Part shown: positions 1 to 64,000 of the stretch, piece by piece
How positions within the stretch are numbered: position 1 is the stretch's first letter
How the letters are laid out: every line of letters begins with the position of its first letter
Source of the DNA: Candidatus Saccharimonadota bacterium
GTDB taxonomy: Bacteria; Patescibacteriota; Saccharimonadia; Saccharimonadales; Saccharimonadaceae
Assembly: GCA_017431725.1 (NCBI GenBank)
Contig: JAFRKN010000003.1
Location: 25,912 to 89,911 of the forward strand
Direction of reading: 5' to 3'
DNA length: 64,000 bases
Notes under the pieces: generated by a model
Databases searched by the model: none
Told to the model about the DNA's origin: nothing
The model's input: the letters and a program-made list of their open reading frames with translations, nothing else
Position numbers and translations under genes: made by a program

Positions 1-710
1 AACAATTCATCAATTTTTTCATCTTGGGCTAGCCCCATAGCCGAAATTACTAAGTCTTTGGTGATTTCCGAATTGGACAATGTAGAAATTTGGTCTAAAA
101 GCGACAAAGAATCTCTAAATGAGCCCCCTCCCCTTTTTGCAATAATTTTTAAAGCTTCATCACTGATCTTGATTTTTTCCTTTTCGGCAATTTTTTTCAA
201 AAAATCAAACATAATTTTTGGATTTGCCAACTTAAAAGTATAAATTTGCGCTCTTGAAGTAATTGTCACTGGAACTTTATAGGCGTCAGTCGTTGCCATA
301 ATAAAAATGATATGTTTTGGTGGCTCTTCGAGAATTTTGAGAAGCGCATTAAAAGCTTCTTTAGTTAACATATGAACTTCATCAATAATATATATTTTAT
401 ATTTACCACTAGTTGGTGCGATTAAAGCTTTTTCGCGTAATTCCCTAATATTATCAATTCCACGGTTGCTTGCCCCATCGATTTCTATAATATCAACATA
501 ATTATCCTCAACCGCATATTCAAATCCGTTCACTTCATGTGCCAAAATTCTTGCTACGCTAGTTTTTCCGCATCCTCTTGGCCCTACAAAAAGATAGGCA
601 TGACTAATCTTCCCCTGCTCTAAAGAATTTGACAGCAACGTTGTTACTTGCTCCTGCCCTACCACCTCGCTTAATTTAAGCGGCCGATATTTTCTATATA
701 AACTCTTCAT
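1..710 (-). CDS. dnaX: DNA polymerase III subunit gamma/tau (3' end runs off the window; not in ORF track)
   Basis: Manual translation from ATG at 710: MKSLYRKYRP...HAYLFVGPRGCGKTS (Walker A)...EIDGASNRGID...IIDEVHML. Confidence 0.96.
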   Translation of the reverse strand, partial: MKSLYRKYRPLKLSEVVGQEQVTTLLSNSLEQGKISHAYLFVGPRGCGKTSVARILAHEVNGFEYAVEDNYVDIIEIDGASNRGIDNIRELREKALIAPTSGKYKIYIIDEVHMLTKEAFNALLKILEEPPKHIIFIMATTDAYKVPVTITSRAQIYTFKLANPKIMFDFLKKIAEKEKIKISDEALKIIAKRGGGSFRDSLSLLDQISTLSNSEITKDLVISAMGLAQDEKIDEL

Positions 711-789
711 GTATTATATATATTATATCACGCTGTATATTGATAGAGCGAGTGCAAAAAACCGCCGAGATGGCGGATTTTAACATAAA

Positions 790-1308
790 TTATAAAGCGG
801 CTTCTACGGCTGCCCATGTAGCCTCATCATTTTTCGCTGGTATCGTAGCAGAAACCTGCGCCCCTTCCTTTAATCTAAAATAAGTCACTGAAGCATAAAG
901 AATCTGATATTCTTTGCCGGCTACTTCTACATAATATTTATCGTCATGGTGAGTCAAGGTCCCGATTACAGTTTTACGCTCAACCGGCCCAATTTGTTTG
1001 TACAAAAATTTCCCGTCATCAGTAATTGTTAGCTTCATAATGTCACCCTCAACCAACTTGGACTTAGAAGCATAGTTGGCGGGCACTGGATAATTTTTGC
1101 CATCCGGACCAATCATAATTTGCCCATCAAAAATTCCTTCTATGACCTTTCCTTCTGGACCAGAGACTACCGTGTCTCTAGGAGCAGCTATAGTCTCCCC
1201 ATCACCAATAATAGAAATTAATAATTCTTTTGCAGCCGACAAATTCGTCTCTGCCTCACTCAACAGACTCCTCAGCCTCTTTATTTGTTTTTCTGGTATT
1301 TCAGACAT
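790..1308 (-). CDS. Conserved hypothetical protein (CPR-type family)
   Basis: Open frame in ORF track (790..1386). ATG at 1308 follows a GAGGTG SD. A terminator-like hairpin (AAAAACCGCC/GGCGGATTT) lies at ~766-781. Confidence 0.7.
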   Translation of the reverse strand: MSEIPEKQIKRLRSLLSEAETNLSAAKELLISIIGDGETIAAPRDTVVSGPEGKVIEGIFDGQIMIGPDGKNYPVPANYASKSKLVEGDIMKLTITDDGKFLYKQIGPVERKTVIGTLTHHDDKYYVEVAGKEYQILYASVTYFRLKEGAQVSATIPAKNDEATWAAVEAAL

Positions 1309-1434
1309 CACCTCGCATTCCTGCCTAAATATAGTATTAATATTATAATATATCTGTAAGCTCACAAAGTCAAGCTTTTTTAACAAAAGTTTTCCACCAA
1401 AATCACATCGGTCCCATTAAAAATGTTGTAAAAA

Positions 1435-2493
1435 TTACATTTTTTCAGATTTCCAAAGTCCAGTATGTCTTTTTCCGTCAAAAATCATGGTTGGAATACC
1501 TTTGACTTTCAATATATTTTCGACAATATTGCGATTTTCTGACATTTTTGTAGCAATTTCTGGATATTCCGTGATTTGACGAATTTCCGCAATAGCTCCT
1601 TCATCTAGACCAGCCTCATTTAACCACTGTTCAATCTTATTTATCGCTTGTTCTGCGGTATAATCTTCGTTAAATTTGTTTTGATAGGATATTCCCTCAC
1701 TATTTTTGTCCATAAATATGTGATCTATAATTTCGAGCGATAAACCTGAGCGTATTTGCTCAGCCGCAAACATATATTTTACTATAATCTCTGAATTTTT
1801 AAATTTATAAGCTCCGTCAGCATCTTGAATAGCAAATGGCACCAAACGAACATTATAAGAATCAAAGAAACCAGCTTCTTTTTGGTTTCGATATGAAATC
1901 ATACAGACTGAACAGCCTGGATCAAAAATATCCACTGCAATTGACAGATCTGGTTGTTCTGTTGTGTTGATGGCAATATAATTAAAGTCATAATCCCTGG
2001 CATCATAAGTTTTAAATTTATCGGGGATAGCTTCAAAAATTTCTCCCCATTCCGTAAACCATCTACCAGTAGCTTCAAATATATTAGAAGGTTCGCTTTC
2101 ATCAATTGAACAGATTTCTGCTCCCATTGAGCAAGCCGAAGGTTTTGTCACATTGCAACTTCCGAGCGCCCAAAGTGCCAACAATGATTTTATTGCTGTT
2201 AGAATTGCCCAAACTGCCACTATTACTATGACGACAGATAAAATTTCAATAGTCACAGAAAGTGGCTTGGTCCACTTAGGGTGTTTAATAATTACTCGAC
2301 TCAGTAAAGTGTTTTTTACATCGTCTTTAAATCCAGTTTCACATTTTTGTAAACGCACCTTCTTCCATAAACACCCCCAAGCCTTCTTAAACATTTTAAG
2401 ATAAGCCTTACCTACTTTTGGCTTAAAAATTGAAATTATTGCGACGAATATTCCGATAATCGCCAAAATAATAAACGCAGCTATACACACCAT
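1435..2493 (-). CDS. Membrane-anchored thioredoxin/DsbA-fold protein with Cys-rich N-terminal region
   Basis: Two hydrophobic segments, FDPGCSVC (CxxC) and C-terminal VKGIPTMIFDG (cis-Pro loop of DsbA fold). Confidence 0.7.
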   Translation of the reverse strand: MVCIAAFIILAIIGIFVAIISIFKPKVGKAYLKMFKKAWGCLWKKVRLQKCETGFKDDVKNTLLSRVIIKHPKWTKPLSVTIEILSVVIVIVAVWAILTAIKSLLALWALGSCNVTKPSACSMGAEICSIDESEPSNIFEATGRWFTEWGEIFEAIPDKFKTYDARDYDFNYIAINTTEQPDLSIAVDIFDPGCSVCMISYRNQKEAGFFDSYNVRLVPFAIQDADGAYKFKNSEIIVKYMFAAEQIRSGLSLEIIDHIFMDKNSEGISYQNKFNEDYTAEQAINKIEQWLNEAGLDEGAIAEIRQITEYPEIATKMSENRNIVENILKVKGIPTMIFDGKRHTGLWKSEKM

Positions 2494-2511
2494 AATATAT
2501 TTATATTAGCA

Positions 2512-3675
2512 CTAGTAAATTATTTTTTCCATGATTTTTTTGACTTTTTCAATGTCTTCTGGGCGATTATGTAACCCCAAAGAAAATCGTATCAAAGGGG
2601 GATATTTTGAGACATGATCGAGATAATAATGCGCACAAAAATAACCAGTTCTCGCCATAATGTTTTCTCTACTCAGTGCATTGCCGAGCAGATGTGAATC
2701 AACCCCGTCAACATAAAAGGATATCGTTGGATTTACCTCACGATTAACTAAACAAACTTTTTCGGATGCAGACAAAAAAGTATATAATTCTTCAGCATTA
2801 TTTTTTAAATTATTCCAAGCAACTTTCGGCAATTTTTCCAACCAATCCAATGCAGCTCCTAATCCCACAATTTCTCCCCAAGCTTGTAAGCCAGATTCAA
2901 ATCTTGTATAGCGATGCTCTTTATTCTCGGCTGACAATAAATATGAAGTTTCTTTAACATCGTCAACCATACCACCACCAATAAATCCTTCTTCTAGTTT
3001 TGTCATTAAATCGTCGCGCCACACGATTACGCCAAGTGATGGAGCATATAATTTATGCGCCGAAAAACAAATTGCATCAACTTCTATTCCGCGCAGAATA
3101 TCCACAGAATGAGCCATTGCTTGCGCTGCATCAATAATAATAATTCCGCCCTCTTTGTGCACTTTTTTCACAATATCTTTAATGTTCAACAATTTTCGTC
3201 CATCAAAATTCGAGGCACAGTTAATCACTACGATAGCGTCGGAAAAATCATAGGCGCTTGAATTTATCGAACCATCTATATCTCTTTTCATTACTTCGCG
3301 CGGTAGTCCCGTTTTTTTTGAAAATGCCATCGTTGCTAAAAATGGTGAATTATGCTCAATTTCACTCGTCATCACTTTTTTAAATTGATTGGCTTTTATC
3401 TGTGACAGAATCAAATTAATCCCGTAAGTTGTATTTAAAGTAAATGAGACCGTATATTTTCGTCCTGATAACTTTAAAAACTTCAAAACTTTTTCCCGTG
3501 TTGCTTCAACTTTTTCATCCGTCACTATTCCCCATTTATATTTCACTCGCTCTCCACAAGAATTATACTCAGTGTAATAAGCATTAATTGCTTCAATTAC
3601 TGGACGCGGGCGCAAACTCTGGCACGCGCTATCTAGATAAACTTGCCCCTCGCTTAAATAATCAAAATCGTTCAT
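2512..3675 (-). CDS. Class V PLP aminotransferase, SufS-type cysteine desulfurase-like
   Basis: YLDSA, IDAAQ, FSAHK (PLP lysine), RTGYFCAH (resembles group II RxGHHCA). Confidence 0.85.
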   Translation of the reverse strand: MNDFDYLSEGQVYLDSACQSLRPRPVIEAINAYYTEYNSCGERVKYKWGIVTDEKVEATREKVLKFLKLSGRKYTVSFTLNTTYGINLILSQIKANQFKKVMTSEIEHNSPFLATMAFSKKTGLPREVMKRDIDGSINSSAYDFSDAIVVINCASNFDGRKLLNIKDIVKKVHKEGGIIIIDAAQAMAHSVDILRGIEVDAICFSAHKLYAPSLGVIVWRDDLMTKLEEGFIGGGMVDDVKETSYLLSAENKEHRYTRFESGLQAWGEIVGLGAALDWLEKLPKVAWNNLKNNAEELYTFLSASEKVCLVNREVNPTISFYVDGVDSHLLGNALSRENIMARTGYFCAHYYLDHVSKYPPLIRFSLGLHNRPEDIEKVKKIMEKIIY

Positions 3676-3692
3676 ATAATTAATTATACATC

Positions 3693-3812
3693 AAAAAAAC
3701 TGGAAATAATACTTTAAGGGGCTTCCGGAGGTTACGACCGAGGATGAGGGCGTGAGCCCCGTGACGACGGGCGCGAACGACCCGTCCCCGAAAAGTATTA
3801 TTCCAGTTTTTT
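3693..3812. repeat. ~120-bp palindromic element, intergenic copy
   Basis: Arms AAAAAAACTGGAAATAATACTTT and AAAAGTATTATTCCAGTTTTTT are near-perfect inverted repeats. The GC-rich core GAGCCCCGTGACGACGGGCGCGA (3754-3776) matches 63235-63257 at 22/23 nt. Confidence 0.9.
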
Positions 3813-3844
3813 AAAAATAGAACAATTAGCTAACTTTTAAATTT

Positions 3845-4228
3845 TTAGGCAAGCTCGACAGTTGCACCAGCTTCTTCAAGTGCTTTCTTCATTGCTTCAG
3901 CATCAGCCTTAGCGACTTTTTCTTTAACGGTGGCAGGAGCTCCGTCTACAATAGCCTTAGCTTCGCCAAGACCAAGCCCGGTAGCTTCCTTCACGGCCTT
4001 AATTACTGCGATTTTTTGCGCACCAGCGTCTTTCAAAACGACGTCATATTCGCTTTTACCTTCATCAGCAGCTTCACCAGCTTCTGCCGCTGGTCCAGCT
4101 GCAACCGCTACAGCAGCAGCGGCTGGCTCAATACCGTATTCGTCCTTGAGGACATTTTTTAATTCGTTGACTTCGAGAACAGTTAATTTAACTAGTTCTT
4201 CGGCTAATTTTTTAATATCTGTAGCCAT
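3845..4228 (-). CDS. rplL: 50S ribosomal protein L7/L12
   Basis: LTVLEVNEL, Ala-rich hinge, KIAVIKAVK...GLGEAK. Confidence 0.98.
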
Positions 4229-4256
4229 AATCTATCCTTTCAATTATTAGATGTTA

Positions 4257-4778
4257 CTAATTTGCATGTGCTTCAAGTCCAGAAATAATTCCTGGAAGTC
4301 CACCAGTCAGCCCAGAAATAGAATCTGTGACTGGTGAAAGAAGTTGCGCCACCACTTGCGCAATAAGCTCGTTTTTACTCGGCATCGCCGCAAGACTTTT
4401 CACTTCCTCTTCCGAAAGTGCTTTACCAAGATCCGAAAACCCGCCAACTAGACTGAGTGCATTGTGTTTTTTTGCAAAATCCGCTAAAACCTTAGCTGGT
4501 GCAACTTCATCTTCATTAGAAACCGCATAAAGCAGTTGCCCAGTTAGACCAGTAGTATCCGTATCTTTGTAAACCGCAATTTGACCCATTGCGACTCGGA
4601 CTAAACGATTTTTTACAACTTTGATTTTTACACCCATTTCTCGTGCCAGTTTTCGTAATTCTTGGAGCTCTGCCACGGTTAAACCCTGGTACTTAGCATA
4701 AACCGTAGTTTTTGCATTAGAAAGAAGCTCTGTCAAATCAGCAACCAATTCATTCTTTTTATCCTTTGAAATTGGCAT
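4257..4778 (-). CDS. rplJ: 50S ribosomal protein L10
   Basis: YQGLTVAELQELRK, KVVKNRL; directly upstream of rplL. Confidence 0.96.
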   Translation of the reverse strand: MPISKDKKNELVADLTELLSNAKTTVYAKYQGLTVAELQELRKLAREMGVKIKVVKNRLVRVAMGQIAVYKDTDTTGLTGQLLYAVSNEDEVAPAKVLADFAKKHNALSLVGGFSDLGKALSEEEVKSLAAMPSKNELIAQVVAQLLSPVTDSISGLTGGLPGIISGLEAHAN

Positions 4779-4856
4779 TCTAAGTTCCTTTGGTTAAATT
4801 TAATACTTGGTTAGCTAATTGTTAAATAGCGTCACCAAATAAAATTATAAGAAATT

Positions 4857-4902
4857 TCCTCGGCGACATGATTAAGAGCAAAACTCCGTCGCTGTCTTTG
4901 GT
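4857..4902 (-). promoter_or_regulatory. L10 leader (autoregulatory RNA) candidate
   Basis: Minus strand CCAAAGACAGCGAC...TTAA...GTCGCCGAGG upstream of rplJ resembles the AGACAG...CGAGG L10-leader pattern. Confidence 0.75.
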
Positions 4903-4944
4903 AACTTTCTTAATTATAACACACAACTTAAATTTCGGCAATAT

Positions 4945-5529
4945 TTAATCTACATGTTTGGTTGTAGCAAACTGGAAAATTGCCCCTAGCACGGCAAAAG
5001 CCCCAATCATTGGAAAATACAAAATGTTCCAATCAAGAACTGGGAAAATATTCAAAATTGCTATAGTTAAAGCATAGCCACCGGCTAAAGCAGTAGCAAT
5101 GATAATAGCTGGTTTTATCATAGCCGTAGCCGCAGCTGCTGCAACTACGCCGATGATTGCCCCCACGGCGAGTGTTGGTATATCAGTCCCAAAATATTGC
5201 ACTGTAATTAGCATTACGAGAAAGAAACAAATTCCCGCTACGCAAATTTTTTCAATCGAGAATCCTAGCAGGGCCAAAAGCAGCCCTCCGGCAATCGGTA
5301 ACAAAATTTGATAAAGTTGTTCTCCAGCAATTTGCGGTACCGCTCCGTTAATCATTGGCATCAAAAACATCATTAAATTATAACCAATCAAAAACCAAAT
5401 AATGAAAAAAGCGATTTTTTTAATGCGATATCCAAACAGCAGCACCGCTAGCCCCAACGCCGCCATAATTAATAGTTCGTAAAGTTCCATCCCCCTAAAT
5501 TTTGCTTTGATTTGTTCTAAATATTCCAT
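4945..5529 (-). CDS. Polytopic membrane protein, DUF4203-like
   Basis: About 6-7 TM segments; LGLAVLLFGYRIKK pattern. Confidence 0.6.
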   Translation of the reverse strand: MEYLEQIKAKFRGMELYELLIMAALGLAVLLFGYRIKKIAFFIIWFLIGYNLMMFLMPMINGAVPQIAGEQLYQILLPIAGGLLLALLGFSIEKICVAGICFFLVMLITVQYFGTDIPTLAVGAIIGVVAAAAATAMIKPAIIIATALAGGYALTIAILNIFPVLDWNILYFPMIGAFAVLGAIFQFATTKHVD

Positions 5530-5584
5530 AAGCCCATTATATCACAAGCTATATTTCTTGCGAAAAGGAATAATCAACAATTTT

Positions 5585-6535
5585 TTAGTTATAAAGATTT
5601 TCGATTTGAATTGACGGCCCCATTGTAGTAGTAACAAATACCGACTTAACATAAGAACCCTTAATTGAAGCTGGTTTTTGCGCTTTTAAACTATCAAAGA
5701 AAGCGGTAGCATTTTCAAGTAATTTATCTGTTCCAAAAGATAATTTACCCACGCCAATATGGACAATTGCCTGCTTATCTACCCGATATTCAACTTTGCC
5801 TGCTTTCGATTCTTTTACGGCTTTTTCAACATCCATAGTTACTGTTCCAGCTTTTGGATTTGGCATCAAACCTTTTGGCCCGAGTAGCCTAGCGTATTTA
5901 CCTAATTTTGGCATATATTGAGGAGTAGAAATTAATACGTCGAAATTTATTACACCTTTTTCAAGCTGTTTCAAAAATTCTTCATCTTCTGCAATATCGG
6001 CGCCAGTAGCTTTTGCGGTTTTACAAACATCAATCGGTGCAAATACTGCTACACGTACGGTTTTTCCGCTACCATTAGGAAGTACAATAGTAGTGCGAAT
6101 ATTTTGGTCGGCTTGACGTGGATCAACACCAAGTCTGGCGTGTATTTCGAGCGAAGCATCAAATTTTGCTGGGTTACTCTTTATAGCTAAATCAATAGCG
6201 TCTTTCAAGCTATAAGCCTTAGTTTTATCAATTAATTTAGCAACTTCTTGGTATTTCTTGCCACGCCTTTCGATGCGTGGGCGAGTGATTGGTGTAGCGC
6301 CTTTTGGTTTTTCAGCTGCCTCCGCTGCTTTTCTCTCAACTTTGCGAGCTTGTCTTTCCTCTTCAGCTTTTACTTCTTCGATATGTTTTTTGGATTTTTT
6401 ACCAGATTTAGCGTATTTTTCTGGCTCTTCTGCCTTAGCTTCCACTACTTCGGTAGATTCTTTTACATTTTTTTCTTTAACTACCTCTTCAGTAGTCTCA
6501 GCATTTTCTAAGTTTTTGACCTCTTCTTCGGCCAT
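5585..6535 (-). CDS. rplA: 50S ribosomal protein L1 with long charged N-terminal extension
   Basis: [39 protein letters not shown]; about 85 extra N-terminal E/K-rich residues. Confidence 0.97.
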
Positions 6536-6546
6536 AATTTCCTTTC

Positions 6547-6575
6547 TGTGGTTCTATCGGGAAACCCCTCCCACA
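6547..6575 (-). promoter_or_regulatory. L1-binding autoregulatory leader candidate
   Basis: Minus strand TGTGGGAGG...GAACCACA just before the rplA SD. Upstream promoter TTGCTT-17-TATAAT. Confidence 0.7.
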
Positions 6576-6650
6576 ATTATTTACTCTATTATTATACTAA
6601 AAATTCTATAAAAAAGCAATAAGGGAGACTAAAAGTCTCCCTATTGGAGG

Positions 6651-7214
6651 TTAAGAAGTTTTATCGAGATCCATTAATAAGATCTTGACTTTTGAGAGTA
6701 CTTCGCACTGTTTTTCCAGTCGCTTCTCTCTCGCTCGGTAATTTTCTGTATAACCGTTAGTCATCGGGTATCTCCGAATACAAGATTCAATTTCTTTAAT
6801 TGAATCTTGTATCTTTGAAAAAAGAACATTCTGTTCTTTTTCAACACGGACGTCATATACAGCTTGTCTTCTTTCTGGGAGAGAAAAACCGAAAATTATT
6901 TTTTTGACTTTTGTAAGCGCAGCTTCTCTTTTGAGTTTCAGCTCCTCGAATGATATTCTATCTCCAGAATACCCTTCGATGAAATTTCTCGATTTAGACA
7001 AGGTATAGATTGTCCTGAGTTTAGAATTATAGAATCCATCGCTACAGAACTTCTCATACCCACGATGAGATTTAGGAATGCCAAGCTTTCCTGCTGCCCA
7101 CAACCAGACCTCATGCTCATTCATAATTTGGTCGTAGCTTTTCCAGAAAGCTAACAGCTCCTCTATCTCCTGCCTTCTTGAGTCTTCTAAAGGTTCAGCC
7201 TTACTTTTTGTCAT
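6651..7214 (-). CDS. Hypothetical protein inserted between rplK and rplA
   Basis: Open frame; ATG at 7214 with AGGAGGGG SD; own promoter; terminator AGGGAGAC/GTCTCCCT at 6622-6642. Confidence 0.7.
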   Translation of the reverse strand: MTKSKAEPLEDSRRQEIEELLAFWKSYDQIMNEHEVWLWAAGKLGIPKSHRGYEKFCSDGFYNSKLRTIYTLSKSRNFIEGYSGDRISFEELKLKREAALTKVKKIIFGFSLPERRQAVYDVRVEKEQNVLFSKIQDSIKEIESCIRRYPMTNGYTENYRAREKRLEKQCEVLSKVKILLMDLDKTS

Positions 7215-7245
7215 AATACCCCTCCTTTGTAAAGCATATACTACT

Positions 7246-7294
7246 ATTATATCATACATAACAAAAAAAGTCAAGCTTTTTACGCTTGACTTTT
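7246..7294 (-). promoter_or_regulatory. Sigma70 promoter overlapping the rplK terminator hairpin
   Basis: TTGACT (7274-7269), 17 bp, TGn-TATAAT (7251-7246). The -35 lies in one arm of the AAAAGTCAAGC/GCTTGACTTTT hairpin. Confidence 0.75.
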
Positions 7295-7314
7295 AAGAGG
7301 ATTCAATCTGTAGA

Positions 7315-7743
7315 CTATTCAACTACTTCAACACCCATTGAACGAGCTGTCCCCGCTACAATCTTAATTGCTCCTTCAATATTAACAGCATTTAGTTGGT
7401 CCATTTTCTTTTCAGCAATTTCTTGAAGCTGCGCCTTTGTAATCTTGCCAACTTTATCAACATTCGGCTTGCCTGAACCTTTATCAATCTTAATTGCTTC
7501 ACGAATTAAATCATCTACTGGCTGGCCCAATGATTTCCAATCAAAAGTTCGGTCCTCAAAAACTCGAATATGGACAATTACATTCTTCCCCATTAAATCT
7601 TTAGTTTTTTCATTGAATGGGTTAATGAAATCCATCATATTTAGGCCCCACTGACCGAGCGTCGAACCTACCGGAGGACCAGCTGTCGCTCGGCCTGCCG
7701 GAATTCGGAGTTTTAGATTTCCAATTACCTTTTTTTCTGCCAT
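7315..7743 (-). CDS. rplK: 50S ribosomal protein L11
   Basis: AGRATAGPPVGSTLGQ, GTARSMGVEV. Confidence 0.98.
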   Translation of the reverse strand: MAEKKVIGNLKLRIPAGRATAGPPVGSTLGQWGLNMMDFINPFNEKTKDLMGKNVIVHIRVFEDRTFDWKSLGQPVDDLIREAIKIDKGSGKPNVDKVGKITKAQLQEIAEKKMDQLNAVNIEGAIKIVAGTARSMGVEVVE

Positions 7744-7784
7744 GATATCTAAATACCTTTCTAGTGCGTAACATTATAATTATA

Positions 7785-8330
7785 TCACAATTGCTTTACT
7801 TGTAAAGCGTCGAGCTCAACTGGCGTTTCGCGTCCAAACATCGAAACCATCACCTTAAGTTTACCTTTAGCAGCATCAATTTCTGAAATTGAACCGTCGA
7901 AACCCTTAAATGGCCCATCCGTAATTGAAACAACTTCTCCGACCTCATATTTAACTGAGAATTTCGGGTCTTCAACACCCATACGCTTCTTAATTTTCGC
8001 AATTTCTTTTTCTGAAACTGGCGTTGGCTGTGTTCCGGTGCCAATAAATCCAGTCACACCAGGCGTATTGCGAATAATATACCAAGTTTCATCCGATAGT
8101 TTCATATCTACCAAGACATAACCTTGTAAAATCTTACGATCCACAATCTTTCGCTTGCCGTTTTTAATCTCGATTTGCTTTTCTTTTGGTACAATCGCCT
8201 CAAAAATTTTATCGGCCATTTCTACCGTGTTAGTTCTCTGGTTGATGCTATCTGCCACTTTATCCTCGTAACCACTGTAAGTCGAGATAGCATACCAAGC
8301 TCTTGTATCATCATATCTGTTTACTGCCAT
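7785..8330 (-). CDS. nusG: Transcription termination/antitermination factor NusG
   Basis: WYAISTYSGYEDKV, RNTPGVTGF, KOW motif ITDGPF, MFGRETPVEL. Confidence 0.98.
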   Translation of the reverse strand: MAVNRYDDTRAWYAISTYSGYEDKVADSINQRTNTVEMADKIFEAIVPKEKQIEIKNGKRKIVDRKILQGYVLVDMKLSDETWYIIRNTPGVTGFIGTGTQPTPVSEKEIAKIKKRMGVEDPKFSVKYEVGEVVSITDGPFKGFDGSISEIDAAKGKLKVMVSMFGRETPVELDALQVKQL

Positions 8331-8340
8331 TTTTATCTCC

Positions 8341-8718
8341 TTATCCTAAAATTAAATTAAATAACCATGAAAAGAACAAATCTAATAATGAAATTATCAT
8401 TACGAAGAGAGCAGTATAAACTAATACTGCAAGCACCATTTTCCAGGTAGTTTTTCGATTCGGCCAACGTACTTGGCGCAGTTCTTGCCAAGAATCTCTC
8501 AAATATCTAAAGAAAGCTACGAATGGTCGAAACAATATAAAAATCTTTTTATCAGATTTATCTTTCGCAATATCTTTTTCAGCCTTTTTCTTTTTTTGGC
8601 GACTAACTTTTTCTTCTTTTTTATCTTTTACCACAACTTTTTGTCTAGTAATCTTTGGCTCGTCTGACTTTTCCTCCTTTGGAGAATCGCTTGCCTTTAT
8701 TCTTGTTATTTTCGCCAT
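8341..8718 (-). CDS. secE: Preprotein translocase SecE
   Basis: ELRQVRWP motif plus single C-terminal TM; upstream of nusG. Confidence 0.93.
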   Translation of the reverse strand: MAKITRIKASDSPKEEKSDEPKITRQKVVVKDKKEEKVSRQKKKKAEKDIAKDKSDKKIFILFRPFVAFFRYLRDSWQELRQVRWPNRKTTWKMVLAVLVYTALFVMIISLLDLFFSWLFNLILG

Positions 8719-8780
8719 TTCGCTCCTTTTTTTAATTCTATCATTAAAAAAAGTCTGATACCAGACTTGTCAAGAGTATA

Positions 8781-10523
8781 CTACATTGGAAATAAATAGT
8801 CAAGATAATCTTTCATCATTCTAGTGCCAGAAATGATTGGGAGAAAAGCGGATAATTGACGCTTTATTATAAATTCTAAATCAAAATCATTTTCCCAAGC
8901 CAAAATTGCTTCCTCCATTCTTTGATAAAGCATGTTTAGTTCTTCCTCGTCATTTTCTCCGGAAACACTCAGATAAGAATTAATTGAAGCGTCTGCCACT
9001 CCGCCGTCGTGCGTAGAAATTAACATATTTAAATTGGCCACATCTTTCATCCAAGATGTTCCGCATGCTTCCAAACCTACAATCGGAATATTAATTGCAA
9101 CGTTAGAACCAACCGAAAGCCCAAAAGCTAATTTTTCGTCATAATCCGCGATATAATGTACGTGGGTTTTTAGATAATCATCTCTATTAACCATTTCTAG
9201 TAAGCATCTTAGCTTATTAGACATTGTTTCATCTCCCGCGTGTACTCTTCCTGCAATAATGTAATGTGCATTTCGCTTCTCTAGAATATTTCTTAATCTG
9301 TCCGGATTTCTAAATGGTAAATCTGGCCTCTTATAATCTACAAATCTACGCTTAAAATCAAAAATAAAATCATTGCCAGAAAATCTCAAAATTTTACCAT
9401 TTTGATCCGGTCTGTCCTTTAAACAAGCATTTAAAATACCTCTTCCATAGCGTTTTAATTCACGGATTTTTTCCGAACTTAATAATTCGATCCCCTCATC
9501 ATAATTTGGCGTAGGGGCGTTGAACCTGTCTAGTATATTTGCCCGATGATAAAAACTCATCGTTTCAGCTAGCACCCAGGCATCCATGTCAATCCCATTA
9601 GTGATAGCTTTAAACTTTACTTTGTTGCCAGCAATATCTTTATAATCTGCAACTCTAGTATGAAGTTTTGATACACCACTCTTTAATTCGGCGATTTCAA
9701 TTGTGACTGAAGATAATTTTAGTTTTCCATTACTAAATTTATCCTTCAACCATCTTTTTACCGCCAAAGATTTTAGATTTGGAAAAACATAATTTTCGAA
9801 TTGTCCCTCCGAAAACTCTGCTTCTGCAGCTTGTACAAGAGTATGATTAGTATAAAGAGTGTGTTTTCTGGTATAGACCACCGCTTCATAAAAATCCATG
9901 CCATTACGTACTAGTTCGTCTAATCTAGCTAGAGCCGCAAAAAAAGTTGCCACTTCGTTTAATTGCATGATTGCTGGCTTCAAACCAATCAGTTTTAGTG
10001 CCGCATAACCACCAAAGCCTAGTGCAACTTCTTGATAAAGCCGATGGTCTGAGCCACTTGTGCCAGAATAAAGTTCCCCAAAATTAGGCTCCGTAATAGC
10101 GATAATTCTCGTATTTTTGAATTTTTTTTCAATTACATCAAGTTGGCAAAGGTTATCATGACATTTTATAAAAACTTTATCAACTAGTTTAAAACCAAAA
10201 TTACGATAATTGACTGGAAAATGTTGATCGACAATTTGGCCATTTTTTAAATTTTGACGTACTTCATATGGATAAAACGGTGTAATTAAAGCAAAAGCTA
10301 CTCCCATTTTTTCAGCTACTCGTCTAGTGTCGGCCGCTAGTATACCTAGCCCTCCGCCGCCTCTAATACCATTTATTTGGTCATATAATTCGATCGTCCA
10401 ATATGTATAGGGTCTCTCGGGCGAAAGTGATTTAGTTAAACGTTCGCGCTCGACTGCTTCATAAAAAACATCGACGTCTTCAATATTTTCCAACGGATGG
10501 TAGTAATACGGCTCAACTTCCAT
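8781..10523 (-). CDS. glgP: Alpha-glucan (glycogen) phosphorylase, short GT35 form
   Basis: GGGGLGILAAD, LNEVAT, RRFVDYKR, EACGTSWMK (PLP lysine). Confidence 0.88.
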   Translation of the reverse strand: MEVEPYYYHPLENIEDVDVFYEAVERERLTKSLSPERPYTYWTIELYDQINGIRGGGGLGILAADTRRVAEKMGVAFALITPFYPYEVRQNLKNGQIVDQHFPVNYRNFGFKLVDKVFIKCHDNLCQLDVIEKKFKNTRIIAITEPNFGELYSGTSGSDHRLYQEVALGFGGYAALKLIGLKPAIMQLNEVATFFAALARLDELVRNGMDFYEAVVYTRKHTLYTNHTLVQAAEAEFSEGQFENYVFPNLKSLAVKRWLKDKFSNGKLKLSSVTIEIAELKSGVSKLHTRVADYKDIAGNKVKFKAITNGIDMDAWVLAETMSFYHRANILDRFNAPTPNYDEGIELLSSEKIRELKRYGRGILNACLKDRPDQNGKILRFSGNDFIFDFKRRFVDYKRPDLPFRNPDRLRNILEKRNAHYIIAGRVHAGDETMSNKLRCLLEMVNRDDYLKTHVHYIADYDEKLAFGLSVGSNVAINIPIVGLEACGTSWMKDVANLNMLISTHDGGVADASINSYLSVSGENDEEELNMLYQRMEEAILAWENDFDLEFIIKRQLSAFLPIISGTRMMKDYLDYLFPM

Positions 10524-10544
10524 TATGCTTATGATTATAGCACA

Positions 10545-11507
10545 TTAATACCAAAAATTTTTCGGCAATTTATCGGCAATGCGACGATGAAATTCATAAT
10601 CAAACCCTTCCAACCTCTCTGGTTGAGAGTTTTTGGCAAAATATTTATTTCTAATTTCTTTAGCAGTCATCATCTTGCCTGGTATCAGTTGATATTTTTT
10701 ATAAAAGTTTAACCCTCTTTTATAATTTTTTGGTGGGAGTATTGCCATCGGCAAAAAATCACAATTAATTTCTGGATCTGAATAAAGTTTTAATGCAAGC
10801 ATTGACATTGTGGGAATAATTTCTTCTTGCTTTTCGAAAGCCTCCTCAGTTTTAAAAACCGTCGCCTGTCTAGTTGCTGAGGGGGCCACAAAAATTACCC
10901 CACCATTTTTTATCGCATCATGTGAAAGTTTTGTATAAATATCTCTGAACTCTTTTTTCAGGCGTTTTCCTTCTTCATAAAGCAGAGAGCCTTCTTTTAG
11001 ATTCATTTTTTTCCAAGTTGATGGGGTAATCGTCGGAGTTATAATAATTCCTAGACGTTTAATGCGATCAAAATTTGGCGCTAGAGCCTCGTACCAGGGC
11101 AAATTCACTGGAAAATACATTGGTTTATCGCCCATAATATCAATTTTCATAGTTAATATTCTGGCAATCTCGCCAAGCGAGGGATGATTAAAACCAATTA
11201 CTATACCATTTTCATTATCCTTTGGCATTCCGACATAACTACCAGGCGTGATTCTTGACAAAATTTTAACTAATTTTTTTCGTGCTGCTTTGTTATGTTT
11301 TTCTGGATTATTTTTTGGCCCCGTCGTACCAAAAAAATAATTAATTGCTGTATTGCAAGCTTTGCCAACTGGCACCATTTCTTTACGCAAATTTTCTGCC
11401 CCAAGTGTAGTTAATAAAGAGTAGTTTTCGTGTTGTATTTTGTCAATTATTTCTTCCGCAGATAAGTTTTTTAATTCACTTTTTTTAAAAATTTTCTTCT
11501 TTGCCAT
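10545..11507 (-). CDS. Putative lysophospholipid/glycerol-phosphate acyltransferase-fold protein
   Basis: GFNHPSLGE (HxxxxD/E block I) and FVAPSATR (block III-like). Start reassigned to ATG 11507, 7 nt after a TATAAT. Confidence 0.55.
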   Translation of the reverse strand: MAKKKIFKKSELKNLSAEEIIDKIQHENYSLLTTLGAENLRKEMVPVGKACNTAINYFFGTTGPKNNPEKHNKAARKKLVKILSRITPGSYVGMPKDNENGIVIGFNHPSLGEIARILTMKIDIMGDKPMYFPVNLPWYEALAPNFDRIKRLGIIITPTITPSTWKKMNLKEGSLLYEEGKRLKKEFRDIYTKLSHDAIKNGGVIFVAPSATRQATVFKTEEAFEKQEEIIPTMSMLALKLYSDPEINCDFLPMAILPPKNYKRGLNFYKKYQLIPGKMMTAKEIRNKYFAKNSQPERLEGFDYEFHRRIADKLPKNFWY

Positions 11508-11558
11508 AACAATCATTATAACACGAAAAAACGCCACTCTGGCGCCTTTTAATTCGAC

Positions 11559-11700
11559 TGGCTGGGGATGAGGGATTCGATTCGAAGAACGAGTCCTGCT
11601 TTTTGTGCATGCTCGTTAGAGCATGGCTGGGGATGAGGGATTCGACCGGAGCGTCAGCGACGGACGAGTCCTGCTTTTTGATGTTTTTGTGAAACAAAAA
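11559..11700 (-). repeat. Two exact 22-nt copies of the tRNA-Gln 3' end separated by motif-bearing units
   Basis: TGGCTGGGGATGAGGGATTCGA occurs at 11559-11580, 11624-11645 and 11701-11722. Both intervening units contain ACGAGTCCTGCTTTTTG. Confidence 0.95.
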
Positions 11701-11775
11701 TGGCTGGGGATGAGGGATTCGAACCCCCGAATGTCGGGACCAGAACCCGATGCCTTACCACTTGGCGAATCCCCA
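11701..11775 (-). tRNA. tRNA-Gln(CTG)
   Basis: Cloverleaf TGGGGAT/ATCCCCA, anticodon arm TCGGG-TTCTGGT-CCCGA, GTTCGAATC T-loop, encoded CCA. Confidence 0.97.
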
Positions 11776-11800
11776 ACGCGGAAATAATTATACCACAAGT

Positions 11801-14800
11801 CTATTCACTCCGCAACGCCTCAACTGGGTCTTTCTTTGAGGCGGCTCGAGCCGGGATTAAACCACCAATTAGTGTGAGTACAATCGATAATCCAACCAAA
11901 AACAAAGCCATTTTGGGATCCAACACAGCTGAAAGTGGTATATCGCCCGTAAAATAATGTAGAATCATATTTATTGGTGGAATTAAAAGATACGATATTC
12001 CTACACCAAATATTCCAGACAAAAAGCCAATAATAGTCGTTTCTGCATTAAAAATCGACGAAATATTATGTTTGCTTGCTCCAATTGCGCGTAAAATTCC
12101 GATTTCTTTAGTCCTTTCGTATACCGAAATATAAGTAATCACGCCAATCATAATTGACGAAACAACCAAAGAAATCGAAACAAACGCTATTAATACATAC
12201 GAGACTGCATCAACAATTGTTTTTACGGAAGACATTAAAACTCCCGTCGTATCAGTATAATCAATCACTTTATCTTCTTCTCCAAGCGAACGCATCGAAT
12301 CATTATAGCCATCTAGAAAATCAATAAATTTTGTTTTTCCATCAAAACTCGAAAAATAGAATGACAATTGCGTTGGATCGTTTAAATCCTGATATCCTAA
12401 AGCCGAAAGATTAGTCGCAAGCGTCGTCTTCTTCTTATTAAACATTGCCGTTACTACCCTCGAGAGTTCCTCTTCCGAAAAATTTAAACGAAAAGCCCCG
12501 ATAATTGCGTCTTGGTCTACATGAAAAGCTGAGGCAAAACTATTTGACAAATATGAAGTTAATTCTCCCACTTTCGTCAAAATTTCCTTTTTCATGATTA
12601 TTTCAGTTAGCGGTACCGCTATTGCATCAAAAGCCGTATTAAATTTGATTGAATCAAGTAGAGTTTCTGTCACCTGATTATAAATCATTGGCACAATCGT
12701 TATATCACTAGTTTCTACATCAAAACTAGGATTCATTGTTTGCGTCATTGCATAAGCCTGGATATAAGTTTCCAAAGTTCCAGATAATAATCCCTGATAA
12801 AGCATTTGTGCTTGCTCTGTTGGCAGATAATACAACATCTCAAATTCGCTGAAATCTTGCCGATTCAAAAACTCTGTCACTATTCCAGAAATTTCAGTTT
12901 TTTTGAAAGCCCCCTTTATTATCAACTCATTTTTCAAATTTTCTATCATAGTTTTGTACTTATCAACCAACTCATCTCTAATTGGCGATATATCAGCAGT
13001 AATATCATTGGCAATTTGGTTAATATATTCAGTGGTTTTTGCGGTAATTGTATTTTGGTTTATTGTCGTCCCGAAAGCTCTTGATAACGCCGCCTCATCT
13101 ATTGATACTAAATCCGAAAAGGCAAAATTAAAATTCTTTCCTTCTTCATCAAATCTTTTGCCAGAAAAAATATCTACTTCTGTATTATCGAGTTGCTTTT
13201 GAACAATTTCAGATTGGCCTGATTTTTCGATAATATGTTGAACCAATGAAGGTAAATATGCTATTCCACTTCCCGCTGATAGCATTTCTGAATTCATTAC
13301 CGCAACCCCCACGACGTGGAGTTTTTCTGCTTCATTATAAATAGAACGCATATAATTTTCATCTTCAGACATATTTTCATATATTTCATATTTCGTGTTG
13401 TATTTATATGTTTTAGTTGCGGGAATTAACCTTAAATCTACGTCTAGAAGATCCTCGTAAGTAAGTTCCAAAGGCTCATTATCAATTGCAACCTTTTCCC
13501 CACTCATAATTTTTGAGACAATCTCATTTAATTCATTAGAATTATGAAAGCCTAAAGAATATGTCAAAAGCTCCGAAATCTCATTCTTATTACTTAACAC
13601 GACCAACATTTCATTATATTTTTCTGGGTATCGCCCCGCTAAAATTTCGGTATCATTTTTTAAATTTTCAGATTCATATTGCCGAAATACCGAAGTCATA
13701 GTTGAATAATTTCTTAGTAGTGAAGTTTCCCCAATTAACGAAGTGAACATATTGCTCGGATTCATCTTCGCAATTTTTCCAGTCACATCCTCAGTATATA
13801 TTACCGGATCCACATTATATTCATATTCCATTATTCTGATATCATCTTGAAGATTTTGCCCGTGTATCTTTAAATATTTCGTAAAACTCGGCAAATCATT
13901 ATTCGAAACAGCTCCAAGCGTAGAAGTTAATATTTGATTTTCATGCAATTTATCATCATCATTTTTGCTATTTACATTGCCAGTTAAACTCAGTAAAATA
14001 CCAGAAACATCAGCTGATTCTTTTTGTAAAGCTAATGGATATGATCCCAAAGTATCTTGTTCTATTTTGTCAATATAATTTTGGAATCCAGTCGAAACTG
14101 CACTAATTAAAGCTATACCGATAATCCCAATCGACCCCGCCAAAGCTACTAAAATTGTTCGAGTCTTTTTTGTTAGTAGATTTTTGAGAGACAACAATAA
14201 GGCTGTCATAAATGACATTTTTGTTTTTTTGCTTTTGTTTTTTGCTTCAATTAAATCTAAATCAGTTTTAATTTTCCCGTCATAAGAGTTGGAGTCCGCT
14301 GTGATTTTCCCATCCTTAAGGTTTATAATGCGCGTTGCATATTTTTCTGCCAATTCCGGATTATGTGTTACCATTATCACCAACTTATTGCTAGCAATTT
14401 GCTTCAGTAATTTCATCACTTGTGTTGAGGTTTCTGAATCTAATGCTCCTGTCGGCTCATCCGCCAATAAAATATCCGGATCGTTTATTAATGCTCGCGC
14501 AATCGCCACGCGTTGCATCTGCCCACCCGACAATTGTGATGGTAGCTTATTTATATGTTCCTCCAAACCAACTTTCTTTAATACTTTCTTAGCACGACGC
14601 ACTGACTCACGTTTAGAAATACCCGAAAGCGTTAAAGCTAACTTTACATTGTTGAGAACTGTCTGATGCGGAATTAAATTATAAGATTGAAAAACAAATC
14701 CAATTCGATGGTTACGATAGGCATCCCAGTCTTTATCGCGAAATTTTTCGGTTGATTTTTCATTAATAATCAAATTACCAGAATCATAATGATCAAGCCC

Positions 14801-14956
14801 ACCGATGATGTTAAGGAGTGTGGTTTTTCCGGAACCCGAAGGACCCAAGATTGCCGCAAATTCTGAAATTGGAAAATTAATCGACACTTTATCAAGAACG
14901 GTCCGTCGAACTCCACCAGTCACATAGACCTTTGTTACGCCCCTTAACTCCAGCAT
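11801..14956 (-). CDS. MacB/FtsX-type ABC transporter, fused ATPase and permease
   Basis: GPSGSGKTT, LSGGQMQR, LADEPTGALD, ERTKEIGILRAIGA. Confidence 0.93.
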   Translation of the reverse strand: MLELRGVTKVYVTGGVRRTVLDKVSINFPISEFAAILGPSGSGKTTLLNIIGGLDHYDSGNLIINEKSTEKFRDKDWDAYRNHRIGFVFQSYNLIPHQTVLNNVKLALTLSGISKRESVRRAKKVLKKVGLEEHINKLPSQLSGGQMQRVAIARALINDPDILLADEPTGALDSETSTQVMKLLKQIASNKLVIMVTHNPELAEKYATRIINLKDGKITADSNSYDGKIKTDLDLIEAKNKSKKTKMSFMTALLLSLKNLLTKKTRTILVALAGSIGIIGIALISAVSTGFQNYIDKIEQDTLGSYPLALQKESADVSGILLSLTGNVNSKNDDDKLHENQILTSTLGAVSNNDLPSFTKYLKIHGQNLQDDIRIMEYEYNVDPVIYTEDVTGKIAKMNPSNMFTSLIGETSLLRNYSTMTSVFRQYESENLKNDTEILAGRYPEKYNEMLVVLSNKNEISELLTYSLGFHNSNELNEIVSKIMSGEKVAIDNEPLELTYEDLLDVDLRLIPATKTYKYNTKYEIYENMSEDENYMRSIYNEAEKLHVVGVAVMNSEMLSAGSGIAYLPSLVQHIIEKSGQSEIVQKQLDNTEVDIFSGKRFDEEGKNFNFAFSDLVSIDEAALSRAFGTTINQNTITAKTTEYINQIANDITADISPIRDELVDKYKTMIENLKNELIIKGAFKKTEISGIVTEFLNRQDFSEFEMLYYLPTEQAQMLYQGLLSGTLETYIQAYAMTQTMNPSFDVETSDITIVPMIYNQVTETLLDSIKFNTAFDAIAVPLTEIIMKKEILTKVGELTSYLSNSFASAFHVDQDAIIGAFRLNFSEEELSRVVTAMFNKKKTTLATNLSALGYQDLNDPTQLSFYFSSFDGKTKFIDFLDGYNDSMRSLGEEDKVIDYTDTTGVLMSSVKTIVDAVSYVLIAFVSISLVVSSIMIGVITYISVYERTKEIGILRAIGASKHNISSIFNAETTIIGFLSGIFGVGISYLLIPPINMILHYFTGDIPLSAVLDPKMALFLVGLSIVLTLIGGLIPARAASKKDPVEALRSE

Positions 14957-15015
14957 ATATTTATATGGTAACACATTCTGAAGAGATTTACTAGATTTCA
15001 GGTTATAATATATAT

Positions 15016-15774
15016 ATGGATAATAAAGTCCTCGACCGTATTGAGAAAAAATATTTAATTACTAAGTCTCAGAAAAGAAATCTTCTGAAAATTATCAGGA
15101 GAAATATGAAAAGAGACAGTTATTTTAAGTCCGAAGTGATTAATTTATATTTTGATACTGATAATTATGATTTAATTATTCAATCGATTGACCAGCCAAT
15201 TTTTAAAGAAAAATTACGTGCTCGTTCTTATTCCGGATATGATCGAGTTTTTCTCGAAATCAAAACTAAACTACGTGGAAAAGAAATAAATCCTGGTTTT
15301 AAACGTCGGGTAATGATTAAACACCAAGATTTTGAAGAACTTATTGCCAAAAAACATACAGTTCTCACTCTAGCCGCTCGTTCAATCGAGACCAAAAATG
15401 ATCTCCAAATTGCTAAAGAGGTTGATTATCTCATTGCAAAATTTCATTTAAAACCTAAAATTTTAGTCATATATAATCGCGAGAGTTATCAAGGCGAGAA
15501 TAAGCTTCGTATTACTTTTGATGAAAATCTAAAATATCGTGATGATAATTTGAGCTTATTTAAAGGAAAAGATGATAAAATTTATTTTAAGGGCAAACAA
15601 AATATTATTATGGAGATCAAAGCACACGGAGTTTTGCCTCTATGGCTGGTAAAAATTTTATCAGAAAACAAAGTTTATCCAGAGCAATTTAGCAAAGTTG
15701 GTAGAATATTCGAACGGATAATACTCGAAAAAAACACCGCTCGAATACATCACAGAAAGGAAAAACATGTTTAA
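15016..15774 (+). CDS. VTC (polyphosphate polymerase-like, CYTH-fold) domain protein
   Basis: RIEKKY, YFDT, EKLRARSY, FLEIK, RITFD, MEIK, FSK motifs. Confidence 0.88.
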   Translation: MDNKVLDRIEKKYLITKSQKRNLLKIIRRNMKRDSYFKSEVINLYFDTDNYDLIIQSIDQPIFKEKLRARSYSGYDRVFLEIKTKLRGKEINPGFKRRVMIKHQDFEELIAKKHTVLTLAARSIETKNDLQIAKEVDYLIAKFHLKPKILVIYNRESYQGENKLRITFDENLKYRDDNLSLFKGKDDKIYFKGKQNIIMEIKAHGVLPLWLVKILSENKVYPEQFSKVGRIFERIILEKNTARIHHRKEKHV

Positions 15775-16438
15775 TACTATTTTTAATTCAACTGCAGTTG
15801 GGCTTGATATTTCGACTGCTTTAATTGCTGCCGGCGTTGCGCTAGGGCTTGGTCTTATTATTGCGATCACCCACATGACAACCTCACAAACCAGCAAAAG
15901 TTTTTTAGTCACTCTTGCAATCTTACCACTACTCGTCATGGCAGTGATGATTATGATAAATGGCAATCTTGGCACTTCAATCGCTATTTTAGGCGCTTTT
16001 TCTCTTATTCGGTTTCGTTCGATTCAGGGCAATGCAAAAGAACTCCTTAGCATCTTCTTTGCTATGATGATTGGGCTTGCCTGTGGTATGGGGCACGTTC
16101 TTTTCGGTACCGTTATCACTGCTATTGCCGTTATTGCTATTCTTATTTTTTCCTATACGAATTTTCTCGAACCCAACAAAAAGCAACGTATTTTAAAAAT
16201 TGTTATTCCCGAAGATTTAGATTACGAAACAGTTTTTGATGACATTTTTAAAAAATATACTTCTAAGGCTGAGCTCGTTCGCATGAAAACTGTCAACATG
16301 GGTAGTCTCTATAAATTAACTTACAATATTACCATGAAACATGGTGTCAAAGAGAAAGATTTTCTAGACGAAATTCGTGTCAAAAATTGTAATTTAAAAG
16401 TTCTTCTTTCGCATCCTTGTCTCGAAGAGGAAATATAA
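15767..16438 (+). CDS. DUF4956 family membrane protein
   Basis: GAFSLIRFRS, GLACGMG; overlaps the VTC gene by 8 nt. Confidence 0.88.
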   Translation: MFNTIFNSTAVGLDISTALIAAGVALGLGLIIAITHMTTSQTSKSFLVTLAILPLLVMAVMIMINGNLGTSIAILGAFSLIRFRSIQGNAKELLSIFFAMMIGLACGMGHVLFGTVITAIAVIAILIFSYTNFLEPNKKQRILKIVIPEDLDYETVFDDIFKKYTSKAELVRMKTVNMGSLYKLTYNITMKHGVKEKDFLDEIRVKNCNLKVLLSHPCLEEEI

Positions 16439-18051
16439 TGAAAAATCATCAAAATTTATCAATTGGGGTAAAAAAATCTCAAAAAAACTTTTTCTGCCAA
16501 GAAAACTTAAAGTGGTTTTTGCTAATATTTATTACTATTATTATCTTATTAATTACAATTTTTATAAATATCAATAATACCAAAGACGACGCTACTATCA
16601 TTACTGGCACTATTGAGACCGACAACGGAAATCAAAAAATTGATTGGGGTCGTTATCCAACTCATAATATTACATTATCGGAATCGCTCACTATTACTGA
16701 AGCCGGAACTTATCATTTAATTGGAGAGCTTGAAGACGGGCTCATCACGGTCAATATAGAAAATACCGTTGCCAGATTAATTCTAGATAATGTAAAAATC
16801 AAAAATTCTTCTGGTCCTGCAATTCTTTGTAGCGCTGGCGAAGATTTAGTAATTGAATTAGTTGGCGAAAATACATTAGAGGATGGCGTGTTATATGCGG
16901 CCGATTATGCCGAAGACGTTACGGGCGTTGTTTATTCCAAAGCCGATCTAAGTTTTAGCGGTAATGGCAATCTCAATATTACCGCAAATCATCAAGATGC
17001 CATAATTAGCAAAGATGACCTCAAATTTAGCAGTGGTAATTATATTATCAATGCTATTGACGATGGTATACGCGGCAAAGACTCAGTTTATATCGTTGCT
17101 GGAAATTTTGATATTAAATCTGGCGGTGACGCCATTAAATCTACTAATGAGACAGATGCCAAGAAAGGTTTTATTGTTATTGAAAACGGAAAATTCAATA
17201 TTGATAGTTCAATGAAAGGCATTGCCGCCGTTAATAGTATTTTAATTTATAATGGGGATTTCAACATTTTGTCTTCTGACGATTCAATCCATTCAAATAA
17301 TTACGTCGGTATAATTAATGGTAGTCTAAATTTAAATTCTGGTGATGATGGGATACATGCTGACCGTGAATTAATTATAGATGGGGGAAACATTGTTGTT
17401 GAAAAAGCTTACGAAGGGTTAGAATCGCAAGCTATTACTATTAATAACGGGGCTATTAGCCTTTATACTTCTGATGATGGCATTAATGCAGGCGGTGGCG
17501 CAGATTTATCTTCTAATAATAAAATGGATATATTTTCCGCAGATGAAAATTGCGTCATAAACATTAATGGTGGGAATCTTTATATTGATTCTTCTGGCGA
17601 TGGTATTGATTCTAACGGATTCTTATATTTTAATGGGGGCACTACTGTGATAGATGGCCCTACTAATAATGGCAATGGGGCGCTCGATGCCGGTCTTGGT
17701 ATCACAACGAACGGTGGTGAAGTCATTGCGGTGGGTGCTAGCGGAATGGCAGAAGATTTGGGCTCTTCTTCATCAATTTATAGTATTAGTAGCTTTTTCC
17801 AAAACACTCAAAAAGCCGGTACTAAAATAGAAATTAAAGATTCATATAATAATATTCTTATATCCCATATTTCGGCTAAGACTTTTAGTCATTTAGCGGC
17901 TGGATCTGATTCTTTTATACCTGGTATGAGCTATAAAATTTTTATTGACGACAAAGAATATACTTCATTTTCCATTAAAGATACCGTTACTATTATTGGA
18001 AATGTCCGTTCAAATCAAATGATGCCTCAAGCCCAACAAAATCATAGATAA
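16438..18051 (+). CDS. Membrane-anchored carbohydrate-binding beta-helix protein (DUF4353-like)
   Basis: N-terminal TM, TITEAGTYHL, repeated DDGIH/DDGIN/GDGIDSNG units; TAATG stop-start coupling. Confidence 0.8.
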   Translation: MKNHQNLSIGVKKSQKNFFCQENLKWFLLIFITIIILLITIFININNTKDDATIITGTIETDNGNQKIDWGRYPTHNITLSESLTITEAGTYHLIGELEDGLITVNIENTVARLILDNVKIKNSSGPAILCSAGEDLVIELVGENTLEDGVLYAADYAEDVTGVVYSKADLSFSGNGNLNITANHQDAIISKDDLKFSSGNYIINAIDDGIRGKDSVYIVAGNFDIKSGGDAIKSTNETDAKKGFIVIENGKFNIDSSMKGIAAVNSILIYNGDFNILSSDDSIHSNNYVGIINGSLNLNSGDDGIHADRELIIDGGNIVVEKAYEGLESQAITINNGAISLYTSDDGINAGGGADLSSNNKMDIFSADENCVININGGNLYIDSSGDGIDSNGFLYFNGGTTVIDGPTNNGNGALDAGLGITTNGGEVIAVGASGMAEDLGSSSSIYSISSFFQNTQKAGTKIEIKDSYNNILISHISAKTFSHLAAGSDSFIPGMSYKIFIDDKEYTSFSIKDTVTIIGNVRSNQMMPQAQQNHR

Positions 18052-18091
18052 ACTTTTTTTCTTATGCTATAATAAGCAAAAAGGAGGTTAT

Positions 18092-19444
18092 GTGCAATTA
18101 ATTGTCATTTTACTTATTACCGTGTCGGTTCTTACCCTACTATCGGGTGTTACTGTTTTTCTCGGTTCATCAAAAGGAGATCGTTTACGTTCAGCCTGGT
18201 TTTTTATTGCCACTATTTTTGCCGCAATTTGGACAGTATCTATTTCAATGTTTTTAATTGCCGAACCAAGCTGGAAAGCATCAATCGATTTGCCAGTACG
18301 TTGGACCTACCTCAGCTCAATTTTTATCGATATTGCCTTGCTCGGCTATATTAGTTGGAGAGAAAAATATGGCAAAATTGTCACACTGGCTTTTCTCATC
18401 GGTGGGATTATTTTAAGCGCCGTCTTTATTAATAATCCTGGCCTCCTTTATACTGATGTCATTTTGAGTAATACTGGTAACAGTCTCGTTACAAACATCG
18501 GCCCATTTTATTTTATTTATATAACCTTTTTCTGCCTTTTGGTCCCAGCAGTTATTCTTACATTATTAAAACAAATTATTAAGCCAGTTTCAAAGAAAAA
18601 ACGTGGTGGCGACCTTGTTCTTCTTATCGGCTTCGCTATTTCTGGTACTATGTCATTAATTTTTTGTTTAATTCTGCCGCTTTGGCGTTGGGATTTAGTT
18701 TGGTTGGGCCCCCTCGCCGTCTCTACCACCATCATTGCCTTTTATTATTCGATTTTACGCTACCGCGTGTTAAACCTTTCTTCAATTTGGCTCAAAATCT
18801 TATCCTATATTGTTATTATGGCTTCGTCGGCAGTTATTTATATGGTCATCTTTTCTATCATATTTGCCCTTCTATTTCGTGGTTCAACGCCATCAACAGA
18901 AGTCATCATCTTAAACTTTATTATGATTTTGATAGTATTGCTACTATTCCCTGCCATGAATGAATTAAATATGTTTGTAAATTCGCTCATATCTACCCAA
19001 GATGTTGATATGATCTATATTATTAAAAAATTAAATAAATTTACTCCTCGTACTAATTCCGATCTCAAAGAATTAGCCGACTTTCTTGCTGATCATATGC
19101 ATTTTGAATCGGTCAACTTCTTGATTGATAAACAAATTTATGGCTCAATCAAAAATAAGATCACTTCGGATGAAGTTGAAATTATTTCTAGGCTAGGTGA
19201 CCCCGAAAATGGCATTTGGCAAAATATTGACGAAAACGACGAAAAATGGCTAAGGCACGACTTTTCTGCTATTGCTGCGCTAAGAGATTCCAATGGTCAA
19301 ACTTTTGGGCAAATGATTATTGGCAAGCCAATTGGAAAAATTAATTTTAATCAACGCGACATTATTCAGATCGAATCCGCAATTAATATGGTTGCAACAA
19401 CTATCAGTTCTAGAAATCATCCTAAAAGAACAAAGAGGTCTTAA
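18092..19444 (+). CDS. 7TM-type sensor membrane protein with GAF-like C-terminus and no kinase domain
   Basis: About 9 TM segments ending YSILRYRV; no H-box or N/G boxes before the stop; GTG start with AGGAGG SD and own -10. Confidence 0.55.
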   Translation: MQLIVILLITVSVLTLLSGVTVFLGSSKGDRLRSAWFFIATIFAAIWTVSISMFLIAEPSWKASIDLPVRWTYLSSIFIDIALLGYISWREKYGKIVTLAFLIGGIILSAVFINNPGLLYTDVILSNTGNSLVTNIGPFYFIYITFFCLLVPAVILTLLKQIIKPVSKKKRGGDLVLLIGFAISGTMSLIFCLILPLWRWDLVWLGPLAVSTTIIAFYYSILRYRVLNLSSIWLKILSYIVIMASSAVIYMVIFSIIFALLFRGSTPSTEVIILNFIMILIVLLLFPAMNELNMFVNSLISTQDVDMIYIIKKLNKFTPRTNSDLKELADFLADHMHFESVNFLIDKQIYGSIKNKITSDEVEIISRLGDPENGIWQNIDENDEKWLRHDFSAIAALRDSNGQTFGQMIIGKPIGKINFNQRDIIQIESAINMVATTISSRNHPKRTKRS

Positions 19445-19445
19445 A

Positions 19446-20408
19446 ATGGCTTCGGCAATGCTTAAGCAGACTAGATGGACCATCCTTTTGTCTATTAATG
19501 CGGCAGCAATTTTAATCGCTGGTATTGCTATCACGAGTGCCATTTGGCTAAACGGCGGCCTAGAATTTAAAGTCGTAGGTGAAAGGTCTGATATTATCAG
19601 TTCCGACATAGATGAAATGGCATTGATAGATTCAACTTCCGATTCTAATGCTAACGCTGCTAGTTATAGTGGCGAATTAGGTGGTTACAGCTACACCGCT
19701 CAGGCCGGTTATGAATTTAGCTCTAGCGCTGTTCCAAACGGAGAGATTTGGAATGAAACCGCCATCACTATTTATGCCACACCAGATATTGATATTTGTG
19801 TTGGTAACGGTTTGAATGAACTTGGTGAAATGTATTGGCAAACATCCGACACCAACGTTATCGCCGGTTTTTATAACTCAGCCCGCACTTGGCTTGGATA
19901 CAATAACGAAACTTGTCGATATCCAGTCATCAGTGGTATAGGCACAACCATCATTACTGCTGGTACGTATGACGGCAAACGCAAAGACACTATTACAGTT
20001 ACCGTAATAGATCCTCCAGCCGAACAGTGGAAGCGTGAAGTTCTAAGTTTGGTCAACAATATTAGGGCAAATAATAATCTTGGTCAGTTGACTTGGGGTG
20101 TTGCGTGCGAAAATGCCGCTAACATTCGGGCCAACGAAATTTCTCAACAGTATAGTCATACCCGCCCCGATGGTTCCCCTTGGTCAACAGCCTGCCCTAT
20201 CCCAGAATCTGGTGGTATTAGTGGCGAAAATCTCGCTATTGGTAATGCCGCAGTTTCTCCTGTAACAGTAGTAATGCTTTGGATGGGTTCAGAATCTCAC
20301 CGCGAAAATATTTTAAATCCTGACTATACTAAACTTGCCGTAGGTTTTAATTTTGATTTAGATTCAACTTACAAAACTTATTGGTCCCAATTTTTCAGCA
20401 CTTATTGA
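19446..20408 (+). CDS. Secreted/anchored CAP (SCP) domain protein with Ig-like region
   Basis: LVNNIRA, SHTRPDGS, GENLA, WMGSESHRENIL, YWSQFF. Confidence 0.85.
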   Translation: MASAMLKQTRWTILLSINAAAILIAGIAITSAIWLNGGLEFKVVGERSDIISSDIDEMALIDSTSDSNANAASYSGELGGYSYTAQAGYEFSSSAVPNGEIWNETAITIYATPDIDICVGNGLNELGEMYWQTSDTNVIAGFYNSARTWLGYNNETCRYPVISGIGTTIITAGTYDGKRKDTITVTVIDPPAEQWKREVLSLVNNIRANNNLGQLTWGVACENAANIRANEISQQYSHTRPDGSPWSTACPIPESGGISGENLAIGNAAVSPVTVVMLWMGSESHRENILNPDYTKLAVGFNFDLDSTYKTYWSQFFSTY

Positions 20409-21295
20409 TTAAAACTATTTTCAATTTCGGTACCTAGTGCACGAATTTTTTGAAACGGTACTCGACTTGTCATCACTACAACGATAAAATGTCTATTTTC
20501 TTCGGCAAATTCAACCATAGCTGCGTCATGATAAACATTCCAATATCCATTTTCATTATAATCCCAACCAACTTTATTATATACTTTTACTTTTTCAGAA
20601 AAACCACTCGGCAAACCTTGTCTCCAGTTATATTCTGTTGTTGGTTGATTTAAGAATGAATCTTTTATCACGGCAAGATATTCCGCATCTTCAATTTCAG
20701 AATGGTCATAAAATAACTTCATTATTTTTAAAATATCGTTCGGTGTAGAAATTAGAGCTGAAATATCTGAATCTGTAATTTTAAAATTATTGCGCATAAT
20801 TTCATCAAGTTCAGTATGCCCAATCATCGCCCATAAAGTTTCTGCGCATGGTGAATAAGATTCCCTAATTGATTTATCAAGGCATTCCAAAATTGTATAA
20901 CCAGTAGATCCAGCCAAAGTATTTTTATTCCATTCTCCATTCTGTAACCTTCTATAACCTTCATAAACCACGAACAATTTATATAATGAAGCCGTGTTAT
21001 ATTTTTCAGAAATATTATAACTACCAACCAATTTGTTAAGTTCTAAATCATAAATTACTACACTTTTATCACCATTGGTCGATCCCGCCCACGTATCGAT
21101 TATTGGTTGAAAATTAATTTCCTTGATTGTTTGGCTATAACTAATTTCACCATCATCTAATATTTCATTAAATTCATTAATTACGTTTCTTGCATCCAAA
21201 TGGAATTTGATCGGAATACAAATAATTAGTGTTAGAGTGACTAGAAAAATACCCAGCAATAACAAAAAAATTATTCTTGACCACTTCTTATCCAC
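20402..21295 (-). CDS. Serine hydrolase, class A beta-lactamase/DD-peptidase fold
   Basis: ASLYK (SxxK), NKVG (KTG-like), HDAA. GTG at 21295 overlaps the upstream TAG; ORF track start is 21331. Confidence 0.8.
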   Translation of the reverse strand: MDKKWSRIIFLLLLGIFLVTLTLIICIPIKFHLDARNVINEFNEILDDGEISYSQTIKEINFQPIIDTWAGSTNGDKSVVIYDLELNKLVGSYNISEKYNTASLYKLFVVYEGYRRLQNGEWNKNTLAGSTGYTILECLDKSIRESYSPCAETLWAMIGHTELDEIMRNNFKITDSDISALISTPNDILKIMKLFYDHSEIEDAEYLAVIKDSFLNQPTTEYNWRQGLPSGFSEKVKVYNKVGWDYNENGYWNVYHDAAMVEFAEENRHFIVVVMTSRVPFQKIRALGTEIENSFNQ

Positions 21296-22749
21296 TAAGG
21301 TCTCGCCATCATCAATCTTTCCAAAAACCATTTGCTTGTTTCCTCGTCTAGGAGTCTTGTTTGTAAATTATTATCATAAACCGTTGGCGCAATTTTAGTT
21401 TGTAATAGTTTTCCATTATAGAAATAGTGAGCCAAAATCAAACTTCTTGTCGTTCCTGGCCACCAACTCTGGTCAAAAAATAAATTTCCTAATCCGTAAT
21501 AAATTGCCCCATTTTCGTATAACTCAAAAGTTTGAGGCTGATGTGCACTTGTCCCAACCACTAAATCCGCTCCCAAATCGATTAAATGACGGAAAAAACC
21601 AACCTGATCTCCGGCAGCCGAATTAGCATAATCGCAAGTTGTATTTTCGTAACTAGTATCGTAAGCACTACATTCATAATATTGGACATCGATAATTACG
21701 AAATCTCCGCGCTCCTTAGCTTTATTTATTTCATCAATGGCGTTTTCCTCGTAATATTGGTTTGCCCCCGGCGTTTTGCCGTAAGTTGCTCCACCGGTCG
21801 ATAAATTATAAGCCAAAAAAGTAATATTATTCCCTTTTTCGCTAATTTCTAAAGGCACCGCCGCCTCCTCTGCTGTTTTACCTCCTCCAACGATTTTAAT
21901 ATCGTTATCGCGATATAAATCAATTGAAGAACTTGCGGCTTCATTGCCACAATCTTGATTATGGTTGCCAGTTAGTTCTACTATATCTAATCCTATGGCT
22001 AGAAGTGTATTGATAAAACGTTTATCCGAACAAATATTATTTGCATTAGCGTAATCCGTAAAAGACGATTCATTAGAAGTATGTGTTAAATCAAAGCTTG
22101 ATAAATAATCTTTGATATTTTCTGCGAAATAGTTTGCATCTCCTACTTGGGTTAATTTTGTATTCATTCTGCGAGAAAGCGCCGTGACTCCAGTTTGCGC
22201 AAAAGTTAAAACAGTTGTTTTTCCCGGAAAAACTTTGTTTAAAGTTTCCTCTACTAAGGGAGCTATTTCTTCGGCGTATTTTTCCGAAGCAAAACTAATT
22301 ACTCTAAATTTTGCTCCACCGTCAAAATCATCCAAAAAGTATTTTTTATCGATTGTTAATAATTTTTTTTGAAAAGTTAGCTCCTCAATTGGGATCAATT
22401 CATATTCAGTCTCTTCAAATTCGGCAATATCTGTTCTAGTATCATAAAAATCTGTGACTGGCACAAAAATTTCAGCTAAAAAATCGCCCTCTTCCAAAAT
22501 TGGCCTCTCAAAACTTTCTTTTACGTCGATTGAAACATCTTTATCTAAGTCGATTTCATCGGTAAAAATTGAATTTAATAAAGTCAATTCGTCTGCATTT
22601 AGATTTTCGGAATAATATACTACGCCTGGTATCCTAAATAATCCAGTTTTGGTAAAAAATTGAATTCCAATGAAAAATATACCAAAAAACATTGCAAAGA
22701 AAAATAAACCGAAAAGAAAAGATTTTAGTCGCCTTTTTCCCCGTGCCAT
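21295..22749 (-). CDS. CapA/PGA_cap family metallophosphoesterase-fold protein
   Basis: LTGNHNQD, VVGTSAHQPQ, YYGLGNLFFDQ; N-terminal TM. Confidence 0.85.
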   Translation of the reverse strand: MARGKRRLKSFLFGLFFFAMFFGIFFIGIQFFTKTGLFRIPGVVYYSENLNADELTLLNSIFTDEIDLDKDVSIDVKESFERPILEEGDFLAEIFVPVTDFYDTRTDIAEFEETEYELIPIEELTFQKKLLTIDKKYFLDDFDGGAKFRVISFASEKYAEEIAPLVEETLNKVFPGKTTVLTFAQTGVTALSRRMNTKLTQVGDANYFAENIKDYLSSFDLTHTSNESSFTDYANANNICSDKRFINTLLAIGLDIVELTGNHNQDCGNEAASSSIDLYRDNDIKIVGGGKTAEEAAVPLEISEKGNNITFLAYNLSTGGATYGKTPGANQYYEENAIDEINKAKERGDFVIIDVQYYECSAYDTSYENTTCDYANSAAGDQVGFFRHLIDLGADLVVGTSAHQPQTFELYENGAIYYGLGNLFFDQSWWPGTTRSLILAHYFYNGKLLQTKIAPTVYDNNLQTRLLDEETSKWFLERLMMARP

Positions 22750-22790
22750 ATTATTAATTATAACACATCAAGATATGATATAATGTATTC

Positions 22791-24752
22791 ATGTTTAAGT
22801 GGGCAAGCTTTTTTTCGAAAAATGAAATAGAAAAAGACATTATTTCGCCTAACAAGCGAGTTCGGTGCCACTTCTCCTTAAGGTCAGGTCACATCTCTTA
22901 TGCCGTCTTTCGTGATGAAAAACCAATTATCAAGTCATCGAAACTAGGATTTTTAATTTATGGCGAAGAACCTCTCAAAGAAAATTTAAAACTAATTCGC
23001 GAACAAAATAAAAAAGTTGATGAGACTTTTGAAACTCTATGGGGCGAAGATCGATTTATTAATAATAAATATACGGAAGCCGCTTTTTACATCACCGAAT
23101 CCAAAGGCTCTCGCCGTATTTTCACTGTTAGATTTAGAATTTTTAATGATGGCGTTGCTTTTCGTTATGAAATACCTCCACAGCCTAAATTCCAACGAAT
23201 CACTATAAAGGATGAGCTTACAGAATTTAATTTAGATTTAAATTCTACGGCTTGGCAAATTCCCGCTTATCAACCCGATCGTTACGAATATAATTACAAA
23301 AAATGTTCCGTCTATGATTTGGAAAAATCTGTGCATACTCCACTTACCATCAAGACTCCTAATGGCTGCTACCTCAGTTTGCACGAAGCGGCACTTTATA
23401 ATTATGGTTCAATGACTATTAAATTAGCCGAAGATAAAGCATTAAAAACAGACATCACCCCATTGTCGGATGGGACCAAAGCACATCTCCTACTGCCATT
23501 TCAAACTCCTTGGCGGTTGATTATGCTAGCTGATTCGGCTATAGAATTAACAACAAATCGTATTATGCTTGCTTTAAATGAGCCACCCAGATACGATTTT
23601 TCATGGGTTAAAACTCTCAAATTTTTGGGAATTTGGTGGGCAATGTATGTCGGAGAATGGACTTGGGCGCCAGGCAGTAGACACGGTGCTACTACCGAAC
23701 ACGCCAAAGAATACATTGACGCTGCTGTTCGGCTTGGCATAGCTGGATTATTAATTGAAGGATGGAACGAAGGGTGGGGCGGAGATTGGCTAAAAAATGG
23801 CATTAATAATAATTTTACTACTCCCGCTCCAGACTTTAATCTTGAAGAAGTTGCCCGCTATGCTAACGCAAACAATATTGAATTGATAGGTCACCACGAA
23901 ACTGTCGGTTTTGTGGATAATTATGAAAAACAAATAGAATCCGCTTACAACTTATATGCTGCCAACGGTATTCATTATATTAAGAGCGGCTATGCCGGTA
24001 GTATGATGTTAATCAACGGGCGTAAAGAATATCACCATTCTCAGCTGGGGGTTAATCATTACCAAAGAACCGTTGAATTAGCTGCAAAAAAACATATTTG
24101 CCTAGATATACACGAGCCAATCAAAGGGACTGGCATAGAACGGACTTGGCCCAATCTACTGTCCCGTGAAGGAGCGCGGGGACAAGAATACGAAGGTGGC
24201 GCCCTTTCCCCCTCCCATGCCTGCTACCTTCCGTATACTCGATTACTTTCTGGGGGTATGGATTATACTAGCGGCATTTTTGATATTGACAACGCGGTAA
24301 AGCGCCTAGCTACTACTTTGGCTAGACAGCTAGCCTATTTCGTTACCATTTATTCTGGTATGCAGATGGCTGCCGACCGCCCATATTATTACGAAGAAAA
24401 ACATCGCGATGTTTTTAAATTTATTTATGATGTTCCAACTAATTTTGAAAAAACTATTCCACTAGCTGGCGAAATTGGCGAATATTATATTGTCGCCAGA
24501 AAAGACCGCGACAGTAGCGACTGGTACATTGGCGGTGTAACCGATGAAAACGCCCGTCGCGTCAATATCAATCTTGATTTTCTCGAACACGGCACTTATG
24601 TTGCAGAAATTTATATGGATACAGATGAAGCTCATTATCGTGATAATCCATTTAGTATTACTATTACGGAAAAACACATCGGGAAAAACGAAACCCTAGA
24701 CCTTTTTATGGCCCCAGGTGGCGGATTTGCTATTCGGCTTCGGCAGTTATAA
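22791..24752 (+). CDS. Glycoside hydrolase family 97 alpha-glucosidase
   Basis: FRIFNDGVAFRY, LIEGWNEGW, GHHET, IHEPIK, REGARGQE, DYTSGIF. Confidence 0.93.
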   Translation: MFKWASFFSKNEIEKDIISPNKRVRCHFSLRSGHISYAVFRDEKPIIKSSKLGFLIYGEEPLKENLKLIREQNKKVDETFETLWGEDRFINNKYTEAAFYITESKGSRRIFTVRFRIFNDGVAFRYEIPPQPKFQRITIKDELTEFNLDLNSTAWQIPAYQPDRYEYNYKKCSVYDLEKSVHTPLTIKTPNGCYLSLHEAALYNYGSMTIKLAEDKALKTDITPLSDGTKAHLLLPFQTPWRLIMLADSAIELTTNRIMLALNEPPRYDFSWVKTLKFLGIWWAMYVGEWTWAPGSRHGATTEHAKEYIDAAVRLGIAGLLIEGWNEGWGGDWLKNGINNNFTTPAPDFNLEEVARYANANNIELIGHHETVGFVDNYEKQIESAYNLYAANGIHYIKSGYAGSMMLINGRKEYHHSQLGVNHYQRTVELAAKKHICLDIHEPIKGTGIERTWPNLLSREGARGQEYEGGALSPSHACYLPYTRLLSGGMDYTSGIFDIDNAVKRLATTLARQLAYFVTIYSGMQMAADRPYYYEEKHRDVFKFIYDVPTNFEKTIPLAGEIGEYYIVARKDRDSSDWYIGGVTDENARRVNINLDFLEHGTYVAEIYMDTDEAHYRDNPFSITITEKHIGKNETLDLFMAPGGGFAIRLRQL

Positions 24753-25221
24753 TCAAACGATGTGTGGCGTCTCCACCACCCAAATCTTCTCCTGCGCAAG
24801 TCATCAAAATCAAAGTTTTCTTTTCGGCACTCTTTAAAAGTTCACCCATTTTTATTTTTGATTTTTCTATTAGTTCGATCTCTACTATTTTATAATTTAG
24901 GCCATCATAATTTATTTCTTCACTCAATTTTATTTGATCCAAATTTTTAAAAACTGTGCTAGAATGCCCCAGCAACAAAATTTTATTTTCTGAACGAGTA
25001 TAGCTTCCTACAATGTACTCAGGCGTTTTTAATTCTCGTCCTTCTAATTCTAGTGCAGTGACTGCCGAATTCAGATTTATACTAGGCACTTGTAAGCTAG
25101 CAGAGATTTCATATTTTTTCGCTCCTACTGGTTGCAGACCAAAAAAGACATATATTCCAAAAGCCACAAAATATATTACAACTAAGACTAACCTAAAATC
25201 CAGCCGCTTTTTTAGCTCCAC
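24730..25221 (-). CDS. Sortase-like protein (class F-like)
   Basis: N-terminal TM, LLGHS, LILMTC, HRLII; GTG start with AGGAGG SD. Confidence 0.75.
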   Translation of the reverse strand: MELKKRLDFRLVLVVIYFVAFGIYVFFGLQPVGAKKYEISASLQVPSINLNSAVTALELEGRELKTPEYIVGSYTRSENKILLLGHSSTVFKNLDQIKLSEEINYDGLNYKIVEIELIEKSKIKMGELLKSAEKKTLILMTCAGEDLGGGDATHRLIITAEAE

Positions 25222-25256
25222 CTCTCCTCCTTAAAATCATTATAGCATAAGGATTT

Positions 25257-25802
25257 TTAAAGTCCAGGCTTAAAATATTTTATTTTTTTCTCATGATTTT
25301 TGTAATTTTTGTCGTGGCTCCCCACTTCCGCCCAAAAAGCTTTTGAGTGATCCATATGATTTAAATGCGCAAGCTCATGTAAAATCACATAATCTCTTAA
25401 AACTTCCGGCACCTTCATTAGACCAATATTTAAAGAAATTGTACGATTAGAAGAACAACTGCCCCATCTAGTATTTGCGTGCGTCAATCTACACCTACTA
25501 TAATTATAACCATACATTTTTGCATAGTATTCCAAACGATAAGGCAAATATTCTTTTGCTTTTTTCATCAAAACTTTTTTTTGGTAATCTCTTGTGCGTT
25601 GAGTCGCAGGGTCATTGATGGGCAATTTCTCTTTTATGAGCTTCCTATTAGTATTCAAAAAACGTTTAGCCAAAAAATCGGAAGTATATTTTGGTACCGA
25701 CATTTGTAATCTTCCAGAAGTTGAAATTGAAAATTTAACACCCGCAGCTAAAGGGCTTTTTCTAACAATTACTTCTCCGAATTCTTTATCTTTTATAATC
25801 AT
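25257..25802 (-). CDS. M48/YgjP (DUF45) family zinc metallopeptidase-like protein
   Basis: TRWGSCS, YVILHELAHLNHMDHSKAFW. Confidence 0.9.
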   Translation of the reverse strand: MIIKDKEFGEVIVRKSPLAAGVKFSISTSGRLQMSVPKYTSDFLAKRFLNTNRKLIKEKLPINDPATQRTRDYQKKVLMKKAKEYLPYRLEYYAKMYGYNYSRCRLTHANTRWGSCSSNRTISLNIGLMKVPEVLRDYVILHELAHLNHMDHSKAFWAEVGSHDKNYKNHEKKIKYFKPGL

Positions 25803-26299
25803 TTATTATTACAAAGATCAGCTAAGCCAGAAATTACGTGTTTAGTTTGAGTTTCAAAAGTATGTTTTCCAGAAAGAATAATCGGTTTTTCTGTTTCAGC
25901 AGGCGCCTCAAGTTCACTCACTGCTAAATCATAAACTTCTTTTGCCCTAGAGACATTTTTATATTTTGATTTTAAGCGTGATCTTAGCGTAGTAACATCA
26001 GTCTGAATCCAGATTAAAGATGGTTCATAATTATTATTTCTTAAAATGTTGCGTATCTCTGTGCGGTCTTTTTCGGTTTTTAATCCGCCTTCAATCAAAA
26101 TTGTTTGCCCAGTTTTTAAAATTTGTTCCAGTATTACCAAAATATTTTCGCGTGAAAAACTATTTTTTTCGGCCAAATCATCGAGATCGTAATATGCTAG
26201 ACCGAATTTTTTTGCAAATTTTTTGCTAAATGTAGTTTTTCCGCTACAAGGGGCTCCAAATATGAGCAAACCGCGTGGTTTAGATTTATTACCTTCCAT
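25799..26299 (-). CDS. P-loop nucleotide-kinase-like protein (AAA_33-like)
   Basis: IFGAPCSGKTT Walker A; 166-aa kinase-size fold. Confidence 0.75.
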   Translation of the reverse strand: MEGNKSKPRGLLIFGAPCSGKTTFSKKFAKKFGLAYYDLDDLAEKNSFSRENILVILEQILKTGQTILIEGGLKTEKDRTEIRNILRNNNYEPSLIWIQTDVTTLRSRLKSKYKNVSRAKEVYDLAVSELEAPAETEKPIILSGKHTFETQTKHVISGLADLCNNK

Positions 26300-26324
26300 A
26301 ATAATTTCAATTATAGCACGATTC

Positions 26325-26400
26325 TGGCAGGGGTGGCAAGACTTGAACTCGCGACACCTGGTTTTGGAGACCAGTGCTCTACCAACTGAGCTACACCCCT
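26325..26400 (-). tRNA. tRNA-Trp(CCA)
   Basis: AGGGGTG/CACCCCT acceptor, CTGGT-CTCCAAA-ACCAG anticodon arm, encoded CCA; no 3' duplication. Confidence 0.97.
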
Positions 26401-26470
26401 TTATAAGTTACTATTTTATTTTATCATAAAAGCACTCCAAAATAAAAAAAATATGCTAAAATAATAATTA

Positions 26471-27694
26471 ATGAAAATACTTATGTTAGGTTGGGAATTA
26501 CCTCCACATAATAGTGGTGGTTTAGGAGTAGCTTGTTTAAATATGGCACGAGCTCTTTCGAAGGAAGGCGCGCAAATAGATTTTGTGCTCCCTTATAAAG
26601 CAAACCACCCTGAGGCAAAATTCATGCATATTTTACCAGCCACTGATCTTGATCCAATTTATCGTTACGGCAATGGTTCATATGAATCTTTAAGGCTCTT
26701 TGAAGAAATTATCCCAACTTTTAAAGAAAATGAAATGATTTCAATTAGGGAAATTCAAAAAAAATATTGTGATTTTGTTGAAAAATATCTCATGGAACAC
26801 AAACCAGATTTAGTTCATGCGCACGATTGGTTAACTTATGAAGCGGGTATACTTGCCAAAAAGGAATATCAAATTCCTCTTATTGCGCACGTTCATGCTA
26901 CCGAGTTTGACCGCTCTGGCATGCACACTGGCAACCCTCTCATTCACGAAATAGAATATGAAGGTTTAATGATGGCTGATAAAATTATTGCCGTCTCAGA
27001 AATTACCAAACGTCTTATTCACGAAAAATATCAAATACCTTTATCAAAAATTGATGTTATTTATAATTCTTTAGATGAAAATTATGAAAAAAACGAATAT
27101 CAATTTTATGACGCGAATTATCGTTATCTACAAAAACTCAAAGAAACCGGTCATATTATTGTTTCTACCGTCGGCAGGTTCACTATTCAGAAAGGTTTGC
27201 CTAACTTAGTCCGAGCTGCCGCATTGGCCATCTCCAAAAACCCTCAGCTTATTTTTATTTTTGCGGGAGATGGTGAAGATCGCAACGAGTTAATTGAACT
27301 GGCTGCCGATTTAGGAATTTCTAAAAATGTAATTTTTACCGGCTTTATACGGGGAAAAAGATTACGCGATATTTATTCAATTACCGATATTTTTGTAATG
27401 AGTTCCATTTCCGAACCTTTCGGTCTTACTGCTCTCGAGGCTGCTCACCATGGAGATGTATTAATCTTGACTAAACAATCCGGGGTGTCCGAAATTATTT
27501 GGTCAGCTATGAAGTATGATTTTTGGGATCAAAAGAAACTTGCCGATGAAATTTTAGCTATCTCAAAAAACCCCGCCCTAATGGAAAGTTTGAAAGAAAA
27601 TGTCAAAACCGAATATCGTAAAATTTCGTGGGACCAAGTTGCAAAAAAGTGCTTGAAGATTTATAATAAATTAACAAAACATAAGAGGAATTAG
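26471..27694 (+). CDS. GT4 family glycosyltransferase (glycogen-synthase-like)
   Basis: MLGWELPPHNSGGLG, HAHDW, HVHATEFDR, SEPFGLTALEA. Confidence 0.9.
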   Translation: MKILMLGWELPPHNSGGLGVACLNMARALSKEGAQIDFVLPYKANHPEAKFMHILPATDLDPIYRYGNGSYESLRLFEEIIPTFKENEMISIREIQKKYCDFVEKYLMEHKPDLVHAHDWLTYEAGILAKKEYQIPLIAHVHATEFDRSGMHTGNPLIHEIEYEGLMMADKIIAVSEITKRLIHEKYQIPLSKIDVIYNSLDENYEKNEYQFYDANYRYLQKLKETGHIIVSTVGRFTIQKGLPNLVRAAALAISKNPQLIFIFAGDGEDRNELIELAADLGISKNVIFTGFIRGKRLRDIYSITDIFVMSSISEPFGLTALEAAHHGDVLILTKQSGVSEIIWSAMKYDFWDQKKLADEILAISKNPALMESLKENVKTEYRKISWDQVAKKCLKIYNKLTKHKRN

Positions 27695-28903
27695 ATGCGA
27701 TCAATCTGTTTATATCTTCACATGCATCAGCCTACTCGCTACCGAGAGTATTCGATTTTTGATGTCTCAAATGATTCCAATTATTTTAATGCCGACTATT
27801 ATAGTCGCCAATCCAATGAACGTATTTTTAAAAAAGTTACCGAAAAAAGCTATCAACCGATGCTCGGTCTCATTGAAAAAAATCTTCACCAATATCCCAA
27901 TTTTAAAATATCCTTATCAATTACTGGCACTTGGCTTGAACAAGCCGAAAAATGGGCTCCAGAGCTTCTCGAAACCATTCGTAGAATGGTTAAAACTGGT
28001 CAAGTCGAAATCATCGGCGAAACCTATTACCACTCTCTCTCATATTATTATGATTTAGACGAATTCAATCATCAAGTAGAAGCTCATGCAGCAAAAATCA
28101 AGGAACTTTTTGATTTCGTTCCAAAAGTTTTTCGCAATACCGAGCTAGCTTATAATGATAATTTAGCTAAATGGGCTGAAGAAAGGGGGTACCAGGGTAT
28201 TTTAGCTGAAGGTTGGGACAAAATACTCGGTTGGCGCAGTCCAAATTATATTTATCGTCCCACTGGGTGCAAAAATATCAAATTACTTCTCAAAAATTAC
28301 CGGCTTTCAGATGATATTGCTTTTCGTTTTTCTGATCGCAGTTGGAATGAATGGCCACTTACCGTTTCAAAATATCAAAGTTGGTTAGATATGGAATGTT
28401 TGCGTGGCAATTTAATTAATCTTTTCATGGATTTCGAGACTTTTGGCGAACACCAATGGGTCGACACTGGAATTTTTGATTTTTTCGACCAGCTAATTTC
28501 TTCTTGGCTCAAAGTTTATGACAATAATTTTCTTACTGTTTCTGAAGCCTGCAATTTAATGGAGCCAGTAGACGAGATTTCTATGCCAGAAACCGTTACT
28601 TGGGCAGATACCGAACGTGATTTATCAGCTTGGCTGTCTAATTCCATGCAAAAATCCGCCATGCGGACCCTCTATGATTTACGTGAAAGAATTTTAAAGA
28701 CTAATGATTCTAAACTAATTTCTGATTGGCGTTTTATGACTACTTCCGACCACCCATATTCAATGTGCACAAAATATTGGAATGATGGCGACGTTCATGC
28801 TTATTTTTCAGCCTACGCTTCACCTTATGAAAGTTTTATGTATTTTATGAATGTCGTTCGCGATATAGAATATCGTCTCAGCCTTTTTGAACAACAAAAA
28901 TAG
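27695..28903 (+). CDS. Glycoside hydrolase family 57 (alpha-amylase-like)
   Basis: HMHQP, ETYYHSL, FRNTEL, DFETFGEH, TTSDH. Confidence 0.92.
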   Translation: MRSICLYLHMHQPTRYREYSIFDVSNDSNYFNADYYSRQSNERIFKKVTEKSYQPMLGLIEKNLHQYPNFKISLSITGTWLEQAEKWAPELLETIRRMVKTGQVEIIGETYYHSLSYYYDLDEFNHQVEAHAAKIKELFDFVPKVFRNTELAYNDNLAKWAEERGYQGILAEGWDKILGWRSPNYIYRPTGCKNIKLLLKNYRLSDDIAFRFSDRSWNEWPLTVSKYQSWLDMECLRGNLINLFMDFETFGEHQWVDTGIFDFFDQLISSWLKVYDNNFLTVSEACNLMEPVDEISMPETVTWADTERDLSAWLSNSMQKSAMRTLYDLRERILKTNDSKLISDWRFMTTSDHPYSMCTKYWNDGDVHAYFSAYASPYESFMYFMNVVRDIEYRLSLFEQQK

Positions 28904-28934
28904 AGTTTTACCAAAAATAAAACTCTATTTTTTA

Positions 28935-29144
28935 TTAACGTTTCTTTTCTTTTACTTCGTTTCGTCCCAAATTCTTTTTCGTTTCAACAAAAAGTACGTG
29001 TTTTCTTAGGACTGGATCATATTTTTTTAACGAAAGTTTATCCGGAGTGTTCATCGTGTTTTTCTTGGTATAATAAGCACGTACTCCAGATTCTTCTGAA
29101 ACCAAACCAACTAACTTTCTTTTAGTATTATTCTTCTTTGCCAT
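28935..29144 (-). CDS. rpmG: 50S ribosomal protein L33
   Basis: [31 protein letters not shown]; start reassigned to ATG 29144. Confidence 0.93.
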
Positions 29145-29239
29145 AATTAAAAAGATTATATCATATAACTCTTCAAAAAACAATATTGAAGTATAAAAAA
29201 ATGGCAAGCTCTCTCGTCTTGCCATTTTTTGATTGGTAT

Positions 29240-29422
29240 TTAAGGTAATTTACCACTGCCCTTGCAATAAGGACATTTTATACGATAAACATCGTAACCA
29301 GTTCCATTGCAGTGATAGCATTTTTTAGCTCGATAGCCTAAGCCGCACTCAGCCCTATGACGATCACGTTCTTGTTCAGTCAGAAACGGCCGACCACAAC
29401 GATCGCAAGTATAAACTACCAA
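29240..29422 (-). CDS. 60-aa double zinc-finger microprotein
   Basis: CDRC-x12-H-x3-C plus two CxxCxGxG repeats; TTG start after GGGGGTG SD; own terminator at ~29197-29231. Confidence 0.7.
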
Positions 29423-29484
29423 TCAAAACACCCCCTTCTTAATAAAGTTCATTAAAATCAGAATTTTAATCGTTTGATATTTTA

Positions 29485-32400
29485 CTAAAATGTTTTATTT
29501 TTTGCAAGCAAGAGCTCAATAAACTTCTTGATATCTTTTACTCCAAATTTTTCATTTGGTGCGATGAACATATCTGGATCATCTATAAAATTCAAAGAAT
29601 AAACATTTTGATAAACCGCTCGCATTAATTGCTTTAGTTTAGTTTCTTCTTCTTCGGTAAATTCATAAATTTTATCATGCACCTCGCCGTCATAATCCGG
29701 GGTTACGAACAAAATGTGTGCCTTCTCAACCTTATATTTTTTATACTGCGTCGAATGATTTAGCAACAACTTATAAAAGCCTAGTTGCAACATATATTTA
29801 TATAGTGAAGCGTGAGATTCCCATTTTTCCTTATGGTAGCCCGCCGTTTTAAAATCATATATTTCAATAGTTTTTCTCTTTTCATCAATTATTATATGGT
29901 CAATTTTTCCGGTAACTGGTACGCCGTCTATTACAATCTTTTCGGCGCCAAAATCAACTTCAGCTTTGCCTTGTCTTAAAATATCTTTAAATTTTTTCAG
30001 GGAAGCTATTAAACTATTCGGCCCCTTTTCCCTAATGGCCTGTTTTATTTCTACAGATAAATCTTCCTTATCTAATTTAGAATTAAATAATTTTAGAGCT
30101 TCTTCATCCGAAATATTTTTCTTAGTCACTGTCTCAAACACTTCATGCACTAAATCTCCAAATGCCAAAGATTCAGTCTTTGGTTCGCGTGGAGCTTGGA
30201 GCACATACGATTTAAAGAAAGCTTGCGGCCCCGCGTAAACAATGTCAACAAAAGAACTTAGTGCCGTAGCTGACATCCGCCACTTCTCCACTCTATTTTT
30301 ATAGATTTCTCTTAAATCCGGTGTATAACCGGTAAAAACGGACAGCCAATTTTTTAAATTTTGCTGTCTTTTTTCTAAAGTAGCTGTATCATAAAGACAA
30401 TTAACTTTTTTAGTAGGCAAAAATGGCGAGATTACTTCATCATTTTCAACGTATTCATTAAAATATTCTAGTCTTTCAGGAGATTTATCATTAAAATCAC
30501 GTAAAGAATTAGTAATATAAAGAGCTTTTTTCGCTCGCGTCAATGCGACATAAAGAACTCTTAATTTTTCTCCGTCCGTTATTCCTGTATGTCTAATTTG
30601 AATCAAATTTTTTGGCAAACTCAAAAGATTGTTATTGCCTTTTCCTTTCCCCCAAGCCATATGGTCCGCCGAAATAATAAAGACATAAGAAAATTCTAGC
30701 CCCTTTGCTTTATGCGCAGAAAGCACCGAAACCGCATCTTCTGATTCTCGATACGGCGAAGAAATATTCAGTGGCATTTCTGCAGCCAAATAATCATCTA
30801 ACATTTCAATTAAATCTGCTAAGCGTAGAGGTTTTTCACAAAAATGTTTTGTAATTTTACCACGCAAAGCCGCCAAACTCTCATAAAAGGTAAATATTTC
30901 ATATTCATCGTGGTTTTCTGTGACATAATATTCTAAAAGGGGAGATCTGTAGCCATTTAGCTCACTTGTCCCAATAATATAATCTAGCATCGTATCTAGC
31001 GGTTCTAGGAAAGATTTTGCGGCTAAATCTGCCAAAAATTTTATTACTTCAACTATTTTGGGGTTTTCCGCTTCCGACAAAACTTCAAGCGCCGTCCTAT
31101 GCTCTGATTTTGCTCGCCCCACTAAATTTAAAATTTCCAACGTTGATAATTTAAAGAAAGGATAAGACAAAATTTCTAAAATCTGAACGCTAGGTTTCTT
31201 TTCGTTAGCTATTTCATCAACAAATCTTGCAATTGTAAGAATCTCATGAATTTTTTCATCATCAAACAAGTTATCTTTTTTTTCGTAGGCTATCCTAATT
31301 TTTTGGTGCGCTTTCAAAAAAGGTAGCAGCGGCTCAAAATATTTAGTTTTATAAGAAATCACTGCTATCTCACTTTGTTTTACTCCATTAGTGATTAATT
31401 TTACAATTTCATCTGCAACAAAACCATATTCCGCATCCGAAGAAATAAACTCATAACGATTGACTTGGGAAACTTTTGGATTTTTATTGTGCGCTATTAG
31501 TTCCTTATCTGCAAATCTATCTGGTGCCTGTTTGATAATTTCATGCGAGAAATCAAGAATTTCTTGCGTGCTACGATAATTTTCAACTAATGGTATGACA
31601 TTGGCAGAATAATGTTTTTGAAAATCCGTTAGATTAGAAGCTAAGGCTCCCTGAAATTCATAAATTGCCTGGTCATCATCGCCAACTGCCATAACCATTG
31701 GATTTTCGTAGTTGGTCAATTCCTTCACAATGGCAAATTGCGAGGGGTTTGTATCCTGAAATTCGTCTAGCATAATAAATTGGTAGCGTTCCTGCAAAGT
31801 CATTCTAAACCCATCGTCATCTTTCAAAATCTTCACCGCCTCTTCAATCATGTCATTAAAATCATATAACCCATTTTCTTTTAAATATTGGTCATAGTTT
31901 GACATTATCCCAGCTAAACTCAAAAGTTTTTTATTTGCTACTCGATCCTTCAACCGATAATTATTGGCCTTATCTTTTTCAAAATATTTATCTTTCCAGT
32001 CACTCAAAGGCTTAATTTTTTCAGTTTCAGAAGCCAAAAGAATTGCTTCCTTTAAATCCCTCGCTAGGCCCGCAATCGAACGCTCGATTGTTCCTAAAAT
32101 TGGCTTTAAATTGCCATATTCTTTTAGCGTTTCGTAAATTGGCATATAAGCATTATCATATGACTCACGAAATTTATACGGTACAACATTTTTTAAGAGT
32201 GGCGAGATAGCTTCTGATAAAACCTTTGAATCTTCAATATTTTTTTCTGCAATTTTGAATAAATCTTTAGCCGAAAGATTAGCTGCCTTTGCTTCACTAA
32301 TCACCCCCATAATATCTTTTACGCTATCACCTTTTAAAATGTCTGTAGCGGGAAGATTATCTTGAAGCTTTTTGATAATTTTATATTGAATTACTTCATT

Positions 32401-32727
32401 TATTGGCTGATCGAGCTTTCGGTCATAATCTTCAGAGTAATTTTTATATTGCGCTAAAATTTCCGAGCCAAACGCATGGTATGTTCCGATATTAACCTTT
32501 AAAGCATCATTACCAATAATCGACTTAAGCCGTTCGCGCATATTTTTGGCACCAGTTTCTGTAAAAGTTAAGCACAAAATATTTTCTGGGTTTGTATCCA
32601 AATTTTCTAAAATGTAAGCAACTTTATGGCTTAAAAGCTGCGTCTTACCAGTACCTGGCCCTGCCAAAACCAAAAGAGGCCCCCCGAGATATTCTACTGC
32701 CTCTTTCTGTTTTTGGTTCAGGCCCAT
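29485..32727 (-). CDS. UvrD/PcrA-family helicase with C-terminal PD-(D/E)xK nuclease
   Basis: AGPGTGKT, LDEFQD, VGDDDQAIY, ENYRS, YVALTRA; C-terminal GKIDH...YDFKT. Confidence 0.92.
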   Translation of the reverse strand: MGLNQKQKEAVEYLGGPLLVLAGPGTGKTQLLSHKVAYILENLDTNPENILCLTFTETGAKNMRERLKSIIGNDALKVNIGTYHAFGSEILAQYKNYSEDYDRKLDQPINEVIQYKIIKKLQDNLPATDILKGDSVKDIMGVISEAKAANLSAKDLFKIAEKNIEDSKVLSEAISPLLKNVVPYKFRESYDNAYMPIYETLKEYGNLKPILGTIERSIAGLARDLKEAILLASETEKIKPLSDWKDKYFEKDKANNYRLKDRVANKKLLSLAGIMSNYDQYLKENGLYDFNDMIEEAVKILKDDDGFRMTLQERYQFIMLDEFQDTNPSQFAIVKELTNYENPMVMAVGDDDQAIYEFQGALASNLTDFQKHYSANVIPLVENYRSTQEILDFSHEIIKQAPDRFADKELIAHNKNPKVSQVNRYEFISSDAEYGFVADEIVKLITNGVKQSEIAVISYKTKYFEPLLPFLKAHQKIRIAYEKKDNLFDDEKIHEILTIARFVDEIANEKKPSVQILEILSYPFFKLSTLEILNLVGRAKSEHRTALEVLSEAENPKIVEVIKFLADLAAKSFLEPLDTMLDYIIGTSELNGYRSPLLEYYVTENHDEYEIFTFYESLAALRGKITKHFCEKPLRLADLIEMLDDYLAAEMPLNISSPYRESEDAVSVLSAHKAKGLEFSYVFIISADHMAWGKGKGNNNLLSLPKNLIQIRHTGITDGEKLRVLYVALTRAKKALYITNSLRDFNDKSPERLEYFNEYVENDEVISPFLPTKKVNCLYDTATLEKRQQNLKNWLSVFTGYTPDLREIYKNRVEKWRMSATALSSFVDIVYAGPQAFFKSYVLQAPREPKTESLAFGDLVHEVFETVTKKNISDEEALKLFNSKLDKEDLSVEIKQAIREKGPNSLIASLKKFKDILRQGKAEVDFGAEKIVIDGVPVTGKIDHIIIDEKRKTIEIYDFKTAGYHKEKWESHASLYKYMLQLGFYKLLLNHSTQYKKYKVEKAHILFVTPDYDGEVHDKIYEFTEEEETKLKQLMRAVYQNVYSLNFIDDPDMFIAPNEKFGVKDIKKFIELLLAKNKTF

Positions 32728-33497
32728 TTATCACTTCTCTCAATCAAATTTAATAAAAGTGACACGTTTTCAGGTATAACAATCTCTCCACGCTTAATTT
32801 TTTTTAGAGCTGATATCCCTTCTACGGTTTTTTCTGGTTGATAATCAGGATTATCTTTTAATTTATCGCCAAATTCAAAATTACGCGACGGATAGGCGCA
32901 AGTAATTTTTAAATCTCCCTTACCACAAACTAAATCTACTGTTTCTGGCTTCGCCCCATTAGCTTTTAAAATTAATTTCATCTCATTTTCGACATCACTC
33001 AAAAATTTTCGGTGCTCTTTTGTCCCCGTTTTTAGCCCCAACAAACCAGCCAATATTGCGTAAACATTTTTTAAAGCTCCGCACATCAAAACACCTTTTT
33101 CATCATCTGTCGTATCAAAAGTCAAATAATCAGTCCCAAACATCTTGAGAATTCTTTCGTCAGTCGCGGTTAATTTGGTCTTTTTATGCGCTTTTATATC
33201 GACTGCAAAACCCGGCCCAGACAGAATCATATAATCTTTAAAATCTTTAAAAGTATCAACAGACAAAATACCTTTTGTCGCAATAATTAGAGGCTTCTTT
33301 TTTGGCAAATGTGGTAAAAGATATGGTACAGATTTTGAAGGCACCGCCAAAAGAATCATTTGCGCAGTCGCCAAAACTTCTTGCAAAGGTTCATTCATGA
33401 TTTTTGAGTCATAATAATCCACGTCATACCCATTATCGGTTAAAATACTTCCTAGTGCTGTCCCAAATGCCCCCGCTCCTAAAATCGCTATTTTCAT
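32718..33497 (-). CDS. gpsA: NAD(P)H-dependent glycerol-3-phosphate dehydrogenase
   Basis: GAGAFGTAL, ATKG, LSGP, GALKNVYAI, GDLKITC, SRNFEFG, TVEG. Confidence 0.88.
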   Translation of the reverse strand: MKIAILGAGAFGTALGSILTDNGYDVDYYDSKIMNEPLQEVLATAQMILLAVPSKSVPYLLPHLPKKKPLIIATKGILSVDTFKDFKDYMILSGPGFAVDIKAHKKTKLTATDERILKMFGTDYLTFDTTDDEKGVLMCGALKNVYAILAGLLGLKTGTKEHRKFLSDVENEMKLILKANGAKPETVDLVCGKGDLKITCAYPSRNFEFGDKLKDNPDYQPEKTVEGISALKKIKRGEIVIPENVSLLLNLIERSDKWA

Positions 33498-33532
33498 TTT
33501 TGTTATCCGATTAAATAAAAAAATAATATTGA

Positions 33533-33676
33533 AAGTAGGACTCGCTCGAAATAGTAGCGACAACCGATGCCCTGCTTTTTAATACACTTTCGCAAGAAAG
33601 TGGTGCTGGAAGTAGGACTCGATTCGAATGAAGTGAGAACCGATGTCCTGCTTTTTAATGCACTTTCGCAAGAAAG
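33533..33676 (-). repeat. Exact 22-nt and partial 12-nt copies of the tRNA-Tyr 3' end separated by near-duplicate motif units
   Basis: TGGTGCTGGAAGTAGGACTCGA at 33601-33622 equals 33677-33698; AAGTAGGACTCG at 33533-33544. Both units contain AACCGATG(T/C)CCTGCTTTTTAAT(G/A)CACTTTCGCAAGAAAG. Confidence 0.95.
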
Positions 33677-33761
33677 TGGTGCTGGAAGTAGGACTCGAAC
33701 CTACGAAGCCCGAAGGCGAGAGATTTACAGTCTCTTGTCATTGCCACTAGACGATTCCAGC
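33677..33761 (-). tRNA. tRNA-Tyr(GTA)
   Basis: GCTGGAA/TTCCAGC acceptor, AGAGA-CTGTAAA-TCTCT anticodon arm, long variable arm, encoded CCA. Confidence 0.97.
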
Positions 33762-33827
33762 TCACTCATAATTATATGGGATTTCCACAAAAAAATCAAC
33801 TTTATTAAGCATCTTCTGATTTTTAAA

Positions 33828-34631
33828 CTAAATCCGTTTTCGGCCGACATGTTGTTTTATAATACGAGGCAAGGGCTTTTTTTCGACGGATTTATTTATT
33901 TTTGTAGGAGTTTGCTTTTTTGGCTCCACATCAGTTTTTGATTTATTTTTTTTGGATACATTCAAAATTGACTTTCTAGCATTAGACAGAGTCTTTTTTC
34001 TTTTTAGTTCATTGTCTCGCACAATTTGTTCTTCGATTCGTGCTGCCGTTGCCGTCACAGCTTCCTCGTCTCCGCTTTCTTCATAAATCGATAAAATCAG
34101 CCTTAGTGTTGCAATTTTTGGATCAAGCTCATAGGCGTTTTCCAAAGCTTTGATTGCTTTCTTGGTGTGACCCAACTTTTCTTCTGCTTTAGAAAGCGCA
34201 ATATAGCGAGAAGGAACATCACCTTCTAGCTCAATTGCCTGTTCAAACGCCATTGCAGCTTTTTCATAAGCTCCAGTCTCTAAATATATCAAACCGGCGT
34301 TATGAATTGAAGCCGAATTACTGTCAAGAGATTGAGCAATTTCAAAACATTCCACCGCTTCGTCGTATTTTTTGCCTTTGGCATACAAAATACCCAATCT
34401 ATTATAAGCTGCGGCATTTTTTTCATCAAATTTTAAAATCGTCAGCAAGGCCTTTTCTGCCTTAAAAGGTTTTCTTTCTTTCATTGAAGTTTGTGCAATC
34501 TGCCAAAGTTTTTTCATTTGGGCAGTGTATTTAGGAGATTTAATTTCCCTCTCTTTTTCTTTTTTGGATTCTAACGGGAAAAAGAAAGAAAGATAAATGA
34601 CAAAAAACAAAATAGCTAAAACAGCAATCAT
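33828..34631 (-). CDS. Membrane-anchored TPR-repeat protein
   Basis: N-terminal TM; AAAYNRLGILY, HNAGLIYLETGAYEKA TPR patterns. Confidence 0.85.
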   Translation of the reverse strand: MIAVLAILFFVIYLSFFFPLESKKEKEREIKSPKYTAQMKKLWQIAQTSMKERKPFKAEKALLTILKFDEKNAAAYNRLGILYAKGKKYDEAVECFEIAQSLDSNSASIHNAGLIYLETGAYEKAAMAFEQAIELEGDVPSRYIALSKAEEKLGHTKKAIKALENAYELDPKIATLRLILSIYEESGDEEAVTATAARIEEQIVRDNELKRKKTLSNARKSILNVSKKNKSKTDVEPKKQTPTKINKSVEKKPLPRIIKQHVGRKRI

Positions 34632-34669
34632 ATTTAAATATTATAATAATGCGGTAGATAAATCAACCT

Positions 34670-35332
34670 TCAAATTAAATCTGCCACTAGATGAAGCTTA
34701 ATATGCCCATTATTTTCAATATTCTCATATAATTTTAGAAATTTAGGTATTTTTTTCAAAAAAACAGGTTTATTAGTAATAAAATACGATTTATAAAGCA
34801 TTTCAATCGCCGCTCCTACAACAGCAAGAGCGTAAGCCCGCACCCCGTCTTTCTTTTTTACTATTTGCTCAGCTACGTCTATCAGATCAGCTGGCTTTGC
34901 TATCATGATTTTTTTTGCTAAAGTTTTAATATTTTCATCCGCTCCAATCTCTTTGTCTATGTCAGACTTTTCTTTCATAAAATACATTGCCGTTCGGCTC
35001 AAAATTGTCGGCAATAATTTTGACGGAGCGTCCGTAATCAAAATATAATGAATTTTTTCTTTTGGTTCTTCTAAACTCTTTAAAAGCGCATTTGCTGCAA
35101 TTTCGTTTAAAAGATCCGCTGGACGTATAATCACGAAACTATCTTCTAATTGGCGCATGCTAATTTTACTCATTAAATCTCGTATTTGCTCAATCGTGAT
35201 AGAGGTCTTCGTTTCTGGGCTTATCACCAGAGCTTTTTTCATATTAAAAACTACTTCTTTTGGCATCACAAAAACTGCTGAATCAGTTTTTAGAGCAATC
35301 TTGGCTATTTCATCAATATTATTAAAAAACAC
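34670..35332 (-). CDS. DNA polymerase III delta-prime-like (HolB-like) protein
   Basis: ITIEQIRDL, AANALLKSLEEP, LLPTILSR; GTG start inferred at 35332. Confidence 0.7.
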   Translation of the reverse strand: MFFNNIDEIAKIALKTDSAVFVMPKEVVFNMKKALVISPETKTSITIEQIRDLMSKISMRQLEDSFVIIRPADLLNEIAANALLKSLEEPKEKIHYILITDAPSKLLPTILSRTAMYFMKEKSDIDKEIGADENIKTLAKKIMIAKPADLIDVAEQIVKKKDGVRAYALAVVGAAIEMLYKSYFITNKPVFLKKIPKFLKLYENIENNGHIKLHLVADLI

Positions 35333-36203
35333 TCTCAAACTCCTTTGGCAAAGTAGCCTCAAAAGTTGCCTTTTTCCCTCCTGGCAAAATAATTTCTAAT
35401 TTTTTAGCATGCAAATAAAGTCGAGGAGCGGCTTTCTTTTCCCCATAAACCGTATCACCCAAAATCGGATAACCTAAATATTTCATATGCACACGCAATT
35501 GATGAGTTCTACCTGTCGTTGGGCTTAGCTCCACCAAAGTATATTTATTATTTGATTTAATAACTTTATAAAAAGTTTCCGATTCTTTGCCATTTGGATC
35601 CACCCTAAATGTGGTCGGTCTCTTTAAATCTCTGGCAAGTGGCAAATCAATTCTGGCCTCATTTAGCTTTGGTCGCCCTTCAATGATAGCATAATAAACT
35701 TTATGTGCACTTCGATTCTGAAATTGCTTCTTTAAAAACATTTGCGCTTCTGAATTTTTTGCAAGTATGATTACGCCAGAAGTGTCTCTATCCAGTCTAT
35801 GGACCAACAGGCCATACTTTTCCAAAGTATTTTCCGGACAATACTGTCCCCTCGCCATCGACAAAAGCCCCGCCGGTTTGTTTAGAACAATCACATTTTC
35901 GTCCTCATAAATAGTCTCAGGAGTCAAATCTGCATTTTTCATAATCTTAGGTATTTTTAAATCTATTTTTACCCCACGCGTAAATTTCCGATTAGGCTTA
36001 TCTACTAATTTTCCATCTACCATCACAAAACCATATTCTATAAATTTTTGCAAAGTCGAACGATTATAACTTTTAAAAATTTCTGCCATCAAAATATCAA
36101 GTCGCACTTTTTCTTTAATTTCTTCCGTTTTATCTATTATAATATCGCCATTTATTACACGCGACATCTCTGGCTTACTAAATTTTTTCCCCGTCCTAAT
36201 CAT
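35322..36203 (-). CDS. RluA/RluD-family pseudouridine synthase
   Basis: S4-like N-terminus, LNKPAGL, HRLDRDTSG, TGRTHQLRVH, GDTVYG. Confidence 0.95.
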   Translation of the reverse strand: MIRTGKKFSKPEMSRVINGDIIIDKTEEIKEKVRLDILMAEIFKSYNRSTLQKFIEYGFVMVDGKLVDKPNRKFTRGVKIDLKIPKIMKNADLTPETIYEDENVIVLNKPAGLLSMARGQYCPENTLEKYGLLVHRLDRDTSGVIILAKNSEAQMFLKKQFQNRSAHKVYYAIIEGRPKLNEARIDLPLARDLKRPTTFRVDPNGKESETFYKVIKSNNKYTLVELSPTTGRTHQLRVHMKYLGYPILGDTVYGEKKAAPRLYLHAKKLEIILPGGKKATFEATLPKEFESVF

Positions 36204-36247
36204 ATCCCTTCATTATATCACACTTATGTTAATTTGTCAAATTATCT

Positions 36248-37258
36248 CTAGCGAAGCCCGAAAGCTTTTTGTACTTCTAATAATTTTTCGTTTGCTACAG
36301 TATTTGCATACACCTCCCCCATTTTTAATAAATGCAAGACTTCCTCATCTAAAATATTTGATGACTTTTCTTGAAAATCCGTCAGCATTTCTAAGACACT
36401 TTTTGCGACCTTTTCTTTTAATTTGCCATAACTGGTTTCGCCTGCCCATGCGGATACTACATCCTGCAGTGGGATGTCGTTTACTAATGCTTCAATCTGT
36501 AGTAAATTTGAAATACCTGGCTGATTAAACATATCAAACTTTACTTTACCCAGTGAATCAGTCGTTGCCGACATAATTTTTTTAGCTGCCCTTTCTGGCT
36601 CGTCACTAAGCATAATCTTAGAATTTTCTGCTTTTGTCGATTTGGACATTTTCTTTTCGGGGTTCAATAAATCACGAATTCTAATTCCATCCGTAACTCC
36701 CATAAATTTTACCTGGTCTGCTGTTTTAGCTGGAATGGTGAATATTTCACCAAAACGATTATTAAACCGCATCGCTAAATTACGCGTTAATTCTATATGT
36801 TGGAACTGATCCTCCCCCAAAGGAATATAAGTAGCATCATATAATAAAATATCCGCTGCCATTAAAATTGGATAATCAAAAATCCCGACATTTGAAGATT
36901 CCTGCCCCTTAGATTTTTCTTTATATTGGATCATCCGCGAAGTTTCGCCCATCGTTGCAATGCAATTTAAAATCCAACAAAGTTCCGAATGAGCCGGCAC
37001 ATAAGATTGACGATAAATATGAACATTGTCGTTTATTTTTAATCCTGCCGCCAAATAATATTTTATTGTTTTAATGGTATTTTCTTGTAAATTTCCGTCT
37101 ATTTCCGAAATAATTGAATGAAGATCTGGCACAAAAATATTTACTTGATATTCCGAAGAATGTTTATTTGCCAACCTTACCATAGGGAGAAGCGCCCCCA
37201 AATAATTACCCAATGTTAATTCTGAATTTGCCCTAATCCCAGTTAAAATCGTTTTCAT
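36248..37258 (-). CDS. trpS: Tryptophanyl-tRNA synthetase
   Basis: TLGNYLGA (HIGH-like), YPILMAADIL, GEDQFQH, KMSKS. Confidence 0.97.
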   Translation of the reverse strand: MKTILTGIRANSELTLGNYLGALLPMVRLANKHSSEYQVNIFVPDLHSIISEIDGNLQENTIKTIKYYLAAGLKINDNVHIYRQSYVPAHSELCWILNCIATMGETSRMIQYKEKSKGQESSNVGIFDYPILMAADILLYDATYIPLGEDQFQHIELTRNLAMRFNNRFGEIFTIPAKTADQVKFMGVTDGIRIRDLLNPEKKMSKSTKAENSKIMLSDEPERAAKKIMSATTDSLGKVKFDMFNQPGISNLLQIEALVNDIPLQDVVSAWAGETSYGKLKEKVAKSVLEMLTDFQEKSSNILDEEVLHLLKMGEVYANTVANEKLLEVQKAFGLR

Positions 37259-37298
37259 ACTTTTATTCTAGCACACATTATGCTAAAATAAAATTATC

Positions 37299-37375
37299 GG
37301 GGCGTTAGCTCAGCTGATTAGAGCGCTACTATGGCATAGTAGAGGTCATGAGTTTGAATCTCATACGCTCCACCA
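37299..37375 (+). tRNA. tRNA-Ala(GGC)
   Basis: GGGGCGT/ACGCTCC acceptor with G3:U70, CTACT-ATGGCAT-AGTAG anticodon arm, encoded CCA. The D-loop has GA instead of GG and the T-loop has TTTGA instead of TTCGA, consistent with a compensatory A19-U56 pair. Confidence 0.93.
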
Positions 37376-37441
37376 AAAATGAAAAGCCAAGAATTTATTC
37401 TTGGGTTTTTATTTTTTAGGAGTGGCCTGAGATTACTTCGT

Positions 37442-37460
37442 AATCTCATACGCTCCACCA
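37442..37460 (+). repeat. 19-nt duplicate of the tRNA-Ala(GGC) 3' end
   Basis: AATCTCATACGCTCCACCA at 37357-37375 and 37442-37460. Confidence 0.92.
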
Positions 37461-37533
37461 AAGTAGGAGCCGAACAAAAAGAGAGTTGCACTCTCTTTTT
37501 TGAGGCGACGCCCTTTGGTCTTTAAGACCATTT

Positions 37534-38154
37534 TTATATTGCATCTGCAAACAACACTAATCGATGCGAAGCATCGCCATTTCCATAAGAAATTCCGTAA
37601 CAGGTCATCAAAGCAATATTATATTGCGCCCCATCAAAATTCGCATTTGCAACCGATTTCATATAGCTTCCTTCTCCATTCATTTGTAAACGACCATTTG
37701 TCGTATTTTTTTCAAAAATCACTACTCTTTTTACCTGATAATTCGTTGAAAGACCATCAAGTGTAAGTGTAAAACTACTCCCCACCCCCAAATTTACTAA
37801 ACCACCAAAGACCACACTCGTATTATGCCCATACAAAAATCTATCACCGTATTTGTTTACATGATTACCAGAATCGACCGCTGTATTCGCCACATTAACA
37901 ACCGCCAAATTTCTTCCAGCAATCGCAATAGAATTTGCCGGCGCCACTGATACAACGGGCACAACCTGAGTATTAGCAGTAGTAACCGTCTGAACTCCAT
38001 TAGTTTTAGCAACTGGCCTTTCAATTTCAACAGTATTGACAGCATGAAATTCTGGTTGCCTTATTATAAATGAATCGTCTGCTGTCAAAAAATTAGGTGT
38101 GTTTATAACCCCAATTAAACTTAAAAACAGTAACAAAAAAAGGCGTTTCGCCAT
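37534..38154 (-). CDS. Sortase-like secreted protein
   Basis: Signal/TM, LYGHN, ALMTC, HRLVL; promoter TTGACA-17-TATAAT upstream. Confidence 0.65.
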   Translation of the reverse strand: MAKRLFLLLFLSLIGVINTPNFLTADDSFIIRQPEFHAVNTVEIERPVAKTNGVQTVTTANTQVVPVVSVAPANSIAIAGRNLAVVNVANTAVDSGNHVNKYGDRFLYGHNTSVVFGGLVNLGVGSSFTLTLDGLSTNYQVKRVVIFEKNTTNGRLQMNGEGSYMKSVANANFDGAQYNIALMTCYGISYGNGDASHRLVLFADAI

Positions 38155-38270
38155 CTTAATCTCCCATTTATGACCAAATTATACCCTAATTATAGCACAC
38201 TTTGCTAAAATTGTCAAGATATAGTAGACTAGTTAAAGAGGGTGGCGAACTTTGAAAGGAGGTGTTTTTA

Positions 38271-39107
38271 TTGTATGAAGTCGAAGAATTGAAGAGAGAA
38301 TATGAACGTATAATTGAACAGGAGAGGATATTATTTGGCCTTTCTGAATCATATATCCCTCTTAGTAGTGAGGAAGCCTATAATACCACGTATCAAATCC
38401 TTGAAATTGCATCGTCTGCACTAGTTTCACGCGGGTATAATCGTATTTATAATATCACAGAAGAAAATGTTACTTACGAATCTGTTTCCGCTCACACTAA
38501 TCTTGGCATCGCTTTAATCGATCGATTTTGGATGTTTATCTATGGTCCAGACGTTTTTAAGACTGTAGATGGGTATTCTTATCGAGAAGTAATGGAGGCA
38601 TTCCGCCGTCATGACTTACCAGAAAATATCATTGGCGACATTCCAGATAATGGTAGCCGTGATGATTCTAGAAAGGCTATCGCAGAACAAGATTACTGGC
38701 AGAGTTTTAGCGAATGTTCTCCAAAACGTGAAGACAAATCAGAGAAAAAAATTGCTGAACTTCTTGAGGATATGGAAAAACGTAAAACCAGAACCGGAAA
38801 TATGTTATATGCAGCCGACAAAATTTCTGCAATCATCATTACGCTTTGTTACGATTATCACGGTATTTCTCCGCAAAAATCAAAGCATGGACCTGAGAAT
38901 TCGACTAGAGATTTAAAGGCAATGACACTTTGCGATTTTTGTGAACAAGATATGTGTAAAGCAAGCGAAATGTGGACTATCGACTATTTAAAACTACGCA
39001 AAATTGTGAAATTCGACCAATACGGCTATTTTACATCAATAATGGTTATGTTGACTTTAATAGTCAATCAAAAATGGTATAACTGGCGAGAAAAAGACTA
39101 CCAATAA
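38271..39107 (+). CDS. HD-domain phosphohydrolase (YfbR/5'-deoxynucleotidase-like)
   Basis: ESVSAH, RHDLPE..IGDIP, AADK. TTG start inferred after AGGAGG; the ORF-track GTG at 38262 lies inside the SD. Confidence 0.65.
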   Translation: MYEVEELKREYERIIEQERILFGLSESYIPLSSEEAYNTTYQILEIASSALVSRGYNRIYNITEENVTYESVSAHTNLGIALIDRFWMFIYGPDVFKTVDGYSYREVMEAFRRHDLPENIIGDIPDNGSRDDSRKAIAEQDYWQSFSECSPKREDKSEKKIAELLEDMEKRKTRTGNMLYAADKISAIIITLCYDYHGISPQKSKHGPENSTRDLKAMTLCDFCEQDMCKASEMWTIDYLKLRKIVKFDQYGYFTSIMVMLTLIVNQKWYNWREKDYQ

Positions 39108-39189
39108 CACCCCCTCAAGCCCTGAGTTAATCTCGGGGCTTTTTCCTTACAGCATCACAAACCATGCTATAATATGAAAAAGGAGGAAA

Positions 39190-40155
39190 ATGAGCCAGTT
39201 TGACGAACAGTATATTAATTTATGCCGACGTATCCTAGCACATGGTGAAAAAATTACAAACTACAAAAAAGAAGATCAGCGTAAAAAATCTGTAGCCTCA
39301 GCTATTCCTGATCATGCAGCCCAAGCTTCTTCTGGCGCCAAAACTATTCGTTTACCACACCAAATTCTTCAATTCAACTTAGAAGAAGAATTTCCTATCT
39401 TAGTCTCAAAAAAAGTTGGGTTTAAAACTGCCGTTCTCGAAATTCTTTGGATTTATCAAGCCGCCTCAAACGACGTTCGCTGGCTCAAAGAACGTAACGT
39501 TAAAATTTGGGATGAGTGGGAAATTTCTGAGTCTGGCGAGTACCAGGGACGTAATCTCAACCAAATTTTTGCAGAAAAACATCCTTCCGAACCTAAAGAA
39601 AATTTTGCTCACACTATTGGCACTGCCTATGGTTGGATTGTCAAAAAATACAATCTAATCGAAAACTTAATTGAAACTCTAAAAACCAATCCAGGCAACC
39701 GTCGTATGGTGCTTTCTCTCTGGCAAAACGAATGGCTTGAAACTGCCGCACTACCTTCTTGCGTCTGGAACACAGAATGGAATTTAATTGATGGCCACCT
39801 CAATCTTTTAGTCAATTCTCGCTCATCTGATGTCCCTCTAGGCCTCCCTTTTAATATAGTTCAGTACGCGGTTCTCTGTCATCTAATCGCTCAAACTATC
39901 AATGCTAAACCCGGTCAAATGACTTTTGTGACGAACGACGCCCATATTTATGAGAATCAAATCGACGGCATTAAAGAGCAAATCTCTCGCTATGAAAAAG
40001 CAGTCAAATCAGGCACTTTACCAAAAACTCCAAAGCTCTGGCTTAATCCCGATATTCAAGATTTCTATGCTTTTGACAACTCTCGCGAATTAAAAGATAT
40101 TAAATTAGAAAATTATGAAAATCTCGGTGTTATTAAAATGCCCGTAACAGAATAG
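39190..40155 (+). CDS. thyA: Thymidylate synthase
   Basis: EILWI, IWDEW, RRMVLSLW, ALPSC, RSSDVPLGLPFN, DAHIYENQ. Confidence 0.97.
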   Translation: MSQFDEQYINLCRRILAHGEKITNYKKEDQRKKSVASAIPDHAAQASSGAKTIRLPHQILQFNLEEEFPILVSKKVGFKTAVLEILWIYQAASNDVRWLKERNVKIWDEWEISESGEYQGRNLNQIFAEKHPSEPKENFAHTIGTAYGWIVKKYNLIENLIETLKTNPGNRRMVLSLWQNEWLETAALPSCVWNTEWNLIDGHLNLLVNSRSSDVPLGLPFNIVQYAVLCHLIAQTINAKPGQMTFVTNDAHIYENQIDGIKEQISRYEKAVKSGTLPKTPKLWLNPDIQDFYAFDNSRELKDIKLENYENLGVIKMPVTE

Positions 40156-40162
40156 GAGGAAT

Positions 40163-42013
40163 ATGTTTAGCATCATTGCCGCAATAGGTAAAAATAACGA
40201 ACTAGGCAAAAACAACGGTCTAATTTTTCATATAAAAGAAGATATGAATTTTTTTCGCGAAACTACGACCGGCCACCAAGTCGTCATGGGTTATAATACC
40301 TGGAAATCTCTCCCTAGTAAACTAAAAAACCGTCACAATATCGTTATCTCGGAAAAAAAATTTACTGGCCCTGACGAAGTTATAACAGATTTAAATGCTT
40401 TCATTGCCAAAAATCAAACCTCTAAAGAAGAGATTTTTGTTATCGGTGGTGGAATGATTTATCGCGAATTTCTCCCCTATACTAAAAATCTTTATCTAAC
40501 CGAAGTTGATGCTACAGACTCTTCCGCTACAGTTTTTTTTCCAGATTTTGACCATTCTGACTATCAAAAAGAAATTATCAAAAAAGGCTCTGAGAATAAT
40601 CTAAGCTACACTTTTGTTAAATATATAAAAAAGGAGAAAAAAATGAAAGATCCAGTATTTGACCTAATTGACGAAGAAAAAAAGCGTCAAAACGAAGGTT
40701 TTGAGCTTATTCCCAGTGAAAATTATGTTTCTAAAAACGTTTTAGATGCTATGGGCTCAATTTTAACCAACAAATATTCCGAAGGTTATCCCAATTTTGA
40801 AGGAATTAAAGATTGGCCAGAAGAAAAAATCGCTACAACAATTTTACCTAATTATCGCTATTATGGTGGTCAAAAAAATATTGATCGTATCGAAAGGCTA
40901 GCCATTAGTCGCGCCTGCAAACTATTTGATGCCGATCACGCCAACGTTCAGCCTCATTCCGGCGCCAACGCTAATGAAGCAGTCTACTATGCCTGGCTAG
41001 AACCTGGCGACAAAATCCTTGCTATGAGCCTTCCAGCTGGTGGTCATTTAACCCACGGCGCCCCTGTTACACGTTCTGCCAAAATTTATCAATTTTTAGG
41101 TTATGGCGTAACCGAAGATGGCGACATAGACTACGACGAAATGGAAAAACTCGCTCTTTCAGAAGATATTAAATTAATCTTAGTCGGCTATTCGGCCTTC
41201 CCTAAAATTCCCGATTTCAAGCGCGTAGCCACTCTCCGTCAAAAAGCCGAAGCAAAATGGGGACACGAGATTTTATTGATGGCCGATATGGCCCATGTTT
41301 CTGGCCTTATCGCTGGCCAAACCCACCCCAATCCTCTGGATTATGGTTTTAATGTCATGACTACCACCACTCACAAAACCTTACGTGGTCCACGTGGCGG
41401 CATTATCTTAAGCAAGGGCATTGTTAATTCTCCTCTCAAAAAACCAGAGAGAAAATTAGCAAATATACCAACTCTGATTGATCGCGCCGTCTTTCCTGGC
41501 ACTCAAGGTGGTCCATTAGAACACATCATCGCCGCCAAAGCTGTCGCTTTTGGCGAAGCCCTAAAACCAAAGTTTAAAACTTATGCCAAAAATGTCATTA
41601 AAAATGCTAAGGTACTAGCTCAAGAATTAATCAAATTAAATTTCGTTCTACAAGGAGATGGTACTGAAAATCATTTAATTTTAATTAATATTAAAGAAAG
41701 TTTTAACATTGATGGAAAATTTTATGAAAAAGCTCTCGATCAAGTTGGCCTCACTTTGAATGCCAATTCTCTCCCTAGCGATAAAAGTGGCGCTTTTCGC
41801 CCCAGTGGTGTCAGACTTGGCACTCCCGCCATCACTACTCGCGGGCTTGGCGAGCAAGATATGGAAACCTTAGCTCTCTGGATGAAAAAAATTGCCAATA
41901 TTTGCAAAGAAGCAAAAACTGAAGAAAATCTTCCTGAATTTTCTGCCGAGCTCGAAACTATTAAAGCCGAAGTCAGAGCATTAGCGTTAAAATTTCCTGT
42001 TCCAAACAGATAA
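40163..42013 (+). CDS. folA-glyA: Dihydrofolate reductase and serine hydroxymethyltransferase in one uninterrupted ORF (internal SD and ATG at 40643)
   Basis: Residues 1-160 DHFR (IAAIGKNNELG, VVMGYNTW, FVIGGG); residue 161 onward SHMT (LIPSEN, NKYSEGYP, RYYGG, QPHSGA, TTTHKTLRGPRGG). Confidence 0.92.
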   Translation: MFSIIAAIGKNNELGKNNGLIFHIKEDMNFFRETTTGHQVVMGYNTWKSLPSKLKNRHNIVISEKKFTGPDEVITDLNAFIAKNQTSKEEIFVIGGGMIYREFLPYTKNLYLTEVDATDSSATVFFPDFDHSDYQKEIIKKGSENNLSYTFVKYIKKEKKMKDPVFDLIDEEKKRQNEGFELIPSENYVSKNVLDAMGSILTNKYSEGYPNFEGIKDWPEEKIATTILPNYRYYGGQKNIDRIERLAISRACKLFDADHANVQPHSGANANEAVYYAWLEPGDKILAMSLPAGGHLTHGAPVTRSAKIYQFLGYGVTEDGDIDYDEMEKLALSEDIKLILVGYSAFPKIPDFKRVATLRQKAEAKWGHEILLMADMAHVSGLIAGQTHPNPLDYGFNVMTTTTHKTLRGPRGGIILSKGIVNSPLKKPERKLANIPTLIDRAVFPGTQGGPLEHIIAAKAVAFGEALKPKFKTYAKNVIKNAKVLAQELIKLNFVLQGDGTENHLILINIKESFNIDGKFYEKALDQVGLTLNANSLPSDKSGAFRPSGVRLGTPAITTRGLGEQDMETLALWMKKIANICKEAKTEENLPEFSAELETIKAEVRALALKFPVPNR

Positions 42014-42034
42014 AATATGGTATAATAAAAAGGT

Positions 42035-42110
42035 GGGGTGCTAGCTCATCTGGTAGAGCGCGACATTCGCATTGTCGAGGTGAGGAGTTCGAGTCTCCTG
42101 CACTCCACCA
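42035..42110 (+). tRNA. tRNA-Ala(CGC)
   Basis: GGGGTGC/GCACTCC acceptor, CGACA-TTCGCAT-TGTCG anticodon arm, GTTCGAGTC, encoded CCA. Confidence 0.96.
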
Positions 42111-42116
42111 ACATAG

Positions 42117-42150
42117 GAAGCGAGAACGAAAGTCTTGCTTTTTTGATGCA
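42117..42150. repeat. Copy of the tRNA-associated motif unit, inverted relative to the tRNA
   Basis: GAAGCGAGAACGAAAGTCTTGCTTTTTTGATGCA aligns with GAAGTGAGAACCGATGTCCTGCTTTTTAATGCA at 33630-33662. Confidence 0.75.
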
Positions 42151-42239
42151 TCATTTCTTGACATTTTAGCATAAGTGTGATATAATAAGGTCATATGGCT
42201 TAGACCATAGTAATAATTTACATAAAGGAGGGGTCACGG

Positions 42240-42998
42240 GTGCAAGAACTCCGTCCCAGAAAAGTCAGATGTGCCTTATTTGTTGTTGTCTTTTTAGTAA
42301 TAGGAATTCTCATTGGCATTAGATCGCCTCATCAAGAAACTCCTATTCAAACCGCTGAAACCAAAGTCGAGTTAAAAGCTATTCCGTTAGAGGAAAAAGC
42401 TATTTTGACTAAAATCAAACGGGATGGAGCTACCGAAAATATTGAAAAAGGGTTAAAACCCGTAGAAGCTACTGTCACCACCGCCGTTGTCGAAGAACCA
42501 GTCTCTTATCAAGATTGGGACTACCAAACTGTAGCTGCAGTTTATAACTGGGCCACCAGTTCTAATGATGGCACCATCTCTGATTACGAAAAGCAAATGA
42601 TGGCCCAGCTTCTCTATGGGGAAGCCAACTCAGTCGCATCCGAAGCTGAAAGAGCTATGGTCGTCTGGACCATTCTGAATCGTTATGATTCAGGTGCGTT
42701 CGGAGACAGTGTTTCTGAAATCGTTTCTGCCCCCATGCAGTTCACAGGTTACGATTCTAGTAACCCCGTAACTGACGCTAATCTTTCCCTTGTCGAAGAT
42801 GTTCTCGACAGATGGGAACGGGAGAATGCCGGCGAAGAAAACGTCGGCCGCACCCTTCCAGAAGAATATTGTTACTTTGTAGCAGATTCCGACCCGTCCG
42901 CAGGCGAGTGGCATAATGCCTTCTACGCCTACGAATACGGTAACCAAGGAGAAAAAGTTTGGTATGATTATGAAAATCCAGACGAAAATCCCTATTGA
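42240..42998 (+). CDS. SleB/Hydrolase_2-like cell wall hydrolase, membrane-anchored
   Basis: MAQLLYGEA, VWTILNR, EIVSAPMQF; GTG start, AGGAGGGG SD, promoter TTGACA-17-TATAAT at 42158-42186. Confidence 0.75.
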   Translation: MQELRPRKVRCALFVVVFLVIGILIGIRSPHQETPIQTAETKVELKAIPLEEKAILTKIKRDGATENIEKGLKPVEATVTTAVVEEPVSYQDWDYQTVAAVYNWATSSNDGTISDYEKQMMAQLLYGEANSVASEAERAMVVWTILNRYDSGAFGDSVSEIVSAPMQFTGYDSSNPVTDANLSLVEDVLDRWERENAGEENVGRTLPEEYCYFVADSDPSAGEWHNAFYAYEYGNQGEKVWYDYENPDENPY

Positions 42999-43045
42999 TA
43001 CCAAAAACCACCCCAAAGGGTGGTTTTTTCCAGGTTATCAACCTT

Positions 43046-43447
43046 TTAACGCTTAGAGAACTGCTCTTTCTTACGCGCCGAACGCAAACCATATTTTTTG
43101 CGCTCTTTCTCACGTGGATCGCGCTTCATCATTCCCGCCTTTTTTAGAACCGGGCGAAGATCCGGCGCCTCCGCCGTCAAAGCTTTAGAAATTGCTAACT
43201 TAGTCGCATCAACCTGCCCAGCTAAACCTCCACCCTTCACGACAATCGTAATGTCGTATTCTTTTTGCTTCTCAGCCAAAGCTAACGGGTCAGTAATTTC
43301 AGCTAAATAGGTCTTATTTCCTGATAAATATTCTAAAGCCGGTTTGCCATTGATAGTAATTTCGCCCTTACCTTTATAGAGACGCGCTGTTGCGGTCGCA
43401 GACTTCCGTCTCCCTAAACCGTAAGTATATTTCTTCGTCGCTACCAT
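43046..43447 (-). CDS. rpsI: 30S ribosomal protein S9
   Basis: GRRKSATA, GGGLAGQ, RDPREKERKKYG...QFSKR. Confidence 0.98.
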   Translation of the reverse strand: MVATKKYTYGLGRRKSATATARLYKGKGEITINGKPALEYLSGNKTYLAEITDPLALAEKQKEYDITIVVKGGGLAGQVDATKLAISKALTAEAPDLRPVLKKAGMMKRDPREKERKKYGLRSARKKEQFSKR

Positions 43448-43872
43448 TATTTAATCTCCTTTGGATTTTGAGCCGCGTGTGCATGTTCTGCCCCACTAAA
43501 TACGCGTAGCCTCTTTAATCTATCTGCAGCCAACTTATTTTTTGGCAACATCCCCTTCACTGCTTCATTTATCGCTCGCGCCGGATCTTTTTCAATCACT
43601 TCTTCAAGTTTTAATTCCTTTATTCCACCTGGATAACCACTATGTCGGTAATATTTTTTCTGCGTCATCTTTTCGCCTGTTACAACCAAATCTTTTGCAT
43701 TAATTACTATTACATAGTCCCCATTATCAATATGCGGTGTATAGGTAATCTTAGACTTCCCCATCAATTTATCAGCAATTATCACTGCCAATTTTCCTAA
43801 TGGCATCGTCGAAGCATCAATTAACCACCATTCGCGCTTAATTTCGGATCCTTTTTGACTAAAAGTTTTCAT
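43447..43872 (-). CDS. rplM: 50S ribosomal protein L13
   Basis: WWLIDA, YTPHIDNGD, RHSGYPGG, GMLPKN. Confidence 0.98.
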   Translation of the reverse strand: MKTFSQKGSEIKREWWLIDASTMPLGKLAVIIADKLMGKSKITYTPHIDNGDYVIVINAKDLVVTGEKMTQKKYYRHSGYPGGIKELKLEEVIEKDPARAINEAVKGMLPKNKLAADRLKRLRVFSGAEHAHAAQNPKEIK

Positions 43873-44288
43873 TATTTAGCCTCCTTTTTAGTGGTCTCTT
43901 TCTTCGCTGGTTCTTTTTTCTCTTCAAATGAAATATCATCGACAAAACTAATTGTCCCCATTTCTGAATTGTCCCCTCTTCTATATCCAGCATGCTCAAT
44001 CTTTAGATAACCAGAATTCCGCTTTATTTGTGGAGCAATTACGTCCATCAATAAAGCAGCGACTTCCATATCATTCAAGCGTGCAATAATCAACCGTCGA
44101 TTAGCAAGTCCACCTTTTTTCGCAAGAGTAATCAACTTTTCAGTCATGCGACGAATTTCTTTTGCCCGTGCCAAAGTAGTTGTAATAGATTGATATTGTA
44201 TTAGAGAGCACATCAGCCCACGCACTAGCGCCCTCCTTTGGTCAGTTTTACGGCCGAATTTTCGGCCTCTTTTTCCATGTGCGTGCAT
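43872..44288 (-). CDS. rplQ: 50S ribosomal protein L17
   Basis: RKFGRKTDQRRAL, ITTTLARAKE. Confidence 0.97.
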   Translation of the reverse strand: MHAHGKRGRKFGRKTDQRRALVRGLMCSLIQYQSITTTLARAKEIRRMTEKLITLAKKGGLANRRLIIARLNDMEVAALLMDVIAPQIKRNSGYLKIEHAGYRRGDNSEMGTISFVDDISFEEKKEPAKKETTKKEAK

Positions 44289-44289
44289 A

Positions 44290-45240
44290 TTAAATATTTA
44301 ACTCCATTAACTTTTCTTTAACCTCGTCTAATGCCTTAGTACCAAATCCTTTCAAATCTTTTAGATCCGTTTCCGAAAGCATCACGAGATCACGAATTGT
44401 CTTTATATCATTATTCAGTAATGCATTAGCAGTCCGGGCTGAAAGGTCAAGCTCCTCAATTGGTAGCATCAACCCAGAATCATCTTCCTCAGACCTTACT
44501 CCAGGAGCAGGCGTTGATTCAATTTTTGTCCCCCCAGCTAGAGCAGTATATTGATTTACCAAAATTGCTGCTGCTTCTTCAAAAGCTTCTCGAGGAGTCA
44601 TAGTCCCATCCGTATCAATAGTGAGCGTAAGCTGTTGTAAATTTGTATCCCGTCCTACACGGGTATTTTCCACTTTATAACGTACTCTTAAAACTGGCGT
44701 AAAAACTGCATCAACCGCAATCATATCACTATGTACTCTAGTTTCGCTTGATTGTTCGATCGTTAGATACCCTCTGCCAGTCTCAACAATAAAATGCATC
44801 TTTAATACTGTCTTTGGATTATCAATATGACAAATCACCTGATTTGGATTTGCAATTTCCACTTCAGCCGGCAACTTAATATCTCCAGCTACAACTCGTT
44901 TATCACCATCTTTTTCAGATTGTTTATCGCCCTTCATTTCTAGGCTTAATTCCACTGGTGCATCTGTATGACATTTAAATCGAATATTCTTAAGATTTAA
45001 CATAATGTCCACTACATCTTCCCTAATACCAGGGATAGAAGTGTATTCATGAGTTGAGCCTTCAATCGAAAACGCCGTAATCGCCGCTCCTTTTACGCTC
45101 GACAAAAGAACACGTCTCAGAGAATTACCTAATGTATTGCCATACCCATAATAAAGCGGCTTAATGACAAATTCAGCACTATTTCGGCCAAGATCCTTTA
45201 CTTCAGCCAATGTTGCTTCGTGAATATTTTTTGTAGTCAT
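44290..45240 (-). CDS. rpoA: RNA polymerase alpha subunit
   Basis: GYGNTLGNSLRRVLLSS, IEELDLSARTANAL, KGFGTKAL. Confidence 0.98.
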   Translation of the reverse strand: MTTKNIHEATLAEVKDLGRNSAEFVIKPLYYGYGNTLGNSLRRVLLSSVKGAAITAFSIEGSTHEYTSIPGIREDVVDIMLNLKNIRFKCHTDAPVELSLEMKGDKQSEKDGDKRVVAGDIKLPAEVEIANPNQVICHIDNPKTVLKMHFIVETGRGYLTIEQSSETRVHSDMIAVDAVFTPVLRVRYKVENTRVGRDTNLQQLTLTIDTDGTMTPREAFEEAAAILVNQYTALAGGTKIESTPAPGVRSEEDDSGLMLPIEELDLSARTANALLNNDIKTIRDLVMLSETDLKDLKGFGTKALDEVKEKLMELNI

Positions 45241-45254
45241 TTACTTATATCTCC

Positions 45255-45872
45255 TTAGCGTGAGTAATACTCAACAATTAATTGTTCATTAATACCAGCA
45301 TCTGCCTCCTCGCGTTTTGGAAGAGCGGTAATTTCAATTTTCATTTTTTTCGCATCGGCCTTTAACCACGAAAGCGGAGTTGCACTGGATGCCCCCACAA
45401 TATTCGGGAGATTCTTGAAATATTCAGTTTTACTAGATTTCGGACGCACTTCTAAAATATCGCCTGGTTTTAAGCGTATTGAAGGAATATCAATCCTTCG
45501 ACCATTCAAAACAAAATGTCCATGCGAGACTAATTGGCGAGCTTGTCGCCTCGTCAAAGCAAATCCTGCTCGATAAACTACGTTGTCGGTTCTTCGTTCC
45601 AAAAATTCCAACAATTTTTCACCCGTCAAACCTTCAGCTTTTTGTGCCTCTTTCATTAATTTTGCAAATTGTTTTTCTAGAAGCCCATACATTCTACGTA
45701 CTTTTTGTTTTTCGCGCAACTGTGTAAGATATAGGCTACCACCTCTCACCCTCATATCGCCATGCTCACCCGGAATACCAGATTTTTTGGCCATAATTTT
45801 ATGAGCCTTCGGCGCTAAAGCAAAACCTTCACGACGACTCTGTTTTACAACTGGAGAATAATCCCGTGCCAT
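45255..45872 (-). CDS. rpsD: 30S ribosomal protein S4
   Basis: QLREKQKVRRMYG, LERRTDNVVYR, ARQLVSHGH, IVEYYSR. Confidence 0.98.
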   Translation of the reverse strand: MARDYSPVVKQSRREGFALAPKAHKIMAKKSGIPGEHGDMRVRGGSLYLTQLREKQKVRRMYGLLEKQFAKLMKEAQKAEGLTGEKLLEFLERRTDNVVYRAGFALTRRQARQLVSHGHFVLNGRRIDIPSIRLKPGDILEVRPKSSKTEYFKNLPNIVGASSATPLSWLKADAKKMKIEITALPKREEADAGINEQLIVEYYSR

Positions 45873-46309
45873 TATGGTTTCCTTTCTCCCTTCGGTCGCA
45901 CACCACCATGTGCAATCGGGGTTATATCAGTAATACTATCAATTTTTATTCCTACCGCAGACACAGCCCTAATTGCCGCATCTCGGCCTAGACCAATACC
46001 CGAAACGTAAACATCAACCGAATTTAACGCGTGATTCTTTTTAGCTAATTCCAAAGCCTTTTCTGCTGCCACCCCCGCCGCAAAAGCCGTTCCTTTTTTC
46101 GATCCACGAAAACCATTAGCACCAGCCGAGGAAGTAGTTAAAACCCCGCCATTTTTATCAGTCACGCTAATTATTGTGTTATTGAAAGTAGCTTGAATAT
46201 GTACAGCTCCAGCATTAACAATCCGTTTGCCCTTTTTCCCAGCTTTCGACTTCGAAGCTTTTACTTCCCCCACTTCAGTATTAGTAATTTTATTTTCTTC
46301 TTCTACCAT
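45872..46309 (-). CDS. rpsK: 30S ribosomal protein S11
   Basis: HIQATFNNT, GFRGSKKGT, DITPIAHGG. Confidence 0.98.
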   Translation of the reverse strand: MVEEENKITNTEVGEVKASKSKAGKKGKRIVNAGAVHIQATFNNTIISVTDKNGGVLTTSSAGANGFRGSKKGTAFAAGVAAEKALELAKKNHALNSVDVYVSGIGLGRDAAIRAVSAVGIKIDSITDITPIAHGGVRPKGERKP

Positions 46310-46319
46310 CTTCTACTCC

Positions 46320-46706
46320 TTAAGTCTTACTCGCTGCCTTAGGTTGTGTTCCGCCAACTGCAATTGCTTTACCCTTACGAGTACGTGCATTCGTTCGAGT
46401 TCGCTGGCCATTGACTGGTAATTTAGCTTTATGGCGAATACCTTTGTAGGAATTAATATCCTTTAAACGTTTAATATTATTACTCACGAGACGCTTAAGA
46501 TCGCCCTCAACGTGATATTTCGTAGAAATAATATCGTTGATTTTTTGTTCTTCAGCCTCGGTGAGATCTTTCACCCGAGTGGTAGGCTCGATTTTAGCCT
46601 CCGCAAGGATTTTTTTGCTTGTTGTTTGGCCAATTCCATACACATAAGTAAGCGCAATCCACACTTGCTTTTCAGACGGAATTACAACACTAGCTATTCT
46701 AGCCAT
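46320..46706 (-). CDS. rpsM: 30S ribosomal protein S13
   Basis: [26 protein letters not shown]. Confidence 0.98.
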
Positions 46707-46708
46707 AT

Positions 46709-46825
46709 TTAACCCTGCCTTTGCTTATTCTTAGGTTTTTTCTTATTGATGACTCTTAGCACTCCCTTCCGGCGCACTATAATATCATCAGGTGAGATTT
46801 TTTTAACACTTGCACGTACTTTCAT
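46709..46825 (-). CDS. rpmJ: 50S ribosomal protein L36, zinc-free type (not in ORF track)
   Basis: Manual translation [38 protein letters not shown] between infA and rpsM. Confidence 0.95.
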
Positions 46826-46972
46826 AGTGTCAAAATATCCTTTCCCATTATATTTTTAAGTTTTTAAATCTTAATATTAAGTTACGTAATCTCAATATTA
46901 AGATTTTATGATTTTCACCCCTGTTAATTTTTCAGGCCAAAAATCATCATCTCAAACTTAAAAATGTTAATA

Positions 46973-47197
46973 TTAATCTTTGAGTCGAAAACTGATTCTA
47001 CCCTTTGTAAGATCGTAAGGGGTTAACTCAACCTCGACTCTGTCACCCGGGACCAAACGAATGTAGTTTTTCCGCATGCGTCCACTCATATGGGCAACAA
47101 TAACATGACCATTCTCGAGTTCTACTCGAAATTGAGTATTAGGCAGCGCCTCAATAACACTACCAGTGAGTTTAATCACTTCCTTTTGACTAGCCAT
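46973..47197 (-). CDS. infA: Translation initiation factor IF-1
   Basis: [29 protein letters not shown]. Confidence 0.98.
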
Positions 47198-47288
47198 AAA
47201 TTACCTAACCAGTTTATCATAGAATTAAAAGTTTGTAAAGAGCAAATAATCAATATTTTAGCTTGAATAAACCCAAAAATATCAATTT

Positions 47289-47975
47289 TTACTCTTCTAC
47301 TAAAATTGCTCTTGTGAATTGTCTAGAAAGATACGTTTTCTGTTGTTGTGACCACTCGCCCGTGCAAGAAATCAATGTCAAAGACTCTTTACCTTTTTCT
47401 GGCGATTTCACCGCCACCGACATATAATTATCTGCTTCGCTTAAAGGTATTTCTTTATTTTCCACGACTTGATATTTTAAAATCAAACCGTCTCCTCTTT
47501 CAACTATAATCAAATCTCCATTAACAAGTGTAGGGAGCTGCTTAAAAACTCCGTGCTTCGTCGGTCCACCATTATGGCCATCAATAACCATCGTCCCTCC
47601 TTGACCAGGTTTGCCAGAAGCTTCATACCATCCCACATCAAAAATATTACTCGGTGTAGCTAATTCACCTTTTGAATTAACGCCCATCGGCAAAATTCTG
47701 GCTTTATTTACCCCTAATTTACTAATTGAAAGATATCTCGGCCTATCGACAGCTACCACATATTCTTTTACTTCTTGGTCGGTCGGTTCTATTTCAATCA
47801 ATTCTTCTTCCTCTTCCAAAATTTGAGCAGTCTCTCTTTCGCTACCTTCCTTTTCGTTATAATAATTATTTTCAAAAACTATCACCCTAATTAAAAAGAT
47901 CAGAAACAAAATTCCTAAAAGCGACCAAATAGCCCACTTTAGAATCTTTCGCCACCCTTTAATTTTTAAGCTCAT
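47289..47975 (-). CDS. Class F sortase
   Basis: TM anchor, DVGWY, IDGHN, LTLISCTGEW. Confidence 0.85.
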   Translation of the reverse strand: MSLKIKGWRKILKWAIWSLLGILFLIFLIRVIVFENNYYNEKEGSERETAQILEEEEELIEIEPTDQEVKEYVVAVDRPRYLSISKLGVNKARILPMGVNSKGELATPSNIFDVGWYEASGKPGQGGTMVIDGHNGGPTKHGVFKQLPTLVNGDLIIVERGDGLILKYQVVENKEIPLSEADNYMSVAVKSPEKGKESLTLISCTGEWSQQQKTYLSRQFTRAILVEE

Positions 47976-49392
47976 TGCCAAAATCATCATAAGTTATCAT
48001 CAACGCCCTAGAATCCACCGACCTTAGATTCTCTAGCGCCACCGTCACCACAATGAGAAGTCCAGTTCCAGAAATCGAGAGACCAATCGGCGCGCCAGTC
48101 ACTAATATAAATATATAATCTGTAATGAAAGGAAGCATCGCCACCAAACCTAAAGCTAGCGCTCCAAATAAATCCAATCTGTTTACCACTTTCCCAAGAT
48201 ACTTAGCTGTTGCAATACCAGGCCTCACTCCCTCTATAAAACCGCCCTGTTTTTGCAAATTGTCTGCAATTTCTTTCGTATTGAAAATAATCGACGTATA
48301 GAAATAAGTAAACGCAAAAACTAAGATAAAATATAAAGCCGGATAAACAAACCATTGTCCAGTGATACCATCTGGATAAATAGCTGAAAAATTACTGGCC
48401 GACGGAGCCGAAAAAACCGTCACTAACGATTCGCCCAGCTCATTACCAGGATTCACTGTTGAAATCACTTGCCCAATTAATGCCGGAAGCGACAAAAAAG
48501 CTGTTGCAAAAATTACTGGGATTACTCCAGCTGCAATCATTTTAATTGGTAAAATCGATTTAATTCCGCCATAAGATGAATTACCATGTACTCTTTTTGC
48601 ATAATTAATTGTAATAATTCTTTGCGCCTCATTCATTTTGACCAAGAAATATACTACCCCTAGCATAGCCACCGTAAAACCTAATACTATCCAAAAAATG
48701 GTTGGATTGACTGGAATATCTAACCAACCAAACAAACTCAAACTTCCTCCGCTTGTATCAAATAAGGCCGAACCTAACGATGCCATAGTAGTAGGTAGTT
48801 GTGAAATAATCGAAGCGAAAATTAATGTCGAGATACCATTGCCAATACCCTGCTCTGTTATTAATTCACCCATCCACATCAAAACAATCGAACCAGCAGT
48901 CATAGCTGTAACCGAAAGCGCCCAATCACCTGCCGTTGGCACAAAATCAGTTGCAATGTTTGCCGCCACAGTTGACTTATAAAGTATAAATATATATGCA
49001 ATTGATTGCACCACCGCCAAAGGCACCGTTAACATCCTAGTCCATTGATTTATTTTCCGTCGACCACTTTCGCCATCATTGGACAATTCTTCGAGCGATG
49101 GAATAGCCTTAGTTAAAAGCTGGACAACAATCGAACCAGTAATATATGGCGAAAGTCCCACCAAAATAATACTAAACGAAGCTAATCCCCCACCCGAAAT
49201 TAAATTCAAAAAACTCGAAAAATCAGATTTTTCTAATAGGTTTGAAACAGCCTCCCTAAAAGTCGCTGCATCCCCCATTGGCACCGGAATTTGTGCAAGC
49301 AAACGATATGCCAAAATAATACCAAAAATAGTCAGTACTTTCTTCAGCATATCTTTATTTTTTAGGGATTTGAAAATCGTCTTAAAATGCAT
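47959..49392 (-). CDS. secY: Preprotein translocase SecY
   Basis: GLSPYITGSIVVQLL, GIGNGIS, LQKQGGFIEGVRPG, ISGTGLLIVV. Confidence 0.98.
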   Translation of the reverse strand: MHFKTIFKSLKNKDMLKKVLTIFGIILAYRLLAQIPVPMGDAATFREAVSNLLEKSDFSSFLNLISGGGLASFSIILVGLSPYITGSIVVQLLTKAIPSLEELSNDGESGRRKINQWTRMLTVPLAVVQSIAYIFILYKSTVAANIATDFVPTAGDWALSVTAMTAGSIVLMWMGELITEQGIGNGISTLIFASIISQLPTTMASLGSALFDTSGGSLSLFGWLDIPVNPTIFWIVLGFTVAMLGVVYFLVKMNEAQRIITINYAKRVHGNSSYGGIKSILPIKMIAAGVIPVIFATAFLSLPALIGQVISTVNPGNELGESLVTVFSAPSASNFSAIYPDGITGQWFVYPALYFILVFAFTYFYTSIIFNTKEIADNLQKQGGFIEGVRPGIATAKYLGKVVNRLDLFGALALGLVAMLPFITDYIFILVTGAPIGLSISGTGLLIVVTVALENLRSVDSRALMITYDDFGNELKN

Positions 49393-49484
49393 AATACCTC
49401 TTAATGACTATATATAATAATATCACACAGCCTAACAAAAAACAACTAGAATAGCTTCAGAAGAAGCTATTCTAAATATTTTAA

Positions 49485-52400
49485 TTACAGATTTTCTAAA
49501 TCTTCCTCTGTTGGAATTTTAGAATCCGGAGTTTCAAAATTTGCAATTGGCGCTATTCCAGTCCCCACTGGTATCTTTCGTCCAATAATCACATTTTCTT
49601 TCAATCCTTTCAATCTATCCACTCGCCCATTTATCGCTGCGTTAATCAAAACTCGCGTTGTATCTTGGAACGAAGCTGCCGACAAGAAAGAATCCGAGAA
49701 AATAGATACTTTTGTAATACCTAACAAAAGATTAGTATAGGTAGCTGGTTTTTTACCGAGTTCTTCTAGCTCTTTATTTTGTAGCGTCACCGAAGCTCTG
49801 GATGTAATATCACCAGAAACAAACTCCGAATCACCTGGTTCTTTAATTTGCACTCTAGAGAACATTTGCCTTACCAAAATTTCCAAATGCTTTGGTGAAA
49901 TCTCATGCCCTTGTGCAGCATACACATTCAACACATCATTCATGATATAACGTTCAGTTGCCTCAATTCCTTTAAATTTCAACAAATCTTGCAAATTTAA
50001 GGAGCCTGTCGTTAATCGATCACCAGCCTTTATTGAATCATTTGGTTTTACTACCATTTCAGCATCACCAGGAATTTCTATTCTAATTGGAGAAATTGCT
50101 GAAGCTACAAGAATAATTGCATCTTTTACTAATTCAACCACGCCGTCATGAGCAGCCTTAACTGCAGCTTTTTCGCCACTCTTTTTTATTAACACCGCTC
50201 CAGCCTTCACACTATCACCATCTTTTACTGCTGGCTTACGATTATCCAGCTCAATCCTTTCAATCGTCCCAGACTGAGGAGTAATTTGCACTACATAATG
50301 GCCATTATCTTCCCATAAATCAACCACACCATCAATTGGCGAAACATAAGCTTGACCTTTCGGTGTTCTTGCTTCCAAAAGCTCTTCTACACGCGGCAAA
50401 CCTCGAGCAATCGCACCCGAACCTGCTACACCAGAACCGTGTTTCGTATCAAGTGTCAACTGTGTACCTGGCTCGCCAAGCGACTGTGCTGCAATCACCC
50501 CAACCGGCTCATTTGCTGCTACCAGCTCCCTCGTTGACATGTCTACCCCATAAGCTTTACGCGGAATTCCATCTACAGCTGTAGTAGAAAGAATGGACTG
50601 GATTTTTACTGCTTCAATTTTTTCATCAGCTTCAATCTGCGCAGCCATTTCTCTAGTGATAAGCTCGTCTGCCTCAAGATATCCTGGCACAGCCTCAGCC
50701 GTCCAACGTCCAGCAATTCTTGCGCTAAAACCAATTCCAGAAAGTTCCGTTTCGTTACGATAAACCGTAAAACCTGGATCTTCCGCTTCTTCATCAGTCG
50801 TAAATACGTCCTGCGAAACGTCCACTAAACGACGTGTAAGATAACCGGAATCCGCTGTTCGAAGCGCTGTCGAAACCTGCCCCTGTCGTGCACCTCGAGT
50901 CGCAATAAACGATTCCAAAGTATTTAAACCTTTCTTATAAGAAGATTTTACTGGCAACTCAATCTCGTTATTGTTGATATCAACCATGATGCCAATCTCT
51001 GCTGAAGCAAGTTTAATATTAGAAATATTACCACGTGCACCAGAGTTCACCATTACTGCGATATCAGTATCCATCTCTGATAATTTACTCTGCAGAAAAT
51101 CAGAAATCTTTTTATCAATATCTCGCCAGTTTGCAATAGTTAGTTTATAACGTTCTTCTTCAGTCACTAAACCATCATTAAACTGTTTCTGAATAAGTGC
51201 AGTTTTGGCATCGCCCTCTGCAATAAAATCATCAATCTCATCATAAGTCGGATAATCATCTTTTGCGGTTGAAATTGAAGCAATCGTTTCATATTCAAAA
51301 GCTAAATCTTTCAAAGCATCAGCAGTTTTTACCATCACTTCTGAACCATAAAGATCAAAGATGTCTGCCATCACTTTCGATAAATGTTTCTTAGTTTGCA
51401 CAGAATTATCATACGGATAATCAGCTGGCAAAATCTCGTTAAAAATCACTCGGCCTAAAGTAGTATTTCTAATTTCTTTCTTAGCAAAAACTCTAATCGG
51501 TGTCTGAAGTGCAATTATTCCTTGGTCATAAGCCATCTCTGCTTCATAAACCGAAGAAAAGGCTTTTGGCTCACCTTGGTCCGTACCTGGCTTATCATAA
51601 GTCAAATAATAAGTTCCTAACACTACATCCTGATAAATAGCGAGGACCGGTGAACCATCTGCCGGCTTTAAAAGATTTTTACTGGCAGACATTAATTCTT
51701 TCGCTTCTGCTTGGGCTGCTTCAGAAAGCGGTAGATGCACTGCCATCTGATCACCATCATAATCAGCATTAAAACCAGAAGCTACTAACGGATGAAGTTT
51801 AATAGCTTTACCCTCGATTAATCTTGGTTGAAAAGCCTGAACCGATAAACGATGAAGCGACGGAGCCCGGTTTAGTAAAACATATTTACCTTTAATTACT
51901 TCATCAAGTGCATCCCAAACTACAGTTTCTTTAGATTCTATCAATCTCGAAGCCGCTCTAATATTATTAGCATGTTCATTACCAATCAACCATGAAATTA
52001 CAAAAGGCTTAAAAAGTTCTAACGCCATTTGTTTTGGCAAACCACATTCATTTAACTTAAGTTCCGGACCCACCACAATTACTGAACGCCCAGAATAGTC
52101 AACTCGTTTACCCAGCAAATTTTGACGGAATCGGCCTTGTTTCCCCTTTAACAAATCAGATAATGATTTTAATTTACGTCGCCCATTAGTCGAATTTGCC
52201 CCTCTAGAACCGTGCGCTGCCGAATTATCAATTAAAGCGTCTACCGCTTCTTGCAACATCCGCATTTCATTACGACAAATCACTTCCGGAGCATTGAGAT
52301 CAATTAATTTCTTCAAACGATTATTTCGATTAATTACTCGACGGTAAAGATCGTTTAAATCAGAAGTGGCGAATCTACCACCAGGCAATGCAATCATCGG

Positions 52401-53318
52401 TCGAAGATCTGGAGGAATTACCGGAATAACTGTTAAAATTAAATCCACTGGCCGAATTCCTGCTGCCTGCATCCCCTCCAAAGTTTTTAATCTTTTCTGT
52501 ATTTTCTTTTCTTTTTGACCTTTAGCTTCCGCTTCTTCCTCACGAAGTTTTTTCACTAATTGTTCTAAGTCAACTTCGTCCAACATCTTTTTAATTGCCG
52601 TCGCCCCCATTTCAACCGTAATTAAATCCTCATATTCTTCTGGCAAATTACGATAATCGACTTCCGTGATTACTCCGCCTTTTTTAAAAGATTCTAAAAT
52701 CGCTTTACGCGAAAGATAGCTAGCGTCTAGCTCCTCTAATTCCTTAGTCTGAGCCTCCGCCAAGGCTTTAACGTCTGCATTTTCATCTTTAGCTTCTTTT
52801 TCATAACGAATTTTGATAGCTTCTCTAGCCGCAACAGTTTGGCTTTCGAGGTTTTCAAGCGTCTTTGCAATTTCCTCATCTTTTGCATCAGTAATTAAAT
52901 AAGTGGCAAAATAAACTACTTTTTCAATATTTTTAACTGTAATATCCAAGAGCAAACTAAGAGCTGAAGGAATCCCTCTCATGAACCAAATATGCGCAAC
53001 CGGAGCCGCCAAAGCAATATGACCCATCCTTTCACGCCGCGTAATCGACTTAGTGACTAAATTTCCTTCTTTATCAACTGCCGCTTCCCTAGAACGCACG
53101 CCTTTAAGTTTAGAATCGTGCGGATTAATATCCTTGGTCGGCCCAAAAATTCTCTCGCAAAACAAACCATCTCGTTCCGGCTTTTGGGTTCGATAGTTAA
53201 TCGTTTCTGGCTTTGTTACTTCACCATAACTCCAATTCAAAATATCATCACGGCTTGCCACCGTTAATCTTATTGAATCAAAGTCCGAAGCACTAATGAA
53301 ATTATCCATCCACGCCAT
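49485..53318 (-). CDS. rpoC: RNA polymerase beta-prime subunit
   Basis: WSYGEVTKPETINYRT, GLFCERIFGP, NADYDGDQMAVH; start reassigned to ATG 53318 after a GAGGAG SD. Confidence 0.98.
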   Translation of the reverse strand: MAWMDNFISASDFDSIRLTVASRDDILNWSYGEVTKPETINYRTQKPERDGLFCERIFGPTKDINPHDSKLKGVRSREAAVDKEGNLVTKSITRRERMGHIALAAPVAHIWFMRGIPSALSLLLDITVKNIEKVVYFATYLITDAKDEEIAKTLENLESQTVAAREAIKIRYEKEAKDENADVKALAEAQTKELEELDASYLSRKAILESFKKGGVITEVDYRNLPEEYEDLITVEMGATAIKKMLDEVDLEQLVKKLREEEAEAKGQKEKKIQKRLKTLEGMQAAGIRPVDLILTVIPVIPPDLRPMIALPGGRFATSDLNDLYRRVINRNNRLKKLIDLNAPEVICRNEMRMLQEAVDALIDNSAAHGSRGANSTNGRRKLKSLSDLLKGKQGRFRQNLLGKRVDYSGRSVIVVGPELKLNECGLPKQMALELFKPFVISWLIGNEHANNIRAASRLIESKETVVWDALDEVIKGKYVLLNRAPSLHRLSVQAFQPRLIEGKAIKLHPLVASGFNADYDGDQMAVHLPLSEAAQAEAKELMSASKNLLKPADGSPVLAIYQDVVLGTYYLTYDKPGTDQGEPKAFSSVYEAEMAYDQGIIALQTPIRVFAKKEIRNTTLGRVIFNEILPADYPYDNSVQTKKHLSKVMADIFDLYGSEVMVKTADALKDLAFEYETIASISTAKDDYPTYDEIDDFIAEGDAKTALIQKQFNDGLVTEEERYKLTIANWRDIDKKISDFLQSKLSEMDTDIAVMVNSGARGNISNIKLASAEIGIMVDINNNEIELPVKSSYKKGLNTLESFIATRGARQGQVSTALRTADSGYLTRRLVDVSQDVFTTDEEAEDPGFTVYRNETELSGIGFSARIAGRWTAEAVPGYLEADELITREMAAQIEADEKIEAVKIQSILSTTAVDGIPRKAYGVDMSTRELVAANEPVGVIAAQSLGEPGTQLTLDTKHGSGVAGSGAIARGLPRVEELLEARTPKGQAYVSPIDGVVDLWEDNGHYVVQITPQSGTIERIELDNRKPAVKDGDSVKAGAVLIKKSGEKAAVKAAHDGVVELVKDAIILVASAISPIRIEIPGDAEMVVKPNDSIKAGDRLTTGSLNLQDLLKFKGIEATERYIMNDVLNVYAAQGHEISPKHLEILVRQMFSRVQIKEPGDSEFVSGDITSRASVTLQNKELEELGKKPATYTNLLLGITKVSIFSDSFLSAASFQDTTRVLINAAINGRVDRLKGLKENVIIGRKIPVGTGIAPIANFETPDSKIPTEEDLENL

Positions 53319-53319
53319 C

Positions 53320-56300
53320 TTAGAACTCCTCTCCGAGGTCGACCGTTCCATCATCGTCGCCCTCCGTTATTTCGATTCCTTCTTCAGCCATCATTGCTGC
53401 CGCCTCTTCCTCATCAAGGTCAACAATTTCTGGCTCGGTTTCCTTCTTATGTTGATCATAAATTGACTGATCGTCTTTCGACATCTCGATTTCTTTTGAA
53501 GTCTTTTCAATCACATCTCCCGCATCAGCAGATTCGCCATGATCCAACAGATCGACTTTCAAACCTAAGCCCTGAAGCTCTTTCACTAAAACATTAAAAC
53601 CTTCTGGAAGTTTCGGACCTTCAATTGGCTCATGTTTGATAATCGCTTCATAAGCTTTAGCTCGCCCATAAACATCATCAGATTTAATTGTTAACATTTC
53701 TTGCAATGTCGTAGCCGCACCATAAGCTTCGAGCGCCCAAACCTCCATTTCTCCAAATCTCTGACCACCATTCTGTGCTTTACCACCAAGTGGCTGTTGC
53801 GTCACCATTGTGTATGGTCCAGTCGAACGTGCATGGATCTTATCTTCAACCATATGATGAAGTTTCAAAATATGCATCACGCCAACCGAAGTTCTTTCAT
53901 TAAACGGCTCGCCAGTTAAACCATCGTATAACTGCACTCTACCATCTTCCGCATAACCAGCTTTTTTTAATTCGCTCGAAATAATTTCATCTGGCACCCC
54001 ATTAAACGAAGGTGTAGCCACTCTATAACCTAACGCCTTTGCTGCCATGCCAAGATGAGTTTCAAATAACTGTCCTAAATTCATACGGCTCGGCACACCC
54101 ATTGGTGAGAGTACTACATCAATCGGCGTCCCATCTGCCATAAATGGCATATCTTCCACTGGTAATACTCTCGAAACTACACCTTTATTACCATGCCTAC
54201 CAGCTAGCTTATCGCCAACGCCAATTTTTCTCATTTCTGCTACAAAAATTTTAATTTGCATCAACACACCAGCCTTTAATTCGTGCCCTTGTTCTCTTGT
54301 ATAAACTCGTACATCAACCACCTTACCAGTCGAAGAGCCATTCATCCTCACCGAAGTATCACGCACGTCTTTAGCCTTTTCGCCAAAGATTGCACGGAGT
54401 AATCTTTCTTCCGAAGATAATTCTTGCTCACCTTTTGGTGTAATTTTTCCCACTAAGATATCACCATTTTTAACTTCTGAACCTATCGTGACAATCCCAT
54501 CCTCACCTAAATGCCTCAATGAATGCTCCGAAACATTTGGAATATCTCGCGTTACTTGTTCGGGTCCAAGTTTAGTCTCCCGTACCTCAACATCAAAATC
54601 TTTAATATTTATAGATGTCAAAGTATCGTCTTCAACTAAACGATTCGAAATTACAATCGCATCATCCATATTATAACCACGCCAAGGCATAAATGCCACC
54701 AAAAGATCTTTACCTAATGCCAACTCACCATCGCAAATCGATGCTCCCTCAATTAAGGTGTCGCCTTTTTTAACTTTTTGACCCCTAGTCACTACGCATC
54801 TCTGATTGTAACAACGGTCATCATTAGTCTTTTCAAAATGTTGTAATTTGTATTCGATATCTCCACCCTTATCATAAGTCACTACTACCGATTCACCATC
54901 AGCTTTTTTCACTACGCCAGACCCCGTAGCCATAACTAATTGTGAAGTGTTTTTTGCAACTTCACGCTCAATGCCAGTTCCTACTATCGGATTATCATTC
55001 CTAAGTAGTGGTACGGCTTGCTTTTGCATAGCACAGGCCATGAGCGAGCGGTCAACCCGGTTCTTTTCCACGAATGGAATTAAACTTGCCGAAACCCCCA
55101 AAATCTCTTTATGTGCTGCATCAATATGTGTTACGTTCTTCGACTCAACCTGTGCCGGCGTTCCATGTACTCTTGCCGAAACCCAACTTTCTACAAATTT
55201 ACCATTTTTGTCTAGTTTTACGGATGCATCCGCAATTACCATATCATTTTCGGTATCCGCATCCATATAAACCACTTCGTCGGTCACTTTGCCATTTTTT
55301 ACTACACGATAAGGGGCCTCAATAAAACCATATTGATTAATTCTTGCATAAGTTGCAAAATTAAGAACCAATCCCACGTTTCCACCCTCTGGTGTTTCCA
55401 CCGTGCAAATTCTGCCATAATGCGTTGGATGAGCATCACGTACATCAAAACCGGCCCGCTCTCTAGTTAGACCACCTGGCCCCATCGAGCTCAAACGCCG
55501 TTTGTGTGCCAACTCAGAAAACGGATTTACTTCATCCATCAACTGAGAAAGCTGAGAGGTAGCAAAAAATTCTTTTACGGCTGCCACTACTGGCCGAGAA
55601 TTCAAAAGTTGTGAAGGGGTTACATCCTCAAGACTTGCCATTGACATTCTATCTAAAATATTACGCTGTAAACGAAGCATTCCTAAACGAAATTGACGTT
55701 GCACCAATTCACCAACCAATTTAACTCGCCGATTTGACAAAGAATCAATATCGTCCGCTGGCTCTTGAGTATTATTTAAGCGGATGATTTCGGAAATAAT
55801 TGCCACTATGTCATCAATTTGCAAAGTACGATGAGCCGGATCATTCGGCGTATCAAAATGTAATCTTCGATTTATTTTAAAACGTCCTACATTTGAATAA
55901 TCATAACGCTTTGGATCGAAAAAAGTCCTTTCAATCATTGATTTAGCATTCTCGACAGTTGCCAAGTCACCAGGTCGAAGCCGTCTATAAACTTCAAGCA
56001 ATGCTTCACCCTGAGAAGAAGTCGTATCTTTTTCTAAGGTGATATCAATGTAATTTTTTTCACCAGTATCAACTTTACTAAATTGATCTTTTATTTCGGA
56101 TTTTGAAAGACCTAAAGCTTTGAGAAAAGTCGTTACCGGAATTTTCCTCCGACGATCAATCTTGACATAAATAGCTCCATTGGCCGCCGTTTCAAATTCC
56201 AACCATGCTCCACGACCAGGAATAATCTTCGCGCCATAATAACGTTTCATCCCAATTGTCTCGGCATTAAAGAAAACTCCAGCCGAACGAATTAATTGTG

Positions 56301-56697
56301 AAACAATCACACGTTCAGTACCGTTAATAATGAAAGTTGCCCGTTCGGTCATCCATGGATAATCACCAAAATAAATATCCTGTTCTTTTTTCTCACCTGT
56401 AGCTTTATTTTCAAGCTCGACCAAAACATGAAGCGGTGCTTCATAAGTCACCAAATTATATTTAGCCTGTTTTTCAGACTCCTTTGGCTCCTTAAAATAA
56501 TAATCTTTAAATCGGAGCGAAAGCTTTTGACCAGTATAATCGTCAATTGGATTAAGTTCAGCAAAAACCTCTCGCAGTCCATTTTTGACAAAGTCTTCCC
56601 ACGAATCTTTTTGGTGCACAGTAAGATCCGGTATCGGAAGAGCTTGGTCACCTTCGGTGAAAAATACGCGTTCACCAGACTTCGGTTTTGTAACCAT
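53320..56697 (-). CDS. rpoB: RNA polymerase beta subunit
   Basis: ETPEGGNVGL, GDKLAGRHGNKG, GGQRFGEMEVWALE; acidic C-terminal tail. Confidence 0.98.
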   Translation of the reverse strand: MVTKPKSGERVFFTEGDQALPIPDLTVHQKDSWEDFVKNGLREVFAELNPIDDYTGQKLSLRFKDYYFKEPKESEKQAKYNLVTYEAPLHVLVELENKATGEKKEQDIYFGDYPWMTERATFIINGTERVIVSQLIRSAGVFFNAETIGMKRYYGAKIIPGRGAWLEFETAANGAIYVKIDRRRKIPVTTFLKALGLSKSEIKDQFSKVDTGEKNYIDITLEKDTTSSQGEALLEVYRRLRPGDLATVENAKSMIERTFFDPKRYDYSNVGRFKINRRLHFDTPNDPAHRTLQIDDIVAIISEIIRLNNTQEPADDIDSLSNRRVKLVGELVQRQFRLGMLRLQRNILDRMSMASLEDVTPSQLLNSRPVVAAVKEFFATSQLSQLMDEVNPFSELAHKRRLSSMGPGGLTRERAGFDVRDAHPTHYGRICTVETPEGGNVGLVLNFATYARINQYGFIEAPYRVVKNGKVTDEVVYMDADTENDMVIADASVKLDKNGKFVESWVSARVHGTPAQVESKNVTHIDAAHKEILGVSASLIPFVEKNRVDRSLMACAMQKQAVPLLRNDNPIVGTGIEREVAKNTSQLVMATGSGVVKKADGESVVVTYDKGGDIEYKLQHFEKTNDDRCYNQRCVVTRGQKVKKGDTLIEGASICDGELALGKDLLVAFMPWRGYNMDDAIVISNRLVEDDTLTSINIKDFDVEVRETKLGPEQVTRDIPNVSEHSLRHLGEDGIVTIGSEVKNGDILVGKITPKGEQELSSEERLLRAIFGEKAKDVRDTSVRMNGSSTGKVVDVRVYTREQGHELKAGVLMQIKIFVAEMRKIGVGDKLAGRHGNKGVVSRVLPVEDMPFMADGTPIDVVLSPMGVPSRMNLGQLFETHLGMAAKALGYRVATPSFNGVPDEIISSELKKAGYAEDGRVQLYDGLTGEPFNERTSVGVMHILKLHHMVEDKIHARSTGPYTMVTQQPLGGKAQNGGQRFGEMEVWALEAYGAATTLQEMLTIKSDDVYGRAKAYEAIIKHEPIEGPKLPEGFNVLVKELQGLGLKVDLLDHGESADAGDVIEKTSKEIEMSKDDQSIYDQHKKETEPEIVDLDEEEAAAMMAEEGIEITEGDDDGTVDLGEEF

Positions 56698-56851
56698 TCT
56701 ACCTCTTTTTATTAGTGTTATTAGTATCTCAGCGCTGAAGATTACTGCCCCATTTTCCCCCAGAAAGTCGCCAGCTTCCCTAAGTATTAAAAATAAGGCA
56801 CACTACTTCTTATATTCGAGTTTAACATATATGATAAATAAAATCAATACC

Positions 56852-56948
56852 AAAAAATCACCTCAACGGTGGGTGATTTTTTAGACATAGATAAGCTCTC
56901 AACGCATCTCTAAATTTTTACAAGCCGACTCGCAGTTAGTTAGCTTAT
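56852..56948 (-). ncRNA. Candidate small RNA between khpA and rpoB
   Basis: TTGACT-16-TATAAT (56981-56954), about 65 nt without a credible ORF, then terminator AAAAATCACC/GGTGATTTTT. rpoB has a separate promoter candidate (TTGATT-17-TAAACT). Confidence 0.45.
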
Positions 56949-56987
56949 GTTTAATTATACATAACTTTTTTCTTTAGTCAAGCATTT

Positions 56988-57416
56988 TTATATATCAAGA
57001 TCATCCAAATCTGCCAACTCTGCTCTAGTTTTTTCTGCCAATTCCGAAGATTGTTCTTCTTCGTTATCTTCTTCAATATTATCTTCCACTTCTTCTTCTG
57101 CGTCTATATCGCTATCCTTTTCTTCAACTTTCTTTTCGCGTATTTCTTTTTTCGCTCCACTCTCTTCTTCATCCGTATTTACAATTTTTAAATTATAACG
57201 CGCATCCTGCTTGGTCCCCAAAGCTCTCAATAATACTCTTATCGCTTGCGCTGTTACCCCGCGTTTGCCAATCACTCTTCCAACATCTTCCGGATCTACA
57301 GTGAGCGATAACAAAACGCCTTTTTCATCAATTTTTCGTTCAACTGCTACCTTTTCAGGATTATTGACTAAAGTTTTTACGATATATTCTACAAATTGCT
57401 GGTCAATAGTAGCCAT
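56988..57416 (-). CDS. khpA: KH-domain RNA-binding protein KhpA with acidic tail
   Basis: DVGRVIGKRGVTA (GxxG), downstream of rpsP. Confidence 0.9.
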   Translation of the reverse strand: MATIDQQFVEYIVKTLVNNPEKVAVERKIDEKGVLLSLTVDPEDVGRVIGKRGVTAQAIRVLLRALGTKQDARYNLKIVNTDEEESGAKKEIREKKVEEKDSDIDAEEEVEDNIEEDNEEEQSSELAEKTRAELADLDDLDI

Positions 57417-57485
57417 TTTTTCTCCTTAAAGTTAATTATGTTTTCATTATAGCACAAAAATAGCCCCACGATGGGACTATTTTTC

Positions 57486-57863
57486 TTAAGCTTCTGTTGA
57501 AGCTTCAGTAGAAGCCTCTTCGGCAGGAGCCCCCTCTGCTGGAACTTCTTTCGGCTGATTCTTGCGAAGTTTATCAGCATGTTTTGCTGTAGCTTTTTTA
57601 GCCGTAGATTCTTTGTACCATTTCGGCAATTTCACACCATTTTTCTTCAAAATAAACGCTACTCTGCTCGAAGGTTGAGCACCATTTTTTAAATATTTTT
57701 CCACCGCTTCTTTATTTAAAGTCAAAGCTTTAGTCGCGGGGTTATAGTTGCCGACCTCAGCCACCACACGTCCCGAAAGCGGATGACGCTGTGATTCTTG
57801 GACGACTATCCGGTACATTGGATAATGTGACCGGCCATTACGTTGCATGCGAATCGCTAGCAT
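57486..57863 (-). CDS. rpsP: 30S ribosomal protein S16
   Basis: MLAIRMQRNGR, YRIVV, GAQPS. Confidence 0.96.
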   Translation of the reverse strand: MLAIRMQRNGRSHYPMYRIVVQESQRHPLSGRVVAEVGNYNPATKALTLNKEAVEKYLKNGAQPSSRVAFILKKNGVKLPKWYKESTAKKATAKHADKLRKNQPKEVPAEGAPAEEASTEASTEA

Positions 57864-57957
57864 TTTTTCTCCTTAAAATTATTAATCCTTATCATTATAT
57901 CATAAATTTTAAAAATGAAAAGGGAACCATTTCTGGTCCCCATTTCCCCTTCTTAGA

Positions 57958-58470
57958 TTACTTTTTTCTCGCCTTCCTCGGCGGAAGATCTACTAAAGCC
58001 ACTGCTGGATATTTGACCGGATTTTCCTTATATCTTCGACAACGAGATCGATAACTTGCGATATCGTCACCGTTCCAAAGATGCGACCGCATCCACTTCA
58101 TGGATGCTGGTTTAATGCCACAAGCAAAGCAAAACATTTCATAAACACCATAATCGCGAGTAAACTGAAGTTCCAACTCCCTCACTCTACTTTCAAGCCG
58201 CCACAAACTTCCACCGAACTTTTGCTCAACGACATTCCAAACTTTAAATCTAGTCTGCTCATCCCGAGCGTTATCCAGCAAATCTTGACGACCAACATAT
58301 GGCCCCCAAGAAGTCAGCATTTGGTCACATACAGACCAATATACTGACGTTTTTTCTGTCGACATTGCCACCTCAACCTTAGATTTAGGCTTGGGCTTCT
58401 TAGACTCTTCCGAAAAAGACCAGAAACTAAGCTGACCGTCAACTTCAAGGTCTTTACTATTTTTAGGCAC
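57958..58470 (-). CDS. Hypothetical protein
   Basis: 170-aa ORF, GTG start, own promoter TTGACT-17-TATAAT (58549-58521). Confidence 0.6.
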   Translation of the reverse strand: MPKNSKDLEVDGQLSFWSFSEESKKPKPKSKVEVAMSTEKTSVYWSVCDQMLTSWGPYVGRQDLLDNARDEQTRFKVWNVVEQKFGGSLWRLESRVRELELQFTRDYGVYEMFCFACGIKPASMKWMRSHLWNGDDIASYRSRCRRYKENPVKYPAVALVDLPPRKARKK

Positions 58471-58582
58471 TCAGCCCACCCCCCTTTTTTTTAGTAATCT
58501 GATTTTAAGGTACTACCTTAATTATATCACACTTTATCAAAAAAGTCAAGCTTAAACCCTTATCTTAAGCCTGATTGTCTGC

Positions 58583-59287
58583 TTATTTCTTAATTTTATG
58601 TTCTTTGCGGTATTTCTTAATTCCTTCTCTAGCCGCCTCTGTTTGAGCCTCTTGTTTTGAGTGCCCCATTCCAGTTCCTTTTAAAGAAGTTCCTACATAA
58701 ATCCCCACCGTAAATTTTTTATCATGATCTGGACCTTCTTCCTTTAAGGTTCGGTACACCGGCGTTACTCCATCAATCTTCTGTGCCAACTCTTGTACAT
58801 AAGATTTCGGGTCTCGCCAACTCCCTTCTTCCAAAATCGTATCTATTTTCACCAAAATATTCTTTTCGATAAATTTTTTTGCTATATCATATCCCTGATC
58901 TAAATAAATTGCCCCAATAATTGCTTCAAAACAATCCGCTAAAATCACATCGTGCGCTCTTTCCGACCCTTGTTGTTCACCTTTAGACAACCGCACCAAT
59001 GGCTCATACCCCAGCTCTCTTCCTGCCTCTCCAATCGACTCAGTCCTCACTAGTGCCGCCCGAAGTGCTGTCATAATTCCCTCAGGTTCATCGTAATTTC
59101 GATACAAAAAATCCGAAGAAACTAACTCTAAAACCGCATCACCTAAAAATTCCAATCTTTCATTGTGCTCATGCGCCGCCTTATGTTCATTTACATAACT
59201 CCGATGTGTTAATGCTGTTATTAAAAGATTGATATCATGAAACTTTAGACCTAGTTTCTCTTCTGCAAATTTTTTGTACTCTTCCAT
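58583..59287 (-). CDS. rnc: Ribonuclease III
   Basis: NERLEFLGDAVL, DCFEAIIGA, dsRBD with G.SKQEAQ. Confidence 0.98.
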   Translation of the reverse strand: MEEYKKFAEEKLGLKFHDINLLITALTHRSYVNEHKAAHEHNERLEFLGDAVLELVSSDFLYRNYDEPEGIMTALRAALVRTESIGEAGRELGYEPLVRLSKGEQQGSERAHDVILADCFEAIIGAIYLDQGYDIAKKFIEKNILVKIDTILEEGSWRDPKSYVQELAQKIDGVTPVYRTLKEEGPDHDKKFTVGIYVGTSLKGTGMGHSKQEAQTEAAREGIKKYRKEHKIKK

Positions 59288-59289
59288 TT

Positions 59290-59868
59290 TTAATAATCTC
59301 CAGCGCGAATTTTTTTCTTCGCAATTAACATTAATTTTTCAATATCTTCATATTCAATTGCCTCTAGAGCCTCTGAAAATGAGAACCATTTTATTCCCTT
59401 CATCCACTTCTCGGCCATCGGCATCTCATGGTCATCTAAAGCTTGCACCAAGTAAATTTGTGTCGTCATTAGCACAAGTTTTTCCAATCTACGATATTTA
59501 AAATGAATTTTACCCAGCCATGTCAAAACTGAAACATTTTTCAATCCCGTCTCTTCTTCAATTTCACGCCGCGCCGTCATCTTGGCAGTTTCGCCCGGCT
59601 CTATATGCCCTTTAGGAATAGTCCACCTCTCTTTTGAATCTTGGATTAACAAAACTTCGATATCTTTCTTGTCTTTTGTAAATCTAAAAACAATCCCGCC
59701 AGAAGTCGGTTCTCGCACAATCTCCTGAATTGCCGCTTTTTTGCGGAACACAGCAGATTTTATCTTATCGAGGGTCGATTCTTTTTCTCTATCCGTCGGC
59801 AGGGCTTCCGGAATCTTTAGCGATCTCCTCGCCGTCGGTTCGATCGACGGACTTAACCTTTGACTCAT
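59290..59868 (-). CDS. NUDIX hydrolase
   Basis: Nudix box [24 protein letters not shown]; start inferred at ATG 59868. Confidence 0.9.
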
Positions 59869-60313
59869 GATTTTTCTTCTCAACAATTCCGAGCTTTTTA
59901 TAAGCAGTCCCGAGCACCCCATTAATAAATTTGGAAGAATTTTCGGATCCAAATGCTTTAGCTAGCTCCACAGCTTCATTAATTGCCACTTTCGGCGGGA
60001 TTGAATCCCCACACTCTGAAAGTTCGTATAGTCCCATCCTCAGAACATTACGATCTATTGCCGCAATTGACTCAATTGGCCATTCTGGAGCCATCGGTTG
60101 AAGAGCTTTGTCCAAAACTTCAAAATTTTCGACTACTTTTTTTGCCAAATTATAAACAAATTCCGTGTCTCCAAGCGCCTTTTCGTATGGTTCAATATTT
60201 CTAGCAATAATCATGTTCAGATCGACTTCTGGGTCATTTGCAAGCGTCCGCAGTTCATACTCATACAAACTTTGTAAAACGATTACTCTACCTAAATGTC
60301 GATTACTAGCCAT
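59789..60313 (-). CDS. nusB: Transcription antitermination factor NusB
   Basis: [38 protein letters not shown]. Confidence 0.96.
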
Positions 60314-60330
60314 ATTTCTTAATCTTCTCT

Positions 60331-60498
60331 TTAATTAACTTTTTTATTGGTTTTAATTTTTAGATTTGGTGTCTTCTTCTTCGTCTCAAACGCTTTAACG
60401 GGAGAAATCTTATTTACTCTCCGCGCCAGTTCCAAACGAAGATGACTCCTGCGAAGCCCAGTCTTACGTGGGCTACTCTGTTTCTTAGGTTCAGGCAT
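60331..60498 (-). CDS. rpmF: 50S ribosomal protein L32 (not in ORF track)
   Basis: Manual translation [20 protein letters not shown]...; SD AAGGAG; promoter TTGAAT-17-TAGAAT. Confidence 0.85.
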
Positions 60499-60564
60499 CT
60501 TGCTCCTTAAATTTAATAGATAATTTTACTAATTCTACCACTTTTCTTTCAAACATTCAAGAGG

Positions 60565-60593
60565 TTGACTATTCTTAAAAAGTATGGTATAAT
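60565..60593 (+). promoter_or_regulatory. Consensus sigma70 promoter pointing antisense into grx/trmH
   Basis: TTGACT (60565-60570), 17 bp, TGn-TATAAT (60588-60593). Confidence 0.6.
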
Positions 60594-60600
60594 AAAACTA

Positions 60601-60810
60601 TCAAGCCATATCTTGCTTTTTTAAAGCTTTCTTAATCGCCGGGCGATCAAAACCTACAATTCTTTCTCCGTCAATTTCCGTTACCGGCACAATCTTTATG
60701 TCGTTTTCTTTCGTCGCATCCATTTCTATATATTCCACCCCCATATCATCCAGCCAATCCATCAAAGCATGACAATAAATACAAGTTGGTGTAGTATAAA
60801 TCTTTATCAT
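60601..60810 (-). CDS. Glutaredoxin/NrdH-like redoxin
   Basis: YTTPTCIYC (CxxC), VPV, IVGFD. Confidence 0.88.
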   Translation of the reverse strand: MIKIYTTPTCIYCHALMDWLDDMGVEYIEMDATKENDIKIVPVTEIDGERIVGFDRPAIKKALKKQDMA

Positions 60811-61313
60811 AAATTCATTATACCATATATTGCAATTCCTGCCGCCACCGAAACGTTAAAAGACTCTTTTTTGCCCCTCATTGGAATTTCTACAAACAGG
60901 TCAATTATATCATATAATGAATAATCAATCCCATTCACTTCTTCTCCTAAGATTAAAACCATTTTATCTGTTAATTTAGTTTTTAGCAAAGGGTCATTTA
61001 ATGAAAAAATCCGTTCATCATTGATATTATTTTCTAACCCTATGATTTGCCAACCCTGTTTTTTAAAATCATCAAGCTCTGAAAAAATATCATCACATGA
61101 ATAAATATCTAATAATTTTTCCGTCCCCAAAGCTGTCTTATGAATTTCTTTATTTAATTTTTCTCTTAAATGTGGCAATAAGCTCGCATCATTTACTTTT
61201 GGTGTATAGCCAGACAAAAGCACTTTAAAAACCCCTAATCCTTCTGCTGTCCTCAAAATTGCCCCCACATTATAAATCGAACGAATATTATGCAAAACTA
61301 AAATTATTTTCAT
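60807..61313 (-). CDS. TrmH/SpoU-family RNA methyltransferase
   Basis: LHNIRSIYNVGAILRTA, LGEEVNG, IPMRGKKESFNVSVA; start reassigned to 61313. Confidence 0.92.
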   Translation of the reverse strand: MKIILVLHNIRSIYNVGAILRTAEGLGVFKVLLSGYTPKVNDASLLPHLREKLNKEIHKTALGTEKLLDIYSCDDIFSELDDFKKQGWQIIGLENNINDERIFSLNDPLLKTKLTDKMVLILGEEVNGIDYSLYDIIDLFVEIPMRGKKESFNVSVAAGIAIYGIMNL

Positions 61314-61350
61314 CCCTATATTATACAATAAATATGATATAATTAAACCT

Positions 61351-63732
61351 ATGAATAGATACGAACCTCTCAAAATTGAACAAAAATGGCAAAAAATCTG
61401 GGAAACTGAAAAACCTTTTAAAGCTAATGAAGTTCCAAACCAACCTAAAATGTTTCTGGCCGAAATGTTCCCCTATCCTTCCGGAGCTGGCCTCCATGTT
61501 GGGCATGTCCGTAATTTCACTATTGTTGACGTTTTAACCCGTTTTTATGAACAGCAAAGATTAAACGTTTTAAGACCGTTTGGCTATGATACCTTTGGTT
61601 TGCCAGCCGAAAACTATGCCATCAAAACTGGTATTTCCCCTCAATCCGCCACCAAAACTAACATCGATAATTTTCGTAAACAGGCCAAAAAGCTCGGCTT
61701 TGCCATTGACTGGGATCGCGAAATCAACACTTCTGACCCCGAATATTACAAATGGACTCAGTGGTGTTTTCTACAGTTATATAAAAAAGGGCTCGCCTAT
61801 CAGAAAGAATCTTATCAATGGTGGTGTCCCGAAGATCAAACCGTTCTCGCTAACGAACAAGTCGAAAACGGCAAATGTTGGCGTTGTGGTCACGAAGTCG
61901 AAAAGAAAAAAATGAAACAATGGTTCTTTAAAATTACCGCTTACGCCGATGAACTCCTCGACGAAATTGACAATCTCGAATGGCCCGAAAAAATTAAAAC
62001 CATGCAAAAGAACTGGATCGGTCGCTCTGTTGGCGCCGAAATCGATTTTAAGGTAACCGAAAGTTCTCTTAAAATTAAAGTTTTTACGACTCGCCCCGAT
62101 ACCATCTTCGGCGCTACCTTCCTAGTCGTCGCTCCTGAATATCCTTATCTCGATGTCTTAACAACCGACGATACCCGCGAAACGGTTCTTAATTATAAAG
62201 CCGAAGCCTTGAAAAAATCCGAAATTGAACGTCAGGAAAATAAAGAAAAAACTGGCGTTTTTACCGGAAGCTATGCTATTAACCCCGCAACTAAAGAAAA
62301 AATTCCCATTTATGTTGCTGATTATGTTTTGGCTGGTTATGGCACGGGAGCCATTATGGCTGTTCCTGCTTACGACGAACGTGATCGCGAATTCGCCAAA
62401 AAATTTGATTTACCAATTGTCGAAGCTAAGCTGTGCGATCGCGATCTATTCGGTACTCCCAAAACTATTTATCGTATGCGTGATTGGCTCATTTCACGCC
62501 AGCGTTACTGGGGTTGTCCAATTCCAATCGCCTATGATAAAGAAGGCAATCCTCATCCTATTCCTGAAGATCAACTTCCAGTTATTATCCCAGAGGTCGA
62601 AGATTATCAACCCGATCACTCTGGGCATTCCGCCCTCGCCAAAGCCAAAGATTGGCTTAAGGTCAAAATAGAAGTCAAAGATTCAAAAACTGGCAAAACT
62701 CACCTGGAAGAAATGACCAGAGAGACTGATACATTGGATGGTTATGCTTGTTCATCTTGGTATCTTTGGCGTTATGCCTCACCCCATGATGAAACAGCCG
62801 CTTGGGATCAAAAAGCCATTAAATATTGGGAGCCGATCGACTATTATGTTGGTGCCGATCACGCTGTTGCCCATTTGCTTTATATTCGCTTTTGGTGCAA
62901 ATTTTTTGCCGATGAAGATTATTTGCCTTTCCGTGAACCGATAAAACGCCTTCTTTATAATGGCTATATCAACGCTCCCGATGGCAAAAAGATGTCTAAA
63001 TCTAAAGGTAATGTTATCGACCCACTCGATGTTATTAACGATGGCTATGGTGCCGACACCTTAAGAACTTACGAAATGTTTATTGGGCCATACGACATGG
63101 ATGCCGCTTGGGATCCACGTTCTGTCGGCGGCGTTTACCGCTTCCTTAATCGTTGCTGGACTTTATGCTTCGACAGCGAATTTGCGAAAACCTCTTCTGA
63201 GGGGCATCCACAGTTGCTACGAGGACGAAACGAGGAGCCCCGTGAAGACGGGCGCGACGAGCATCCCGAAGAAGACGGTTTTGCAAATTCGCTTTTTTCT
63301 AGACATAAAACCATCAAAAAAGTCACCGAAGATCTCCACCGCTACAATTTCAATACCGCCGTCGCCGCTTTAATGGAATATGTCAATGAACTTTATAAAA
63401 TCGGCGCATCTGAAGAAGATTTGATTACCTTAGCAAAATTATTAAAACCTTTTGCCCCTCATCTCGCCTCCGAAATGCTAGAAAAATTAAACTCTGACGA
63501 CGAATGGCCAAAATGGGACGAAAAATATCTCATTGCTGATATCGTTGAAATCGTTATCCAAATTAATGGTAAACTTCGCGCCAAACTAACCGTCAACGCC
63601 AGCGACCTAGAAGATGAAGAAAAAATTACCAAACTTGCCTTAAAAGACGAAAAAATTAAAAAATACACCGAAAATGACATCAAAAAAACTATTTTCATCA
63701 AAAAAGCTAAATTATTAAATATTGTAATTTAA
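61351..63732 (+). CDS. leuS: Leucyl-tRNA synthetase carrying an in-frame palindromic insertion
   Basis: MFPYPSGAGLHVGH, TTRPDT, DWLISRQRYWG, KMSKSKGN; extra GC-rich segment at about residues 609-648. Confidence 0.98.
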   Translation: MNRYEPLKIEQKWQKIWETEKPFKANEVPNQPKMFLAEMFPYPSGAGLHVGHVRNFTIVDVLTRFYEQQRLNVLRPFGYDTFGLPAENYAIKTGISPQSATKTNIDNFRKQAKKLGFAIDWDREINTSDPEYYKWTQWCFLQLYKKGLAYQKESYQWWCPEDQTVLANEQVENGKCWRCGHEVEKKKMKQWFFKITAYADELLDEIDNLEWPEKIKTMQKNWIGRSVGAEIDFKVTESSLKIKVFTTRPDTIFGATFLVVAPEYPYLDVLTTDDTRETVLNYKAEALKKSEIERQENKEKTGVFTGSYAINPATKEKIPIYVADYVLAGYGTGAIMAVPAYDERDREFAKKFDLPIVEAKLCDRDLFGTPKTIYRMRDWLISRQRYWGCPIPIAYDKEGNPHPIPEDQLPVIIPEVEDYQPDHSGHSALAKAKDWLKVKIEVKDSKTGKTHLEEMTRETDTLDGYACSSWYLWRYASPHDETAAWDQKAIKYWEPIDYYVGADHAVAHLLYIRFWCKFFADEDYLPFREPIKRLLYNGYINAPDGKKMSKSKGNVIDPLDVINDGYGADTLRTYEMFIGPYDMDAAWDPRSVGGVYRFLNRCWTLCFDSEFAKTSSEGHPQLLRGRNEEPREDGRDEHPEEDGFANSLFSRHKTIKKVTEDLHRYNFNTAVAALMEYVNELYKIGASEEDLITLAKLLKPFAPHLASEMLEKLNSDDEWPKWDEKYLIADIVEIVIQINGKLRAKLTVNASDLEDEEKITKLALKDEKIKKYTENDIKKTIFIKKAKLLNIVI
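63175..63293. repeat. ~119-bp palindromic element in frame in leuS
   Basis: Arms AGCGAATTTGCGAAAACCTCTTC and GAAGACGGTTTTGCAAATTCGCT; core GAGCCCCGTGAAGACGGGCGCGA shared with 3754-3776. Confidence 0.9.
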
Positions 63733-64000
63733 ATCACTTTTATCATTTATCACTTTATGATAAATATTAATAAATTTGTCTAAAGTCTTTTCAAAATCAT
63801 GTTCCGAAGCAATTTCTACTGATTTTTCCGAAAATTCTCGTCTCTTTTTCTCATCTAACAAAATTTTTTCCATCGCTTCGGCAATCCCTTTCGCATCACC
63901 AGGCTCACACAAATACCCATTTTTACTATTCAAACAAACTTCCGCCACCGCCCCTTTATTAACCGCTATTAAAGGAAGTCCACTCGCTGCCGCTTCAATC
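63715..64000 (-). CDS. GT4 glycosyltransferase, C-terminal fragment (gene starts beyond the window)
   Basis: IEAAASGLPLIAVNKGAVAEVCLNSKNGYL. Confidence 0.85.
   Translation of the reverse strand, partial: IEAAASGLPLIAVNKGAVAEVCLNSKNGYLCEPGDAKGIAEAMEKILLDEKKRREFSEKSVEIASEHDFEKTLDKFINIYHKVINDKSDLNYNI

What the first reader, a model, noticed from the sequence alone, without database searches (positions are those of the whole stretch)
63175..63293. Palindromic element translated in frame inside leucyl-tRNA synthetase, with arms apparently derived from its target
About 39 codons (SEFAKTSSEGHPQLLRGRNEEPREDGRDEHPEEDGFANS) are inserted about 60 residues after KMSKS, keeping the frame. The DNA is a long hairpin whose interior matches the intergenic copy at 3693-3812, while its ~23-nt arms are unique. 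Established analogy: Rickettsia palindromic elements insert in frame in housekeeping genes, but they have family-conserved ends. Inference: removing the whole element leaves an unusually short linker between WTL and HKTIKK, so one arm may be native leuS sequence and the other an inverted copy made during insertion. That would be a mechanism distinct from TIR/TSD transposition.
Basis: partly seen in the sequence, partly recalled or inferred. Interest (0 to 1): 0.85.

Follow-up and report, generated by a model that had tools for sequence, protein, structure and literature searches.

The report
In-frame palindromic element in leuS
The 39 extra codons in leucyl-tRNA synthetase are one old copy of a ~120-bp GC-rich hairpin repeat that sits in frame inside dozens of essential genes of these tiny Saccharibacteria genomes, much like the Rickettsia palindromic elements; its arms belong to the repeat and were not copied from leuS.

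Summary
The insert is real: window 63175-63293, 119 nt, in frame in leuS, folding as a long hairpin. It belongs to a family with 31 copies in this 752-kb Candidatus Saccharibacteria (Nanosyncoccus-like) genome and 103 copies in 1.3 Mb of relatives. About 97% of copies lie inside open reading frames, in both orientations and in all frames.

Each copy has an AT-rich basal stem (the arms) and a GC-rich core with two hairpins. Hairpin 2 shows strong compensatory covariation.

The leuS copy is ancient. The same core sits at the same linker in dozens of species, with co-varying arms. In some lineages it is flipped between its arms, and in others it has decayed to arm remnants.

Its arms are not unique. 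Nearly the same arms flank an identical core in a pseudouridine-synthase gene of another species. At a cleanly resolved MnmA loop, both arms are inserted DNA. The idea that one arm is native is therefore not supported for leuS, although stems at another MnmA loop do run into native codons.

New here: copy orientation follows the replication strand (29 of 31 copies), not the direction of transcription. Arms evolve 4-25 times faster than cores yet stay paired. I read this as a new variant of RPE-like selfish DNA. The mobilising machinery is unknown.

The parts
61351..63732 (+). leuS (leucyl-tRNA synthetase), 793 aa, host gene
   Evidence: ORF. Pfam tRNA-synt_1, tRNA-synt_1g and Anticodon_1 on the identical protein P0001.
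63175..63293 (+). A-subfamily palindromic element, whole palindrome (119 nt). Translated as residues 609-647 (SEFAKTSSEGHPQLLRGRNEEPREDGRDEHPEEDGFANS).
   Evidence: nhmmer family profile hit C8:89099-89194. AlphaFold pLDDT is below 50 for residues 610-645, a coil between two helices.
63175..63198 (+). Left arm (AGCGAATTTGCGAAAACCTCTTCT), 5' half of the basal stem
   Evidence: Fold. Homologous arms with compensated changes in G017. Near-identical arm at the RluB site of L048 and the leuS of L031.
63199..63269 (+). GC-rich core: GAGGGG...CCCGA closing helix, hairpin 1, hairpin 2
   Evidence: Core is 93-100% identical to A-type cores in other genes and species.
63235..63257 (+). Hairpin 2 motif GAGCCCCGTGAAGACGGGCGCGA, the most conserved part of the family
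   Evidence: Covariation: 13 of 15 pairs with changes on both sides, 86.8% of cells paired, score 0.374 against 0.146 for shuffles.
63270..63293 (+). Right arm (AGAAGACGGTTTTGCAAATTCGCT), 3' half of the basal stem
3693..3812 (+). B-subfamily copy of the same family, intergenic, with unrelated arms (AAAAAAACTGGAAATAATACTTT / AAAGTATTATTCCAGTTTTTT)
   Evidence: Same orientation relative to GC skew as the leuS copy.
62056..62079 (+). Second insertion hot spot in leuS (residues 236-243, TESSLKIK, between EIDFKV and VFTTRPDT). Unoccupied in this genome; occupied by family members in five relatives.

Best explanation
The leuS insert is an old copy of a non-autonomous, selfish, imperfect-palindrome repeat family of Candidatus Saccharibacteria (Nanosyncoccus-like gut and rumen lineages). 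Each unit is about 110-125 bp. It has an AT-rich basal stem of about 25 bp (the arms) closing a GC-rich three-way junction with two hairpins.

The unit, arms included, is what gets copied to new sites. Only insertions that keep the frame and fall in permissive surface loops survive. That is why about 97% of copies are translated in frame inside housekeeping genes, as short hydrophilic and probably disordered loops. In LeuRS the loop lies in the linker between the catalytic core after KMSKS and the anticodon-binding domain.

After insertion several things happen. The arms diverge quickly but stay complementary. The inner part can flip by recombination between the arms. The core is either strongly constrained or refreshed from other copies. 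Many copies eventually lose the core and leave arm-only hairpins. The leuS arms are part of the element and are not copied from leuS.

Shown: family membership, in-frame residence, age, arm co-variation, inversion, decay, orientation bias relative to GC skew, and absence of a target-site duplication (TSD).

Inferred: translation (from open frames only) and the mode of movement. My working model, at about 35% confidence, is a single-stranded hairpin intermediate handled at the replication fork, in the manner of IS200/IS605 or REP elements. The alternative is orientation-dependent survival of hairpins.
For: Family size and residence:
- 31 copies in the genome.
- 103 copies in 80 loci (1.32 Mb) of related species.
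- 143 of 147 copies lie in open frames of at least 150 aa, 83 sense and 60 antisense.
- Hosts identified by Pfam: LeuRS, AlaRS, ArgRS, MnmA, cysteine desulfurase, Dus, QueA, Tgt, MiaA, Obg, pseudouridine synthase.

Age of the leuS copy:
- The same core (SSEGHPQxLRGRSDEPREDGREERPEED) is at the same linker in dozens of LeuRS sequences with different arms.
- The G017 ortholog has 3 compensated arm changes.
- L113 shows an exact inversion of the inner part between retained outer arms.
- Remnants are found in G001, G004 and G020.

Arms are part of the unit:
- The L031 leuS copy and the L048 RluB-site copy are identical over the core and inner arms, and match at 5 of 6 positions in the outer arm.
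- The C-type unit carries the same 22-bp arms at Obg (two sites), IscS, a P-ATPase and MnmA, and across species.
- MnmA loop 1: net insertion 117 nt against a 122-nt palindrome, with 35 uniform naive alleles.

Structure:
- Hairpin 2 covariation.
- Arm columns: 191 compensated doubles against 202 singles. Arm divergence is about 25% against 6.6% in cores.

Replication link:
- The family '+' strand lies on the C-rich strand in 29 of 31 copies (p = 5e-7), independent of the host-gene strand.
- 25 of 29 independent sites show the same majority orientation.
- The genome has extreme GC skew.
- G.T against A.C mismatches are 98:48 in element orientation and 65:81 in gene sense.

No match to any Rfam family.
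Against: - No transposase or nuclease partner was found. A crude HUH-motif regex gave nothing and there are no near-identical multicopy ORFs. Both tests are weak.
- Old orthologous copies keep cores 90-100% identical while their arms and the host genes diverge. Purely selfish relics should not do this, so it hints at a host-level or nucleic-acid-level constraint or at gene conversion.
- Identical cores with unrelated arms occur in single genomes (L086 x3, L005 x2, G000 C-type). At MnmA loop 2 stems include native codons. Simple 'unit with fixed TIRs' transposition cannot be the whole story.
- The orientation rule has exceptions (2 of 31 in the genome; L047). The L113 reversed allele lies in weak skew.
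Confidence: 0.75

Rival explanations
1. Only the core moves, and each insertion builds the arms by making an inverted copy of the adjacent target flank (snap-back or hairpin-primed synthesis). One arm of every copy, including the leuS copy, would then be native host sequence.
For: - MnmA loop 2: the right arm is made of native codons (GTATTAGTTCG, GTATCGGTCCG or GTATTCAGTTCG, encoding (V/I)(L/S)VR). The left arm is its complement, differing between species while the cores are 97-100% identical.
- Palindrome length exceeds net insertion by a median of 28 nt, about one arm.
- The four C-type copies have 3-4 bp palindromic junctions outside the shared unit (AAAT|ATTT, AAA|TTT, GAA|TTC, AATA|TATT).
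- Identical cores occur with unrelated arms.
- Compensated doubles are about as common as singles.
Against: - The leuS-type arms recur at the RluB site of another species with an identical core.
- C-type arms recur at five or more sites.
- At MnmA loop 1 the whole palindrome is net-new DNA.
- Many 'naive' alleles are remnants, which inflates the 28-nt excess.
- The naive L071 allele already has a native 6-bp inverted repeat, CGAACC(N20)GGTTCG, so insertion into pre-existing small hairpins explains the same pattern.
Confidence: 0.12
2. The cores are domesticated, functional nucleic-acid modules. They could be a replication-strand-specific DNA signal or a protein-binding hairpin that the host maintains, rather than merely selfish DNA.
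For: - Cores are conserved regardless of reading frame and orientation: 6.6% divergence against about 25% in arms, and 0.6% against 15% in the closest pairs.
- The same subfamily core is 97-100% identical across species.
- Orientation is tied to GC skew, not transcription.
- Hairpin 2 covaries almost without G-U pairs, which suggests a DNA-level constraint.
Against: - Presence, absence and subfamily vary freely between species at the same loop.
- Deletion remnants are frequent.
- Several unrelated subfamilies exist, and at least one further family.
- No known RNA family matches.
- Gene conversion among copies could keep cores alike without any function.
Confidence: 0.1
3. The segment is removed before the protein functions, as a small intron at the RNA level or as an intein or bypassed segment, so it is not translated into mature LeuRS.
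For: The arms could bring two 'splice sites' together. No expression data could be obtained.
Against: - 143 of 147 copies keep long frames open, and all net insertions are multiples of three. Spliced elements would not need this.
- 119 nt is too small for a group I or group II intron, and there is no Rfam match.
- Read from the sequence: no conserved His-Asn precedes the downstream junction and there are no intein blocks.
- The elements occur in both orientations.
Confidence: 0.03

Closest known systems
Rickettsia palindromic elements (RPE-1 to RPE-10; Ogata et al. 2000, 2002, as summarised in PMC10969869)
   Same: Palindromic repeats of about 100-150 bp present in dozens of copies in a small, reduced genome. 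Many are inserted in frame in unrelated housekeeping genes. They are compatible with protein fold and no transposase is known.
   Different: - Different phylum (Patescibacteria/Saccharibacteria). No sequence relation was tested.
- About 97% of copies are intragenic here, against roughly half for RPEs.
- RPEs encode a conserved peptide per family. These copies are read in several frames and both orientations.
- The core is conserved while the arms are variable and co-evolving.
- Orientation is tied to the replication strand. To my knowledge this has not been reported for RPEs.
Classical bacterial MITEs (Correia, RUP, ERIC, Nezha and others)
   Same: Short, non-autonomous, hairpin-forming multicopy repeats with inverted-repeat ends, occasionally intragenic.
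   Different: - No target-site duplication.
- The ends are the least conserved part.
- No parent IS in the genome (weak test).
- The copies are overwhelmingly inside genes.
REP/BIME elements with RAYT, and IS200/IS605-derived palindrome-associated elements (HUH, single-strand transposition)
   Same: Imperfect hairpins, no TSD, strand-specific behaviour, and an orientation bias relative to replication as expected for single-strand intermediates. That expectation rests on my own knowledge of IS608 work, not on a test here.
   Different: - REPs are 20-40 bp and extragenic.
- No Y1/HUH gene was detected (weak test).
- The strand carrying the more stable hairpin lies on the C-rich strand, which is the leading-strand template. 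That is not what IS608-type insertion into the lagging-strand template predicts.
Mobile GC clusters and palindromic elements of AT-rich fungal and algal mitochondrial genomes
   Same: GC-rich hairpins spreading in an AT-rich small genome, sometimes inside coding regions in frame, with the mobility enzyme unknown.
   Different: Different genetic system and size, and no sequence relation. This comparison is from memory only.

Membership tests
RPE-like in-frame palindromic repeats (functional class) | Multicopy palindromic repeat of about 100-150 bp | tested here: met
   31 copies in the genome, median palindrome 121 nt with 25 stem pairs.
RPE-like in-frame palindromic repeats (functional class) | Inserted in frame in unrelated protein-coding genes without stops | tested here: met
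   143 of 147 copies lie in open frames of at least 150 aa. Hosts identified.
RPE-like in-frame palindromic repeats (functional class) | Insertion at permissive surface positions of the protein | tested here: inconclusive
   Sites are variable loops between conserved blocks. AlphaFold gives pLDDT below 50 and coil for residues 610-645, but the whole model is only moderate (mean pLDDT 65).
Rickettsia RPE-1..10 (sequence families) | Sequence homology to an RPE consensus | not tested
   No RPE sequences were at hand. A different phylum makes homology unlikely.
Classical MITE | Conserved terminal inverted repeats | tested here: not met
   Arms pair within each copy but differ between sub-subfamilies. 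The core, not the ends, is conserved.
Classical MITE | Direct target-site duplication | tested here: not met
   Flanks of the leuS, RluB-site and four C-type copies show no direct repeat. Junctions are short palindromes instead.
Classical MITE | Parent IS with matching ends | tested here: inconclusive
   No near-identical multicopy ORFs in the genome. No full annotation was possible.
IS200/IS605 or REP-RAYT type single-strand elements | HUH (Y1) transposase in the genome | tested here: inconclusive
   A motif regex found none.
IS200/IS605 or REP-RAYT type single-strand elements | Orientation bias relative to the replication strand | tested here: met
   29 of 31 copies. 25 of 29 independent sites.
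IS200/IS605 or REP-RAYT type single-strand elements | Extragenic location (REP) | tested here: not met
   About 97% of copies are intragenic.
Intron or intein | Catalytic RNA fold or intein splicing blocks | tested here: not met
   No Rfam match at E <= 10. The 39-aa peptide has no intein motifs.

The most novel reading that the evidence does not exclude
These are a new kind of transposase-less, replication-fork-dependent hairpin element. A single-stranded Y-shaped hairpin would be taken up in a fixed polarity relative to the fork, preferentially into small palindromes or old hairpin remnants in permissive coding loops. Its stem would then be re-templated arm-to-arm, which extends it into host codons, while cores are refreshed by conversion. 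The element would be continuously rebuilt in place inside essential genes of an ultra-small genome.
Probability: 0.25. Interest if true: 0.85.

Novelty: new variant of a known kind. Interest (0 to 1): 0.62.

Why it matters
In-frame selfish palindromes are textbook only for Rickettsia. Finding a denser, older and structurally distinct family in Saccharibacteria suggests that ultra-small symbiont genomes repeatedly tolerate this kind of DNA inside essential genes. About 1 copy per 13-24 kb and 97% inside genes show this, with hosts including at least three confirmed aminoacyl-tRNA synthetases (LeuRS, AlaRS, ArgRS) and many tRNA-modification enzymes.

It also explains many lineage-specific 'insertions' in proteins of the Candidate Phyla Radiation (CPR).

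Three observations make the unresolved question of how such elements move and persist directly testable with metagenomic population data. First, orientation is locked to the replication strand. Second, cores are conserved whatever the frame. Third, arms evolve fast yet stay complementary.

Practically, these inserts confuse gene calling, alignments and phylogenies of CPR marker proteins.

Tried and rejected
Searches that found nothing:
- Rfam searches of three copies gave nothing relevant.
- A scan of viral contigs for the hairpin-2 motif gave 0 hits.
- A regex for HUH transposases gave 0 hits. This is a weak test.
- An all-against-all ORF comparison found only diverged paralogues and no IS.
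- Literature searches found nothing on such elements in Saccharibacteria or the CPR.

Ideas tested and dropped:
- Stop-codon avoidance in all six frames. Cores are no more open than composition-matched shuffles, typically 4 of 6 frames. Frame-keeping is therefore a survival filter, not a design feature.
- Selection on mRNA structure. There is no G.U excess in gene-sense orientation.
They turned out to be deletion remnants.
- Reversed-core alleles as a natural experiment for the orientation rule. This was inconclusive: L113 has weak skew and L047 is an exception.
- A codon-level 'native column' analysis of the arms was too noisy to decide which arm is native.

Weak result:
- AlphaFold of LeuRS gave only a moderate model.

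- The fetch from genomes regions.
- The genome search after its first use.
- The look-up of sequencing runs.
As a result I could do no read mapping, no RNA-seq check and no whole-genome searches of relatives.
Full report
**1. The observation**

leuS occupies window 61351-63732 on the + strand and encodes 793 aa. Residues 609-647 (SEFAKTSSEGHPQLLRGRNEEPREDGRDEHPEEDGFANS) are encoded by 63175-63293. This is a 119-nt imperfect palindrome that keeps the frame and starts 58 residues after KMSKS.

As a single strand it folds at -55.7 kcal/mol (z = -4.7; 0 of 200 shuffles fold as well). The intergenic copy at 3693-3812 folds with z = -6.7. The two copies share the hairpin motif GAGCCCCGTGANGACGGGCGCGA, found twice against 0 expected. 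Within the window the description is accurate.

**2. It is one member of a large family**

The window lies in a 752-kb, 18-contig genome of about 39% GC. Source names attached to homologous proteins and contigs identify Candidatus Saccharibacteria / Candidatus Nanosyncoccus from ruminant and human gut metagenomes.

A profile built from the cores finds 31 copies in the genome. It finds 103 more in 80 loci (1.32 Mb) of related species fetched around mnmA.

Of the 147 copies, 143 lie inside open frames of at least 150 aa, 83 in sense and 60 in antisense. Hosts confirmed by Pfam include LeuRS, AlaRS, ArgRS (two copies), MnmA, cysteine desulfurase, Dus, QueA, Tgt, MiaA, Obg (two copies) and a pseudouridine synthase. 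GyrA, further synthetases, UvrD-like and others are suggested by motifs only. The same core is read in different frames and orientations, giving EPRNDGRE, SPVTTG or APVVTGL, so no conserved peptide is being selected.

**3. Anatomy**

Every copy has an AT-rich basal stem (median 25 pairs, whole palindrome median 121 nt). Next comes a short G/C helix (GAGGGG...CCCCGA). Inside that is a three-way junction with two different hairpins. There are at least five core subfamilies.

On an alignment of 75 cores, hairpin 2 is strongly supported:
- 13 of 15 pairs show changes on both sides.
- 86.8% of cells are paired.
- The covariation score is 0.374, against 0.146 for shuffles (0 of 500 reach it) and at most 0.108 for slid controls.
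- G-U pairs are almost absent; the changes are GC<->CG swaps.

No Rfam family matches.

Cores are not unusually free of stop codons. Typically 4 of 6 frames are open, the same as in shuffles. In-frame residence therefore reflects which insertions survive.

**4. The leuS copy is ancient**

Dozens of Saccharibacteria LeuRS sequences carry the same core translation at the same linker, flanked by different but mutually matching arm translations: EFAKT/GFANS, ESCKT/GFEDL, KLLKT/GLKSL, EAVKA/GFTAS.

At the DNA level, the G017 ortholog differs from this genome by three compensated double changes in the arms.

Other lineages carry the same core reversed (PSSSGRSSRPSSRGSSLRPRSDCGCPSEE) between similar arms. 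In L113 the inner part is the exact reverse complement, lying between the retained outer arms GAATTTGC...GCAAATTC. That is the outcome expected from recombination between the arms.

Still other lineages have different subfamilies at the same linker.

The short alleles in the genus (G001, G004, G020, G006) align to the ends of the element and retain arm or inner-arm sequence. They are deletion remnants, not naive sites. Only other families have an unrelated linker of about 24 aa.

A second hot spot in leuS (residues 236-243) is empty here and filled in five relatives.

**5. Are the arms unique and target-derived?**

They are not unique.

- The leuS copy of L031 and the copy in the pseudouridine-synthase gene of L048 are identical over the core and inner arms (GCAAAACC...GGTTTTGC). 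Their outer 6 bp differ only by a compensated change, GAATTT/AAATTC against GATTTT/AAAATC. The protein data show the same DDFAKP...TVSQNQ arms in many RluB homologues.
- The C-type unit keeps its 22-bp arms (CGCGAGGAATACCCTCGTTC...) at two Obg sites, IscS, a P-ATPase and an MnmA loop, and across many species.
- At MnmA loop 1, 35 species share a uniform naive loop (GHYAR-xxxx-LLRAVDENKD). About 30 species carry insertions of many subfamilies. This genome's insertion adds 117 nt against a 122-nt palindrome, so both arms are inserted DNA.

For leuS, then, the arms are part of the element.

It does not require a native arm.

**6. What simple TIR transposition does not explain**

(a) Arms are hierarchical. 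Related copies share the core, then an inner arm, and differ outside it.

(b) Single genomes hold 100%-identical cores with unrelated arms: L086 three times, L005 twice, L038 twice, and in this genome three C-type and two D-type copies.

(c) Just outside the conserved C-type unit the four junctions are short palindromes: AAAT|ATTT, AAA|TTT, GAA|TTC, AATA|TATT. No direct repeat is present.

(d) At MnmA loop 2 the right arm consists of the native codons for (V/I)(L/S)VR and the left arm is its complement. The two arms differ together between species while the cores stay 97-100% identical. A naive allele (L071) already has a 6-bp native inverted repeat around the loop.

(e) Palindrome length exceeds net insertion by a median of 28 nt. 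Remnant alleles inflate this figure.

(f) In 39 nearest same-site pairs, arm columns show 191 compensated doubles against 202 singles.
   - Arm divergence is about 25% per nucleotide against 6.6% in cores.
   - In the closest pairs it is 15% against 0.6%.

Together these observations mean that the arms are kept complementary by templating or strong selection. They also mean that cores and arms have partly separate histories, through conversion of cores, re-insertion into old hairpins, or both. I could not discriminate among inverted target duplication, insertion at palindrome centres and later stem extension.

**7. Link to replication**

The genome has an extreme GC skew. Contig skews reach +-0.3 and third-codon-position skews reach +-0.5 to 0.7. 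65% of coding DNA lies on the G-rich strand.

The element's '+' strand is itself G-rich in every copy. Yet it lies on the locally C-rich strand in 29 of 31 copies (p = 5e-7), whatever the host-gene strand. Across relatives the count is 99 against 29 copies, and 25 of 29 independent sites show that majority orientation (p = 1e-4).

Transition mismatches in the arms are G.T 98 against A.C 48 in element orientation (p = 4e-5). In gene-sense orientation they are 65 against 81. The strand-specific constraint therefore follows the element and the replication strand, not the mRNA.

Two readings fit. One is polar insertion through a single-stranded intermediate at the fork. The other is preferential loss of copies whose more stable hairpin sits on the lagging-strand template. 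Exceptions exist, and the reversed leuS allele lies in weak skew.

Inference: copies are about 4-5 times denser in genes on the C-rich strand.

**8. Translation and protein context**

Open frames and insertion lengths in multiples of three argue for translation and against splicing. AlphaFold with 54 homologues gives a moderate model (mean pLDDT 65). Residues 610-645 have pLDDT below 50 and form a coil between helices 589-612 and 643-663.

**9. Comparison and novelty**

Functionally this is closest to Rickettsia palindromic elements. It fails two MITE criteria, conserved ends and a TSD. It shares hairpins, lack of a TSD and a replication-strand bias with HUH-type single-strand elements, but no such enzyme was found (both weak tests), and the copies are intragenic. 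I found no description of such elements in Saccharibacteria or the CPR.

I rate it a new variant of a known kind. The family as a whole is more interesting than a single insertion suggests.

**10. Limits**

Relatives are species-level representatives, so no near-identical filled and empty pair was available. Many counts include orthologous, non-independent copies; site-level counts are given where possible.

Noticed in passing
window 62056-62079 (leuS residues 236-243): This is a second insertion hot spot in leuS, between EIDFKV and VFTTRPDT at the start of the editing domain. It is empty in this genome (TESSLKIK). Family members of several subfamilies occupy it in G017, G012, G020, G019 and G006.
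   Followed up: partly
whole genome (G000 contigs; window = C8:25912-89911): Strand composition asymmetry is extreme. Contig GC skew reaches +-0.3 and third-codon-position skew reaches +-0.5 to 0.7, with the sign depending on gene strand. 65% of coding DNA lies on the G-rich strand.
   Followed up: partly
G000 C10 about 3000 (mnmA C-terminal loop, outside the window); L040; P0242 (Obg): Many apparently element-free alleles are internal-deletion remnants. Examples are FRSGLRPVGPSILVR in this genome's MnmA, ACTGGGG..CCCCAGT in L040, and EREEYPRS|KERSENDGYPRI in a 92%-identical Obg. Core loss that leaves arm-only hairpins is a common fate.
   Followed up: partly
L079:about 10500, L094 (mnmA loop 2); P0255, P0258, P0264 (Obg site 2); L079 (iscS): A second, unrelated in-frame palindromic insert of about 170-190 nt encodes ...LEFSSTSYAG(Q/T/A)P(A/G)EPSLRDEP(V/L)G.VRNIRVENSN... 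It recurs at the same permissive loops in several species, with a fold of about -90 kcal/mol.
   Followed up: no
G000 copies: Host genes are dominated by tRNA- and translation-related enzymes: several aminoacyl-tRNA synthetases, MnmA, IscS, Dus, QueA, Tgt, MiaA, a pseudouridine synthase and Obg. I did not test whether this exceeds what such a small genome offers.
   Followed up: no
G000 copies versus strand: Copies are about 4-5 times denser per kb in genes on the C-rich (lagging) strand, where they are in sense, than in genes on the G-rich strand, where they are mostly antisense.
   Followed up: no
L113:21399-22349: A relative carries a PD-(D/E)XK/DUF3799 gene followed by RecT next to pheS. 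This looks like a phage-type single-strand annealing pair. Such systems act at the lagging strand and could be relevant to hairpin-element biology. Its presence in this genome was not checked.
   Followed up: no
I did not examine them. The family profile did not hit those positions: it found only two copies in the window.
   Followed up: no
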